A stretch of 64,000 nucleotides of DNA from an uncultured Actinomycetes bacterium (GTDB lineage Bacteria > Actinomycetota > UBA4738 > JACQTL01): contig CAVPQW010000011.1 of the NCBI GenBank assembly GCA_963707645.1, forward strand, positions 90,678 through 154,677, given 5' to 3'. Under the pieces are notes generated by a model. That model was given only the letters and a program-made list of their open reading frames with translations. It had not been told where the DNA came from and did no database searches. The position numbers and the translations under genes were made by a program. How positions within the stretch are numbered: position 1 is the stretch's first letter; each line of letters begins with the position of its first letter. This document shows positions 1 to 64,000 of the stretch, one piece after another.

Positions 1-21303: not shown

Positions 21304-22971
21304 ATGTCCGATCTCCCCCCGGGGTCGCAGCTCGGCGGCTACCGGGTCGCCACCGTCCTCGGCCGGGGCGGCATGGGCGTCGTGTACCTGGCGCAGCAGC
21401 TGGCGCTCGAACGCCGGGTCGCGCTGAAGGTGATCAGCGAGGACCTCTCGCGCGACCCCGAGTTCCGCGAGCGGTTCATGCGGGAGGCGCAGGTCGCGGC
21501 GTCCCTCGACCACCGGCGGATCATCCCCGTGTTCGACGCCGGCGAGGCCGACGGGCGGCTGTTCCTCTCGATGCGGTACGTCAAGGGACTCGACCTCCGG
21601 ACGGTGCTGCAGCTCGAGGGGCCGCTCGAGCCGGAACGGGCGCTTCCGATCCTCGAGTCGGTGGGGGAGGCCCTCGACGCGGCCCACGCCCTCGGCCTGG
21701 TGCACCGCGACGTGAAGCCGGCCAACGTCCTGATCGAGGACGGGCCCGGCCCGGAATCCGAACGCGTGTTCCTGACGGACTTCGGGCTGACCAAGCGCGT
21801 CGACGCGCCGAGCGGGCTCACCCGGACGGGCATCTTCGTCGGCACGCCCGCGTACTCGTCGCCGGAGCAGTGCTCGGGGAAGCCGGTGGACGGCCGGACC
21901 GACGTGTACTCGCTGGCGTGCGTGCTGCACGAGTGCCTGGCGGGGGCGACGCCGTTCCCCCGCGACAGCGACGCGCAGGTGCTGGCGGCGCACCTGCTGG
22001 AACCGCCCCCGCGGCCGTCGGCCGTGCGGCCCGGCCTCCCGCCGGCGCTCGACGACGTGCTGGCGAAGGGCATGGCAAAGGAACCGGCCGACCGGTACGC
22101 GACGTGCGGTGAGCTGGTGGCGGCGGCCGGGGCGGCGCTGCGCGCCGCCCCGGCCGCTGCGACGGTCGAGGCGCCGGGCCCGTTCCTGCCCGCTGCTCCC
22201 ACCGAGCCGATACCGGCGGTTCCGCCGCCGGTATCGGCGGACGCCCCGACCGTGGGGGGCGTCGGGATGGAGGTGCCGCCGACGCTGGTCGGCCGCGGCG
22301 GCGTCGCTCCGCGCCGCCGCCGCGGCCTGGTCACGGTGCTCGTCCTGATCGGGATCCTCCTGGTGGGTGGCGTGATCGTGGCGCTCGCCATCGGCGGGGG
22401 CGGCGAGCCGAAGGCCGAGCCCAGCAGCGGACCGACCGACGGGGGAACGTCCACGTCGCCGACCACGGCGCCGTCCGGCGGCCCGTCCACCTCGTCGACG
22501 ACGACCGGCGGCCAGGGCGGCGCCGCCCTGGCCGCCTACACGACGGGGGTCGACGACCTCCTCGCCGAGTCCGCCGACTACCGTCAGCGGCTCGTCGACG
22601 CGGTCGTCGGCGCGAACGGCGCCAAGCGCAAGGAGCAGCGCGAGGACCTCGCCACGGTGCAGGAGGTGATCGACCAGCGGCAGTCGGCGCTCGAACAGGT
22701 CGGGTCGTGGGAGGTGCCGCCCGAGGCCGGGGCGGTCAACGACCTGCTGGCCACGGCGTTCCAGGACGCGATCGCCGACGACGAGAACTACGCCCTGCTG
22801 GTCCAGGTCTACATCGACCGCGACGACGCCGCGGCGAAGCAGATCCTCGCCGAGCTCGAGGACCACCGCGCGGCGGCCACCACGCCCGACAAGGACGCGT
22901 TCCTGCGTGGCTACAACGCGCTCCGGCAGCGGGCCGGGCTCGAGCCGCTCCCCTCGGACTTCCAGTTCTAG
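21304..22971 (+). CDS. Membrane-anchored Hanks-type Ser/Thr protein kinase
   Basis: LGRGGMGVVY, VALK, HRDVKPANVL, TDFG, GTPAYSSPE; TM helix and helical extracellular domain. Confidence 0.93.
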   Translation: MSDLPPGSQLGGYRVATVLGRGGMGVVYLAQQLALERRVALKVISEDLSRDPEFRERFMREAQVAASLDHRRIIPVFDAGEADGRLFLSMRYVKGLDLRTVLQLEGPLEPERALPILESVGEALDAAHALGLVHRDVKPANVLIEDGPGPESERVFLTDFGLTKRVDAPSGLTRTGIFVGTPAYSSPEQCSGKPVDGRTDVYSLACVLHECLAGATPFPRDSDAQVLAAHLLEPPPRPSAVRPGLPPALDDVLAKGMAKEPADRYATCGELVAAAGAALRAAPAAATVEAPGPFLPAAPTEPIPAVPPPVSADAPTVGGVGMEVPPTLVGRGGVAPRRRRGLVTVLVLIGILLVGGVIVALAIGGGGEPKAEPSSGPTDGGTSTSPTTAPSGGPSTSSTTTGGQGGAALAAYTTGVDDLLAESADYRQRLVDAVVGANGAKRKEQREDLATVQEVIDQRQSALEQVGSWEVPPEAGAVNDLLATAFQDAIADDENYALLVQVYIDRDDAAAKQILAELEDHRAAATTPDKDAFLRGYNALRQRAGLEPLPSDFQF

Positions 22972-23066
22972 CCTCCGACGGCCGGCAGACGCGCCCGACC
23001 CGTCCGAACGCGGCATTCCGACGGCTCGCATAGACTCCGACCGTCCCGACCCTGGAGGTGCGAGCC

Positions 23067-23382
23067 ATGGACCCGACCGACACCACGCTCACCGACGAGG
23101 AGATCTCCACGGTGCTCCCGGGCCAGTCGCCCGCGGCGACGATCTCCGCGGACACGGACACCACCGACCAGTCCGGCGCCGAACGCCAGGACGCCGACGA
23201 CACGGACACGACCGACCAGAAGGTCGACCAGTCCGCACCAGGACACCACCGACCAGACCGACACCGCCGACGGAACCGACGGAACCGACACCGCCGACGG
23301 CACCGACGCGGATGGAACGGACGCCGATGGCACCGACGCCGACGGCACGGACACTCAGGACGCCGACGGCACCGACGCTTAG
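23067..23382 (+). CDS. Asp/Thr-rich repeat peptide (~104 aa), putative precursor; needs removal of one base near 23236
   Basis: GGAGGTG RBS; MDPTDTTLTDEEISTV...DTDTTDQ...; the shifted frame continues DQDTTDQTDTADGTDGTDTADGTDADGTDADGTDADGTDTQDADGTDA-TAG; span is 316 nt = 105 codons + 1. Confidence 0.75.
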
Positions 23383-23392
23383 CAACCCGGAC

Positions 23393-24568
23393 GTGGGCGC
23401 CCTCGGCCGCTGCGTCGGCGACGTCGACGCGTTCCTCCGCGATGACTGGAACCGCCGGCCGGTCCACCGTTCGGGCGGGCGGCCGTTCGACGACCTGCTG
23501 TCGCTGGCCGACGTCGACCGGCTGCTCACCGAATCGACGCTCCGGCTGCCGGCGTTCCGGCTCGTCTCAGACGGCGCCACGCTCCCGACCTCCGGCTACA
23601 CGAAGTCGGGGCGGACCGGTTCACAGCCGGTCTCCGGCATGGCCGATCCCGTCCGGATCCTGGAACGCTTCGGCGACGGCGCGACGATCGTGCTCCAGGG
23701 ACTCCACCGGTACTGGCCGGCGCTCGGGCGGTTCTGCCGGGAGCTCGAGGGCCAGCTCGGACACCCCACCCAGGTGAACGCCTACATCACGCCGCCCGGC
23801 TCCCGCGGCCTCGACGTCCATCAGGACTCGCACGATGTGTTCGTCCTGCAGGCGTTCGGGCAAAAACAGTGGGACGTGTGGAACCCCCGCCCGGTCGGGG
23901 CGCCGAAGCCGTCGCCGCAAGAGCAGCCTGCCATCTCCGTGACGATGGAGCCGGGCGACGCCATGTACCTGCCGATGGGATCGCCCCACGCGGCCTCGAC
24001 CCAGACGGTGCTCTCCGGCCACCTGACCATCGGCGTCCACACGGCGACGTGGGGACAGCTCCTGGCCGAGGTGCTCGACGAGGTCCGGACCGAGCCGGCG
24101 TTCGCCGAGCCGCTCGCTCCCGGGTGGCACCGCGACCCGGACGGGTTCGCCACCGCGATGAAGGAACGCTTGGCCGACCTGCAGCGATCGCTCGACGGCG
24201 TGGACGCCGCCGCGGTGGCCGACCGGCGCATCCGGTCGTTCCTGACGACCCGGCTGCCGTCGCTGGGCGGCGCGCTGGTGGACCTCGCGCGACTCGACGA
24301 GCTCACGTCCGACTCCCGGGTGCGGCGACGTCGTGCTTCGTTCTGCGAGGTCCGCGTCGAGGGCGACGAGCTCGCGGTGTTCCTCGGCGACCGCGAGCTG
24401 CGGATGCCGGCCCGCGTGGAACCGGCGATGCGATTCGTGGCGGAGCAGGTCCCGGGCGGGGCCCCGTTCCGACCGGCGGACGTTCCCGGGCTGGACGACG
24501 GCGGGCGGATGGTGCTGGCCCGGCGGCTGGTCCGCGAAGGGCTGCTCGAGCTCGCCGACCGGGAGTGA
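23393..24568 (+). CDS. JmjC/cupin_4 (ROX: YcfD/NO66-like) 2-oxoglutarate/Fe(II) oxygenase
   Basis: NAYITPPGSRGLDVHQDSHDVFVLQAFGQKQW (HxD, K) and YLPMGSPH distal His; C-terminal winged-helix-like RRLVREGLL. Start uncertain. Confidence 0.88.
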   Translation: MGALGRCVGDVDAFLRDDWNRRPVHRSGGRPFDDLLSLADVDRLLTESTLRLPAFRLVSDGATLPTSGYTKSGRTGSQPVSGMADPVRILERFGDGATIVLQGLHRYWPALGRFCRELEGQLGHPTQVNAYITPPGSRGLDVHQDSHDVFVLQAFGQKQWDVWNPRPVGAPKPSPQEQPAISVTMEPGDAMYLPMGSPHAASTQTVLSGHLTIGVHTATWGQLLAEVLDEVRTEPAFAEPLAPGWHRDPDGFATAMKERLADLQRSLDGVDAAAVADRRIRSFLTTRLPSLGGALVDLARLDELTSDSRVRRRRASFCEVRVEGDELAVFLGDRELRMPARVEPAMRFVAEQVPGGAPFRPADVPGLDDGGRMVLARRLVREGLLELADRE

Positions 24569-25467
24569 GCACGCCGGAGCGCTGCTCGGCGACCTCCCGC
24601 GCCCTCGGCGAGTCGCTGTGGGGCACGGCATCGACCGTCGTCAACTGGCTGCTCGTCGAGGAACCCGGCCCGTGGGGCACCAAGGCGCTCGAGCACAGCC
24701 GCCTGCCGGAGCAGGTGGCAGCGCACCTCCGCCGGCAGCGCCGGGAGCACGGCGTTCGGATCGTGCTCATCCGCCGCCACGGCCGGCACGTCCCCGACGG
24801 CATCCAGGTGTACGCGGCGCACGCGGGGCTCCGCGCCCGGTGGCTCGAGCACGTCCACCTCCCCGGGCCCGAGGCGCTGCTCGACGTCGACCTCGGGCCG
24901 ATGCGGCGCGGCAGCCGGCTCGGTCTCGGCACCGGGCAGGCCGAGCAGATCTATCTCGTCTGCACGAACGGCCGGCACGACCCGTGCTGCTCCGAGCGGG
25001 GCCGCCCCGTGGCGAACGCCCTGCAGGAGGCCTTGGGCGACCGGGTGTGGGAGGTCAGCCACATCGGCGGCGACCGGTTCGCGCCGAACGTCGTGTGTCT
25101 CCCGGCCGGGGTGTACCTCGGCCGGGTGGAGCCCGACGAGGCGGTGGCGGTCGTGGGCCGGTTCGACCGCGGCGAGGTCGACCTCGACCGCTACCGGGGC
25201 CGCTGCGCGTACGACTTCGCGACGCAGGCGGCCGATGCGTTCCTCCGGCAGCACACCGGCGTCGCCGGGCTCGACGACGTCGCGCTCACCCGGCGCATCC
25301 CGCTCCCCGACGACGGCGTCGAGGCGACGTTCGCGGTCGCCGAGGGCGCGACGTACTCGGTTCGGGTCGAGGTCGGCCACCCCGGGCCGGAGCGCCGCAT
25401 CACGTGCGGCGGCGACCCGGGCACGGCGCCCCCCGCCTACCGCCTGGTGTCGATCGACGAGCGCTGA
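24565..25467 (+). CDS. Sucrase/ferredoxin-like (thioredoxin-like Fe-S) protein
   Basis: WLLVEEPGPWG; LVCTNGRHDPCC (CX8C); WEVSHIGGDRFAPN; GTGA overlap with the cupin stop. Confidence 0.85.
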   Translation: MSTPERCSATSRALGESLWGTASTVVNWLLVEEPGPWGTKALEHSRLPEQVAAHLRRQRREHGVRIVLIRRHGRHVPDGIQVYAAHAGLRARWLEHVHLPGPEALLDVDLGPMRRGSRLGLGTGQAEQIYLVCTNGRHDPCCSERGRPVANALQEALGDRVWEVSHIGGDRFAPNVVCLPAGVYLGRVEPDEAVAVVGRFDRGEVDLDRYRGRCAYDFATQAADAFLRQHTGVAGLDDVALTRRIPLPDDGVEATFAVAEGATYSVRVEVGHPGPERRITCGGDPGTAPPAYRLVSIDER

Positions 25468-27956
25468 CCGGGCTCCAGCGGCAGGCTCGCGGCGGCGCGT
25501 TCGTCCGCGGGGTCGCGCGGCGTCGGCTCGGGGAGCGAAGCCTTGGGCATCCCCGGCCAGTGGCTGAACCGCCCGAACAGCGTCATCAGCGACGGCACGA
25601 GCAGGGACCGGACGAGGAACGAGTCGATCAGCACGCCCACGCACATCGCGAAGGCGAACTCCCGGAACGGCACGAGCGGCACGAGCGCCAGCAGGGCGAA
25701 CGACCCGGCGAGCGCCAGGCCGGCGACGCCGATGGCCCGGCTGGCCCGGGGCGCCGCGATCCGGATCGCCTCGCGCAGCGGCCGCGTCCTCGCCTCCTGC
25801 CAGATCCGGCCGACGACGAACACGTTGTAGTCCGACCCGAGCGCCACCAGCAGGACGGCCGCCGCGAACGGCACGTAGTAGGTGAGCCCCGGGTGGCCGA
25901 GCCAGTCCTGGAACACGAGCGTGGTCAGCCCGAGCGCCGCCGCGACCACGAGCGCGCTCACCGCGAGCAGGTACAGCGGCGCGATCAGGGCGCGCAGGAA
26001 CAGCGCGAGCAGCACGAGGTCGACCAGCAGGGCGGCGACCGCGATCGCGCCGAGGCCGTCGAGCGTCCGGTTCACCGTCTCGAGCGCCAGCGCCGAGTCC
26101 CCGGCGAATTCCGCCGTGACGCCCGTCAGCCCGGCTTCCACCATGAGCGCCGGAACGCGGGCCTGGAGGTCCTCGATGTGGTGGAGCCCGCTCGCCCCGA
26201 GCGGGTCGCGGTCGAGGATCACCACCAGGCGGGACGCCGTCCCGTCCTTCGACGAAAACACGTTCCCGGTGACCCCGTCCGGAAGCGTTCCGCCGCCGAT
26301 CACGCCGGAAACGCCGGGCTCGCGGTCCATCAGGACGCCGAGCCGCGCGACCTGGTCCTGCTTCGACGCCATGTCCTGCCCCACGAGGAGGATCTCGGTC
26401 GGCGAGGTGATCCCGGGCGCGAACCCCTCGCCGGCCGCGGCCGATGCGACGGACGGCTCGGAGTCGTCCGGCAGCTCGTCCGGGAGGCTGATGCCGAGCC
26501 CGGCGCCCCGGAGGAAGCTCGCGGCGAACAGCAGCCCGGCCAGCATGACGAGCGACACCACCGCGGCGACCGGCTTGCGGGTGACCGCGCGGACCATGCC
26601 GCCGCGCCAGCCCCGCGTGACCTCTGGCTCGGGCGGTGCGGCGCCTCCTTCGGCGTCCACCGGCGCCGGCGCACCCGGCGCCGCCTGGACGTGGCCGGGC
26701 TCGGGCGGCGAGGTGGCTCCGACTTGAGGATCGATTGCCGGTGGAGCAGCGGCCTTCGGCGGCGCGGACGGCCAGAACAGCCCCCGGCCGAACGTGGCCA
26801 TGAGCGCGGGAACGAACGTGATCGACACCGCGAGGCCGATGGCAACCGTGATGGCGAGGCCCGGGCCGAGGGCCCGGAAGAACGACAGCGACGTCACGAC
26901 GAGCGCGGCGGTCGCCGCCGCCACGACCATGCCGGCCGTGAGGATGATCCGGGCCAGCTCGCCGGTCGCCGCCTTCGCCGCCTGCACCGCGGGCCGGCCC
27001 TCGGCCAGCCGGGTCCGCATCCCGGACAGGAAGAAGATCGTGTAATCGGTCACGATGCCGAGCAGCAGCACCACCACGAGCGGTTCGATCTCCTGCGGCA
27101 CGGCGACCTTCGTCTGCTGCCCGAGCCACACGAGCACGGGGATCGTCACCATGTACGCGACGCCGGCCGCCGCCAGCGTGACGAGCGGCGCCACGATCGA
27201 GCGGAAGTGCAGCCCGACGATCAGCGCGATCAGCACCACGGTGGCGAGCTCGACCCACGGCAGGCCCTTCGTGACGAGGTCGCCCTCGAGCGCCCGGGCC
27301 GGCACCGCGCCGGTGAGCCCGACCAGGTGGTCGTCCGGCTCGGTGATCTCGCGGTCCACGTACTGCTCCGCGACCGCGCGCTGGTCGTAGATGTTCAGGT
27401 CCGGATTGACGAACAGGTAGGTGACGCCGGTGGTCGAGTTCTCCCGGGAGCCGGGGACGAGCTTCCCGGTGTTGAGGATCGGGATCGATCCGAGCACATG
27501 GGGGTACTTCGCCTTCAGCAGACCGCGGTCGAGGTCGGCCGCCCGGGCGACCACCCGCGCTTGGGCCTGGGTCGTCAGGCCCTGCTCGTCGCGCTGCACG
27601 ATCTGGATCCGCGAGAACAGCGGGAACCCGAACTTCTCGACGATGGTCTGCTCCGCGGCCACCGCCCTGGAGTCCTTCGGAACGAGCGAGTTGAGCGACG
27701 ACGCCTCGGTGTCGTTCAGCCCCGGCAGGAACACGGTGGCCAGGACGGCAGCCACGATCCAGGCCGGCACGAACAGGAACCGCAGGTGGACGACGAGCCA
27801 CGCGAGCCCGCGCGCGAACAGTCCGGCCCGTTCGTGGGCCTGCTGCTGTCGCTGTGTTCTCTGGGGCGCAGATGACGGAGGCGGGGCCGGTTCCTCACCG
27901 ACCGGCCCGTTCGCCTCGCCTTCCGTGCCCGCATCGGAAGGACGGCGTCGACTCAT
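25437..27956 (-). CDS. MMPL family (RND) transporter
   Basis: Two TM-rich halves with [13 protein letters not shown] and [10 protein letters not shown] motifs. Confidence 0.88.
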
Positions 27957-28011
27957 CTGGACTCACTACCCGGCGCCGGCCCGGCTGAACCCGGGGCGGT
28001 ACCCTTCGGAC

Positions 28012-29592
28012 ATGGCCGACGACGAGCGACGCGTGACGGATTCCGGCATCGAGATCCGTCCGCTGTACGACGGCGTGGAAGGGCTCGACCCCGAACGCGA
28101 CCTGGGCGCGCCCGGCCAAGCGCCGTTCACTCGCGGGGTCTACCCGTCGATGTACCGCGGCCGGTTGTGGACCATGCGGCAGTACGCGGGCATGGGCACC
28201 GCCGACGACACCAACCGGCGGTTCCGCTATCTGCTCGACCGGGGGCAGACCGGGCTCAGCGTCGCCTTCGACCTGCCGACCCAGATGGGCTACGACTCGG
28301 ACCACCCGCGCGCCGAGGGCGAGGTCGGCAAGACCGGCGTGGCGATCGACTCCATCGACGACATGCGTCGGCTGTTCGCCGAGATCCCGCTCGACCAGGT
28401 CACGACGTCGATGACGATCAACGCGACGGCGGGGATCCTGCTGCTGCTCTACGAGCTCGTCGCCGAGGAACAGGGCGTCGGCCCCGACCGCATCGGCGGC
28501 ACCGTCCAGAACGACATCCTCAAGGAGTACGCGGCGCGGGGGACGTACATCTACCCGCCGAAGCCGTCGATGCGGCTCATCACCGACCTGTTCGCGTACT
28601 GCGGCGAGCGCACCCCGCGGTGGAACACGATCTCGATCTCCGGCTACCACATGCGCGAGGCCGGCTCGACCGCGGTGCAGGAGGTTGCGTTCACGCTGGC
28701 GAACGGCATCGCCTACGTGCAGGCCGCCCTGGATGCCGGGCTCGCTTTGGACGAGTTCGCCCCGCGGCTGTCGTTCTTCTTCGCCTGCCACATGAACTTC
28801 TTCGAGGAGGTCGCGAAGTTCCGCGCCGCGCGCCGAATGTGGGCGAAGGTCATGACCGAACGGTTCGGCGCCGTCGACCCGAAGAGCGTCATGCTCCGGT
28901 TCCACACGCAGACGGGCGGCGCCACGCTCACCGCCCAGCAGCCAGAGGTGAACATCGTGCGGACGGCGCTCGAGGCGCTCGCGGCGGTGCTCGGCGGGAC
29001 GCAGTCGCTGCACACGAACTCGTTCGACGAGGCCCTCGCGCTCCCGACCGAGAAGGCCGTGAAGATCGCGCTGCGAACCCAGCAGGTGCTCGGGTACGAG
29101 AGCGGCGTGGTGGACACGCCGGACCCGCTCGGCGGCTCCTACCTCGTCGAGACCCTGACCAACGAGATCGAGCAGCGGGCGTGGGAGTACATCGAGAAGA
29201 TCGACGGGATGGGCGGCGCCGTCCAGGCGATCGAGGCCGGCTTCTACCAGGACGAGATCGCCGACGCCGCGTACCGCATCACCCAGGGCGTCGAGTCCGG
29301 ATCACGCCCGGTCGTCAGCGTGAACAAGTTCGTCGACGTGGAAGAGGACTCGGTCGAGATCCAGACGATCGACGAGGCTGAGGTCCGCAAGCAGGTGGAA
29401 CGGGTCCGAGAGCTCCGGGCGACGCGCGACCAGGCCGCGGTCGACGAGGCGCTGCGGCAGGTCGACGAGACGGCCCGGAGCGATGGCAACCTCCTGATTC
29501 CGATGCGCGATGCCTTGCAGGCCCGGGCCACGCTCGGCGAGGTCAGCGACGTGCTCCGCGGCGTGTTCGGCGAGTACCGGCCCTCGCACTGA
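28012..29592 (+). CDS. Methylmalonyl-CoA mutase, stand-alone substrate-binding (large) subunit
   Basis: [51 protein letters not shown]; no DxHxxG B12-binding domain. Confidence 0.9.
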
Positions 29593-29599
29593 GCGCCGG

Positions 29600-30580
29600 C
29601 TATGGCTTGATCGTCGGGTGGCCGACCTGGCCGAGGGAGACCACGATGTCGCCTTCCTCGACCCGTTCCTCCCGCCCGGGGTTCGGGACCGAATCGCCGT
29701 TCGCCCGCCGGAGCAGCACCGGCACCGATTCCCCGCACACCTCGCCGACGGAACGCCCGGCGAGCTCGGAGCCGGGTTCGATGGCCAGCTGTTCGATCCG
29801 GACCGCGCCGCCGGCGCCCTCGACGTCGAGGTAGTCCGAGACCTCCGGCCGCACGGCCAGCACGGCCATGTGGCGGCCGCTCGTCACGTACGGCGAGATC
29901 ACGCGGTTCGCTCCGGCCCGCAGCAGGCGGTCGGGCGACTCCGGCTTCCCGGCCCGGGCCACGATGAAGATGTCCGGGTTCAGCGCCCGGGCGGTGAGCG
30001 CGATGTAGACGTTCTCGGTGTCGGAGTCGACGGCGCAGACGAGGCCCCGGGCCCGCTCCACGCCGGCCTCCCGGAGGACGGACTCCGACGACGACGCCCC
30101 GATGAGATAGGCGACGCCGTCGTACCGCATGAGGTCCTCGAGGTCATCCCGCTGGTCGATCACGACGAACGGCACGCCCTCGGCCTCGAGCTCCCGGGCC
30201 ACGGTCTGCCCGACCCTGCCGTAGGCGCACACGATGTAGTGCTCACGCAGGTCGTCGATCCGTCGCTGCATCCGCCGCCTCCTCGCCGCATGTAGGTATT
30301 GGCCTTCGAGGAGCCCCGCCCCCAGCATCGCCAGCAGGATCAGGAACACGCTGACGCCCGCCAGGGCCAGGCTCGCCGTGAAGAGCTTCTCGCCGCTCGT
30401 GAGCTCTCCCGGGATCGAGAACCCGACCGTCGTCAGGGCCAGCGCCGTCTGGGTGACCGCGTCGACGATGCCGAACCCGAACAGCAGGTAGCCGACCACC
30501 CCGTACGCGTAGACCAGCACGAGGGCAAGCACCGGAAGCCGGAGCCGCCTGCCGAGCCCGTCCGAGGTTGGCATCGGCAC
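29600..30580 (-). CDS. Potassium channel protein with RCK (TrkA-N/C) domains
   Basis: Two TM with pore motif LTTVGFS; HYIVCAYGRVG; RVISPY. Confidence 0.85.
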   Translation of the reverse strand: MPMPTSDGLGRRLRLPVLALVLVYAYGVVGYLLFGFGIVDAVTQTALALTTVGFSIPGELTSGEKLFTASLALAGVSVFLILLAMLGAGLLEGQYLHAARRRRMQRRIDDLREHYIVCAYGRVGQTVARELEAEGVPFVVIDQRDDLEDLMRYDGVAYLIGASSSESVLREAGVERARGLVCAVDSDTENVYIALTARALNPDIFIVARAGKPESPDRLLRAGANRVISPYVTSGRHMAVLAVRPEVSDYLDVEGAGGAVRIEQLAIEPGSELAGRSVGEVCGESVPVLLRRANGDSVPNPGREERVEEGDIVVSLGQVGHPTIKP

Positions 30581-30630
30581 ATGCTAGAGAAGCTGCCGTG
30601 TTGCTTCGAACGCAGGAAGTTCCCGCGGCC

Positions 30631-31371
30631 TCAGCTCGGGGGAAACGCCTCGACCCGTTCGGCGACGTACGTGCCATTCGACCCGCACCGGACCCTGGCC
30701 GACAGGTCGCCGCCCTTCCACAGCGACGTCGTGATGTCGTCCCGGTCGAGCGGCGCGCCGAGCGAGGGCGGCACGACCACCGTGAGGAACGCCCGCTCGT
30801 ACCGTTCGTGCGATGCCTGCCGGACCGTGACGTACACGTGGTACGGAGGAACCAGATCGAGCTCCGTCTCCCCATTCGGCTGGATGATCCCCGTCCACTG
30901 TCCGCGGAGGGTGATCGGTGCGTCGGACGACCGGCACGAAAGGGGTTCGGTCAGGCGCTGGACGGACCGGGGTAGCTCCTCGATGCCGTCGCGGACGAGC
31001 ACGGAGTCGTCCCATCCGCGGACGACGACGGCAGTCGCAGGGGAGACACCCGGCAGGGCCTGGATCGTGAGGCGCTCGGTGTGGCCGCCGCCGTCGCCGG
31101 TGTCGTTGCAAGCCGGGATCACGCCGGTCCCGAGGTCGCGTCCGTGGCGCGGGGCCACCTGGACGGACGTCCCTCCGTAGTCGTGGCCGCGGAACCGCAC
31201 GTTCAGCACACAAAGGCCACTGGCGCCGCCAGGCCGGTCGGACGTCCCGCCCTCATCGGCGCGATGCTCCAGACGATCGACCGGGCCCGGTTCCCCGGCG
31301 GCGTTCCCACACGCGGTCGCGACAGTCGCCAGCATGGCGAGGGTGAGGGCGCGAACCGCTGGAGAACGCAT
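30631..31371 (-). CDS. Putative lipoprotein
   Basis: MRSPAVRALTLAMLATVATA-C lipobox; Cys-containing extracellular domains. Confidence 0.65.
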   Translation of the reverse strand: MRSPAVRALTLAMLATVATACGNAAGEPGPVDRLEHRADEGGTSDRPGGASGLCVLNVRFRGHDYGGTSVQVAPRHGRDLGTGVIPACNDTGDGGGHTERLTIQALPGVSPATAVVVRGWDDSVLVRDGIEELPRSVQRLTEPLSCRSSDAPITLRGQWTGIIQPNGETELDLVPPYHVYVTVRQASHERYERAFLTVVVPPSLGAPLDRDDITTSLWKGGDLSARVRCGSNGTYVAERVEAFPPS

Positions 31372-31394
31372 TTCGATCGGACGTTGTCTCTCGG

Positions 31395-31640
31395 TGGTCC
31401 GTTCCTCGATCGGCGAATGGGAGTTACCGGAGGCCGGATTCCACTGCTGCCCGACGACCCAGGCATCAGTCGGCGAGTTGCCGACACGCCGCCGGCCGCG
31501 GTGTACCGCGTTCCCGCGTCTGGCACCGGCGAGAACGTCCAGCTCTGCCCGTCCCAATGTTTGACGACCGCCCCGATCTTCCCGTGCAGACCGCCCGAGC
31601 CGACCGCCCAGACGTCGTCCGACCGACACGCGACGGGTAC
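31395..31640 (-). pseudogene. Fragment of a DVWAVG/HWDG repeat beta-propeller protein
   Basis: SDDVWAVG...VKHWDGQSW then, in another frame, SPTDAWVVGQ; no start codon context or full ORF. Confidence 0.45.
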
Positions 31641-31652
31641 GCTGCCGCGCCC

Positions 31653-32411
31653 ATGGCCGAGCCGCGTGCGTTCACGCTGGAGGAACGACCCGACCTCGTC
31701 ACGCGGCTGAGCGAATTGAGCGATGACGGCTCCTGGCCGGAGTTCGCTCTGCACAGCAACGTGGCCTTGGAGCTGTGGAAGGAGCTGCGGTCGCAGTTCC
31801 TCGGGTTCCAGTGGGTGCTGCTGGACGAGGAACGCGACCAGGTGATCGGCATGGGATACAGCGCACCGGTCGCCTGGGACGGTTCGGTCGAGCACCTCCC
31901 CGGCGGGTTCGACGACGTACTGCGGACGAGCCTGCTTCAGCTGGCGGAGGGCGTCCGGCCGAACACCCTTTCCGCGCTCATGGCGACCATCACGCCGAGC
32001 CGTCGCGGCGAGGGCCTTTCCGGCCTGCTGATCCAGACGATGCGGCGGGTGGCGGGCGCGCACGGGTTCGATCATCTGATCGCGCCGGTCCGGCCGACGT
32101 GGAAGGAGCGCTATCCGCTCATGCCGATCGAGCGCTACGTCACCTGGCGCCGCGACGACGGGCTGCCGTTCGATCCGTGGATCCGCCTGCACGAACGCCT
32201 CGGCGGACGGATCCTCGCGCCCTGCCCGGACTCCACGCTGTTCTCCGCGACCGTGGCCGAGTGGGAGTCCTGGACGAAGATGGCGTTCCCCGAGGACGGC
32301 GACTACGTGATCCCGGGAGCGCTCTCGCTCCTCCACATCGACCACGAACGAGACCTCGGCGTCCACGTCGAACCGAACGTTTGGGTCCGCCACGACCCGC
32401 TCCGCTCGTAG
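31653..32411 (+). CDS. GNAT-like N-acetyltransferase
   Basis: RRGEGLSGLLI motif A; LIAPVRPTWKERYP; DPWIRLHERLGG. Confidence 0.8.
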   Translation: MAEPRAFTLEERPDLVTRLSELSDDGSWPEFALHSNVALELWKELRSQFLGFQWVLLDEERDQVIGMGYSAPVAWDGSVEHLPGGFDDVLRTSLLQLAEGVRPNTLSALMATITPSRRGEGLSGLLIQTMRRVAGAHGFDHLIAPVRPTWKERYPLMPIERYVTWRRDDGLPFDPWIRLHERLGGRILAPCPDSTLFSATVAEWESWTKMAFPEDGDYVIPGALSLLHIDHERDLGVHVEPNVWVRHDPLRS

Positions 32412-32559
32412 ATGGCCGCCGGTTCTTCTTTGGGGGGCCTGGCCATCAGGCGCGCGTCCCCGTTCCGCATCTTGGTCGGGCGCACCAGCGGCCGCGCGCC
32501 GATGCTCATCGTCGCACCAGCGGCCGTCGTGTCGTCACCCCGGAGTAGGCTCGGCCGCC

Positions 32560-33327
32560 ATGGACGAGCACGCCCGTCCGAGCGTCGTGTTCGACCGGGC
32601 CGCCGACATCTACGACGCGACACGTGGCGGGGAGGAGCGAGCCGAGCGGTACGCGAACGCGATCGCTCCCCATCTCCAACCCGGCCACCTGACGCTCGAC
32701 GTCGGCGTGGGCACCGGGATCCTGGCGGCGGCGCTCACTCGCCGCGGGTTCCCGTTCGTCGGCATCGACCTGTCGCCCGCGATGCTGGGCAAGGCACGGG
32801 AACGGCTCGGGAACCGCATCGCCGTGGGGAACGCCCGCCGCCTGCCGGTTCGCGAGGCCTCCCTCGAACAGGCGCTGTCGGTGTGGGTGCTCCACGTCGC
32901 CGGCGACGTCCCCGGCGTGCTCGCCGAGGTCGCCCGGGCGCTCCGGCCCGGCGGTCGGTACGTGATCATGCCCGGCGGGGGACAGCAGCCGCTCGACGAG
33001 ATCGGCCGGAGGAACAACGCCCTCGAGCGGGCGCTCGACCCCGAACGCCGGCGCGACGACTCGGCCGAGCGCGTCGCGGCCCTGGCGCCGGCGGCCGGGT
33101 TCCGGGTCGTGACGACCGTCGACCACGAGTGGACGTGGGAGGAGGCGCCGGCCGCGGTGGCCGCCCGCATCGAGTCGCGCTCGATGTCCTACCTGTGGGA
33201 CATCGGCGACGAGCGCTTCGACGAGCACGCTGCGCCGCTCGTGGAATGGCTCAGATCGCTCCCCGACCCCGAACGGCCTATCGTTCGGCGGGCACGGGAC
33301 ACGCTGATCGTGCTGGAACGCGAGTGA
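32560..33327 (+). CDS. Class I SAM-dependent methyltransferase
   Basis: FDRAADIYDATRG; LDVGVGTG; GIDLSPAML; ARALRPGG. Confidence 0.88.
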   Translation: MDEHARPSVVFDRAADIYDATRGGEERAERYANAIAPHLQPGHLTLDVGVGTGILAAALTRRGFPFVGIDLSPAMLGKARERLGNRIAVGNARRLPVREASLEQALSVWVLHVAGDVPGVLAEVARALRPGGRYVIMPGGGQQPLDEIGRRNNALERALDPERRRDDSAERVAALAPAAGFRVVTTVDHEWTWEEAPAAVAARIESRSMSYLWDIGDERFDEHAAPLVEWLRSLPDPERPIVRRARDTLIVLERE

Positions 33328-33338
33328 GGAGGGCCGCC

Positions 33339-33596
33339 ATGCCCGAGGAACGCGACGAGCAGTCCGAGTACGGCTTCACCACCGCGGTGTTCGTCTTCGA
33401 CCACACCGCCCGCAAGCTGACGCCAGAGGAGGCCGAGCGCGAATTCGGCGATACCGCCAAGGAGAACTTCTGGCGGATGTGGCCGACGGTCCGGGAATGG
33501 GCGGATGAGCTGCACCGGCTGATCGACGACGAACGGGGCCACATGGCCACCCCGGTCGAGGACGAGGAGTACGACGAGGTCGGCGGCGGCGGCTGA
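33339..33596 (+). CDS. Small acidic hypothetical protein (85 aa)
   Basis: GAGGAGG RBS; GC3-rich codons; ends EDEEYDEVGGGG. Confidence 0.7.
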   Translation: MPEERDEQSEYGFTTAVFVFDHTARKLTPEEAEREFGDTAKENFWRMWPTVREWADELHRLIDDERGHMATPVEDEEYDEVGGGG

Positions 33597-33604
33597 ACCA
33601 TGCG

Positions 33605-33811
33605 TCAGCCGAGCATGGAGATCAGGGCGTGGACGACGGCCGCCAGGCCGGCGACCACGGCCGCCACGCCCAGCCAGCGGGCCCGTCGCCACGCGAACGG
33701 GGCCGCGGCGACGCAGGCGATCCCCACCGCAAGCTCCGTCAGGTCGGTGACAAGGTCCGCGCCGAGCACGAGTCGAAGTTGACCATGCCGGCGCGCGGCC
33801 CGAACCGACAT
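33605..33811 (-). CDS. Small two-TM membrane protein
   Basis: Two hydrophobic segments; start uncertain. Confidence 0.4.
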   Translation of the reverse strand: MSVRAARRHGQLRLVLGADLVTDLTELAVGIACVAAAPFAWRRARWLGVAAVVAGLAAVVHALISMLG

Positions 33812-33862
33812 GCGCCCCGGGCTCGTATACCCTCCCGACCTTCGACCGGAAAAGGAGCCCCT

Positions 33863-35294
33863 GTGCGCCCCGCTCGACCTCTCGCGATCCTCCTGAGCTC
33901 CGCCCTGCTCCTCGGCGCCGCCTCGGCCGCACCAGCTGTCGCCGGCGCCAAGCCCGCGTCGAAGGCCGGGCTCCGGCTCGTCGCCGTCCGTCACTCGCTG
34001 CTCGCGACGCACTCCTGGTACCGGCAGACGCTCGAACGGCCGGCCGGTCCTCGGTGGGTTCGTCGTCCGCCACGTCGACTCGAAAACCGGCGCCGCCCGC
34101 GTCGACGACGGCCGCGTCGCCGTCCGCGGACGCGTCGCGACCCGCGCGTCCGTCGGCGCGAGGGCCGCCGGCGCCGCCGCCGTCCAGGCCGCGCAGCAGC
34201 AGGCCCGCGTCCCGGCCCGGCTCGACGGGGCCTCGCTCGCGGTGAAGCCCGGCGCGCAGGCCCGCCTGGTGTGGGACGTCTTCACGCTCACGGCGAAGGG
34301 TTCCTACGAGTCGCTCGTCGATGCCGTGAACGGTCGCGTGCTCTCCACCACGTCGCTCGTCAGGAGCGCCGAGGGCCAGGTGTTCGACCCGAACCCGGTC
34401 GTCGAGCTCCAGAACGAGTCGCTGACCGACCAGAACAACCGGGACATCCCCGAGCTCCAGGCGGCCTACACGACCGTGCCGCTGACCCACCTCGACGGCT
34501 CCGGCTACCTGCACGGCGACTTCGCGACCGTGACTCTCAACCCGGACGCGCAGGCCTTCGAGCCGAGCGGGGAGTTCATCTCCACGCGGAACCACCGCGA
34601 GTTCGAGCAGACCCAGGCGTACTACGACGTCACGACGGCGCAGGAGTACATCCAGTCGCTCGGGTTCACCGACGTGAACAACGAGCCGCAGGACCTCCGG
34701 CCGGACGGCGTCTGGTACGACAACTCGTTCTACGACCCGCACAAGGACCGGATCACGCTCGGCCGGGGCGGCGTGGACGACGCCGAGGACCAGGAGGTCA
34801 CGTGGCACGAGTACGGCCACGCGATCCAGGACGCCCAGGTCCCGGGCTTCGGCCGGAACAACCCCGCCGGGTCGATCGGCGAGGGCTTCGGCGACTACTG
34901 GGCGTTCACCATGAGCCAGGCGAACTCGCCGGACACGGGGACCACGCCGCTCGCGTGCATCGCCGACTGGGACTCGGTCTCGTACACCTCGGGCATCCCG
35001 CACTGCCTGCGCCGCGTCGACCGCGACCTGACCATGGACGACTACGGCCGGCGCGCCGACGTCCATCGGAACGGCCAGATCTGGTCGCGGGCCCTGCGCG
35101 ACATCAACCTCGCGCTCGGCCGCGACACGGCCAACACGATCATCCTCGAGGCGCAGTTCTCGTTCGTCCCGAAGACCTCGTTCAAGAAGGCCGCGCAGCG
35201 GACCGTGGATGCGGCCCGCGCGCTGTACGACGAGGCGACCGCGCAGACGGTCATCGACCAGTTCGAGGCGCGCGGGATCAGGGGGCTGGTCTAG
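33863..35294 (+). CDS. Secreted M36/M4-type zinc metallopeptidase (frameshift near 34045)
   Basis: AAAGGAG RBS; signal peptide; PepSY-like VDAVNGRVL; HEYGH and GEGFGDYW zinc motifs. Confidence 0.85.
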
Positions 35295-35989
35295 TGGAGG
35301 TCGGGATCGTCGGCGGGACCGGCGACGAGGGATTCGGCCTGGCGCTCCGGCTGGCGAAGGCCGGGCACCACGTCACGATCGGTTCGCGGTCGCTGGAGAA
35401 GGGCCAGACCGCCGCTGCCAATGCGCAGGAGATCCTCGGTGCCGAGGCTCCGGTGGATGGCGTGGCGAACGAGACCCTCGCCGGCTCGGAGGTCGACGTG
35501 CTGTTCGTGACGGTGCCGTTCGGCGGGCAGGCGGACACCTTTCGGGGGCTCAGCCCGCACATCCCGGACGGGCGGATCGTGTGCGACTGCACGTCGCCGC
35601 TCGCCACGGCCGTCGGAGGACGGCCGTGGCAGGTCGTCCGCCCGTGGCACGGGAGCGCGGCCGAGCAGGCCGAGGCCCTGCTCGGCCGCGGACGCACCCG
35701 CCTGGTCAGCGGGTTCCAGACCGTGAGCGGCGACCTGCTCCAGGACCTCGACCGCCCGATGGACGGCGTCGTGCTGCTGTGCGGCGCGGACCGCGAGGCC
35801 AAGGCGACCGTGGGCGCGCTGGTGGAGGACATCCCCGACCTCCAATGGGCCGACGGCGGCGAGCTGTCGATGGCCCGGGTGATCGAGCCGCTCACCGCGC
35901 TGCTCGTCCAGATCAACCGCACGTACAAGCTCCACGACACGGGCATCGGGCTCACCGGGCGCGAGCGCTGGGGACGCCCCGGCACGTAA
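35294..35989 (+). CDS. npdG: NADPH-dependent F420 reductase
   Basis: VGIVGGTGDEGFGLALRLA...IGSRS; GSAAEQ; IEPLTALLVQINRTY. Confidence 0.85.
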   Translation: MEVGIVGGTGDEGFGLALRLAKAGHHVTIGSRSLEKGQTAAANAQEILGAEAPVDGVANETLAGSEVDVLFVTVPFGGQADTFRGLSPHIPDGRIVCDCTSPLATAVGGRPWQVVRPWHGSAAEQAEALLGRGRTRLVSGFQTVSGDLLQDLDRPMDGVVLLCGADREAKATVGALVEDIPDLQWADGGELSMARVIEPLTALLVQINRTYKLHDTGIGLTGRERWGRPGT

Positions 35990-36017
35990 CGGAGACCTCG
36001 AAGGAGGAAGCTCGATC

Positions 36018-36935
36018 ATGCACGACGTCGACCAGGGCCGGTTCGTCGGGATCGGCGACACGTCGCTGTGGGTGGTCGAACAGGGCGCGCCCGACGGCTA
36101 CCCGCTGCTCCTGCTCCACGGCGGGCCCGGCGACGACCACCACGAGTTCGCCGACTACCTCGACCCGCTCGGCGACCGGTTCCGGCTGGTGCTCGTCGAC
36201 CAGCGGGGGAACGGCCGATCGATGGACTCCGACGAGAACACCTGGACGCTGCCCCAGCATGCGGCCGACGTCGTCCTGCTCGCCAGGGCGATGGGGTTCG
36301 AGCGCTACGCGGTGCTCGGGCACTCGTACGGCGCCTTCGTCACGCTGCAGAACGCCGTGGACTTCCCGGCGCAGGCCTCGCAGTCGATCGTGTCGTGCGG
36401 CCTGCCTTCCGTCCGGTGGATGGAGGACCTGGAGGCGAAGCTCGCGGCGTTCGAGCCGCTCGACCTCCGGGAGCAGGTCCGGCGCTCGTGGGAGGCCGAG
36501 GCGTCTGTTCAGACGCCGGAGGACTTCGCCCTGATCATGCACGACCAGATGCCGTGGCACTTCGGCGATCCCCGCGACCCGCGCATCGCGGAATACCTCG
36601 AGCGGGCCGGCGGCGCCGAGTACTCCCCGCGGATCCTGCAGCGGTTCGCCCAGGCCGGCTACGGCGGGATCGAGCTCGAGGACCGGCTCGGCGAGATCGG
36701 CCATCCGGTGCTCGTGCTGGCCGGGCGGCTCGACCGGACGTGCCCGCCCGAGGCCGCCGAGCTCATGGCCGCCGGCATCCCCGGCGCCGAGCTCCGGGTC
36801 TTCGAGCACAGCGGACACATGACGTTCGTCGAGGAACAGGACGCCTATCTGGAGACGGTGCGCGACTTCCTGGAACGCCACCTGGCCGAGGACGGGCCGG
36901 GCGTGAGCGGCGCGACCGACGTGGCCCCGGGTTAG
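36018..36935 (+). CDS. Alpha/beta hydrolase (proline iminopeptidase-like)
   Basis: LHGGPG, DQRGNGRS, GHSYG nucleophile elbow, SGHMTF. Confidence 0.88.
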   Translation: MHDVDQGRFVGIGDTSLWVVEQGAPDGYPLLLLHGGPGDDHHEFADYLDPLGDRFRLVLVDQRGNGRSMDSDENTWTLPQHAADVVLLARAMGFERYAVLGHSYGAFVTLQNAVDFPAQASQSIVSCGLPSVRWMEDLEAKLAAFEPLDLREQVRRSWEAEASVQTPEDFALIMHDQMPWHFGDPRDPRIAEYLERAGGAEYSPRILQRFAQAGYGGIELEDRLGEIGHPVLVLAGRLDRTCPPEAAELMAAGIPGAELRVFEHSGHMTFVEEQDAYLETVRDFLERHLAEDGPGVSGATDVAPG

Positions 36936-37444
36936 CCGAGGGTTCCCGGCGCCTCCAGCCGCAGGACGAACTCCGCCGCGCCGTCCTCCATCGCCCCGCC
37001 CCGGAGCAGGTCGTACGTGCCCCGCGCGTTCGCGAAGCGGCCGGTCCCTCCGACCACGGCGAACGACCCCCGTTCGGTTCCGGCCGAGCCGGTCCCGATG
37101 ATCGTCCCGCCGTCGAGGTGGAACGTGTGCCATTCCATGGCGCCGGTGTCGGGGGCGGCCACCCCGGGCCCGGTCACCGGGAGGGAGGCCACGTGCAGCT
37201 CACCGACCCGCTGCCCCGCCGGGTCGAACAGGTCGGCGCGCGCCGTCGCAGCCTCGTTCCGGCCGGGGAGCCGACTCGGCCCGCGGAGGTCCCGGACGTG
37301 GAGCGTCATCGAAGCGCCGGCCGGCGCCGCGGCCGTGACGACACCGCGCCCGGCCCGCGCCGCGGCCCCGGCGCCCAGCCCGACCAGGCCGCCCAGCACG
37401 ACGAGCCCCCGCTGCAGCGCGTTCCGGCGCGTCCGTTCCTCCAT
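36932..37444 (-). CDS. Tat-exported dirigent/allene-oxide-cyclase-like beta-barrel protein
   Basis: MEERTRRNAL twin-arginine signal; FAVVGGTGRFANARG motif. Confidence 0.65.
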   Translation of the reverse strand: MEERTRRNALQRGLVVLGGLVGLGAGAAARAGRGVVTAAAPAGASMTLHVRDLRGPSRLPGRNEAATARADLFDPAGQRVGELHVASLPVTGPGVAAPDTGAMEWHTFHLDGGTIIGTGSAGTERGSFAVVGGTGRFANARGTYDLLRGGAMEDGAAEFVLRLEAPGTLG

Positions 37445-37445
37445 G

Positions 37446-38909
37446 TCAGGAGCCTCCCTCGCCCGGGGGTGGCGGCCGCTGCGTGTTGTAGACGCTCCCG
37501 ACGACGATCGGCTGGTCGGGGTCGCCCTCGAGGAAGTCCACGACCACCTCCCACCCGACCAGGGGGACCGGGACGAACCCGTGCTCCAGTCCGGCGTGGG
37601 CCCCACCCACCCGGATCCAGCACGAGCTGTGCTCGTTGTTCGCGCCCTCGCGGTCCCAGTGGAACTGCACCTTGATCCGCCCGTACTTGTCGGTGAAGAT
37701 CTCCTCCCCGGCCGGCCCGACCACGACCGCGGTCTGGCTCCCGTGGACGACCGGCACGGGCGTGAGGCGCGGCGGGCGATAGGTGAGCGCCAACGGGATG
37801 CACTGGAACTCGTTGTGGTACTCGACCGAGTCCTGGGTGGCGCTCCTCGGGTCCCCCGACACGTGGCATTCGTGCTGCACGGAGGTCATGAGGTACTTGC
37901 CGTTCGCGTCGGGGTGTCCGGTGAGCGAGAACACCTGGCCGGCGTTGAACTGGCGGCAGTTCGCCATCCCCTCGATCAGGATCGCCGGAACGACCTCCTG
38001 GCGCATCCGGATGTCCGCCACACGGAGTGCTTCCGGCTGGATCTTCGCCAGCTGGCCGGAGTCGTCCTCGCCCCCGGAACCGATCCCGTCGAACCGCTTC
38101 GCGTAGCCACCGGGGTAGTCGTACAGCTCCATCTCGGTGTTCCCCGCGAGGGTCAGGTCGTGGACCACCTGTCCCACCTTCACCGACGCCGGCGTGACCT
38201 TGACGCCCTCGAGCGGGCTGCCCGGCACCTGGAAGTTGTGGTCCCGGAGCGTGACCTGGCCCGGACCGGAGCTCCTGCGTCTTGGTCCAGTCGAACACGG
38301 TCGTGGAGTTCGGCCGGGCAGGGTGCCGACGGCGAGTAGGTCACCGTCGGGGTCAGCGGCGCGAACGACTCCTGGCGGTCGCCGATCACCATCGTGTGTC
38401 CGGCTTCGCTGTGTTGGAAGAAGTAGAAGATGCCTTCCTCCTCCATCAGGCGGCTCGCGAAGTCGAAGTCGCTCTCCCGATACTGCACGCAGTAGTCCCG
38501 CTTCTCGTACGTGCGCGTGCAGCCGGAACTCGAGGTCGTTGTCGCCGAGCACGTGTTCGAGGATGTCCGGGACCGACACGTCCTGGAAGATGCGGCTCCC
38601 CGCCGACCGGGTCAGGAACCACAGCCACGGGACCACCTCGGCCCGGTAACGGGTGAACGTGTTGCCGCGCTTTCCGGCGGAGAAGCGGCTGACGAAACCG
38701 TTGACGTAGCGGGTCCCGCCGCCCGGGATCGCCGACGAGAGGGTGACCGGCGCCCCGACCAGCTTGTCGAACGGGACCGCCCGAGAGCTGAGTCCGACCA
38801 GGTCGAGCTGGTAGGAGAACAGCCGGGAGATGGCGTCCTGGCCCGAGAACCCGGTGACGATGAGGGCGCTCCGTCCGAGCGGGGTGGTGAAGGTCAGCGG
38901 CGAGGCCAT
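37446..38909 (-). CDS. vgrG: T6SS-type VgrG spike protein, C-terminally short (compensating frameshifts ~38270-38520)
   Basis: FSGQDAISRLFSYQL; RIFQDVSVPDIL; QYRESDFDFASRLMEEEGIFYFF; LYDYPG; TAVVVGPAGEEIFTDKYGRIKVQFHWDR; FLEGDPDQPIVVGSVYN. Confidence 0.9.
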   Translation of the reverse strand: MASPLTFTTPLGRSALIVTGFSGQDAISRLFSYQLDLVGLSSRAVPFDKLVGAPVTLSSAIPGGGTRYVNGFVSRFSAGKRGNTFTRYRAEVVPWLWFLTRSAGSRIFQDVSVPDILEHVLGDNDLEFRLHAHVREAGLLRAVSGERLRLREPPDGGGRHLLLLPTQRSRTHDGDRRPPGVVRAADPDGDLLAVGTLPGRTPRPCSTGPRRRSSGPGQVTLRDHNFQVPGSPLEGVKVTPASVKVGQVVHDLTLAGNTEMELYDYPGGYAKRFDGIGSGGEDDSGQLAKIQPEALRVADIRMRQEVVPAILIEGMANCRQFNAGQVFSLTGHPDANGKYLMTSVQHECHVSGDPRSATQDSVEYHNEFQCIPLALTYRPPRLTPVPVVHGSQTAVVVGPAGEEIFTDKYGRIKVQFHWDREGANNEHSSCWIRVGGAHAGLEHGFVPVPLVGWEVVVDFLEGDPDQPIVVGSVYNTQRPPPPGEGGS

Positions 38910-38983
38910 GCGGTGCCCCCTCCCCGGGGGCCGGCCGGTCGGCTGGCGGCAATGCTGGCACAACGCGGTGCCGTGCGAAAGGG

Positions 38984-40748
38984 CTACGCGTCCGGCGCGA
39001 CGACGACGACGAGCGTCTGGTTGATGTCGACGACCTGGCCGGCCTTGACGAGGACCTCACCCACCACGCCGGCCTGCGGCGACTGGATGTGGTTCTCCAT
39101 CTTCATGGCCTCGAGGATGCAGACGGCCTGGCCGGCCTCGACGCTCGGCGCCCTCCTCGACCAGCACCTGGAGGATCGTCCCCTGCATCGGGGGCGTTGA
39201 CGGCGCCGCCGCCGTGGTGGTGGGCCGCTCCGGCGCCGGTCGCGGGGGGCTTCGGGGCCGCGTGCTGGAGCCGGTCGTGCACCTTGACCGGGATCCGCCG
39301 GCCCTCGACCTCGACCACCAACGACGTCACGGACGTCTCGCCGCCGCCCGGCCGCCCGCCGACGGCGTCGCCGAGGTCAGGCCGCTCGAACTCCGGCAGC
39401 GTCGTGCTCGGCGAGCGCCCCCTCGACGAACCGCGTGTGGTGCGGTTCCCTTCCGGAACTCCTCCGTGTCGAGCACCCACTGGTGGAACGGGATGGTCGT
39501 CGGGATCGCCCTCGCACGCCGAACTCGTCGAGCGCCCGGAGCATCCGCCGCCGGGCCAGCTCGCGGTCCTCGCCCCACACGACCAGCTTGGCGAACAGCG
39601 AGTCGTAGTCGCCGGGGATCTCCTTGCCCTCGCGAACGCCGGCGTCCGCCGGACGAACGGCCCGCCCGGCGGCCGGAACGCGGTGATCGAGGCCGGGGCC
39701 GGGCAGGAAGTCGTGGTACGGGTCCTCGGCGTTCAGCCGGCACTCGATGGCGTGCCCCCGCGGCGACGGCGACACCTCGACCTGCTCGCCGAGCGCCACC
39801 AGGATCTGGAGCGCGCACCAGGTCGAGGCCGGTCACCATCTCGGTGACCGGGTGCTCGACCTGCAGGCGGGCGTTCACCTCCATGAAGTAGAACGACCCG
39901 TCCCCGTTCGACCAGGAACTCCACCGTCCCGGCGTTGCACGTAGCCGGCCTCCTTGGCGATGGCGAGCGCCGCCTCGCCGATCCGGTTCCGGAGCGTCCT
40001 CGTCGACGACCGGGGACGGCGTCTCCTCGACGAGCTTCTGGTACCGGCGCTGCAGCGAGCAGTCGCGTTCGCCGAGGAACGACACGTTGCCGTGCGCGTC
40101 GGCCAGGATCTGGGCCTCGACGTGGTGGGCGCACCTCGATGTACCGCTCCAGGTACACCTCGGGCCGGCCGAAGTAGGCCTGCGCCTCGCGGGCGCTGCG
40201 CTCGAGCGCGTCGCCGACCCCGCCCGGGTCGTGCACCACGCGCATGCCCTTGCCCCCGCCGCCGAACGCCGCCTTGACCGCCAGCGGGAACCCGATCCGT
40301 TCGGCCTCCCTTCGCGCCCTGTTCCACGTCGACGGGGTCGGGCGTCCCGGGCACCACCGGCACACCGATCCGCTCCGCGGCCCGGCGGGCTGCCGACTTG
40401 TCGCCCATCATCGTCATGGCCTCGGGCGGCGGCCCGATGAACGTCAGGCCGGCGTCCGCCACCGCCCGCGCGAAGTCGGCGTTCTCCGCGAGGAACCCGT
40501 ACCCCGGGTGGATCAGCGTGGCGCGTCCCTTGCGGGCTGCCTCGAGCAGCGCCTCGACGTTCAGGTAGGACTGCGACGGCGTGGCCGGGCCGATCGCGAT
40601 AGGCCTCGTCGGCCATCTCGACGTGGAGCGCGTTCCGGTCGACCTCGGAGTACACCGCGATCGTGGGGATGCCCATCTCGCGGCAGGTCCGCAGGACGCG
40701 GACGGCGATCTCACCGCGGTTGGCGACGAGGACCCTCGGCTCGCTCAC
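38984..40748 (-). CDS. Acyl-CoA carboxylase alpha chain (biotin carboxylase + BCCP), multiple frameshifts
   Basis: [12 protein letters not shown]; [10 protein letters not shown]; GGGGKGMR; [14 protein letters not shown]; YDSLFAKL; EAMKM biotinylation motif. Confidence 0.9.
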
Positions 40749-40792
40749 GACCGCAGAGCCTACTTGCCCGAACGGGCTGGGAGAATCCGGCC

Positions 40793-41557
40793 GTGGCCGC
40801 CCATCTGAACGAATCCGCGCTTCGCCGCGCGCTGCGGTCGGCCGGGCTCCCGGACGGGTCCGTCCGGTACGAGGAGGTCACGGCCTCGACCAACGCCACC
40901 GCGCTCGAGATGGCGGGCGCCGGGGCCCCTGAGTGGACGGTGGTCGCGGCCGGGCATCAGTACTCGGGAAGGGGCCGTCTGGGCCGGACCTGGGATTCGG
41001 TGCCCGGCGAGTCGCTGCTGTTCTCGGTCGTGCTCCGGCCCCGGCTGCCGCCCGACCGGGCGGTGCTGCTCACGCTCCTCGCGGGCGTGTCCATGGCGCT
41101 CGCGTGCCGGGTGGCCGGCGTCGACGACGTGTGGTGCAAGTGGCCGAACGACCTCCTTCGTGGCGACGCGAAGGTGGGCGGGATCCTGGCCGAGGCGGCC
41201 GTCGCAGACGGCCGCATCGACCACGTGGTGGTGGGAGTCGGCATCAACCTGGAGGGCCCGCCGGCGGCCGTTCCGGCCGCCGGCGGGCTCGGCGGCGTGG
41301 AGGCCGAGCCGCTCCTTGCCGGGTTCCTCGGGGGCCTGGCGACGCCGGCCGACCCGGCGCGGTTCGCGGAGCGGACGCTCGGGCTGTACCGGCCGGTCTG
41401 CGCGACCATCGGCCGCCGGGTCCGGGCGACCACGACCGACGGCCACACGGTCGAAGGCTCGGCCGTCGACGTCGGCGAGGACGGTTCGCTGATCGTGGAG
41501 ACGCCCTCCGGCGACCGGGTCGCGGTGGGGTTCGGGGAGGTCCACCACGTCCGCTGA
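40793..41557 (+). CDS. birA: Biotin-[acetyl-CoA-carboxylase] ligase
   Basis: [29 protein letters not shown]. Confidence 0.92.
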
Positions 41558-41618
41558 TCGCCTACGGGGAGCCGACTCCGTCCTTGGGGGCCGACACCGG
41601 CGGTTGTGAACCCTCCGG

Positions 41619-43865
41619 CTACTCGGAAACCGCGGTGTTGAATGCGCTTCGGAACAGATCGACGAGCAGCCCCGCGTAGGTCTTCGAGATGTGGTCGTTC
41701 TCCCGCATCGTCACCGTGTGGTGGATGACCGACGGACACAGGTCCTCGAAGCAGAACCAGCCGATCGTGTCCATGAAGGCGATGCCGTGTTCCTCCGCGA
41801 GGTCCCGGGAGTCACGGTATGCGGCGGTCTGGTCGGGCTCCAGTGCCCACGCGCACGTCCCGAGCGTCGCCCCGTCGGTGGCCAGGCAGTCTGCCGGGAA
41901 GATGTCTCCGCGGGCCGGGGGGTCCCCGATCAGGACGACGTGGTCCGCGGAGGGCTTGACCGCCGTGATCAGCGCATCCAGCCCGGCGGTCGTCTGGCGC
42001 ATCAGCTGCGGGCTCGTGTAGCGCAGCTCTCCCCCGATGAGCACGACCTCCGGGTGGATGGCCTGCACCTGCTGCTCCGCCCAGTGAACGAAGTCCTGGC
42101 ACTCGCCCCCGGCGATCAAGGCCGGCGGCCAGCACCCCAGGTGCCACAAGGGGACGAGTCTCCATCCGTCCTTCCGGGCCATCGACATGATGTCGGGGAG
42201 CCACTGGAAGGCATGCGAGTCGCCGATGAGGACGATCGTCCCCTTGTCGCCGCCGGCGAACATCGTGCACTGCTCCAGCCAGGTGGGATCGTCGCGCATG
42301 TCCCAGCAAGCCGGGATGCTGCCGGCATCGAGATGGTCGGAGGCGAGCTCGTCCAGCGGCGGGCTGAGTCGTGTTGGGATGGGCGCCCGCTGACGGGCCA
42401 ACTGCGCGGCCTCGACGACGTCCGGGATGACGCTCGGAGCCGGATCGGAGTCCGACGTCCCCGTTCCCGTCGGCTGGGGTGATGATGGGTCCGTCGTGGG
42501 CACGGCGATCTTCTGGTCCTTGTGGCCCGGCACCTCCTCCGCGGCAATGACTCGAAGGCCGACCGCGGCCACCACGACGACGAGGCCGACCGACGTGCCC
42601 CACAGAACGGCGCTGGTGCGCAGGGGCCTGGTGAGGGGGGCCCGCCGTATCGGGTTCTCCACCCATCGGTAGCTCGCCATCGAAACCAGGAACGCCGCTG
42701 CCATCAGGGCCAGGGCCGTGCCGACGGACAGCGGCGTGCCCAGCGGCGGCACATGGCCGAGCGCGACGGCGCCGATGATCAGGAACGGCCAGTGCCACAG
42801 GTAGAACGCGTACGACCGGTCGCCCACGTAGCGGAGCGGGCCCCGGCCCAGCAGTCCACCCGGTGCGCCCCGCGAGCGATCGTCGCCGATGCCGGCGGCG
42901 ATGACGGCGGCGGCGCCGAGTGTCGGCAGGAGCGCGGCGTATCCGGGCATCGGGGTCGCGTCGGAGAACGCCACGGCCGCGAGGGCGATGGCCGCGATCC
43001 CCACCCATCCCAGTGCCGCGCGCGTCCACCCGGGAAGGTGCGTGAACTGCGCTGCCCCGATGGCGAGCGCCGCGCCCAGCGCCAGCTCCCACACGCGCGT
43101 GAACGTCGAGAAGTACGCGGGGGCGGGGGACCTGGGCGTGTCGTACACCGACCAGGCCAGGGAGCCGAGGCCGATCAGGGCGATGGCGATCCCCAGGCGG
43201 AGCCTGGGGATCTCCGGCGCGACCCCGTCCGGTGCCGGGCCTCGCGCGCGGCGCGAGGCCCGGCGGTGCAGCCCCACCCCCGCGAGCACGACCGCGATCA
43301 GCAGCGGCCACACGAGGTAGAACTGTTCCTCGACCGCCAGTGACCAGAAGTGCTGGACCGGCGAGGGCTGCCCGATCCGGTCGAAGTAGTTCGCCCCCTG
43401 GTGGGCGAAGGCGATGTTGGCCGAGAACACGGCGGCCCACAGGCTGTCGACCACCGCCTCCTTGGCCCGGACGAACGTCATCCAGTAGAGGGCGGCGAAG
43501 TCGATGACGACGAGTGCGAGCGCGGCGGCGGGGAGGATCCGCTTGGCGCGCCGGGCGTAGAACTCACGAAGCGAGACGTGCCCCCGCCGCTCCGCCCCCG
43601 CGATCAGCAGCCCGGTGATGAGGAACCCCGACAGCACGAAGAACACGTCGACGCCGATGTAGCCCCCGTGCAGGAACCCCACGCCGGCGTGCCCGAGCAC
43701 AACGAGGAGGACGGCGATCGCCCGCAGGCCCTGGATGTCGTCCCGGTGCCGCAGCTGATCGGCGCCGCGGCCCATCGGCGCCCCCGAGGGAGGGGACGCG
43801 GAGCTGCGATCGGGCTCGGCGGTCCGGGAGCCGGATGCGATGGTCGGGGAACGGTCTCTGCTCAT
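41619..43865 (-). CDS. Acyltransferase-3 fused to SGNH domain (OafA/OatA-like O-acetyltransferase)
   Basis: DIQGLRAIAV, GVDVFFVLSGFLIT, HFWSLAVEEQFY, YLWHWP; GDSHA and DHIS in the SGNH part. Confidence 0.9.
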   Translation of the reverse strand: MSRDRSPTIASGSRTAEPDRSSASPPSGAPMGRGADQLRHRDDIQGLRAIAVLLVVLGHAGVGFLHGGYIGVDVFFVLSGFLITGLLIAGAERRGHVSLREFYARRAKRILPAAALALVVIDFAALYWMTFVRAKEAVVDSLWAAVFSANIAFAHQGANYFDRIGQPSPVQHFWSLAVEEQFYLVWPLLIAVVLAGVGLHRRASRRARGPAPDGVAPEIPRLRLGIAIALIGLGSLAWSVYDTPRSPAPAYFSTFTRVWELALGAALAIGAAQFTHLPGWTRAALGWVGIAAIALAAVAFSDATPMPGYAALLPTLGAAAVIAAGIGDDRSRGAPGGLLGRGPLRYVGDRSYAFYLWHWPFLIIGAVALGHVPPLGTPLSVGTALALMAAAFLVSMASYRWVENPIRRAPLTRPLRTSAVLWGTSVGLVVVVAAVGLRVIAAEEVPGHKDQKIAVPTTDPSSPQPTGTGTSDSDPAPSVIPDVVEAAQLARQRAPIPTRLSPPLDELASDHLDAGSIPACWDMRDDPTWLEQCTMFAGGDKGTIVLIGDSHAFQWLPDIMSMARKDGWRLVPLWHLGCWPPALIAGGECQDFVHWAEQQVQAIHPEVVLIGGELRYTSPQLMRQTTAGLDALITAVKPSADHVVLIGDPPARGDIFPADCLATDGATLGTCAWALEPDQTAAYRDSRDLAEEHGIAFMDTIGWFCFEDLCPSVIHHTVTMRENDHISKTYAGLLVDLFRSAFNTAVSE

Positions 43866-44114
43866 GGGTGTGGTGCTTCGCTCCGTCCTTTGCGGGCATG
43901 CGTCGCTCCCCGATTCAAGGAGCGATCGGACCCATATCCTGCGGCCGCGTCCCGGACTCGGCAAGGCCCTTCGCCCCCGGCGTCCGCGGTGGGGCCCCCG
44001 GAGGGGTTCGTCCGACATCCCGGCAGGGGGGGCCACGGGGCCGTCGACGCCTCCACCCCGGGCACTCGCTCAGGTCGCTTGCCGGGGGTCATCGGGCGGG
44101 GTACCGTCCGCGGC

Positions 44115-44744
44115 ATGGCATTCCCCAAGCGACTCCTGACGACCGACGAGGAGCTGATCCTCGACCTCCGGCCTCACTGGATCGCCCTGGTGGGCCCCAT
44201 CGTGGTGGCCGTGCTGGTGTTCGCCGTCGGCGGGTGGCTGATCGCGATACGGCCGGACGGGGTTCTGGGCACCGTGATGCTCATCGCGGTCCTCGCCGTC
44301 GGGCTGTTCATCCTGTTCTTCTACTGCGTGCGAACGCTCGTCCGGTGGGGGACCTCGCACTTCGTCGTCACCAACGAGCGCGTCATCCACCGCACGGGCC
44401 TGATCTCCAAGACGTCGATGGAGATCCCGCTCGACCGCCTGCAGAACGTGCGGTTCCACCAGGGCATCTTCGAGCGGATGATCGGAGCGGGCGACCTGCT
44501 GCTCGAGTCCGCCGGCGAGCGCGGCGACAACCGGTTCAGCGACATCCGCAACCCCGAGCACGTCCAGAAGGTGATCTACGAGCACGCCGAGGCCTTCACC
44601 ATGCGGAGGCAGGGAGGCGTCCGCCAGGAGGCCTCGCCGTCCATGACCCAGGAGCTGCAGCGACTGGCGGACCTCCGCGACCGTGGCGCGATCACGGAGG
44701 AGGAGTTCCAGGCGCAGAAGGCACGGCTGCTCGGAGGGAGCTAG
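44115..44744 (+). CDS. Bacterial PH-domain membrane protein with C-terminal SHOCT
   Basis: RPHW, two TM, FVVTNERVIHRTG; LADLRDRGAITEEEFQAQKARLL. Confidence 0.85.
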   Translation: MAFPKRLLTTDEELILDLRPHWIALVGPIVVAVLVFAVGGWLIAIRPDGVLGTVMLIAVLAVGLFILFFYCVRTLVRWGTSHFVVTNERVIHRTGLISKTSMEIPLDRLQNVRFHQGIFERMIGAGDLLLESAGERGDNRFSDIRNPEHVQKVIYEHAEAFTMRRQGGVRQEASPSMTQELQRLADLRDRGAITEEEFQAQKARLLGGS

Positions 44745-44747
44745 CGC

Positions 44748-45409
44748 GTGCCCGAAGAGGGCGCCATCGGACACCGCCGTCTCCCCCCCGACGACCCGCC
44801 GATGCGGTTCACCCTGCGCAACGGCGCCGGGCGTGATCGTCCGGCCGATCCTGCCCCAGGACAAGGAACGGCTCGTCCAGGCGTTCGCAATGCTGTCGGA
44901 GACAGTCGCGGTACCGGCGGTTCGGCACGGCAGTGCAGCGCCTCACCGACGAACAGCTCCGGTACCTCACCGAGATCGACTACGACGACCACATGGCGTG
45001 GGTCGCCCTCGACCCGGACGCCGAAGGGGAGCCCGGGCTCGGCGTCGCCCGGTACGTCCGGCTTCCCGACGAGCCCGAGGTGGCCGAGGCCGCGGTGACG
45101 GTCGTCGACTCGCACCAGGTCCTCGGCCTCGGCACGATCCTGCTCGGCGTCCTCGGGCTGTCGGCGGTGGCCCACGGCATCCGGACGTTCCGGGCCTACG
45201 TCCTCGAGGAGAACCAGGCCGTCCAGGAGCTGTTCGCCGGGCTCGGGGCGACCATGCACCACGACGGGCCAATGATCATGGTCGACGTCCCCCTGCCGGA
45301 GGACCCGGCCGATCTCCCCGATACGCCGACCGGCCGGGTCTTTCGGGCCGTCGCCGCCCACATGCTCCCGCCGCTCGACGCGAGGTATCCGGGCATCGGG
45401 CTCCCCTGA
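44748..45409 (+). CDS. GNAT acetyltransferase, Pat-type domain (frameshifted 5' part)
   Basis: Reconstructed VRPILPQDKERL...SRYRRF...YLTEIDYDDH...ARYVR...AEAAVTVVD...QVLGLG. Confidence 0.8.
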
Positions 45410-45610
45410 ACGGCCCATTTCCGCTGGTCACACGTTTCGGGAACAGCGAATGCGGGAATCGATCCGCCACGCGGAACGGCCCAGGCCGATCCAGCGACAC
45501 ACAAATGCTGCGCGTTTCGTGACGGTCCGGAGTGCGGGGGACCGGGGCGGTCGCGCCGAGGGGGATCGACAGCTTCTCGCCCAGCCCGCATGTGGGAGGT
45601 GCGCCTCACC

Positions 45611-46882
45611 ATGTCCGATCACGCAACCCGCCGCCGGGGAGTCCGGCGCGTCGCGCCGGCGGTCCTCGGCCTGCTGCTCGCTCTGTCGCTGCCGGCGGCG
45701 GACGCCGTGGCGGGCGGCGCCGGCCCCGTCACGCGGACGGTCTACCGCGGGTCCGCCTGGGGAACGATGCTCCAGCAGCACCAGGGCGTCGAGTCCGGCC
45801 ACAGCGCTCCGGCGACCCTGTCCTGTCTCACCAAGCCCGGCCAGGCCTACCGCAACTCCGTCGCTTCGATCCGGGCTCCGCAGAACGTGTTCCACACGGG
45901 CCTCATCGTGGACAAGGCCGAATCGCTGCCGATCCGGGACGGCGCCGAGACCGCGCAGTCGACGTCGGTCATCCACGACGTGTCGATGATCCAGGGTGTC
46001 ATCCACGCGCAGGTCATCAAGGGCGTCACGGCGACCAGCCGGAAGAATGGCACCTACCGCTTCAGCACCGCGGGCTCCCAGTTCGGCCAGCTCACCATCA
46101 ACGGGCAGGTGTTCGCCCAACCCGCTGAGAACCAGGTCGTCGAGCTGCCCGGCCTGGGCAGGCTGACGTTGTTCGAGACAGGTCACGCCGTACATGACGG
46201 GATGGCGGTGTCCTACGTGAACATGCTCCGCGTCGAGATCCTGCATCCGAACGACCAGGGGATCCCGGTGGGGACGCAGATCGTCATGGGCCACGCGCTG
46301 GCGGGCATCGTCCGCTCGGCCGGTCCGCTCGGCGGGCGCGCGTGGGGGTCGCGGGTCTCGGTCGGCAACTCGCTGGAGTCCGGCCCGTCGTTCACGACGT
46401 ACCTGCCGTGCCCCGGCACGAACGGCAAGCTCATCAAGCAGAGCGGGGCGGCGACCAGCCTGCCGGCGCCGATCAAGGTCGGCAGTGTGACGAACACGGC
46501 GGTCGGCTCCGTCGGCAAGCTCGTCACGTCGGGTGAGACCACCTCGCGGATCGTCGACGTCAACCTTGGGGACGGGCAGATCACGGCCGACCTGATCAAG
46601 GCCGACGCGGCGATCCAGCGTAAGAACGGCCAGATCACGATCGACACGAGCGGCTCGCACTTCGGCAGCCTGTTCATCCAGGGCCAGGGCCAGGCGGCGG
46701 CGCCCGATCCGAACACCGTGATCGAGATCCCCGGCCTCGGGAAGGTAACCCTGTACGAGGTCACCCAGGCGAGGAACTTCGTGATCGTGCGGATGTTCCA
46801 CCTGCAGGTGCTCCAGGACAACCCGGACATCCCGATCGGAACCGACGTGGTGCTCGGGTACGCGAAGGTGTCCGTGCACTAG
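45611..46882 (+). CDS. Secreted protein with two tandem beta-rich domains (choice-of-anchor P-like)
   Basis: GGAGGT RBS; signal peptide; duplicated GS(Q/H)FGxLxIxG...N(Q/T)V(V/I)E(L/I)PGLG(R/K)xTL(F/Y)E...IPxGT. Confidence 0.75.
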   Translation: MSDHATRRRGVRRVAPAVLGLLLALSLPAADAVAGGAGPVTRTVYRGSAWGTMLQQHQGVESGHSAPATLSCLTKPGQAYRNSVASIRAPQNVFHTGLIVDKAESLPIRDGAETAQSTSVIHDVSMIQGVIHAQVIKGVTATSRKNGTYRFSTAGSQFGQLTINGQVFAQPAENQVVELPGLGRLTLFETGHAVHDGMAVSYVNMLRVEILHPNDQGIPVGTQIVMGHALAGIVRSAGPLGGRAWGSRVSVGNSLESGPSFTTYLPCPGTNGKLIKQSGAATSLPAPIKVGSVTNTAVGSVGKLVTSGETTSRIVDVNLGDGQITADLIKADAAIQRKNGQITIDTSGSHFGSLFIQGQGQAAAPDPNTVIEIPGLGKVTLYEVTQARNFVIVRMFHLQVLQDNPDIPIGTDVVLGYAKVSVH

Positions 46883-46969
46883 GCCGTCGCGAACGCCTTG
46901 TCCCATTCGAAGCGGGGGCGGGACCATGCGCGTGGTCCCGTCCCCGTTTCGCGTGCTAGAACTCGGGGC

Positions 46970-47341
46970 GTGAGCACCGAGGAATCCCTCCCGCTCGACC
47001 ACGTCTACTACTGGACCCGCGACATGGACCGGGCGGTGGCGTTCTACCGCGACGTCGTCGGCCTCCGCCTCCTCCGGCAGGAGAAAGACCAGTGGGCGGA
47101 GTTCGACGCGGGGCCGGTCCGCTTCGCCCTCCACGGCGCCGCCGGAGGGCACATGCCGCCGCCGGGCGGCGCCACGGCCGTGTTCCGCGTGGACGACCTC
47201 GACACCGCGGTGCAGTCGCTTCAGGAGAAGGGCGTCGAGTTCGGCGACCACCTCGGCGAGGTGGCCGGGTTCGCCCGGTTCCGCTCCTTCTCCGACCCCG
47301 ACGGCAACGCCGTCCAGCTCATCGAATACGTCCGCCGCTGA
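46970..47341 (+). CDS. VOC/glyoxalase family protein
   Basis: DMDRAVAFYRDVVG; FRVDDLD; FSDPDGNAVQL. Confidence 0.88.
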   Translation: MSTEESLPLDHVYYWTRDMDRAVAFYRDVVGLRLLRQEKDQWAEFDAGPVRFALHGAAGGHMPPPGGATAVFRVDDLDTAVQSLQEKGVEFGDHLGEVAGFARFRSFSDPDGNAVQLIEYVRR

Positions 47342-47378
47342 ACCCGTCGGGTGTGTCGGCGGTGCTTCGTATGCTGGC

Positions 47379-50300
47379 ATGGTGGAACGCTGCGACTGGT
47401 GCAACAATCCGCTCCCCGCCGGGGCCCGGTTCTGTCCGACGTGCGGCGCGCCGGTGGCGCCCCTCGGCGTCGACACCGGCGAGCTGCCACTCGCCACGGA
47501 CGGCGCCGGGGCCATCACCGAGCGCAAGGTCGTCACGGTGCTGTTCGCCGACGTGGTCCGGTCGACCGAGCTCGCGGCGATGCTCGACCCGGAACGGTTC
47601 TCCGAGGTCATGGCGGCGTTCTTCCAGATGGTCGAACGCGAGCTCACGTCGCTCCGGGGGCGCGCGGAGAAGTTCATCGGCGACGCGGTGCTGGCGGTGT
47701 TCGGCGTGCCGCACGCGCACGAGGACGACGCGCTGCGCGCCGTCCGCGCCGCGCTGATCATCCGGGACCGCACCCAGCGGCTGGGGGAACGCCTCGACCT
47801 CCCGGTTCCGTTGCGGGTCCGGGTGGGCATCAATTCCGGGCCGGTCGCGGCCGGGCCCGAGGCGACGGGCTGGTCGGGCGCCTCGATCCGTCCGCTCATC
47901 TCCGGCTCGACGGTGAACCTCGCCGCGCGGCTGCAGCAGGCGGCCGAGCCGGGCGAGGTCCTGGTGGGGGAGACCACCCATCAGCTGGTCCGCCACGCGG
48001 TGATGTTCGACGAGGAACGCGACGTCGCCGCGAAGGGGTTCGGCGGGCACGTCCACGGGTGGCCGGTGACGGGGCTCGCGCCGCGCTCCCACCGCCGGAC
48101 GATCCCGCTCGTCGGCCGCCGGGCCGAGCTGGGACTGCTGGAGCAGACCTTCGACCGGGTCCGTGAGACCGGCCACTCGGCGCTCGCCACCGTGCTCGGC
48201 GAGGCCGGGGTCGGCAAGTCGCGGCTGGTCGACGAGTTCCTCGTGGAGCTCCCCTCGAAGGTCAGGGTTCTCGTGGGGCGCTCGAGCGAGTTCGAGGAGG
48301 ACCCGACGTTCGCGCCGCTCGCCGAGATGCTCCGCCGCGAGCTCGGCCTTGACCGCGACGCTCCGGTCGAGGAGTTTCGCGAGACGCTCGAGAAGGTCGT
48401 CGCCGGGTGCTGCGACGTGACCGAGGTCGAACAGGTGTCGGCCCAGCTCGGGCTCGCGCTCGGCCTGACGGAGCCGGCGCGCGAGGGCCGGCGGTTCCGG
48501 GCAGCGGAGCTCCGCGCGGGGTTCCTCGCGTTCCTGACCGGCCTGACCCGGCAGGGCCCGGTGGTGATGGTGTTCGAGGACCTCCATGCGGCACGGCCGG
48601 CCCTGCTCGACGTGCTCGACCAGCTGCTCGAGGGCGCGCGCGATCTGCCGGTGATGGTGGCGGGGGTCGCTCGGGACGAGCTGCTCGAGAAGCGGCCGGG
48701 GTGGGGGTCGCACCCCGATTCGACGTCGCTCCGGCTGGAACCGCTGCCGCACGACGAAGCAGTGGAGCTGGCTCGTGTCGCGGCCGAGTCGATCGACGAC
48801 GTCACCGCGGCCCGCATCGCGTCGAACACGGGCGGCAACCCGTTCTTCATCGTGGAGACGACCGGGATGATGCTCGACGAGCACGCCGAACACCTGCACG
48901 GCGCGCCGCACAGCCACCTGCTGCCGCCGACGGTGCAGGCCGTGGTGGCGTCGCGCATCGACCACCTGCCCGACGACGCGCGCGACCTCATCCGCAAGGC
49001 CTCGGCGTTCTCGATGGCGTCGTTCTCGCTGGAGGATCTGCCGCTCGTCGTCGACGAGATGCCGGCCCCGGGCGTGCTGAAGGCGCTCGAGGACGCGGAG
49101 CTGCTCGTCCGCGACCAGGACCGGCCGGACGAGTGGCGGTTCCGGCACGAGATGCTCCGCGACGTGGCGTACGAGAGCCTGCCGAAGCGGGAGCGGATGC
49201 GCCTGCACGAGCGGATCGTCGACCGGATGCGCGAGCAGGGGATCATCGAACGCCACCCGCAAGGGGTCGCCTGGCATCTCGAGCAGGCCGCGCTGGCCGC
49301 GCTCGATCTCAACCCGCACGACCGGGCCATGGCCGATCGCGCCGTCGACGCGCTGCAGCATGCCGGCGACGTCGCGCGGTGGCGCATCGAGTCGCGGACG
49401 GCGATCGGCCTGTACGACCGGGCCCTCGCCCTGGCCGGGCCCGAGGAGGGGTGGGGGGTCCGGGAGTCGCGCATTCTGTCCACCCGCGGCGAGTCGCTGT
49501 ACTGGCTGGGCCGCTTCGAGGACGCCGCCGGCTCGCTCGCGCGGGCCCTCGACGTCTCGCCCGACGACGCGTGGACGGTCGCGCACGCGTCGCGGTTCCT
49601 CGGGGACATCGAGCTGAACGTCCGGGCCCGGCCCGACGTCGCGTCGGAGCTGTTCGACCGGGCCCTGGCGGCGTCGGCCGAGCTCGACGACCCGTGGGCG
49701 GAGGCCCGCGCGCTGCTCATGGCCGCCTGGGTGCCGTACTGGCGCGGCGAGTGGGAGCGCGCGGAGTCGATGTTCGAACGGGCCCTCGAGATCACCCGGT
49801 CGAACCCCGAGGGCGACCGGTGGGCCGAGGCCCGGGCGCTCACGTCGCTCGTCTCGGTGAAGTCGGCGTACGCGCCGGAGCAGGAGTGCCTCGAGCTGGC
49901 GAAGCGGGCCTACGAGCTGGGCCGGGCCATGCGCGACCCGTTCACCACGGCCGTGGCGCAGCAGTCCATGGGCGGTTCGTATCGGCGGATGCTCGAGCTC
50001 GACGAGGCGTTCCGGTACCTCGAACGCGCCACGCGGAAGTTCCACGACCTCGGCGCGCGATGGGAGGAGGCGTCGTCGCTCGGCGACCTCGGCAACATCC
50101 GCCGGCTGCAGGGCGATCTCGAGGGGGCCGAACGCGACCTCCGCGAGACGATCCGCCTGTCCCGCGAGCTCGGCGAGCGGAGTCTCATCACCTGGACGAT
50201 CGACCGGCTGGTGCTCGTGCTCGTGATGCAGCGCGAGCACGTGAAGGCCAGGGCTCTGGTGAGCGAGACGTTCGCGTCGATCGACCCCGAGGACCCGTCG

Positions 50301-50585
50301 TTCCGGGAGGCGTTCCTCATGTCCGAGGCGTTGGTGCACCTCGCCGAGGGCAACCGGGAGACCGCCCGCGAGCGCGCCGTCGAGCTGCTGGAACACCACC
50401 GCAGCGGGGGCAGGAGGAACGAGCTCGCCACGACCACCTGGTGGGTCGGCCGCCTGTTCGGTCCCGATGCGGTCGGCGGCGAGGAGGCCCTGGAACAGGC
50501 CCGTCAGATCCTCGAGGAGGTCGGCTGGATGCAGTTCATCGCAGAACCCGATTTGCTCCTCGAGGCGCTCGCCGAAGCGGCCTGA
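47379..50585 (+). CDS. Zinc ribbon + class III adenylate/guanylate cyclase + STAND ATPase + TPR
   Basis: CDWC/CPTC; VLFADVVRST; EKFIGDAV; VNLAARLQ; GEAGVGKS; VFEDLH; GGNPFF. Confidence 0.9.
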   Translation: MVERCDWCNNPLPAGARFCPTCGAPVAPLGVDTGELPLATDGAGAITERKVVTVLFADVVRSTELAAMLDPERFSEVMAAFFQMVERELTSLRGRAEKFIGDAVLAVFGVPHAHEDDALRAVRAALIIRDRTQRLGERLDLPVPLRVRVGINSGPVAAGPEATGWSGASIRPLISGSTVNLAARLQQAAEPGEVLVGETTHQLVRHAVMFDEERDVAAKGFGGHVHGWPVTGLAPRSHRRTIPLVGRRAELGLLEQTFDRVRETGHSALATVLGEAGVGKSRLVDEFLVELPSKVRVLVGRSSEFEEDPTFAPLAEMLRRELGLDRDAPVEEFRETLEKVVAGCCDVTEVEQVSAQLGLALGLTEPAREGRRFRAAELRAGFLAFLTGLTRQGPVVMVFEDLHAARPALLDVLDQLLEGARDLPVMVAGVARDELLEKRPGWGSHPDSTSLRLEPLPHDEAVELARVAAESIDDVTAARIASNTGGNPFFIVETTGMMLDEHAEHLHGAPHSHLLPPTVQAVVASRIDHLPDDARDLIRKASAFSMASFSLEDLPLVVDEMPAPGVLKALEDAELLVRDQDRPDEWRFRHEMLRDVAYESLPKRERMRLHERIVDRMREQGIIERHPQGVAWHLEQAALAALDLNPHDRAMADRAVDALQHAGDVARWRIESRTAIGLYDRALALAGPEEGWGVRESRILSTRGESLYWLGRFEDAAGSLARALDVSPDDAWTVAHASRFLGDIELNVRARPDVASELFDRALAASAELDDPWAEARALLMAAWVPYWRGEWERAESMFERALEITRSNPEGDRWAEARALTSLVSVKSAYAPEQECLELAKRAYELGRAMRDPFTTAVAQQSMGGSYRRMLELDEAFRYLERATRKFHDLGARWEEASSLGDLGNIRRLQGDLEGAERDLRETIRLSRELGERSLITWTIDRLVLVLVMQREHVKARALVSETFASIDPEDPSFREAFLMSEALVHLAEGNRETARERAVELLEHHRSGGRRNELATTTWWVGRLFGPDAVGGEEALEQARQILEEVGWMQFIAEPDLLLEALAEAA

Positions 50586-50623
50586 CGGGGCGCTGCCGGT
50601 TCCGAAGCCTCCGAAGGCCGGAT

Positions 50624-51127
50624 TCAGGGCGTGAGTGGCTTCTCGAACCTGATCGCGCGGCGGGCGTAGCCGAGCGATTCGTAGAACGGAACCGACAGCG
50701 GACTCCCGGCCCAGGTGTCCAGCAGCACCACCGCCGCACCCTTGCGGCGAGCCCAGTCCTCGGTCGCTGCCATGAGCGCCCGGCCGGCGCCTGTGCGGCG
50801 GTACGCCGCCGCAACGGCGAGCGCGTCGACGAAGACCCGGCGCTGCCCGAGGTTCCTCACCGATTGCCACCCGGCCGAGTCGATCGGCTCCAGCGTCCGT
50901 GCCTCGAGGTGCCCAACGACCTCCCCGTCCACCTCCGCCACCAGCGCGAGGGCGCCATCGCGCGGCTCCGAGGAGAGGTCGGCGTCGATCCGCTCGACGT
51001 ATCCCTCCTCGTCCGGCATCCGGAACAGGTCGGGCGCCTGATCCACGTACGTGGCCGCGCCGTCACGGTGGCAGCGGGCGATGCCGGCGCCGTCTCCCGG
51101 TCGGGCCGGGCGGACGACGATCTCCAC
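50624..51127 (-). CDS. GNAT N-acetyltransferase
   Basis: VRPARPGD; LAVAAAYRRTGAGRALM; FYESLGY. Confidence 0.8.
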   Translation of the reverse strand: MEIVVRPARPGDGAGIARCHRDGAATYVDQAPDLFRMPDEEGYVERIDADLSSEPRDGALALVAEVDGEVVGHLEARTLEPIDSAGWQSVRNLGQRRVFVDALAVAAAYRRTGAGRALMAATEDWARRKGAAVVLLDTWAGSPLSVPFYESLGYARRAIRFEKPLTP

Positions 51128-51132
51128 GGCCG

Positions 51133-51576
51133 CTACGGGCCCTCGACCTTCTCCCGGTCGTGCACGTGGAACAGGTCCCAGTGGGTGTGGCCCATGCAGG
51201 TGTCCGACACGAAGGTCATCCCGGCCTCCTCCGCGATGCGCTGGGCTTCGTCGGAATGGATGCCCTCCTGGAGCCACAGGACCTTGGCGCCGATCTTCGC
51301 CGCCTGCCGCGCGATCTCCGGCGTCTCCTCGGCCGGCCGGAACACGTCCACGACGTCCACCGGCTCGTCGATCTCCTCGAGCGACGCCCGCACCTGCTCG
51401 CCGAACATCTCGCCGCCCTTCGGGTTCACCGGGATGATCCGGTATCCCTCCCGCCGGAGGTAGGCCGGGATGCCGTGCGCGGCCTTGCTCGGGTTGTCCG
51501 ACGCGCCGACCACGGCGATCGTCTTGACCTCGCCGTAGATCTTCCGGTACTCGTCCTCGCTCAGGTGCTTGCCCAT
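51133..51576 (-). CDS. CoA-binding protein (YccU-like)
   Basis: TIAVVGASDNPSK; IIPVNP; VDVVDVFR; WLQEG. Confidence 0.88.
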   Translation of the reverse strand: MGKHLSEDEYRKIYGEVKTIAVVGASDNPSKAAHGIPAYLRREGYRIIPVNPKGGEMFGEQVRASLEEIDEPVDVVDVFRPAEETPEIARQAAKIGAKVLWLQEGIHSDEAQRIAEEAGMTFVSDTCMGHTHWDLFHVHDREKVEGP

Positions 51577-51627
51577 CGTCCGTCCCTCCCTCGATGCACT
51601 CCATGTCCCACCGATGCCGGCCAAGCC

Positions 51628-53142
51628 TCAGCCGTCCAGCAGGTCGCCGATCACGTCGACGAGCCGGGCCCGGTGGTCGCTGCCGGTGAAGTCGTGCTGC
51701 GGGTCCGACGGCAGCAGGTGCTCGTCGACCCGCCCTCCGCGACGAACGTACACCGCCGGGTGGATATCGCCCTCCCCGTCGGTCTCGACCGCCACCGCGA
51801 CGGCGTCGGGAGCCCCACGGTCGTCGACGAACGCCTCGAGGGGCAGGATCCCGCCGTCGACCGGCCCCACAGCAGGGTCGACGTCGATGACCCGGGCCAG
51901 ATACGACTGCTGGTTCCACAGCTCGGGCGCCGTCGTCGCCTCGCGCAGCAGGTAGTCCACGACCTCGCCGGCCTTCACGTCCGGGCGTTCCCGTTCGATC
52001 CCGAAGTGCTTGAACGCGATGTGTTCCGCCAGCACGCGGGCGTTGTACCGGAACCCGTGCACCGCGGCCGAGTTCGAGGGGATGCCGTACTTCTTCATCC
52101 CGATCGAGCCCTGGGTCACGTTCCCGGCGAAGTAGATGCCCGGCACGGTGGGGGACTCCCAGTAGGGCGTCTGCCGGGGCAGCCGGCCCCCGTCGAAGAA
52201 CGTCGCCACGCCGAGCTGCGGCAGGTCGCCCAACGGCGTCAGGAATCCGGTCGCCGCGATCACCTCGTCCACGTCGAACACGAAGTCGCCCGGCAAGGTC
52301 GTTCCGTTGGCGAACACCCGCCACCCCCCGTCCGGCAGGCGTTCGACGCGGTCGATCGACACGTCGAGCACGAGGGTTCCGCCGGCAAGGACGTGGTCCT
52401 CGTACGGCTGGAGGTACCGGGCGCGGGCGGCCGCGGTCGAGTGGACGATGATCGACAGCCGCGGCGGCCGGGGCGAGCCGAGGATCACCTGCCGTGCCAC
52501 CGGCAGCAGCCCGTCGGCGATCTCGAAGCCGGAGTTCCGCTTGCCGACCACGAACACGCGCTTGCCCGCGTACTCCTTCGCCGGCCTGGTCTCGACGTAG
52601 TGCGGCGCCTGGTCGAGGCCCGGGATGGGCGCAGTCCACGGCCGGGTCATCCCCAGCGCGAACACCGCGACCCGGGTCCGGTACTCGCCGTCGGTCGTCC
52701 CGAGGACGAACTCCCCGGTGGCGTCGTCGAGCCGGGTCGACTCCCAGGCGCAGCCGTACCGCACCCCGACGCCGGCGACCTCTGTGAAGCGGGCGATCCC
52801 GGCCTCCATCTCGGACCGGGCCGGGAAGTACGACGTGCCGTCCATCAGCTCCGGCATCACGGCACGGTGTGCCGGTTCCTCGCCGAGCAGCGAGTTCCAG
52901 TCGTAGCGCTCGTACTCGCGGGTACCGCGCTCGGCCGGCGCGTACGGCTTGGTCCACGTGATCAACCGTTGGAACAGCGGGAACCGCCGGAACATCCCGC
53001 CCGGCGCGTCGTCGGCCGAGATCACGGCGTGGCGGACGCCCATCCGCGAGAGGGAATAGCTCGTCTGTAGGCCGCCGGGGCCGCTCCCCACGACCACGAC
53101 CGGGTAGGAGCCGGGCGGGAACGGACGCTCGTCGCTCGTCAA
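51628..53142 (-). CDS. FAD/NAD(P)-dependent oxidoreductase, FOXRED2-like
   Basis: VVGSGPGGLQ; YDWNSLL; second Rossmann motif VVGKRNSGFE; HGFRYNAR. Confidence 0.8.
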   Translation of the reverse strand: MTSDERPFPPGSYPVVVVGSGPGGLQTSYSLSRMGVRHAVISADDAPGGMFRRFPLFQRLITWTKPYAPAERGTREYERYDWNSLLGEEPAHRAVMPELMDGTSYFPARSEMEAGIARFTEVAGVGVRYGCAWESTRLDDATGEFVLGTTDGEYRTRVAVFALGMTRPWTAPIPGLDQAPHYVETRPAKEYAGKRVFVVGKRNSGFEIADGLLPVARQVILGSPRPPRLSIIVHSTAAARARYLQPYEDHVLAGGTLVLDVSIDRVERLPDGGWRVFANGTTLPGDFVFDVDEVIAATGFLTPLGDLPQLGVATFFDGGRLPRQTPYWESPTVPGIYFAGNVTQGSIGMKKYGIPSNSAAVHGFRYNARVLAEHIAFKHFGIERERPDVKAGEVVDYLLREATTAPELWNQQSYLARVIDVDPAVGPVDGGILPLEAFVDDRGAPDAVAVAVETDGEGDIHPAVYVRRGGRVDEHLLPSDPQHDFTGSDHRARLVDVIGDLLDG

Positions 53143-53149
53143 CGCCGGG

Positions 53150-53572
53150 TCAGCCCCGGAACAGGTTGGCGGCGCGGAGCCGTCTGGCCTGCGCCTGCAT
53201 CATCCGGTACATCACGCTGGGGTGCGTCTTGAGGAACTCCTCCGCGTCGGGCTCGGACAGCACGAGCACCCGCAGCGGGCCGGCCGCCACGACGTCGGCC
53301 ACCGGAGGCTCACCGAGCAGGACGCTGACCTCGCCGAAGTACTCGCCGCGGCCCAGGCGAGCCCGTTCCTCGCCGTCGATCTCGACGGCGACCTCGCCGT
53401 CGACGATGAAGTACAGCCCGCTGCCGGTGAACCCCTGCCGGAGGACGCGCTGGCCCTCTTCGAACCACTGCTCCTCGATGGAGTGCGCGACCTCCTCGAG
53501 CTGCGGCCGGCCGAGGTCGGAGAACAACACCGACCCCGCCAGCTGGTCGACGATTTCGTTCGGTGCCGCCAT
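53150..53572 (-). CDS. Stand-alone cyclic nucleotide-binding domain protein
   Basis: VLRQG...LYFIVDGEV...LGRGEYFGEVSVL. Confidence 0.85.
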   Translation of the reverse strand: MAAPNEIVDQLAGSVLFSDLGRPQLEEVAHSIEEQWFEEGQRVLRQGFTGSGLYFIVDGEVAVEIDGEERARLGRGEYFGEVSVLLGEPPVADVVAAGPLRVLVLSEPDAEEFLKTHPSVMYRMMQAQARRLRAANLFRG

Positions 53573-53637
53573 CTCGGTTCCCCAGTCGTGCTCGGCCGGC
53601 CGGATTGTGCCACGGCCCCCGCGCGTAGGCTCCCAGG

Positions 53638-54210
53638 ATGGACGACCGGGTGGCCGCCGTCACGTGGCGCGCCACCGCCGGCGGTATCGACGAATGCACG
53701 CTGGAACGGCGTGGCGCGGCGTGGGTGCTCCGGGGCCGCGTGGACGGCGAGATCGGCTGGCTCGGCCACATGGAAGCCGCCTACGAGGTCGTCTCGGACG
53801 CCCAGTGGCTGACGACGGCGGTCCACGCGACGGCGCTCGGTGCGGACGGGAACACGCGCAAGGTGGCGCTCGAGCGGCGAGAGAACGGCGCGTGGGTCGC
53901 CGACGGGCTCGAAATCCCAACCGTCGCCGGGGGCCAGGTGGTCGACCTCGGCGTGACCCCGGCGACGAACACCCTCGCGATCCGCCGGCTCGGCCTCGCT
54001 GTCGGGGAGTCGGCCCCGCTCGACGCGGCCTGGGTCCGGTTCCCCGAACTCGACGTGCAACTCCTGCCCCAGCGGTACACGCGGACCGGCGAACGCTCGT
54101 ACCGCTACGAGAGCGGAACCTTCGACGCGGAACTCCAGGTGGACGAGCACGGGCTCGTAACGAGGTACGGCAACATCTGGTTCGCGGAGCCGCCGGCCGA
54201 GCGGCGCTGA
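53638..54210 (+). CDS. Putative glycolipid-binding domain protein
   Basis: VDLGVTPATNTLAIRRL; QRYTR; FDAELQVDEHGLVTRY. Confidence 0.8.
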   Translation: MDDRVAAVTWRATAGGIDECTLERRGAAWVLRGRVDGEIGWLGHMEAAYEVVSDAQWLTTAVHATALGADGNTRKVALERRENGAWVADGLEIPTVAGGQVVDLGVTPATNTLAIRRLGLAVGESAPLDAAWVRFPELDVQLLPQRYTRTGERSYRYESGTFDAELQVDEHGLVTRYGNIWFAEPPAERR

Positions 54211-54319
54211 ACGGCTGCCCCGGCGAAGTCGGCTTCGAAGAACGGTGGCGGCCGCGGGACTTCCCGTGGGAGCGGGAGGTGGGTACCCTACGGTCCGTCC
54301 TGGGAGGTCGTCGGCCACG

Positions 54320-57300
54320 ATGTCGTGCGCGCGCTGTGGGACCGAGAACGAGGCAGGAAGGAAGTTCTGTAAGGAGTGCGGGCAGCCGCTCGCTCTGACG
54401 TGCCCTTCCTGCGGCGCGGCGAACTCCCCGGACAGCAAGTTCTGCGGCGAGTGCGGCTCGACGCTCGCGACCACCGCGACCGCGGAAGCGCGCGGGGTCG
54501 AAGTGGGCTCCCCGACGGCCGCGTCCGCCATGGAACGCCGGCTGGTGAGCGTGCTGTTCGCCGACCTCGTCGGGTTCACGCCGCTCTCCGAGTCCCGCGA
54601 TCCGGAGGAGGTCCGCGACATCCTCTCCCGGTACTTCGACACCTGCCGCGTCCTGATCTCCCGCTACGGCGGCGTCGTGGAGAAGTTCATCGGGGACGCG
54701 GTCATGGCCGTCTGGGGCACCCCGATCGCGAGGGAGGACGACGCCGAGCGTTCCGTCCGGGCCGCCCTCGACCTCGTCGACGCCGTCGCGGCGCTCGGCA
54801 GGGAAATCGGCGCGCCGGAGCTGCAAGCCCGGGCCGGACTCCTCACCGGCGAGGCCGCGGTGAACCTCGCGGCTCGGGGCGAGGGGATGGTGGCGGGGGA
54901 CATGGTGAACACGGCCTCCCGCATCCAGGCCGCCGCGCAGCCCGGCACGGTGTTCGCTGGGGACTCGACCCGGCGGGCGACCGAGGTGGCCATCGCGTAC
55001 GAGGACGCGGGGCAGCACGAGCTGAAGGGCAAGGCCGAGCCCGTCCACCTGTGGCGGGCCGCTCGCGTGGTCGGCACACGTCGCGGCACCCTGGTTCCGA
55101 GCGGCCTCGAGCCGCCGTTCGTCGGCCGTCAGCGCGAGATCCGGCTCATCAAGGAACTGTTCCACGCGTCGGCGGAGGAGCGCCGGGCCCACCTGGTGTC
55201 GGTGGTCGGGGTGGGCGGCATCGGGAAGTCGCGGCTGAGCTGGGAGTTCGAGAAGTACGTCGACGGCCTGCTCGAAGACGTGTGGTGGCACCGGGGACGG
55301 TGTCTCGCGTACGGCGACGGCGTCGCGTTCTGGGCGCTGGCCGAGATGGTCCGCGGCCGGGCCGGGATCCTCGAGGACGAAGAGTCGGGCTCCGCACGGT
55401 CCAAGCTTCGGGCCTCCGTCGACGAAGTCCTCTCCGACGCCGGCGAGCGAAGGTTCGTCGAACCCCGGCTCGCACAACTCCTGGGGCTGGAGGACCGCGT
55501 CGGCGACCAGGAGAACCTGTTCAGCGCGTGGCGGCTCTTCTTCGAGCGAATGGCGGATACGGGTCCCGTCGGTCATGGTCTTCGAAGACATCCACTGGGC
55601 GGACAGCGCTCTCCTCGACTTCATCGAGTACCTGGTCGACTGGTCGCGTGATCTCCCCGTATTCGTCCTCACGCTGTCGAGGCCCGAATTGGAGGACCGC
55701 CGCTCCACGTGGGGTGCCGGAAAGCGGAACTTCACGTCGCTGTTCCTGGAGCCGCTCGGGCCACCGGCGATGGAGACCCTCCTCCGGGGACCGGTGCCCG
55801 GACTCCCCGACGAGCTGCGGGACCGGATCCTGGAGCGGGCCGAGGGGGTGCCGTTCTACGCCGTGGAGACGGTCCGGATGCTCATGGACCGGGGCCTCCT
55901 GATCCGGGAGGGGTCCTCGTTCCGGGTGTCGGGGCCGATCGAGACGCTGGAGGTGCCGGAGACCCTCCAGGCCCTCATCGCCGCCCGGCTGGACGGCCTC
56001 GCCGATGGCGAGCGACGGCTGCTCCAACAGGCCTCGATCCTGGGGCGCACGTTCACGGTTCCGGGGCTCTCGGCCGTGACCGGACTGCCGGAGGCCGACC
56101 TCCAGCCGCGCCTCGCTTCGCTGGTGCACAAGGACGTCCTGACCATCTCCGCCGATCCCTCCTCACCGGAGCGGGGCCAGTACGGGTTCCTCCAGGACCT
56201 CGTGAAGAAGGTCGCCTACGACACGATGTCCAGGAAGGAGCGGCGCTCGCTCCACATCGCCGCCGCGGAGTTCCTCGAGCGTGGGTTCGGCTCCGAGGAG
56301 GACGAGATCATCGAGGTCGTGGCGGCCCACTACCTCGACGCCTACCGCGCGGCGCCGGACGCTCCCGACGCCGGGGAGATTCGGGACCGGGCGCGGGACC
56401 GCCTGGTCCGCGCCGCCGACCGCGCCTCGTCCCTCGGCGCGAGCCTCGAGGCCCAGCGGTACTTCGAACGGGCCGTCGAGCTGGCCGACGACCCGATGAC
56501 CCGCGCCGACCTCTCCGAGCGCGCCGGGATGACGGCGAATGCCGGGGCCCGACCCGTCGAGGCGTCGGCGCATTTCACGCGCGCCATGGAGCTGTTCGAG
56601 GCCAACGGGGCGACCCATGCCGCGGCCAGGGTCTCGGCGCGGCTTGCCGAGGACCTGTGGGACCGGGGCCGGCTCGAGGAGGGTCTCGCGAACATGGATC
56701 GGGCGTTCGAGGTCCTGTCCGACGAGGAGCCGGACGAGGACTTTGCATGGCTCGCCGCCCAGCTCGGGCGGTTCCGCTATTTCGAGGGAGACACGGACGC
56801 CGCCGCAGAGCGCATCGAGGTCGCCCTGGGGATCGCCGAGGAGCTGGGGCTGCCCGAGATCCTGTCCCAGGCCCTCAACACCAAGTCGCTGGTTCTGGCC
56901 ACGATCGGGCGGAGGCACGAGGCCGGTGCGCTCCTCCGGTTCGCGCTCGAGGTCGCGCTCGACAACGACAAGCCGACCGCGGCGCTCCGCGCCCACAACA
57001 ACCTGATCGACCTGGCAACGGCCGACGACCGGTACGGGGAGGCGGTCGAGCATCGGCAACACGGCCTCGCGCTGGCCCGCCGGGTCGGCAACCGTCGCTG
57101 GGAGCACATCTTCCTCGGGTACTTCTATCCGCTCTATGCGCTCGGCCGGTGGGACGACGCTCTCGCCTCGATCGGCGAGCTGCCGGTCGACGATCGGGAG
57201 GATCGGGTCGCGTTCAACCAGGGGTATGTCGCGTTCTCGACGGCGCTGCACGTTCACCGGGGTGAGCCCGACGAGGCCGAGGCGGTGGTGGCGCGGTTCG

Positions 57301-57870
57301 CCGAGTTCCAGAACTCCCCGGACTGGCAGGAGAGGGCGGAGCACGCGTGCGCCCGGGCCTGGCTCGCGCTGGGGCGCGGGGACGCCCGCGGGGCGTTCCG
57401 TGAGGCAGCCCCCCTTCTGGACGTGGATGACCCGCTCGCCTTGTGGCACCACGCGATGAAGGAAGCGCTCGTCGTTGGGATCGATGCGGCGATCATGTGC
57501 GGCGACCTGGATGCCGCGCAGGAGGTCCTGGACCGCATCGCCGCGCTCAGCCCGGCGCGCCGGCCGCAGTTCCTCGACGCCCACGCACTCCGGCTGGGGG
57601 CCCGGTTGGCCACAGCGCGCCGAGACGAGGACGCAGTTGGAGCCCGGCTTCAAGGCGTCCGTCGGGCGGTTCCGCGAGATCGGGCTGCCGTTCTGGCTGG
57701 CCGTGACGCTTCTCGAGCACGGCGAGTGGCTCGTCGCGCAGGGCCGTCTGGAGGAGGCCGTGCCGCTGCTCGACGAGGCCCGGTCGACCTTCGAGCGGCT
57801 CGAGGCGGTTCCGTGGCTCCGGCGGATCGACGTCGCCACCGGGTCGGAGGCAGCGGCACTGCGGCCCTGA
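54320..57870 (+). CDS. Double zinc ribbon + class III cyclase + STAND ATPase + TPR (frameshifts ~55570 and ~57645)
   Basis: Four CxxC; VLFADLVGFT; EKFIGDAV; VNTASRIQ; GVGGIGKS; FEDIHWAD. Confidence 0.88.
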
Positions 57871-57915
57871 CCGGCGGATGTTTGCGTTCCGGGCCCCGGC
57901 AGTACATTTCCTGTC

Positions 57916-59084
57916 ATGGACTTCGACCTGACACAGGAGCAGCGGGACTTCCGGGCGGCGGTACGGGAGTTTGCCGAGCGGGAGATCGCGCCGCGCGCCG
58001 CCGAGATGGACGAACGCGGCGAGCTCCCCATGGACATCGTCAAGCAGATGGGGGAGCTGGGGCTGTTCGGGCTCCCGTTCCCCGAGGAGTACGGCGGGCA
58101 GGGCAGCGACTTCCTGACGCTCGTGCATCGCCATCGAGGAGCTGGCCCGCATCGACTCGTCGATCGCCATCACGCTGGAGGCCGGCGTCGGGCTCGGCGC
58201 CAACCCGATCTACGAGTTCGGAACCGAGGAGCAGAAGCAGCGGTGGCTCGTCCCCATGGCACGGGGCGAGATCCTCGGTGCGTTCGGACTGACCGAGCCG
58301 GGCGGCGGCAGCGACGCCGGCGCCACGAACACGACCGCCAAGCTGGAGAACGGCGAGTGGGTGATCAACGGCTCCAAGGCGTTCATCACGAACTCCGGAA
58401 CGCCCATCACCGGCCTCTGCACGATCACGGCGGTGACCGGCACCGGAGGAGGGCGGGCACAAGGAGATCAGCGCGATCATCGTCCCCCAGGACACGCCCG
58501 GGTTCACGGTCGGGCCGTCCTACCGGAAGATCGGCTGGCACGCCTCGGACACGCACGAGCTGTCGTTCAGCGACTGCCGGGTGCCCGAGGGGAACCTGCT
58601 CGGCGACCGCGGCAAGGGGTTCGCGCAGTTCCTGAAGATCCTCGACGACGGGCGCATCGCCATCGCCGCGCTCAGCGTCGGCCTGGCCCAGGGCTGCCTC
58701 GACGAGAGCGTGAAGTACGCGAGCGAGCGGCACGGCGTTCAAGCAAGGCCGATCGGCGCGTTCCAGGGGCTGCAGTTCAAGCTCGCCGACATGAAGGTCG
58801 CCGTCGAGACGGCCCGGATGTACACGTACTACGCGGCGTGGCTCCGGGACCAGGGCCGGCCGTACAAGACACAGGCCTCGATCGCCAAGCTGTACGCGAG
58901 CGAGATCGCCGTGACCGCCGCGCGGGACGCCGTCCAGGTCCACGGCGGCTACGGCTTCATGGAGGAGTTCCCGGTGGCGCGGTTCTACCGGGACTCCAAG
59001 GTCCTCGAGATCGGGGAGGGAACGAGCGAGGTCCAGCGCATCCTGATCGCCCGCGACCTCGGCCTTCCGGGCACCAAGCTGTAG
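57916..59084 (+). CDS. Acyl-CoA dehydrogenase (frameshifted)
   Basis: PEEYGG; AFGLTEPGGGSDA; NGSKAFITN; QVHGGYG; IGEGTSEVQR. Confidence 0.9.
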
Positions 59085-59131
59085 GTCGCGGGAATCACCC
59101 GGGGTACCCGAAGCCCGTACTTCCACGCATA

Positions 59132-59818
59132 ATGGTGCGGCATGTGCCTCCAAGCGGTGGCGCGGCTCGCCGTCGCCGGCCTCCGGCTCGATGCTCGGCC
59201 CTGATCGTGGGGCTGTCGTTGTTGCTGTCCTCGTGCGGCGGCTCGAAGTACACGTACGTGGGCAGCCAGGCCGACCACGTGTTCCTGAAGGTGCCGTCGC
59301 ACTGGAAGCGCTACACGGAGAACGTCATCCTGCAGGCCATCGGCCTCGACGGAACCCCGTCCGCTTCGTCGTTCAAGTGGCTCACGGCGTTCGACTCGGC
59401 CCCGCACCCGAAGCTGGGGAACGTGTTGGACGGGGGTTCCGAAGCATCCCGTGGTGATCACGTACGTTCGCGAGCTCAGCCCGCAGGCCCGGGACCAGTT
59501 CTCCCTCGCCGGCGATGCGCAACTCCTAGTACCAGGTCGATCAGGCGGTGAACAACGACCAGGGCGACATCATCGACCACAAGGACATCACGCTCGAGGG
59601 CGGCCTGTACGGCGCCCAGGACGTCTACGACATCACCGGCGGGGTGGGCGACATCTCCGCGGCCAACGGGGCGATCATGGTGAACCAGATCGGGATCCTC
59701 GACCCCGGGAACCACAAGCTGTACCTCCTGGTGATCCAGTGCGAGGCGCAAGTGCTACGAGCACAACCGGACCACGATCGACGAGGTCGCCCGGTCCTAT
59801 TCGGTGAAGGAGAGCTGA
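59132..59818 (+). CDS. Putative lipoprotein (frameshifted)
   Basis: LSLLLSS-C lipobox; coding-like segments in successive frames ending SYSVKES. Confidence 0.55.
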
Positions 59819-59819
59819 C

Positions 59820-62407
59820 ATGACGCACGGACCCGGAGACGGGGCTCGTCCTGGAGGATCTCCTCCGGAGATGAGCCCGGCGGGCGAGCCCCGGTTCAGC
59901 CATCCGTCCGAGGGGCGACTCACCCGCAAGCCGATGGCCTGGTGGGACCGGGTCAAGTTCCTGGTGCTCGGGATCCTCCTGCTCGGGTTCCTGGTGTGGA
60001 ACACGTTCGTCCAGAACCAGGGGCCGTCGGCCGTCACCGGCGACCCGGTCGGCATCAGCGTCCGCAACGCCCTCCAGCAGACCATCAGCGGCAACATCTG
60101 GCTGCTCGTCCTCCTGGCGATCGAGGCGCTCCGCCAGATCCACTACCTGATCAGCGAGCACTCGGCCGGGTACAACCAGTTCTTCGCGAAGAAGGTGTTC
60201 GGCGGGCTCGGGACCACCGCCTCGGGAGGATGAACGCCTGGAACCGCTACCGGATCGCCCGGGCGTTCAAGTGGCGTCCTGTTCCTGGCGATCGTCGAGC
60301 TTCATCCTGGGCAAGATCTTCAACGAGTCTCCGTTCGACCGCGCTGTTCACGCTGCCGGCGCGGATCATCTCGGCGCTGCCGCTCGTCTTCCAGCTGTTC
60401 ATCTACGTCGGCATTCTGCTGCTGCAGTTCGTCGGCGCTGTTCTACTTCCTGTCCCGCGGCGGCGTCGACGTGTACTTCCCGGACGACGTGAAGACGCGG
60501 TTCTCCGACGTGTGGGGCCAGGACGCCGTGCTCAACCGGGTCAAGGAGAACATGGTCTTCCTCGAGAACCCGGACGCGATCGAGGCGAAGGGCGGCTACG
60601 TCCCGGGGGGCATCCTGCTGTGGGGCCCGCCGGGCACCGGCAAGACGCTGATGGCCGAGGCCGTGGCCGGCGAGACCGGCCGGCCGTTCGTGTTCGTCGA
60701 TCCGGGCGCGTTCATCAACATGTTCATGGGCGTCGGCATCCTCAAGGTGAAGTCGCTGCTTCCGGAAGCTCCGCAAGCTCTCGCTGCGCTACGGCGGCGT
60801 GATCGCCTTCTTCGACGAGGCCGACTCCCTCGGCAACCGCGGCCAGCTGATGCCGCCGGGCTCCTGGGCGGTCAGGCCGAGCACCGGCACCCGTGGACGC
60901 CGCTCCGGTGCAACGGCTGTCCTCGTGCTCGACCCGACGAGCGCAGTCGGTGCTGCTCCGCGCGAGTCGCTCGCACGAGCACGCCGGCGTCCACGCGACC
61001 GGGACCGCGAACGGCATCATCGCCGGGCATGGGCGGGGCATGGGCGGCGGCGGGCATGGGCACGCTCCAGGCGCTGCTGTCGGAGCTGTCCGGGCCTGAA
61101 GAAGCCCCGCGGGTTCTTCAACCGCCACATCCGCCGGACGCTCGGCATGCGGCCGAAGCCGCCGCCGAAGTACCGGATCCTCGTCGATGATGGCGACGAA
61201 CATGCCCAGTCCCTCGACGAGGCGCTGCTGCGCCCGGGCCGCATCGACCGGATCTACAAGGTGGGCTACCCGTCGAAGGCCGGCCGGGTCCGGACGTACC
61301 AGGGGTACCTCGCGAAGGTGCCAGCACGACCTCACCGACGACGACAGATCGACAAGCTCGCCACGATCACGCCGTACGCGACCGGCGCGACGATCAAGGA
61401 CCTCGTCAACGAGGCGCTGATCAACGCGATCCGCGACGGCACGACGAGGTCATCGAGTGGGCGCGACGTCATCAAGGCGAAGCACCTCAAGGACCTCGGG
61501 CCGCCCGAGGACGTCGAGTACATCGAGCGCGAGCGCCACGCGGTCGCGGTCCACGAGGCGTGCCACGCGGTCGTGGCGTACCGGGTGCGGCACCACCTGA
61601 CGATCGACATCGCGACGATCGAGAAGGGCGGCACGTACCTCGGCATGGTCGCCTCGATCCCGCCGGAGGACCAGTTCACGCGGTGGCGCTCCGAGTACGA
61701 GGCCGACGTGATGGTCGCGCTCGCGTCCCTGGCCGGTGAGCGGATGTTCTTCGAGCAGGGCGACTCCTCGCGGGGTGTCCGGCGACCTCGAGTCGGCGAC
61801 CATCATCGCGACGTTCATGGAGGGGTACTGGGGGATGGGCGACGACGATCGCCTCCCACGGGGTGACCCACGAGGTCGGGATCGGCGGGGGCGGCAAGCC
61901 CGGCGCCGGCCCCGACAAGAAGGACGACCTGCTCGAGGGGACTCTCGGTCCGCGCATCGAGACCAAGCTCGACGACCTGCTCAAGCGTACCGAGGACATG
62001 CTCGCCGAGAACCGGGCCGAGATCCTGCTCGGTCGCCCACGCGCTCGAGACGCAACAAGACGGTCACCGGCGAGGACGTCTCGGCGGTCATCGAGCGGGA
62101 GCGGGGGCCGCTCGTCGACGGCACGCCGTACCGTTCCGAGGAGTTCATCAGTGATCTCGAGGCGTACCACCGGGAGGCCCTGGCGGCTCATGAGACCCAC
62201 GCCAAGGTTCGCGTGCCGCTCCCGAAGGTCACCGTCCCGTTCCAGCCGGAGCTGCCGGGGTCGAACGGTGACGGCGCCCCCAACGGTTCCGGCCACCCCT
62301 CGGGGCACGGCCACGGGATCGCTGCGCCGCCCAGGCCGGACACCCCGCCGGAGAGCGGCCCGGACAACGGGTCGGGCGAGGATTCGGACGGCTCCGGGGG
62401 GAAATAG
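59820..62407 (+). CDS. FtsH-like membrane AAA+ metalloprotease paralog (many frameshifts)
   Basis: Several N-terminal TM; GPPGTGKT; FFDEADSLG; LDEALLRPGRIDR; HEACH zinc motif; VSGDLESAT. Confidence 0.82.
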
Positions 62408-62569
62408 AAGTCCGAGATCTGACGAGGGGGTAGCGCGCCCGGCGCAGGGGCCGGGCCGACCACAGATGCTTGCCTTTGCCCTTCGGGCACGCGACGCTGG
62501 TGCATCCGTGCGGCCAGTGTGCCTTCCTGTGCTCAAGATCGCGGGTCCGGACGTCGAGGCAAGGGAAGC

Positions 62570-63817
62570 GTGAAGAGGTTCCGAGTGCTCCGATCCGAAG
62601 GTTCAGCACGTTCCTGGGCGCGCGCCGCCGTGGCGGCGCTCGCCGTCGTCGTGCTGTCTTCGCTCGCGCCCGGCGCGCTGGCCGACACCAAGAAGGACCT
62701 CGACAAGGCCCGGAAGGAGCTCACCGAGCTCATCGACGAGATCAACGGTGAGCAGCAGCAGCTCGACGAGCTCGAGGCCAAGCTCCGGGGCGGCCCAGAC
62801 GGACCTCAACGAGCAGGCCGTCGCCATCGAGGCGGCCCAGACCCAGTACGGCATCCTCGAGGGCAAGGTCATGGCCATCCGCCAGGCCTACGACGACGCC
62901 AAGGCCCACTACCGGCGGGTCCGCAACCTGCTGAACGCCCGGGCCCGGCTCGGCGTACGAGCAGGGCCCGGCGGGCGACCTGTCGTTCCTCCTGGGGTCG
63001 GCCTCCATGTCGGACCTCTCGGACCGGGTCGAGTTCATGGGCCGGATGGCCCGCGACGACGCCTCGCTCGCTGCCGAGGTCCAGAACCAGGCCAACGCGC
63101 TGGACGCCAGGCGCAGCGAGCTCGAGGGCCTGCTGACCGATCAGCGCGACCAGCTGCGCGGAGCTCGACAACGTCAGCAGAAGCTCCTCGACGCGAAGTT
63201 CAACAGCCAGCAGCAGCTGGTCGACCAGCAGTCGGCGCTCCTGTCGAGCCTCGAGTCGAACAAGAACCGCGCCACCGAGCTGGTGGCCAAGCTGAAGAAG
63301 AAGCGCGATGCGCGAGCTGCGCGCCGCGGCCCGTGCCGCGACGCACGGCGGCGCTGTCATCGACAACAAGCCCGGCCCGCTCTACGTGTGCCCGGTCGAC
63401 AATCCCAAGGCGTACGGCGACTCGTTCGGCGCGCCGCGGTACGCGGGCGGCTACCACCCGCACGCGGGGACCGACATCCTGGCGCCGCGCGGCACGACCG
63501 ATCCGCGCGACGTTCGACGGCGTGGCCGAGCTCGACCCGAACGGCCTCGGCGGCAACTCGGTGATCGTGTCCGGCAGCCGACGGCTAGACTACAACGCCC
63601 ACCTCGACCAGTACGGCACGCCGGGCCAGGTGAAGGCCGGCGACATCATCGGCTACGTCGGCAACACCGGCGACGCCCAGGGCGGTCCGTACACACCGAC
63701 CACTTCGAGTGGCACCCCGACCGCCATCCCGGCCAGCCCGTACGTCAGCGTCTACGGCTACTCGTCATCATCGGCGACGCGATCGACCCGTACCCGTACC
63801 TCAACGAGATCTGCTAG
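62570..63817 (+). CDS. Secreted coiled-coil + M23 peptidase (frameshifted)
   Basis: Signal ending ALA; long coiled coil; HAGTDI (HxxxD), YNAHL, GYVGNTG, DHFEWHP, IDPYPYL. Confidence 0.82.
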
Positions 63818-63826
63818 GACGGGGGC

Positions 63827-64000
63827 TCAGGGCCGATCGACGATCGGCGCCGGAGTTTCCAGGGGTGTGCCGAACCAGCGGGCGAGCGCTTCGCGCAGCG
63901 CGGACGCGGCCGTGTCGGCGGGCTCGTCGACGGTTGCGGCCCAGGCGATGTGGGCGTCCGGGCGGATCAGGAGGGCGTCGGCCCGCCGGTCATCGGTCTC
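63827..64000 (-). CDS. C-terminus of an FAD-dependent aromatic monooxygenase (partial)
   Basis: ADALLIRPDAHIAWA...LREALARWFG. Confidence 0.75.
   Translation of the reverse strand, partial: ETDDRRADALLIRPDAHIAWAATVDEPADTAASALREALARWFGTPLETPAPIVDRP

Follow-up and report, generated by a model that had tools for sequence, protein, structure and literature searches.

The window analysed in this study is a 64,000-nucleotide stretch of DNA from an uncultured Actinomycetes bacterium (contig CAVPQW010000011.1). Three co-oriented genes on its plus strand, together about 2.4 kb long, encode an Asp-repeat peptide, a JmjC oxygenase, and an Fe-S protein. The features of the locus are as follows.

23028..23037, + strand: conserved block GCATAGACTC with the -10-like TAGACT (23031-23036); ten bases invariant in the window and L001-L003
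23054..23060, + strand: Shine-Dalgarno GGAGGTG, 6 nt 5' of the gene 1 ATG; invariant in 4/4 close loci
23067..23382, + strand: gene 1, acidic repeat peptide, 104 aa without base 23235; two frames in the window as given
23079..23120, + strand: leader-like N-terminal motif, residues 5-18, DTTLTDEEISTVLP; conserved, confident interface in the L002 complex model
23151..23379, + strand: Asp/Thr/Gly repeats (DTDTTDQ, then ADGTD units), putative core, from translations of both pieces
23235, + strand: extra base breaking the gene 1 frame; left out in the spanning contig of runs X1, X2, X3, and X15
23393..24568, + strand: gene 2, ROX-type JmjC 2-oxoglutarate oxygenase, 391 aa from the presumed start GTG 23393
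23819..23989, + strand: active site H143, D145, K158, H199; invariant in 76/76 aligned sequences, aligned to NO66
24320..24565, + strand: predicted docking site for the peptide N-terminal motif, from DSSP of the model and the complex-model interface
24565..25467, + strand: gene 3, Suc_Fer-like (PF06999), 300 aa; thioredoxin-like [2Fe-2S] ferredoxin domain in the centre
24961..25074, + strand: putative cluster ligands C133-X8-C142 ... H166-X3-D170; all four invariant in 64/64 sequences

The TAG stop codon of gene 1 (23380-23382) is followed, after a 10-nt gap, by the GTG at 23393 that opens the JmjC frame. The TGA stop codon of this frame (24566-24568) overlaps the GTG start codon of gene 3 (24565) in the tetranucleotide GTGA, and gene 3 ends at 25467. 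A preliminary description of the locus had reported a same-strand three-gene unit with this gap and this overlap, and the window coordinates agree with it in all of these respects. However, the start given there, 23054, is that of the Shine-Dalgarno GGAGG, and the actual start codon of gene 1 is the ATG at 23067. A Shine-Dalgarno core was located at -18 to -4 of 69/76 peptide starts, compared with 15% of 3040 random windows.

The spacer around GCATAGACTC was otherwise variable in the window and L001-L003, the closest related loci. We read TAGACT within this block as a -10 box (TANNNT), which makes the block a candidate promoter of the cassette. A sigma-70 promoter scan of 22800-25700 showed no promoter-like site. 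The lone terminator-like site of that scan was on the minus strand inside gene 2 and was taken as a chance match.

The acidic repeat peptide and its relatives

The 56 N-terminal codons of gene 1 in the window (ATG 23067 to 23234) are in one frame and the repeat part (23236-23382) is in the +1 frame, while the first frame continues as Arg-rich junk to 23777. The base at 23235 was absent in all four public runs compared, with one spanning contig each (contigs, not reads); these were a metatranscriptome run and three DNA runs, each of the latter from a different study. Gene 1 is a single intact ORF in L001-L003. Because the base was absent from all four runs and the closest relatives are intact, the frame shift most probably reflects an erroneous insertion in, or a mutation private to, the 16-contig, 69%-complete assembly. 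The length of about 104 aa given in the preliminary description is therefore correct when base 23235 is left out, and it does not apply to one ORF, since that reading crossed the frame shift. The roughly 30 Asp residues reported there compare with 29 counted in the translations of the two pieces (12 + 17), and the N-terminus TLTDEEISTV and the DTDTTDQ and ADGTD repeats were found in these translations as well. The GC3 values of the two halves were 0.98 and 0.85.

Strain differences in the repeat region were in frame, namely the loss of 27 nt at 23257 in X1 and the gain of 3 nt at 23330 in X2. The metatranscriptome contig spanned 23052-23258 with zero mismatches, a weak hint of expression. Shares of the sampled words in the soil and rhizosphere runs were 0.12-0.52. 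When the two window pieces and six intact relatives were scanned against Pfam and NCBIfam, no family for the peptide was found. In the ESM Atlas, the peptide belongs to Actinomycetota clusters named only 'hypothetical protein', and its model there had a pLDDT of 0.24, at which structural matches are meaningless.

In 76 of the 78 related loci with upstream DNA, the oxygenase gene was directly preceded by an ORF for acidic repeats headed by a conserved N-terminal motif. In control stretches taken from the same loci, the motif together with an acidic ORF occurred in 1/618, and acidic frames (at least 12 D/E per 30 residues) occurred in 21/618. Thus the arrangement expected of RiPP loci, in which a short precursor gene lies beside and co-oriented with the enzyme gene and encodes a leader that is conserved and a core that varies, was present in 76/78 loci. 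Homologous intact peptide ORFs came from 75 loci. They were 50-105 aa long, with a constant N-terminal motif and a variable number of repeats, and ended -32 to 161 nt from the start of the JmjC match, mostly 0-47 nt. The alignment consensus of the head was MTTTPxEPLxDDD[IM]xT, in which T15 did not vary and at least 90% of sequences had D10, and a linker of 10-32 residues separated the motif from the repeats. After the motif, the composition in the 75 relatives was D 32%, G 21%, T 14%, A 13%, and S 10%, with no Cys. The mean GC3 of the ORFs was 0.90, and the third codon position had the highest GC in 71/75. A double-glycine cleavage site was rejected as a defining feature, as GG preceded the first repeat in only 27/72 peptides.

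The repeat peptide was also clear upstream of distant oxygenases (30-45% identity) in 17/20 loci, where the Asp/Gly repeat unit differed; Asp-Gly was retained across all repeat types of the family. The preliminary description had called for homologous gene pairs to be searched for an upstream Asp-repeat ORF with a conserved head, and the counts of 76/78 close and 17/20 distant loci speak for its proposal. The Fe-S gene was downstream of the oxygenase gene in 76/80 close loci and 13/20 distant loci; the close loci without an adjacent Fe-S gene were L008, L009, L013, and L017, and 7/20 distant loci also had none. Among 401 sampled Actinomycetota genomes, 67 had both genes, 6 had only the JmjC gene, and 25 had only the Suc_Fer-like gene, so that the oxygenase was present in 73/401 genomes and 47/249 genera. 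Clustering of the flank ORFs of the 80 loci gave no real neighbour common across clades. Any one neighbour family was shared by at most 24/80 loci (AAA_16 protein, ABC/amino-acid permeases, P450, FtsX), and the largest flank-ORF cluster was discarded as an antisense-frame artefact. Unlike in classical RiPP clusters, no leader peptidase or exporter was conserved nearby among the 80 loci.

The oxygenase, the Fe-S protein, and the predicted complex

Gene 2 encodes a ROX-type JmjC Fe(II)/2OG oxygenase. It matched Pfam JmjC_2 (PF08007) at 5.8e-21 (74.8 bits, cut-off 22), and the sequence matches in the PDB were NO66 (2.4e-18), MINA53 (5.9e-16), and YcfD (2.5e-6). The iron triad H143, D145, and H199 was invariant in 76 aligned homologues, which together with the JmjC_2 match confirms the JmjC/ROX oxygenase with an intact HxD...H triad named in the preliminary description. 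K158, which aligns with the NO66 Lys in GRKLW, is presumably the 2OG-binding Lys. The AF2 model of the L002 orthologue had a pLDDT of 94.5. As shown by AF2 and Foldseek, the protein has the build of the family, namely a JmjC barrel with a helical domain and a C-terminal winged helix. Foldseek matched the full length to NO66 (3.8e-26, TMq 0.67-0.71), MINA53 (1.0e-22), and E. coli YcfD (5.3e-18), with alignments of 409-456 columns and identity of about 23%. FIH was matched by Foldseek only as a remote JmjC protein (2cgn, 7.6e-8, TMq 0.34). The Pfam scan of gene 2 gave no match to a PqqD/RRE family. A single JmjC_2 gene was present in the 69%-complete source genome.

The gene 3 product, which the preliminary description had called sucrase/ferredoxin-like, matched Pfam Suc_Fer-like (PF06999) at 2.7e-20 (73.7 bits, cut-off 34.9) and has a thioredoxin-like ferredoxin fold, in keeping with that name. 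Its AF2 model (pLDDT 94.3) has additional N- and C-terminal domains. A PDB sequence search found no match at E 0.1. Foldseek aligned about 100 residues with A. vinelandii FeSI (4.4e-4) and Aquifex Fd (5.7e-4) at TMt 0.65-0.76, with prob 1.00 to 5abr, 1m2d, and 1f37. The cluster motif of Aim32 is CX8CXnHX3H according to the available part of the report (PMC8482512). In gene 3, the CX8C half was present and the HX3H half was replaced by HX3D. Since HX3D was invariant in 64/64 sequences, a Cys2-His-Asp site is implied.

A complex model was built with the L002 oxygenase, residues 1-60 of the L002 peptide, and Fe. The score was 0.74, whereas the best of three controls reached 0.01. The mark for this score was reached by 58/80 solved complexes and 2/110 mismatched pairs, a calibration that is only rough for a model of the L002 pair (oxygenase 78% identical) made with our own alignments and a riding ligand. 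The three runs shared at least 37% of contacts. The pLDDT of the peptide in the complex was at least 45 (about 46), and the fold of the peptide itself is uncertain. Confident contacts joined peptide residues 5-10 and 12-18 to L002 oxygenase residues 285-286, 333-342, and 363-379, of which the last two segments are residues 333-342 and 366-382 in the window. DSSP of the L002 model gave E319-323, E326-330, E335-339, H340-351, and H366-378. The N-terminal motif is thus predicted to lie in the beta3/alpha3 groove of the C-terminal winged-helix domain. Confidence in the model did not extend to the repeat tail or to the active site. Co-folding had been suggested in the preliminary description, and it placed the conserved peptide head on the oxygenase.

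We looked for co-variation of the peptide head with the alpha3 helix and make no claim for it. The peptides of L090 and L093 were without the N-terminal motif and the alpha3 helix of these loci was changed, as co-variation would have it, but L094 kept a motif-like head despite its diverged alpha3 sequence, and therefore the co-variation is not clean. These loci possibly form one clade.

A possible RiPP pathway and its alternatives

The conservation of the genes and the predicted docking of the head together support a leader-guided, RiPP-like relation of enzyme and substrate. We consider it fairly probable that the three genes are a cassette conserved among Actinomycetota and operate as a minimal RiPP pathway, with leader docking and tail oxidation. 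The gene 1 product would be a disordered peptide made of the N-terminal motif, a linker, and variable Asp/Gly/Thr/Ser/Ala repeats. The winged-helix domain is modelled to hold the peptide head as an RRE holds a leader, so that the head adds a strand at beta3 and packs on alpha3. The tethered repeat tail could then be oxidised repeatedly in the JmjC active site, most likely by C-beta hydroxylation of Asp. This reaction is preferred because Asp, often in Asp-Gly, is the one residue that every repeat type contains; given how greatly the repeat units differ between lineages, naming one target residue is guesswork. The co-translated Suc_Fer-like protein would probably give or take single electrons, for instance by re-reducing the oxygenase iron after uncoupled turnover. 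2OG oxygenases do not require a ferredoxin, and this counts against the role given to gene 3. The product would be a polyanionic peptide with an intracellular role, possibly hydroxylated and plausibly binding metal ions; the cassette is accompanied by neither a protease nor an exporter. Against the cassette reading, ribosomal proteins are the substrates of the characterised ROX enzymes, as stated in PDB titles.

A bolder proposal, which we make only tentatively, is an unnamed class of ribosomal peptides. Here the ROX oxygenase, tethered through its winged helix, would move along the Asp-Gly-rich tail and hydroxylate many Asp to give a gene-encoded poly-(beta-hydroxy-Asp) chelator or buffer, with the Cys2-His-Asp [2Fe-2S] protein as the dedicated redox partner. 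The ions would be Fe(III), Ca(II), or lanthanides, and the class would occur in about one fifth of the sampled Actinomycetota genomes.

It is rather unlikely, in our judgement, that the peptide is a binding partner of the oxygenase and not its substrate. Its head would dock on the winged-helix domain. Its polyanionic tail would serve as a pseudosubstrate or compete with a basic protein substrate and so regulate the enzyme, or would supply the enzyme with Fe(II) or other cations or buffer them. The docking prediction and the tight gene linkage fit such a partner equally well, the tail in the complex model is without confident placement in the active site, and a protease or exporter is not conserved nearby. 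The repeats also vary between lineages yet stay acidic, as expected if bulk charge outweighs a target residue. However, Asp-Gly in all repeat types suggests a site rather than charge alone. A leader and repeats beside an enzyme with an RRE-like domain are, moreover, the usual signature of a substrate, as described for MppG in the available part of the report (bioRxiv 10.64898/2026.10.04.756588).

Less likely still is an ordinary YcfD/NO66-like ribosomal-protein hydroxylase with an unrelated, merely co-transcribed acidic peptide that serves, for example, as a cation buffer. It would agree with the nearest solved relatives, which all hydroxylate ribosomal proteins, and with the one JmjC_2 gene in a 69%-complete genome. 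However, the linkage of peptide and oxygenase holds to about 35% identity while the other neighbours all change, and the complex prediction passes with controls at 0.01. The oxygenase is also not a general ribosome-maturation factor, because only 73/401 sampled Actinomycetota genomes have it. Finally, gene 1 might not be a real gene, which we regard as very improbable. It could be an open frame that arose by chance in GAC-rich DNA of high GC content, or a copy that has decayed to a pseudogene in this genome. The copy in the window is frame-shifted, high-GC DNA has long spurious ORFs in many frames, acidic frames occurred in 21/618 control stretches, and there was no Pfam or NCBIfam match. These points are outweighed by the absence of the extra base in 4/4 runs, by the 76/78 loci with the motif, a Shine-Dalgarno, high GC3, and a stop just 5' of the oxygenase gene, and by strain indels in multiples of three in the repeat region.

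Relation to known systems

NO66, MINA53, and YcfD share with gene 2 the JmjC_2 family, the H-x-D...H triad, the aligned Lys, and the three-part domain build. Their substrate differs, being a ribosomal protein His or Arg (PDB titles), whereas gene 2 is linked to a dedicated acidic peptide whose head its winged helix is predicted to hold. Bacterial homologues among PF08007 proteins with RRE-like folds have been placed in 'RiPP-like genomic contexts', as worded in the available part of one report (PMC12710340).

MppG of the mpp cluster in Moorena producens is a leader-dependent alpha-KG hydroxylase with an RRE domain, and we compared it by the description available in part (bioRxiv 10.64898/2026.10.04.756588). 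A non-haem Fe/alpha-KG enzyme joined to an RRE, it hydroxylates one precursor more than once, and in these respects the cassette enzyme, with its putative RRE-like domain, may resemble it. It differs in that a folded Nif11 leader of 77 aa precedes a lanthionine-cyclised core of 7 residues, in which Trp C-beta is the site of action, and in that its cluster is large. In contrast, the cassette has a leader motif of about 16 residues, a long Asp/Gly/Thr repeat core, and the Fe-S protein as its sole other conserved gene. JmjC hydroxylases of ribosomal precursor side chains include BipG of biphenomycin (PMC12707348) and CzlI of curacozole (PMC11575548); both are described as tailoring enzymes of clusters with several enzymes, with ornithine or Phe as the residue modified. 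The report on CzlI likens it to YxbC (1VRB), whereas gene 2 is nearest to NO66, with YxbC far behind (6.3e-14).

Gene 3 has in common with Apd1/Aim32 the PF06999 family, the thioredoxin-like ferredoxin fold, and the CX8C half-motif, as far as the available text describes them (PMC8482512). It differs in having HX3D instead of HX3H, additional terminal domains, and an operon with an oxygenase. Methanobactins and bufferins are alike in idea only, as metal-binding ribosomal peptides made with iron-dependent oxidases; in the available parts of the reports (PMC9060507, PMC12452194), these are MNIO enzymes that act on Cys residues, and the peptides bind copper, whereas the cassette peptides are without Cys.

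Our literature searches found no description of the three-gene cassette, in agreement with the preliminary description, which knew of no characterised pathway arranged in this way. The gene 2 family may be among the JmjC-RRE contexts listed in the supplement of PMC12710340. The logic of the enzyme is not unprecedented, since BipG, CzlI, and MppG are known leader-guided 2OG/JmjC hydroxylases.

In bacteria, ROX/JmjC oxygenases are known as ribosomal-protein hydroxylases, and a large actinobacterial branch of them is tied to a small peptide of its own. To our knowledge, the role of the ROX winged-helix domain is unclear. Under the cassette reading, this domain would have a definite task, the binding of leaders. 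Should the repeats prove to be hydroxylated, the modification would be widespread and easily testable, and its product might be a metal-binding polymer that soil bacteria encode in a gene. Through the cassette, the Fe-S proteins of the Suc_Fer-like family, which are poorly understood, gain a defined partner in bacteria. The cassette was found in genome records of cultured Nocardioides and Marmoricola strains (L028, L045, L053, L059, and L066), and because it is short and carried by such strains, its cloning and expression should be straightforward.

The three-gene unit and the reading frame of the peptide gene

The source genome is 69% complete, with 3.4 Mb in 16 contigs, and the GC content of the window is 0.68-0.76. 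Three co-oriented genes were located at 23054-25467:

ATG 23067, preceded by GGAGG at 23054-23058 (+): N-terminal frame of gene 1, the acidic Asp-repeat peptide, reading MDPTDTTLTDEEISTV...DQKVDQS
GTG 23393 to TGA 24568 (+): gene 2, ROX-type JmjC oxygenase, 391 aa; Pfam JmjC_2, E 5.8e-21, 74.8 bits, cut-off 22
GTG 24565 to 25467 (+): gene 3, Fe-S protein, 300 aa; Pfam Suc_Fer-like, E 2.7e-20, 73.7 bits, cut-off 34.9

The coordinates bear out the 10-nt gap between genes 1 and 2 and the GTGA overlap between genes 2 and 3 given in the preliminary description, and the Suc_Fer-like match at 73.7 bits agrees with its naming of gene 3 as a sucrase/ferredoxin-like protein.

Gene 1 had been described as a peptide of ~104 aa. 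In the window sequence, it is not a single ORF but two frames. The frame from ATG 23067 turns into Arg-rich junk and stays open to 23777, and the +1 frame holds the ADGTD repeats, which terminate at TAG 23382. Contigs from four public sequencing runs, comprising one metatranscriptome run and three DNA runs, each of a different study, were aligned over 22950-23650. Base 23235 was absent from the single site-spanning contig in each run (4/4), and when it was omitted, both frames fused into 104 codons. The described length therefore holds once base 23235 is omitted, and the gene is split as the window stands. The three closest relatives, with oxygenases 74-78% identical, have one unbroken peptide ORF of 86-104 aa. 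Strain differences in the repeat region also kept the frame, namely a 27-nt deletion in run X1 and a 3-nt insertion in run X2. These results indicate that the frame shift in gene 1 is peculiar to the assembly of the window. The metatranscriptome contig matched 23052-23258 with zero mismatches, which is only a weak hint of gene 1 expression because DNA can occur in RNA libraries.

A similar break was seen in L071 (2676-3032), a homologous locus of another metagenome-assembled genome, where the peptide starts normally (MTTPTDEPLNDDDMDTT...) and shifts inside the repeats to an Arg-rich frame. Assembly of such repeats may tend to introduce indel errors. In the non-coding spacer 5' of gene 1, X1 and X2 carry single-base indels relative to the window at 22999, 23042 or 23043, and 23049, which are either strain differences or further assembly errors.

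Conservation of the peptide gene and spread of the cassette

We retrieved 80 related loci by oxygenase homology (42-78% identity) from Nocardioidaceae, Jiangellaceae, Egibacteraceae, Acidimicrobiales, and unnamed Actinomycetota. Two had no upstream DNA, which left 78. Cultured carriers of the cassette include Nocardioides ferulae (L028), Marmoricola sp. URHB0036 (L045), and Nocardioides agri (L059). The preliminary description had proposed a search of homologous loci for a conserved upstream leader and Asp-repeat ORF, and the outcome was positive: 76/78 loci carried a same-strand ORF directly 5' of the oxygenase gene with a conserved N-terminal head (consensus MTTTPxEPLxDDDIxT) and Asp-rich repeats. 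The frame-shifted L071 is counted among the 76. At the two non-scoring loci, L009 and L049, runs of N cover exactly the N-terminal part of the peptide gene, and the repeats of L009 are still visible. The motif with an acidic ORF was found in 1/618 control stretches of equal size, taken from both strands of the flanks of the same loci. The distance from the end of the peptide ORF to the start of the JmjC match was -32 to 161 nt, mostly 0-47 nt. An SD core preceded 69/76 peptide starts, as against 15% of 3040 random windows. The mean GC3 of the peptide ORFs was 0.90, with the third codon position highest in 71/75.

The peptides are 50-105 aa long. After the motif they contain D (32%), G (21%), T (14%), A (13%), and S (10%) and no Cys, and DG is the most frequent dipeptide. 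Searches of Pfam and NCBIfam with the peptides gave no family match. In the ESM Atlas, such peptides form only 'hypothetical protein' clusters of Actinomycetota, with a disordered model.

The Fe-S gene followed the oxygenase gene at 76/80 loci. In the flanks of the 80 loci, no further neighbour was common across clades; the flanking families included an AAA_16 protein, transport proteins, P450, and FtsX, and the top one occurred in 24/80. We then sampled 401 Actinomycetota genomes evenly and applied cut-offs of E <= 1e-30 for the oxygenase and E <= 1e-15 for the Fe-S protein. The oxygenase was present in 73/401 genomes (47/249 genera) and the Fe-S protein in 92/401. Both were found in 67 genomes, the oxygenase alone in 6, the Fe-S protein alone in 25, and neither in 303. 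Five unpublished genomes entered these tallies, in which related genomes are not independent observations. In genome family f24 (7-10 Mb genomes), Suc_Fer-like homologues occurred in 9/10 and the oxygenase in 1/10; therefore, the Fe-S family also exists apart from the cassette.

Around distant oxygenases (30-45% identity), 20 further loci were retrieved. A clear repeat peptide lay directly upstream in 17/20; the upstream ORF of L086 was acidic and non-repetitive, and L095 and L096 had no upstream peptide ORF. The Fe-S gene was downstream in 13/20. The DDD[IM]xT-like head was mostly retained, whereas the repeat units of L083-L094 differed, with 2-5 copies each of EGPADGGxNPxGHDGGADG[ST]A or PTEDDENLDxPGEHSxDTGDE. 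Asp, usually as Asp-Gly, was the sole residue shared by every repeat type. His-Asp is present in the distant repeat types and occasionally in the Nocardioides type, e.g., DGDSHDADGTDA in L064. The cassette is widely distributed and without a curated name.

The oxygenase, its predicted complex with the peptide, and the Fe-S protein

The earlier assignment of gene 2 to JmjC/ROX-type oxygenases was confirmed by the JmjC_2 match, the nearest solved proteins, and the intact Fe triad. By sequence, human NO66 was nearest (2.4e-18), followed by MINA53 (5.9e-16) and E. coli YcfD (2.5e-6). The triad (H143, D145, and H199 in the window protein) and the Lys aligned to the NO66 Lys (K158) were invariant in 76 sequences. 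The AF2 model of the oxygenase of L002, a close relative, had a pLDDT of 94.5 and aligned structurally over its full length to NO66, MINA53, and YcfD. In its C-terminal domain, helices (H340-351 and H366-378) come after three strands (E319-323, E326-330, and E335-339). Passages of one report define RRE folds by this strand/helix order and describe PF08007 proteins with RRE-like folds, with bacterial homologues in 'RiPP-like genomic contexts' (PMC12710340).

The complex was predicted with the L002 oxygenase (76-row alignment), residues 1-60 of the L002 peptide (75-row alignment), and Fe. The score was 0.74 (runs 0.75, 0.74, and 0.74), and the best of three controls gave 0.01. The score mark was reached by 58/80 solved complexes and 2/110 mismatched pairs, and this calibration is only approximate here given the custom alignments and the riding ligand. 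At least 37% of contacts agreed between runs, and the partner pLDDT was at least 45. On the peptide side, confident contacts fell on residues 5-10 and 12-18, exactly the conserved head, and on the oxygenase side on residues 333-342 (beta3), 363-379 (alpha3), and 285-286. The alpha3 contact is the conserved RRLVREGLL stretch. The beta3/alpha3 groove is the site where RREs hold leaders. None of the confident contacts involved the repeat tail or the active site. This co-fold, which had been put forward as a check, supports binding of the peptide to the oxygenase at the level of a model.

The AF2 model of gene 3 had a pLDDT of 94.3, and its central ~100 residues matched thioredoxin-like [2Fe-2S] ferredoxins, including A. 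vinelandii FeSI (4.4e-4) and Aquifex Fd (5.7e-4), with TMt of 0.65-0.76. C133-X8-C142 and H166-X3-D170 were invariant in 64/64 sequences. The motif of Aim32 and Apd1 is given as CX8CXnHX3H in part of a published account (PMC8482512). Because HX3D is invariant here, in contrast to this HX3H, the second His is replaced by Asp throughout the gene 3 family.

Proposed function and neighbouring genes

We consider it the best-supported reading, and fairly probable, that the three genes form a minimal leader-guided peptide-modification cassette with the peptide as the oxygenase substrate. The peptide head would dock on the winged-helix domain, as modelled, and the tail may be oxidised in the JmjC site. 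Asp C-beta hydroxylation would be the most likely reaction, given the chemistry of the family and Asp as the sole residue common to the repeats, and the Fe-S protein might give redox help. We hold any particular chemistry, and metal binding, with much less confidence than the substrate relation.

An unmodified peptide serving as a tethered regulator or cation carrier is unlikely. It is quite improbable that gene 2 encodes an ordinary ribosomal-protein hydroxylase beside an unrelated peptide gene. That gene 1 is a spurious or dead ORF is scarcely credible.

The enzyme logic of a substrate peptide is familiar, since BipG (PMC12707348), CzlI (PMC11575548), and MppG (bioRxiv 10.64898/2026.10.04.756588) hydroxylate ribosomal precursor peptides; excerpts of these sources present the first two as JmjC/alpha-KG hydroxylases and MppG as an alpha-KG hydroxylase with an RRE domain. 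What is new is the class of substrate, together with the conserved partner. Literature searches, supplements excepted, yielded no publication in which an Asp-repeat peptide is combined with a ROX-type oxygenase and a Suc_Fer-like protein.

Several other ORFs surround the cassette. An MMPL-family transporter gene (7.6e-73; 25437-27956, -) is convergent with gene 3, with a 31-nt overlap of the 3' ends; among the loci listed, an MMPL-type ORF cluster occurred in L002 only. The downstream ORF at 27421-29592 (+) may encode a methylmalonyl-CoA mutase-type large subunit, which it resembles in sequence motifs. Arg/Gly/Pro-rich ORFs of 1686 aa (17052-22112, +) and 1326 aa (23821-27801, -) were rejected as genes, being the usual high-GC artefacts over real genes in other frames or strands. 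Upstream, a Ser/Thr protein kinase gene (Pkinase, 7.3e-42; 21304-22971, +) has its end 96 nt short of gene 1, and it is preceded by a divergent Methyltransf_3 O-methyltransferase gene (20559-21305, -). ORF clustering placed both genes upstream in L001-L003 also, and they were absent from other clades. A kinase beside a Thr/Ser-Asp-rich peptide is suggestive, but the arrangement is clade-specific.
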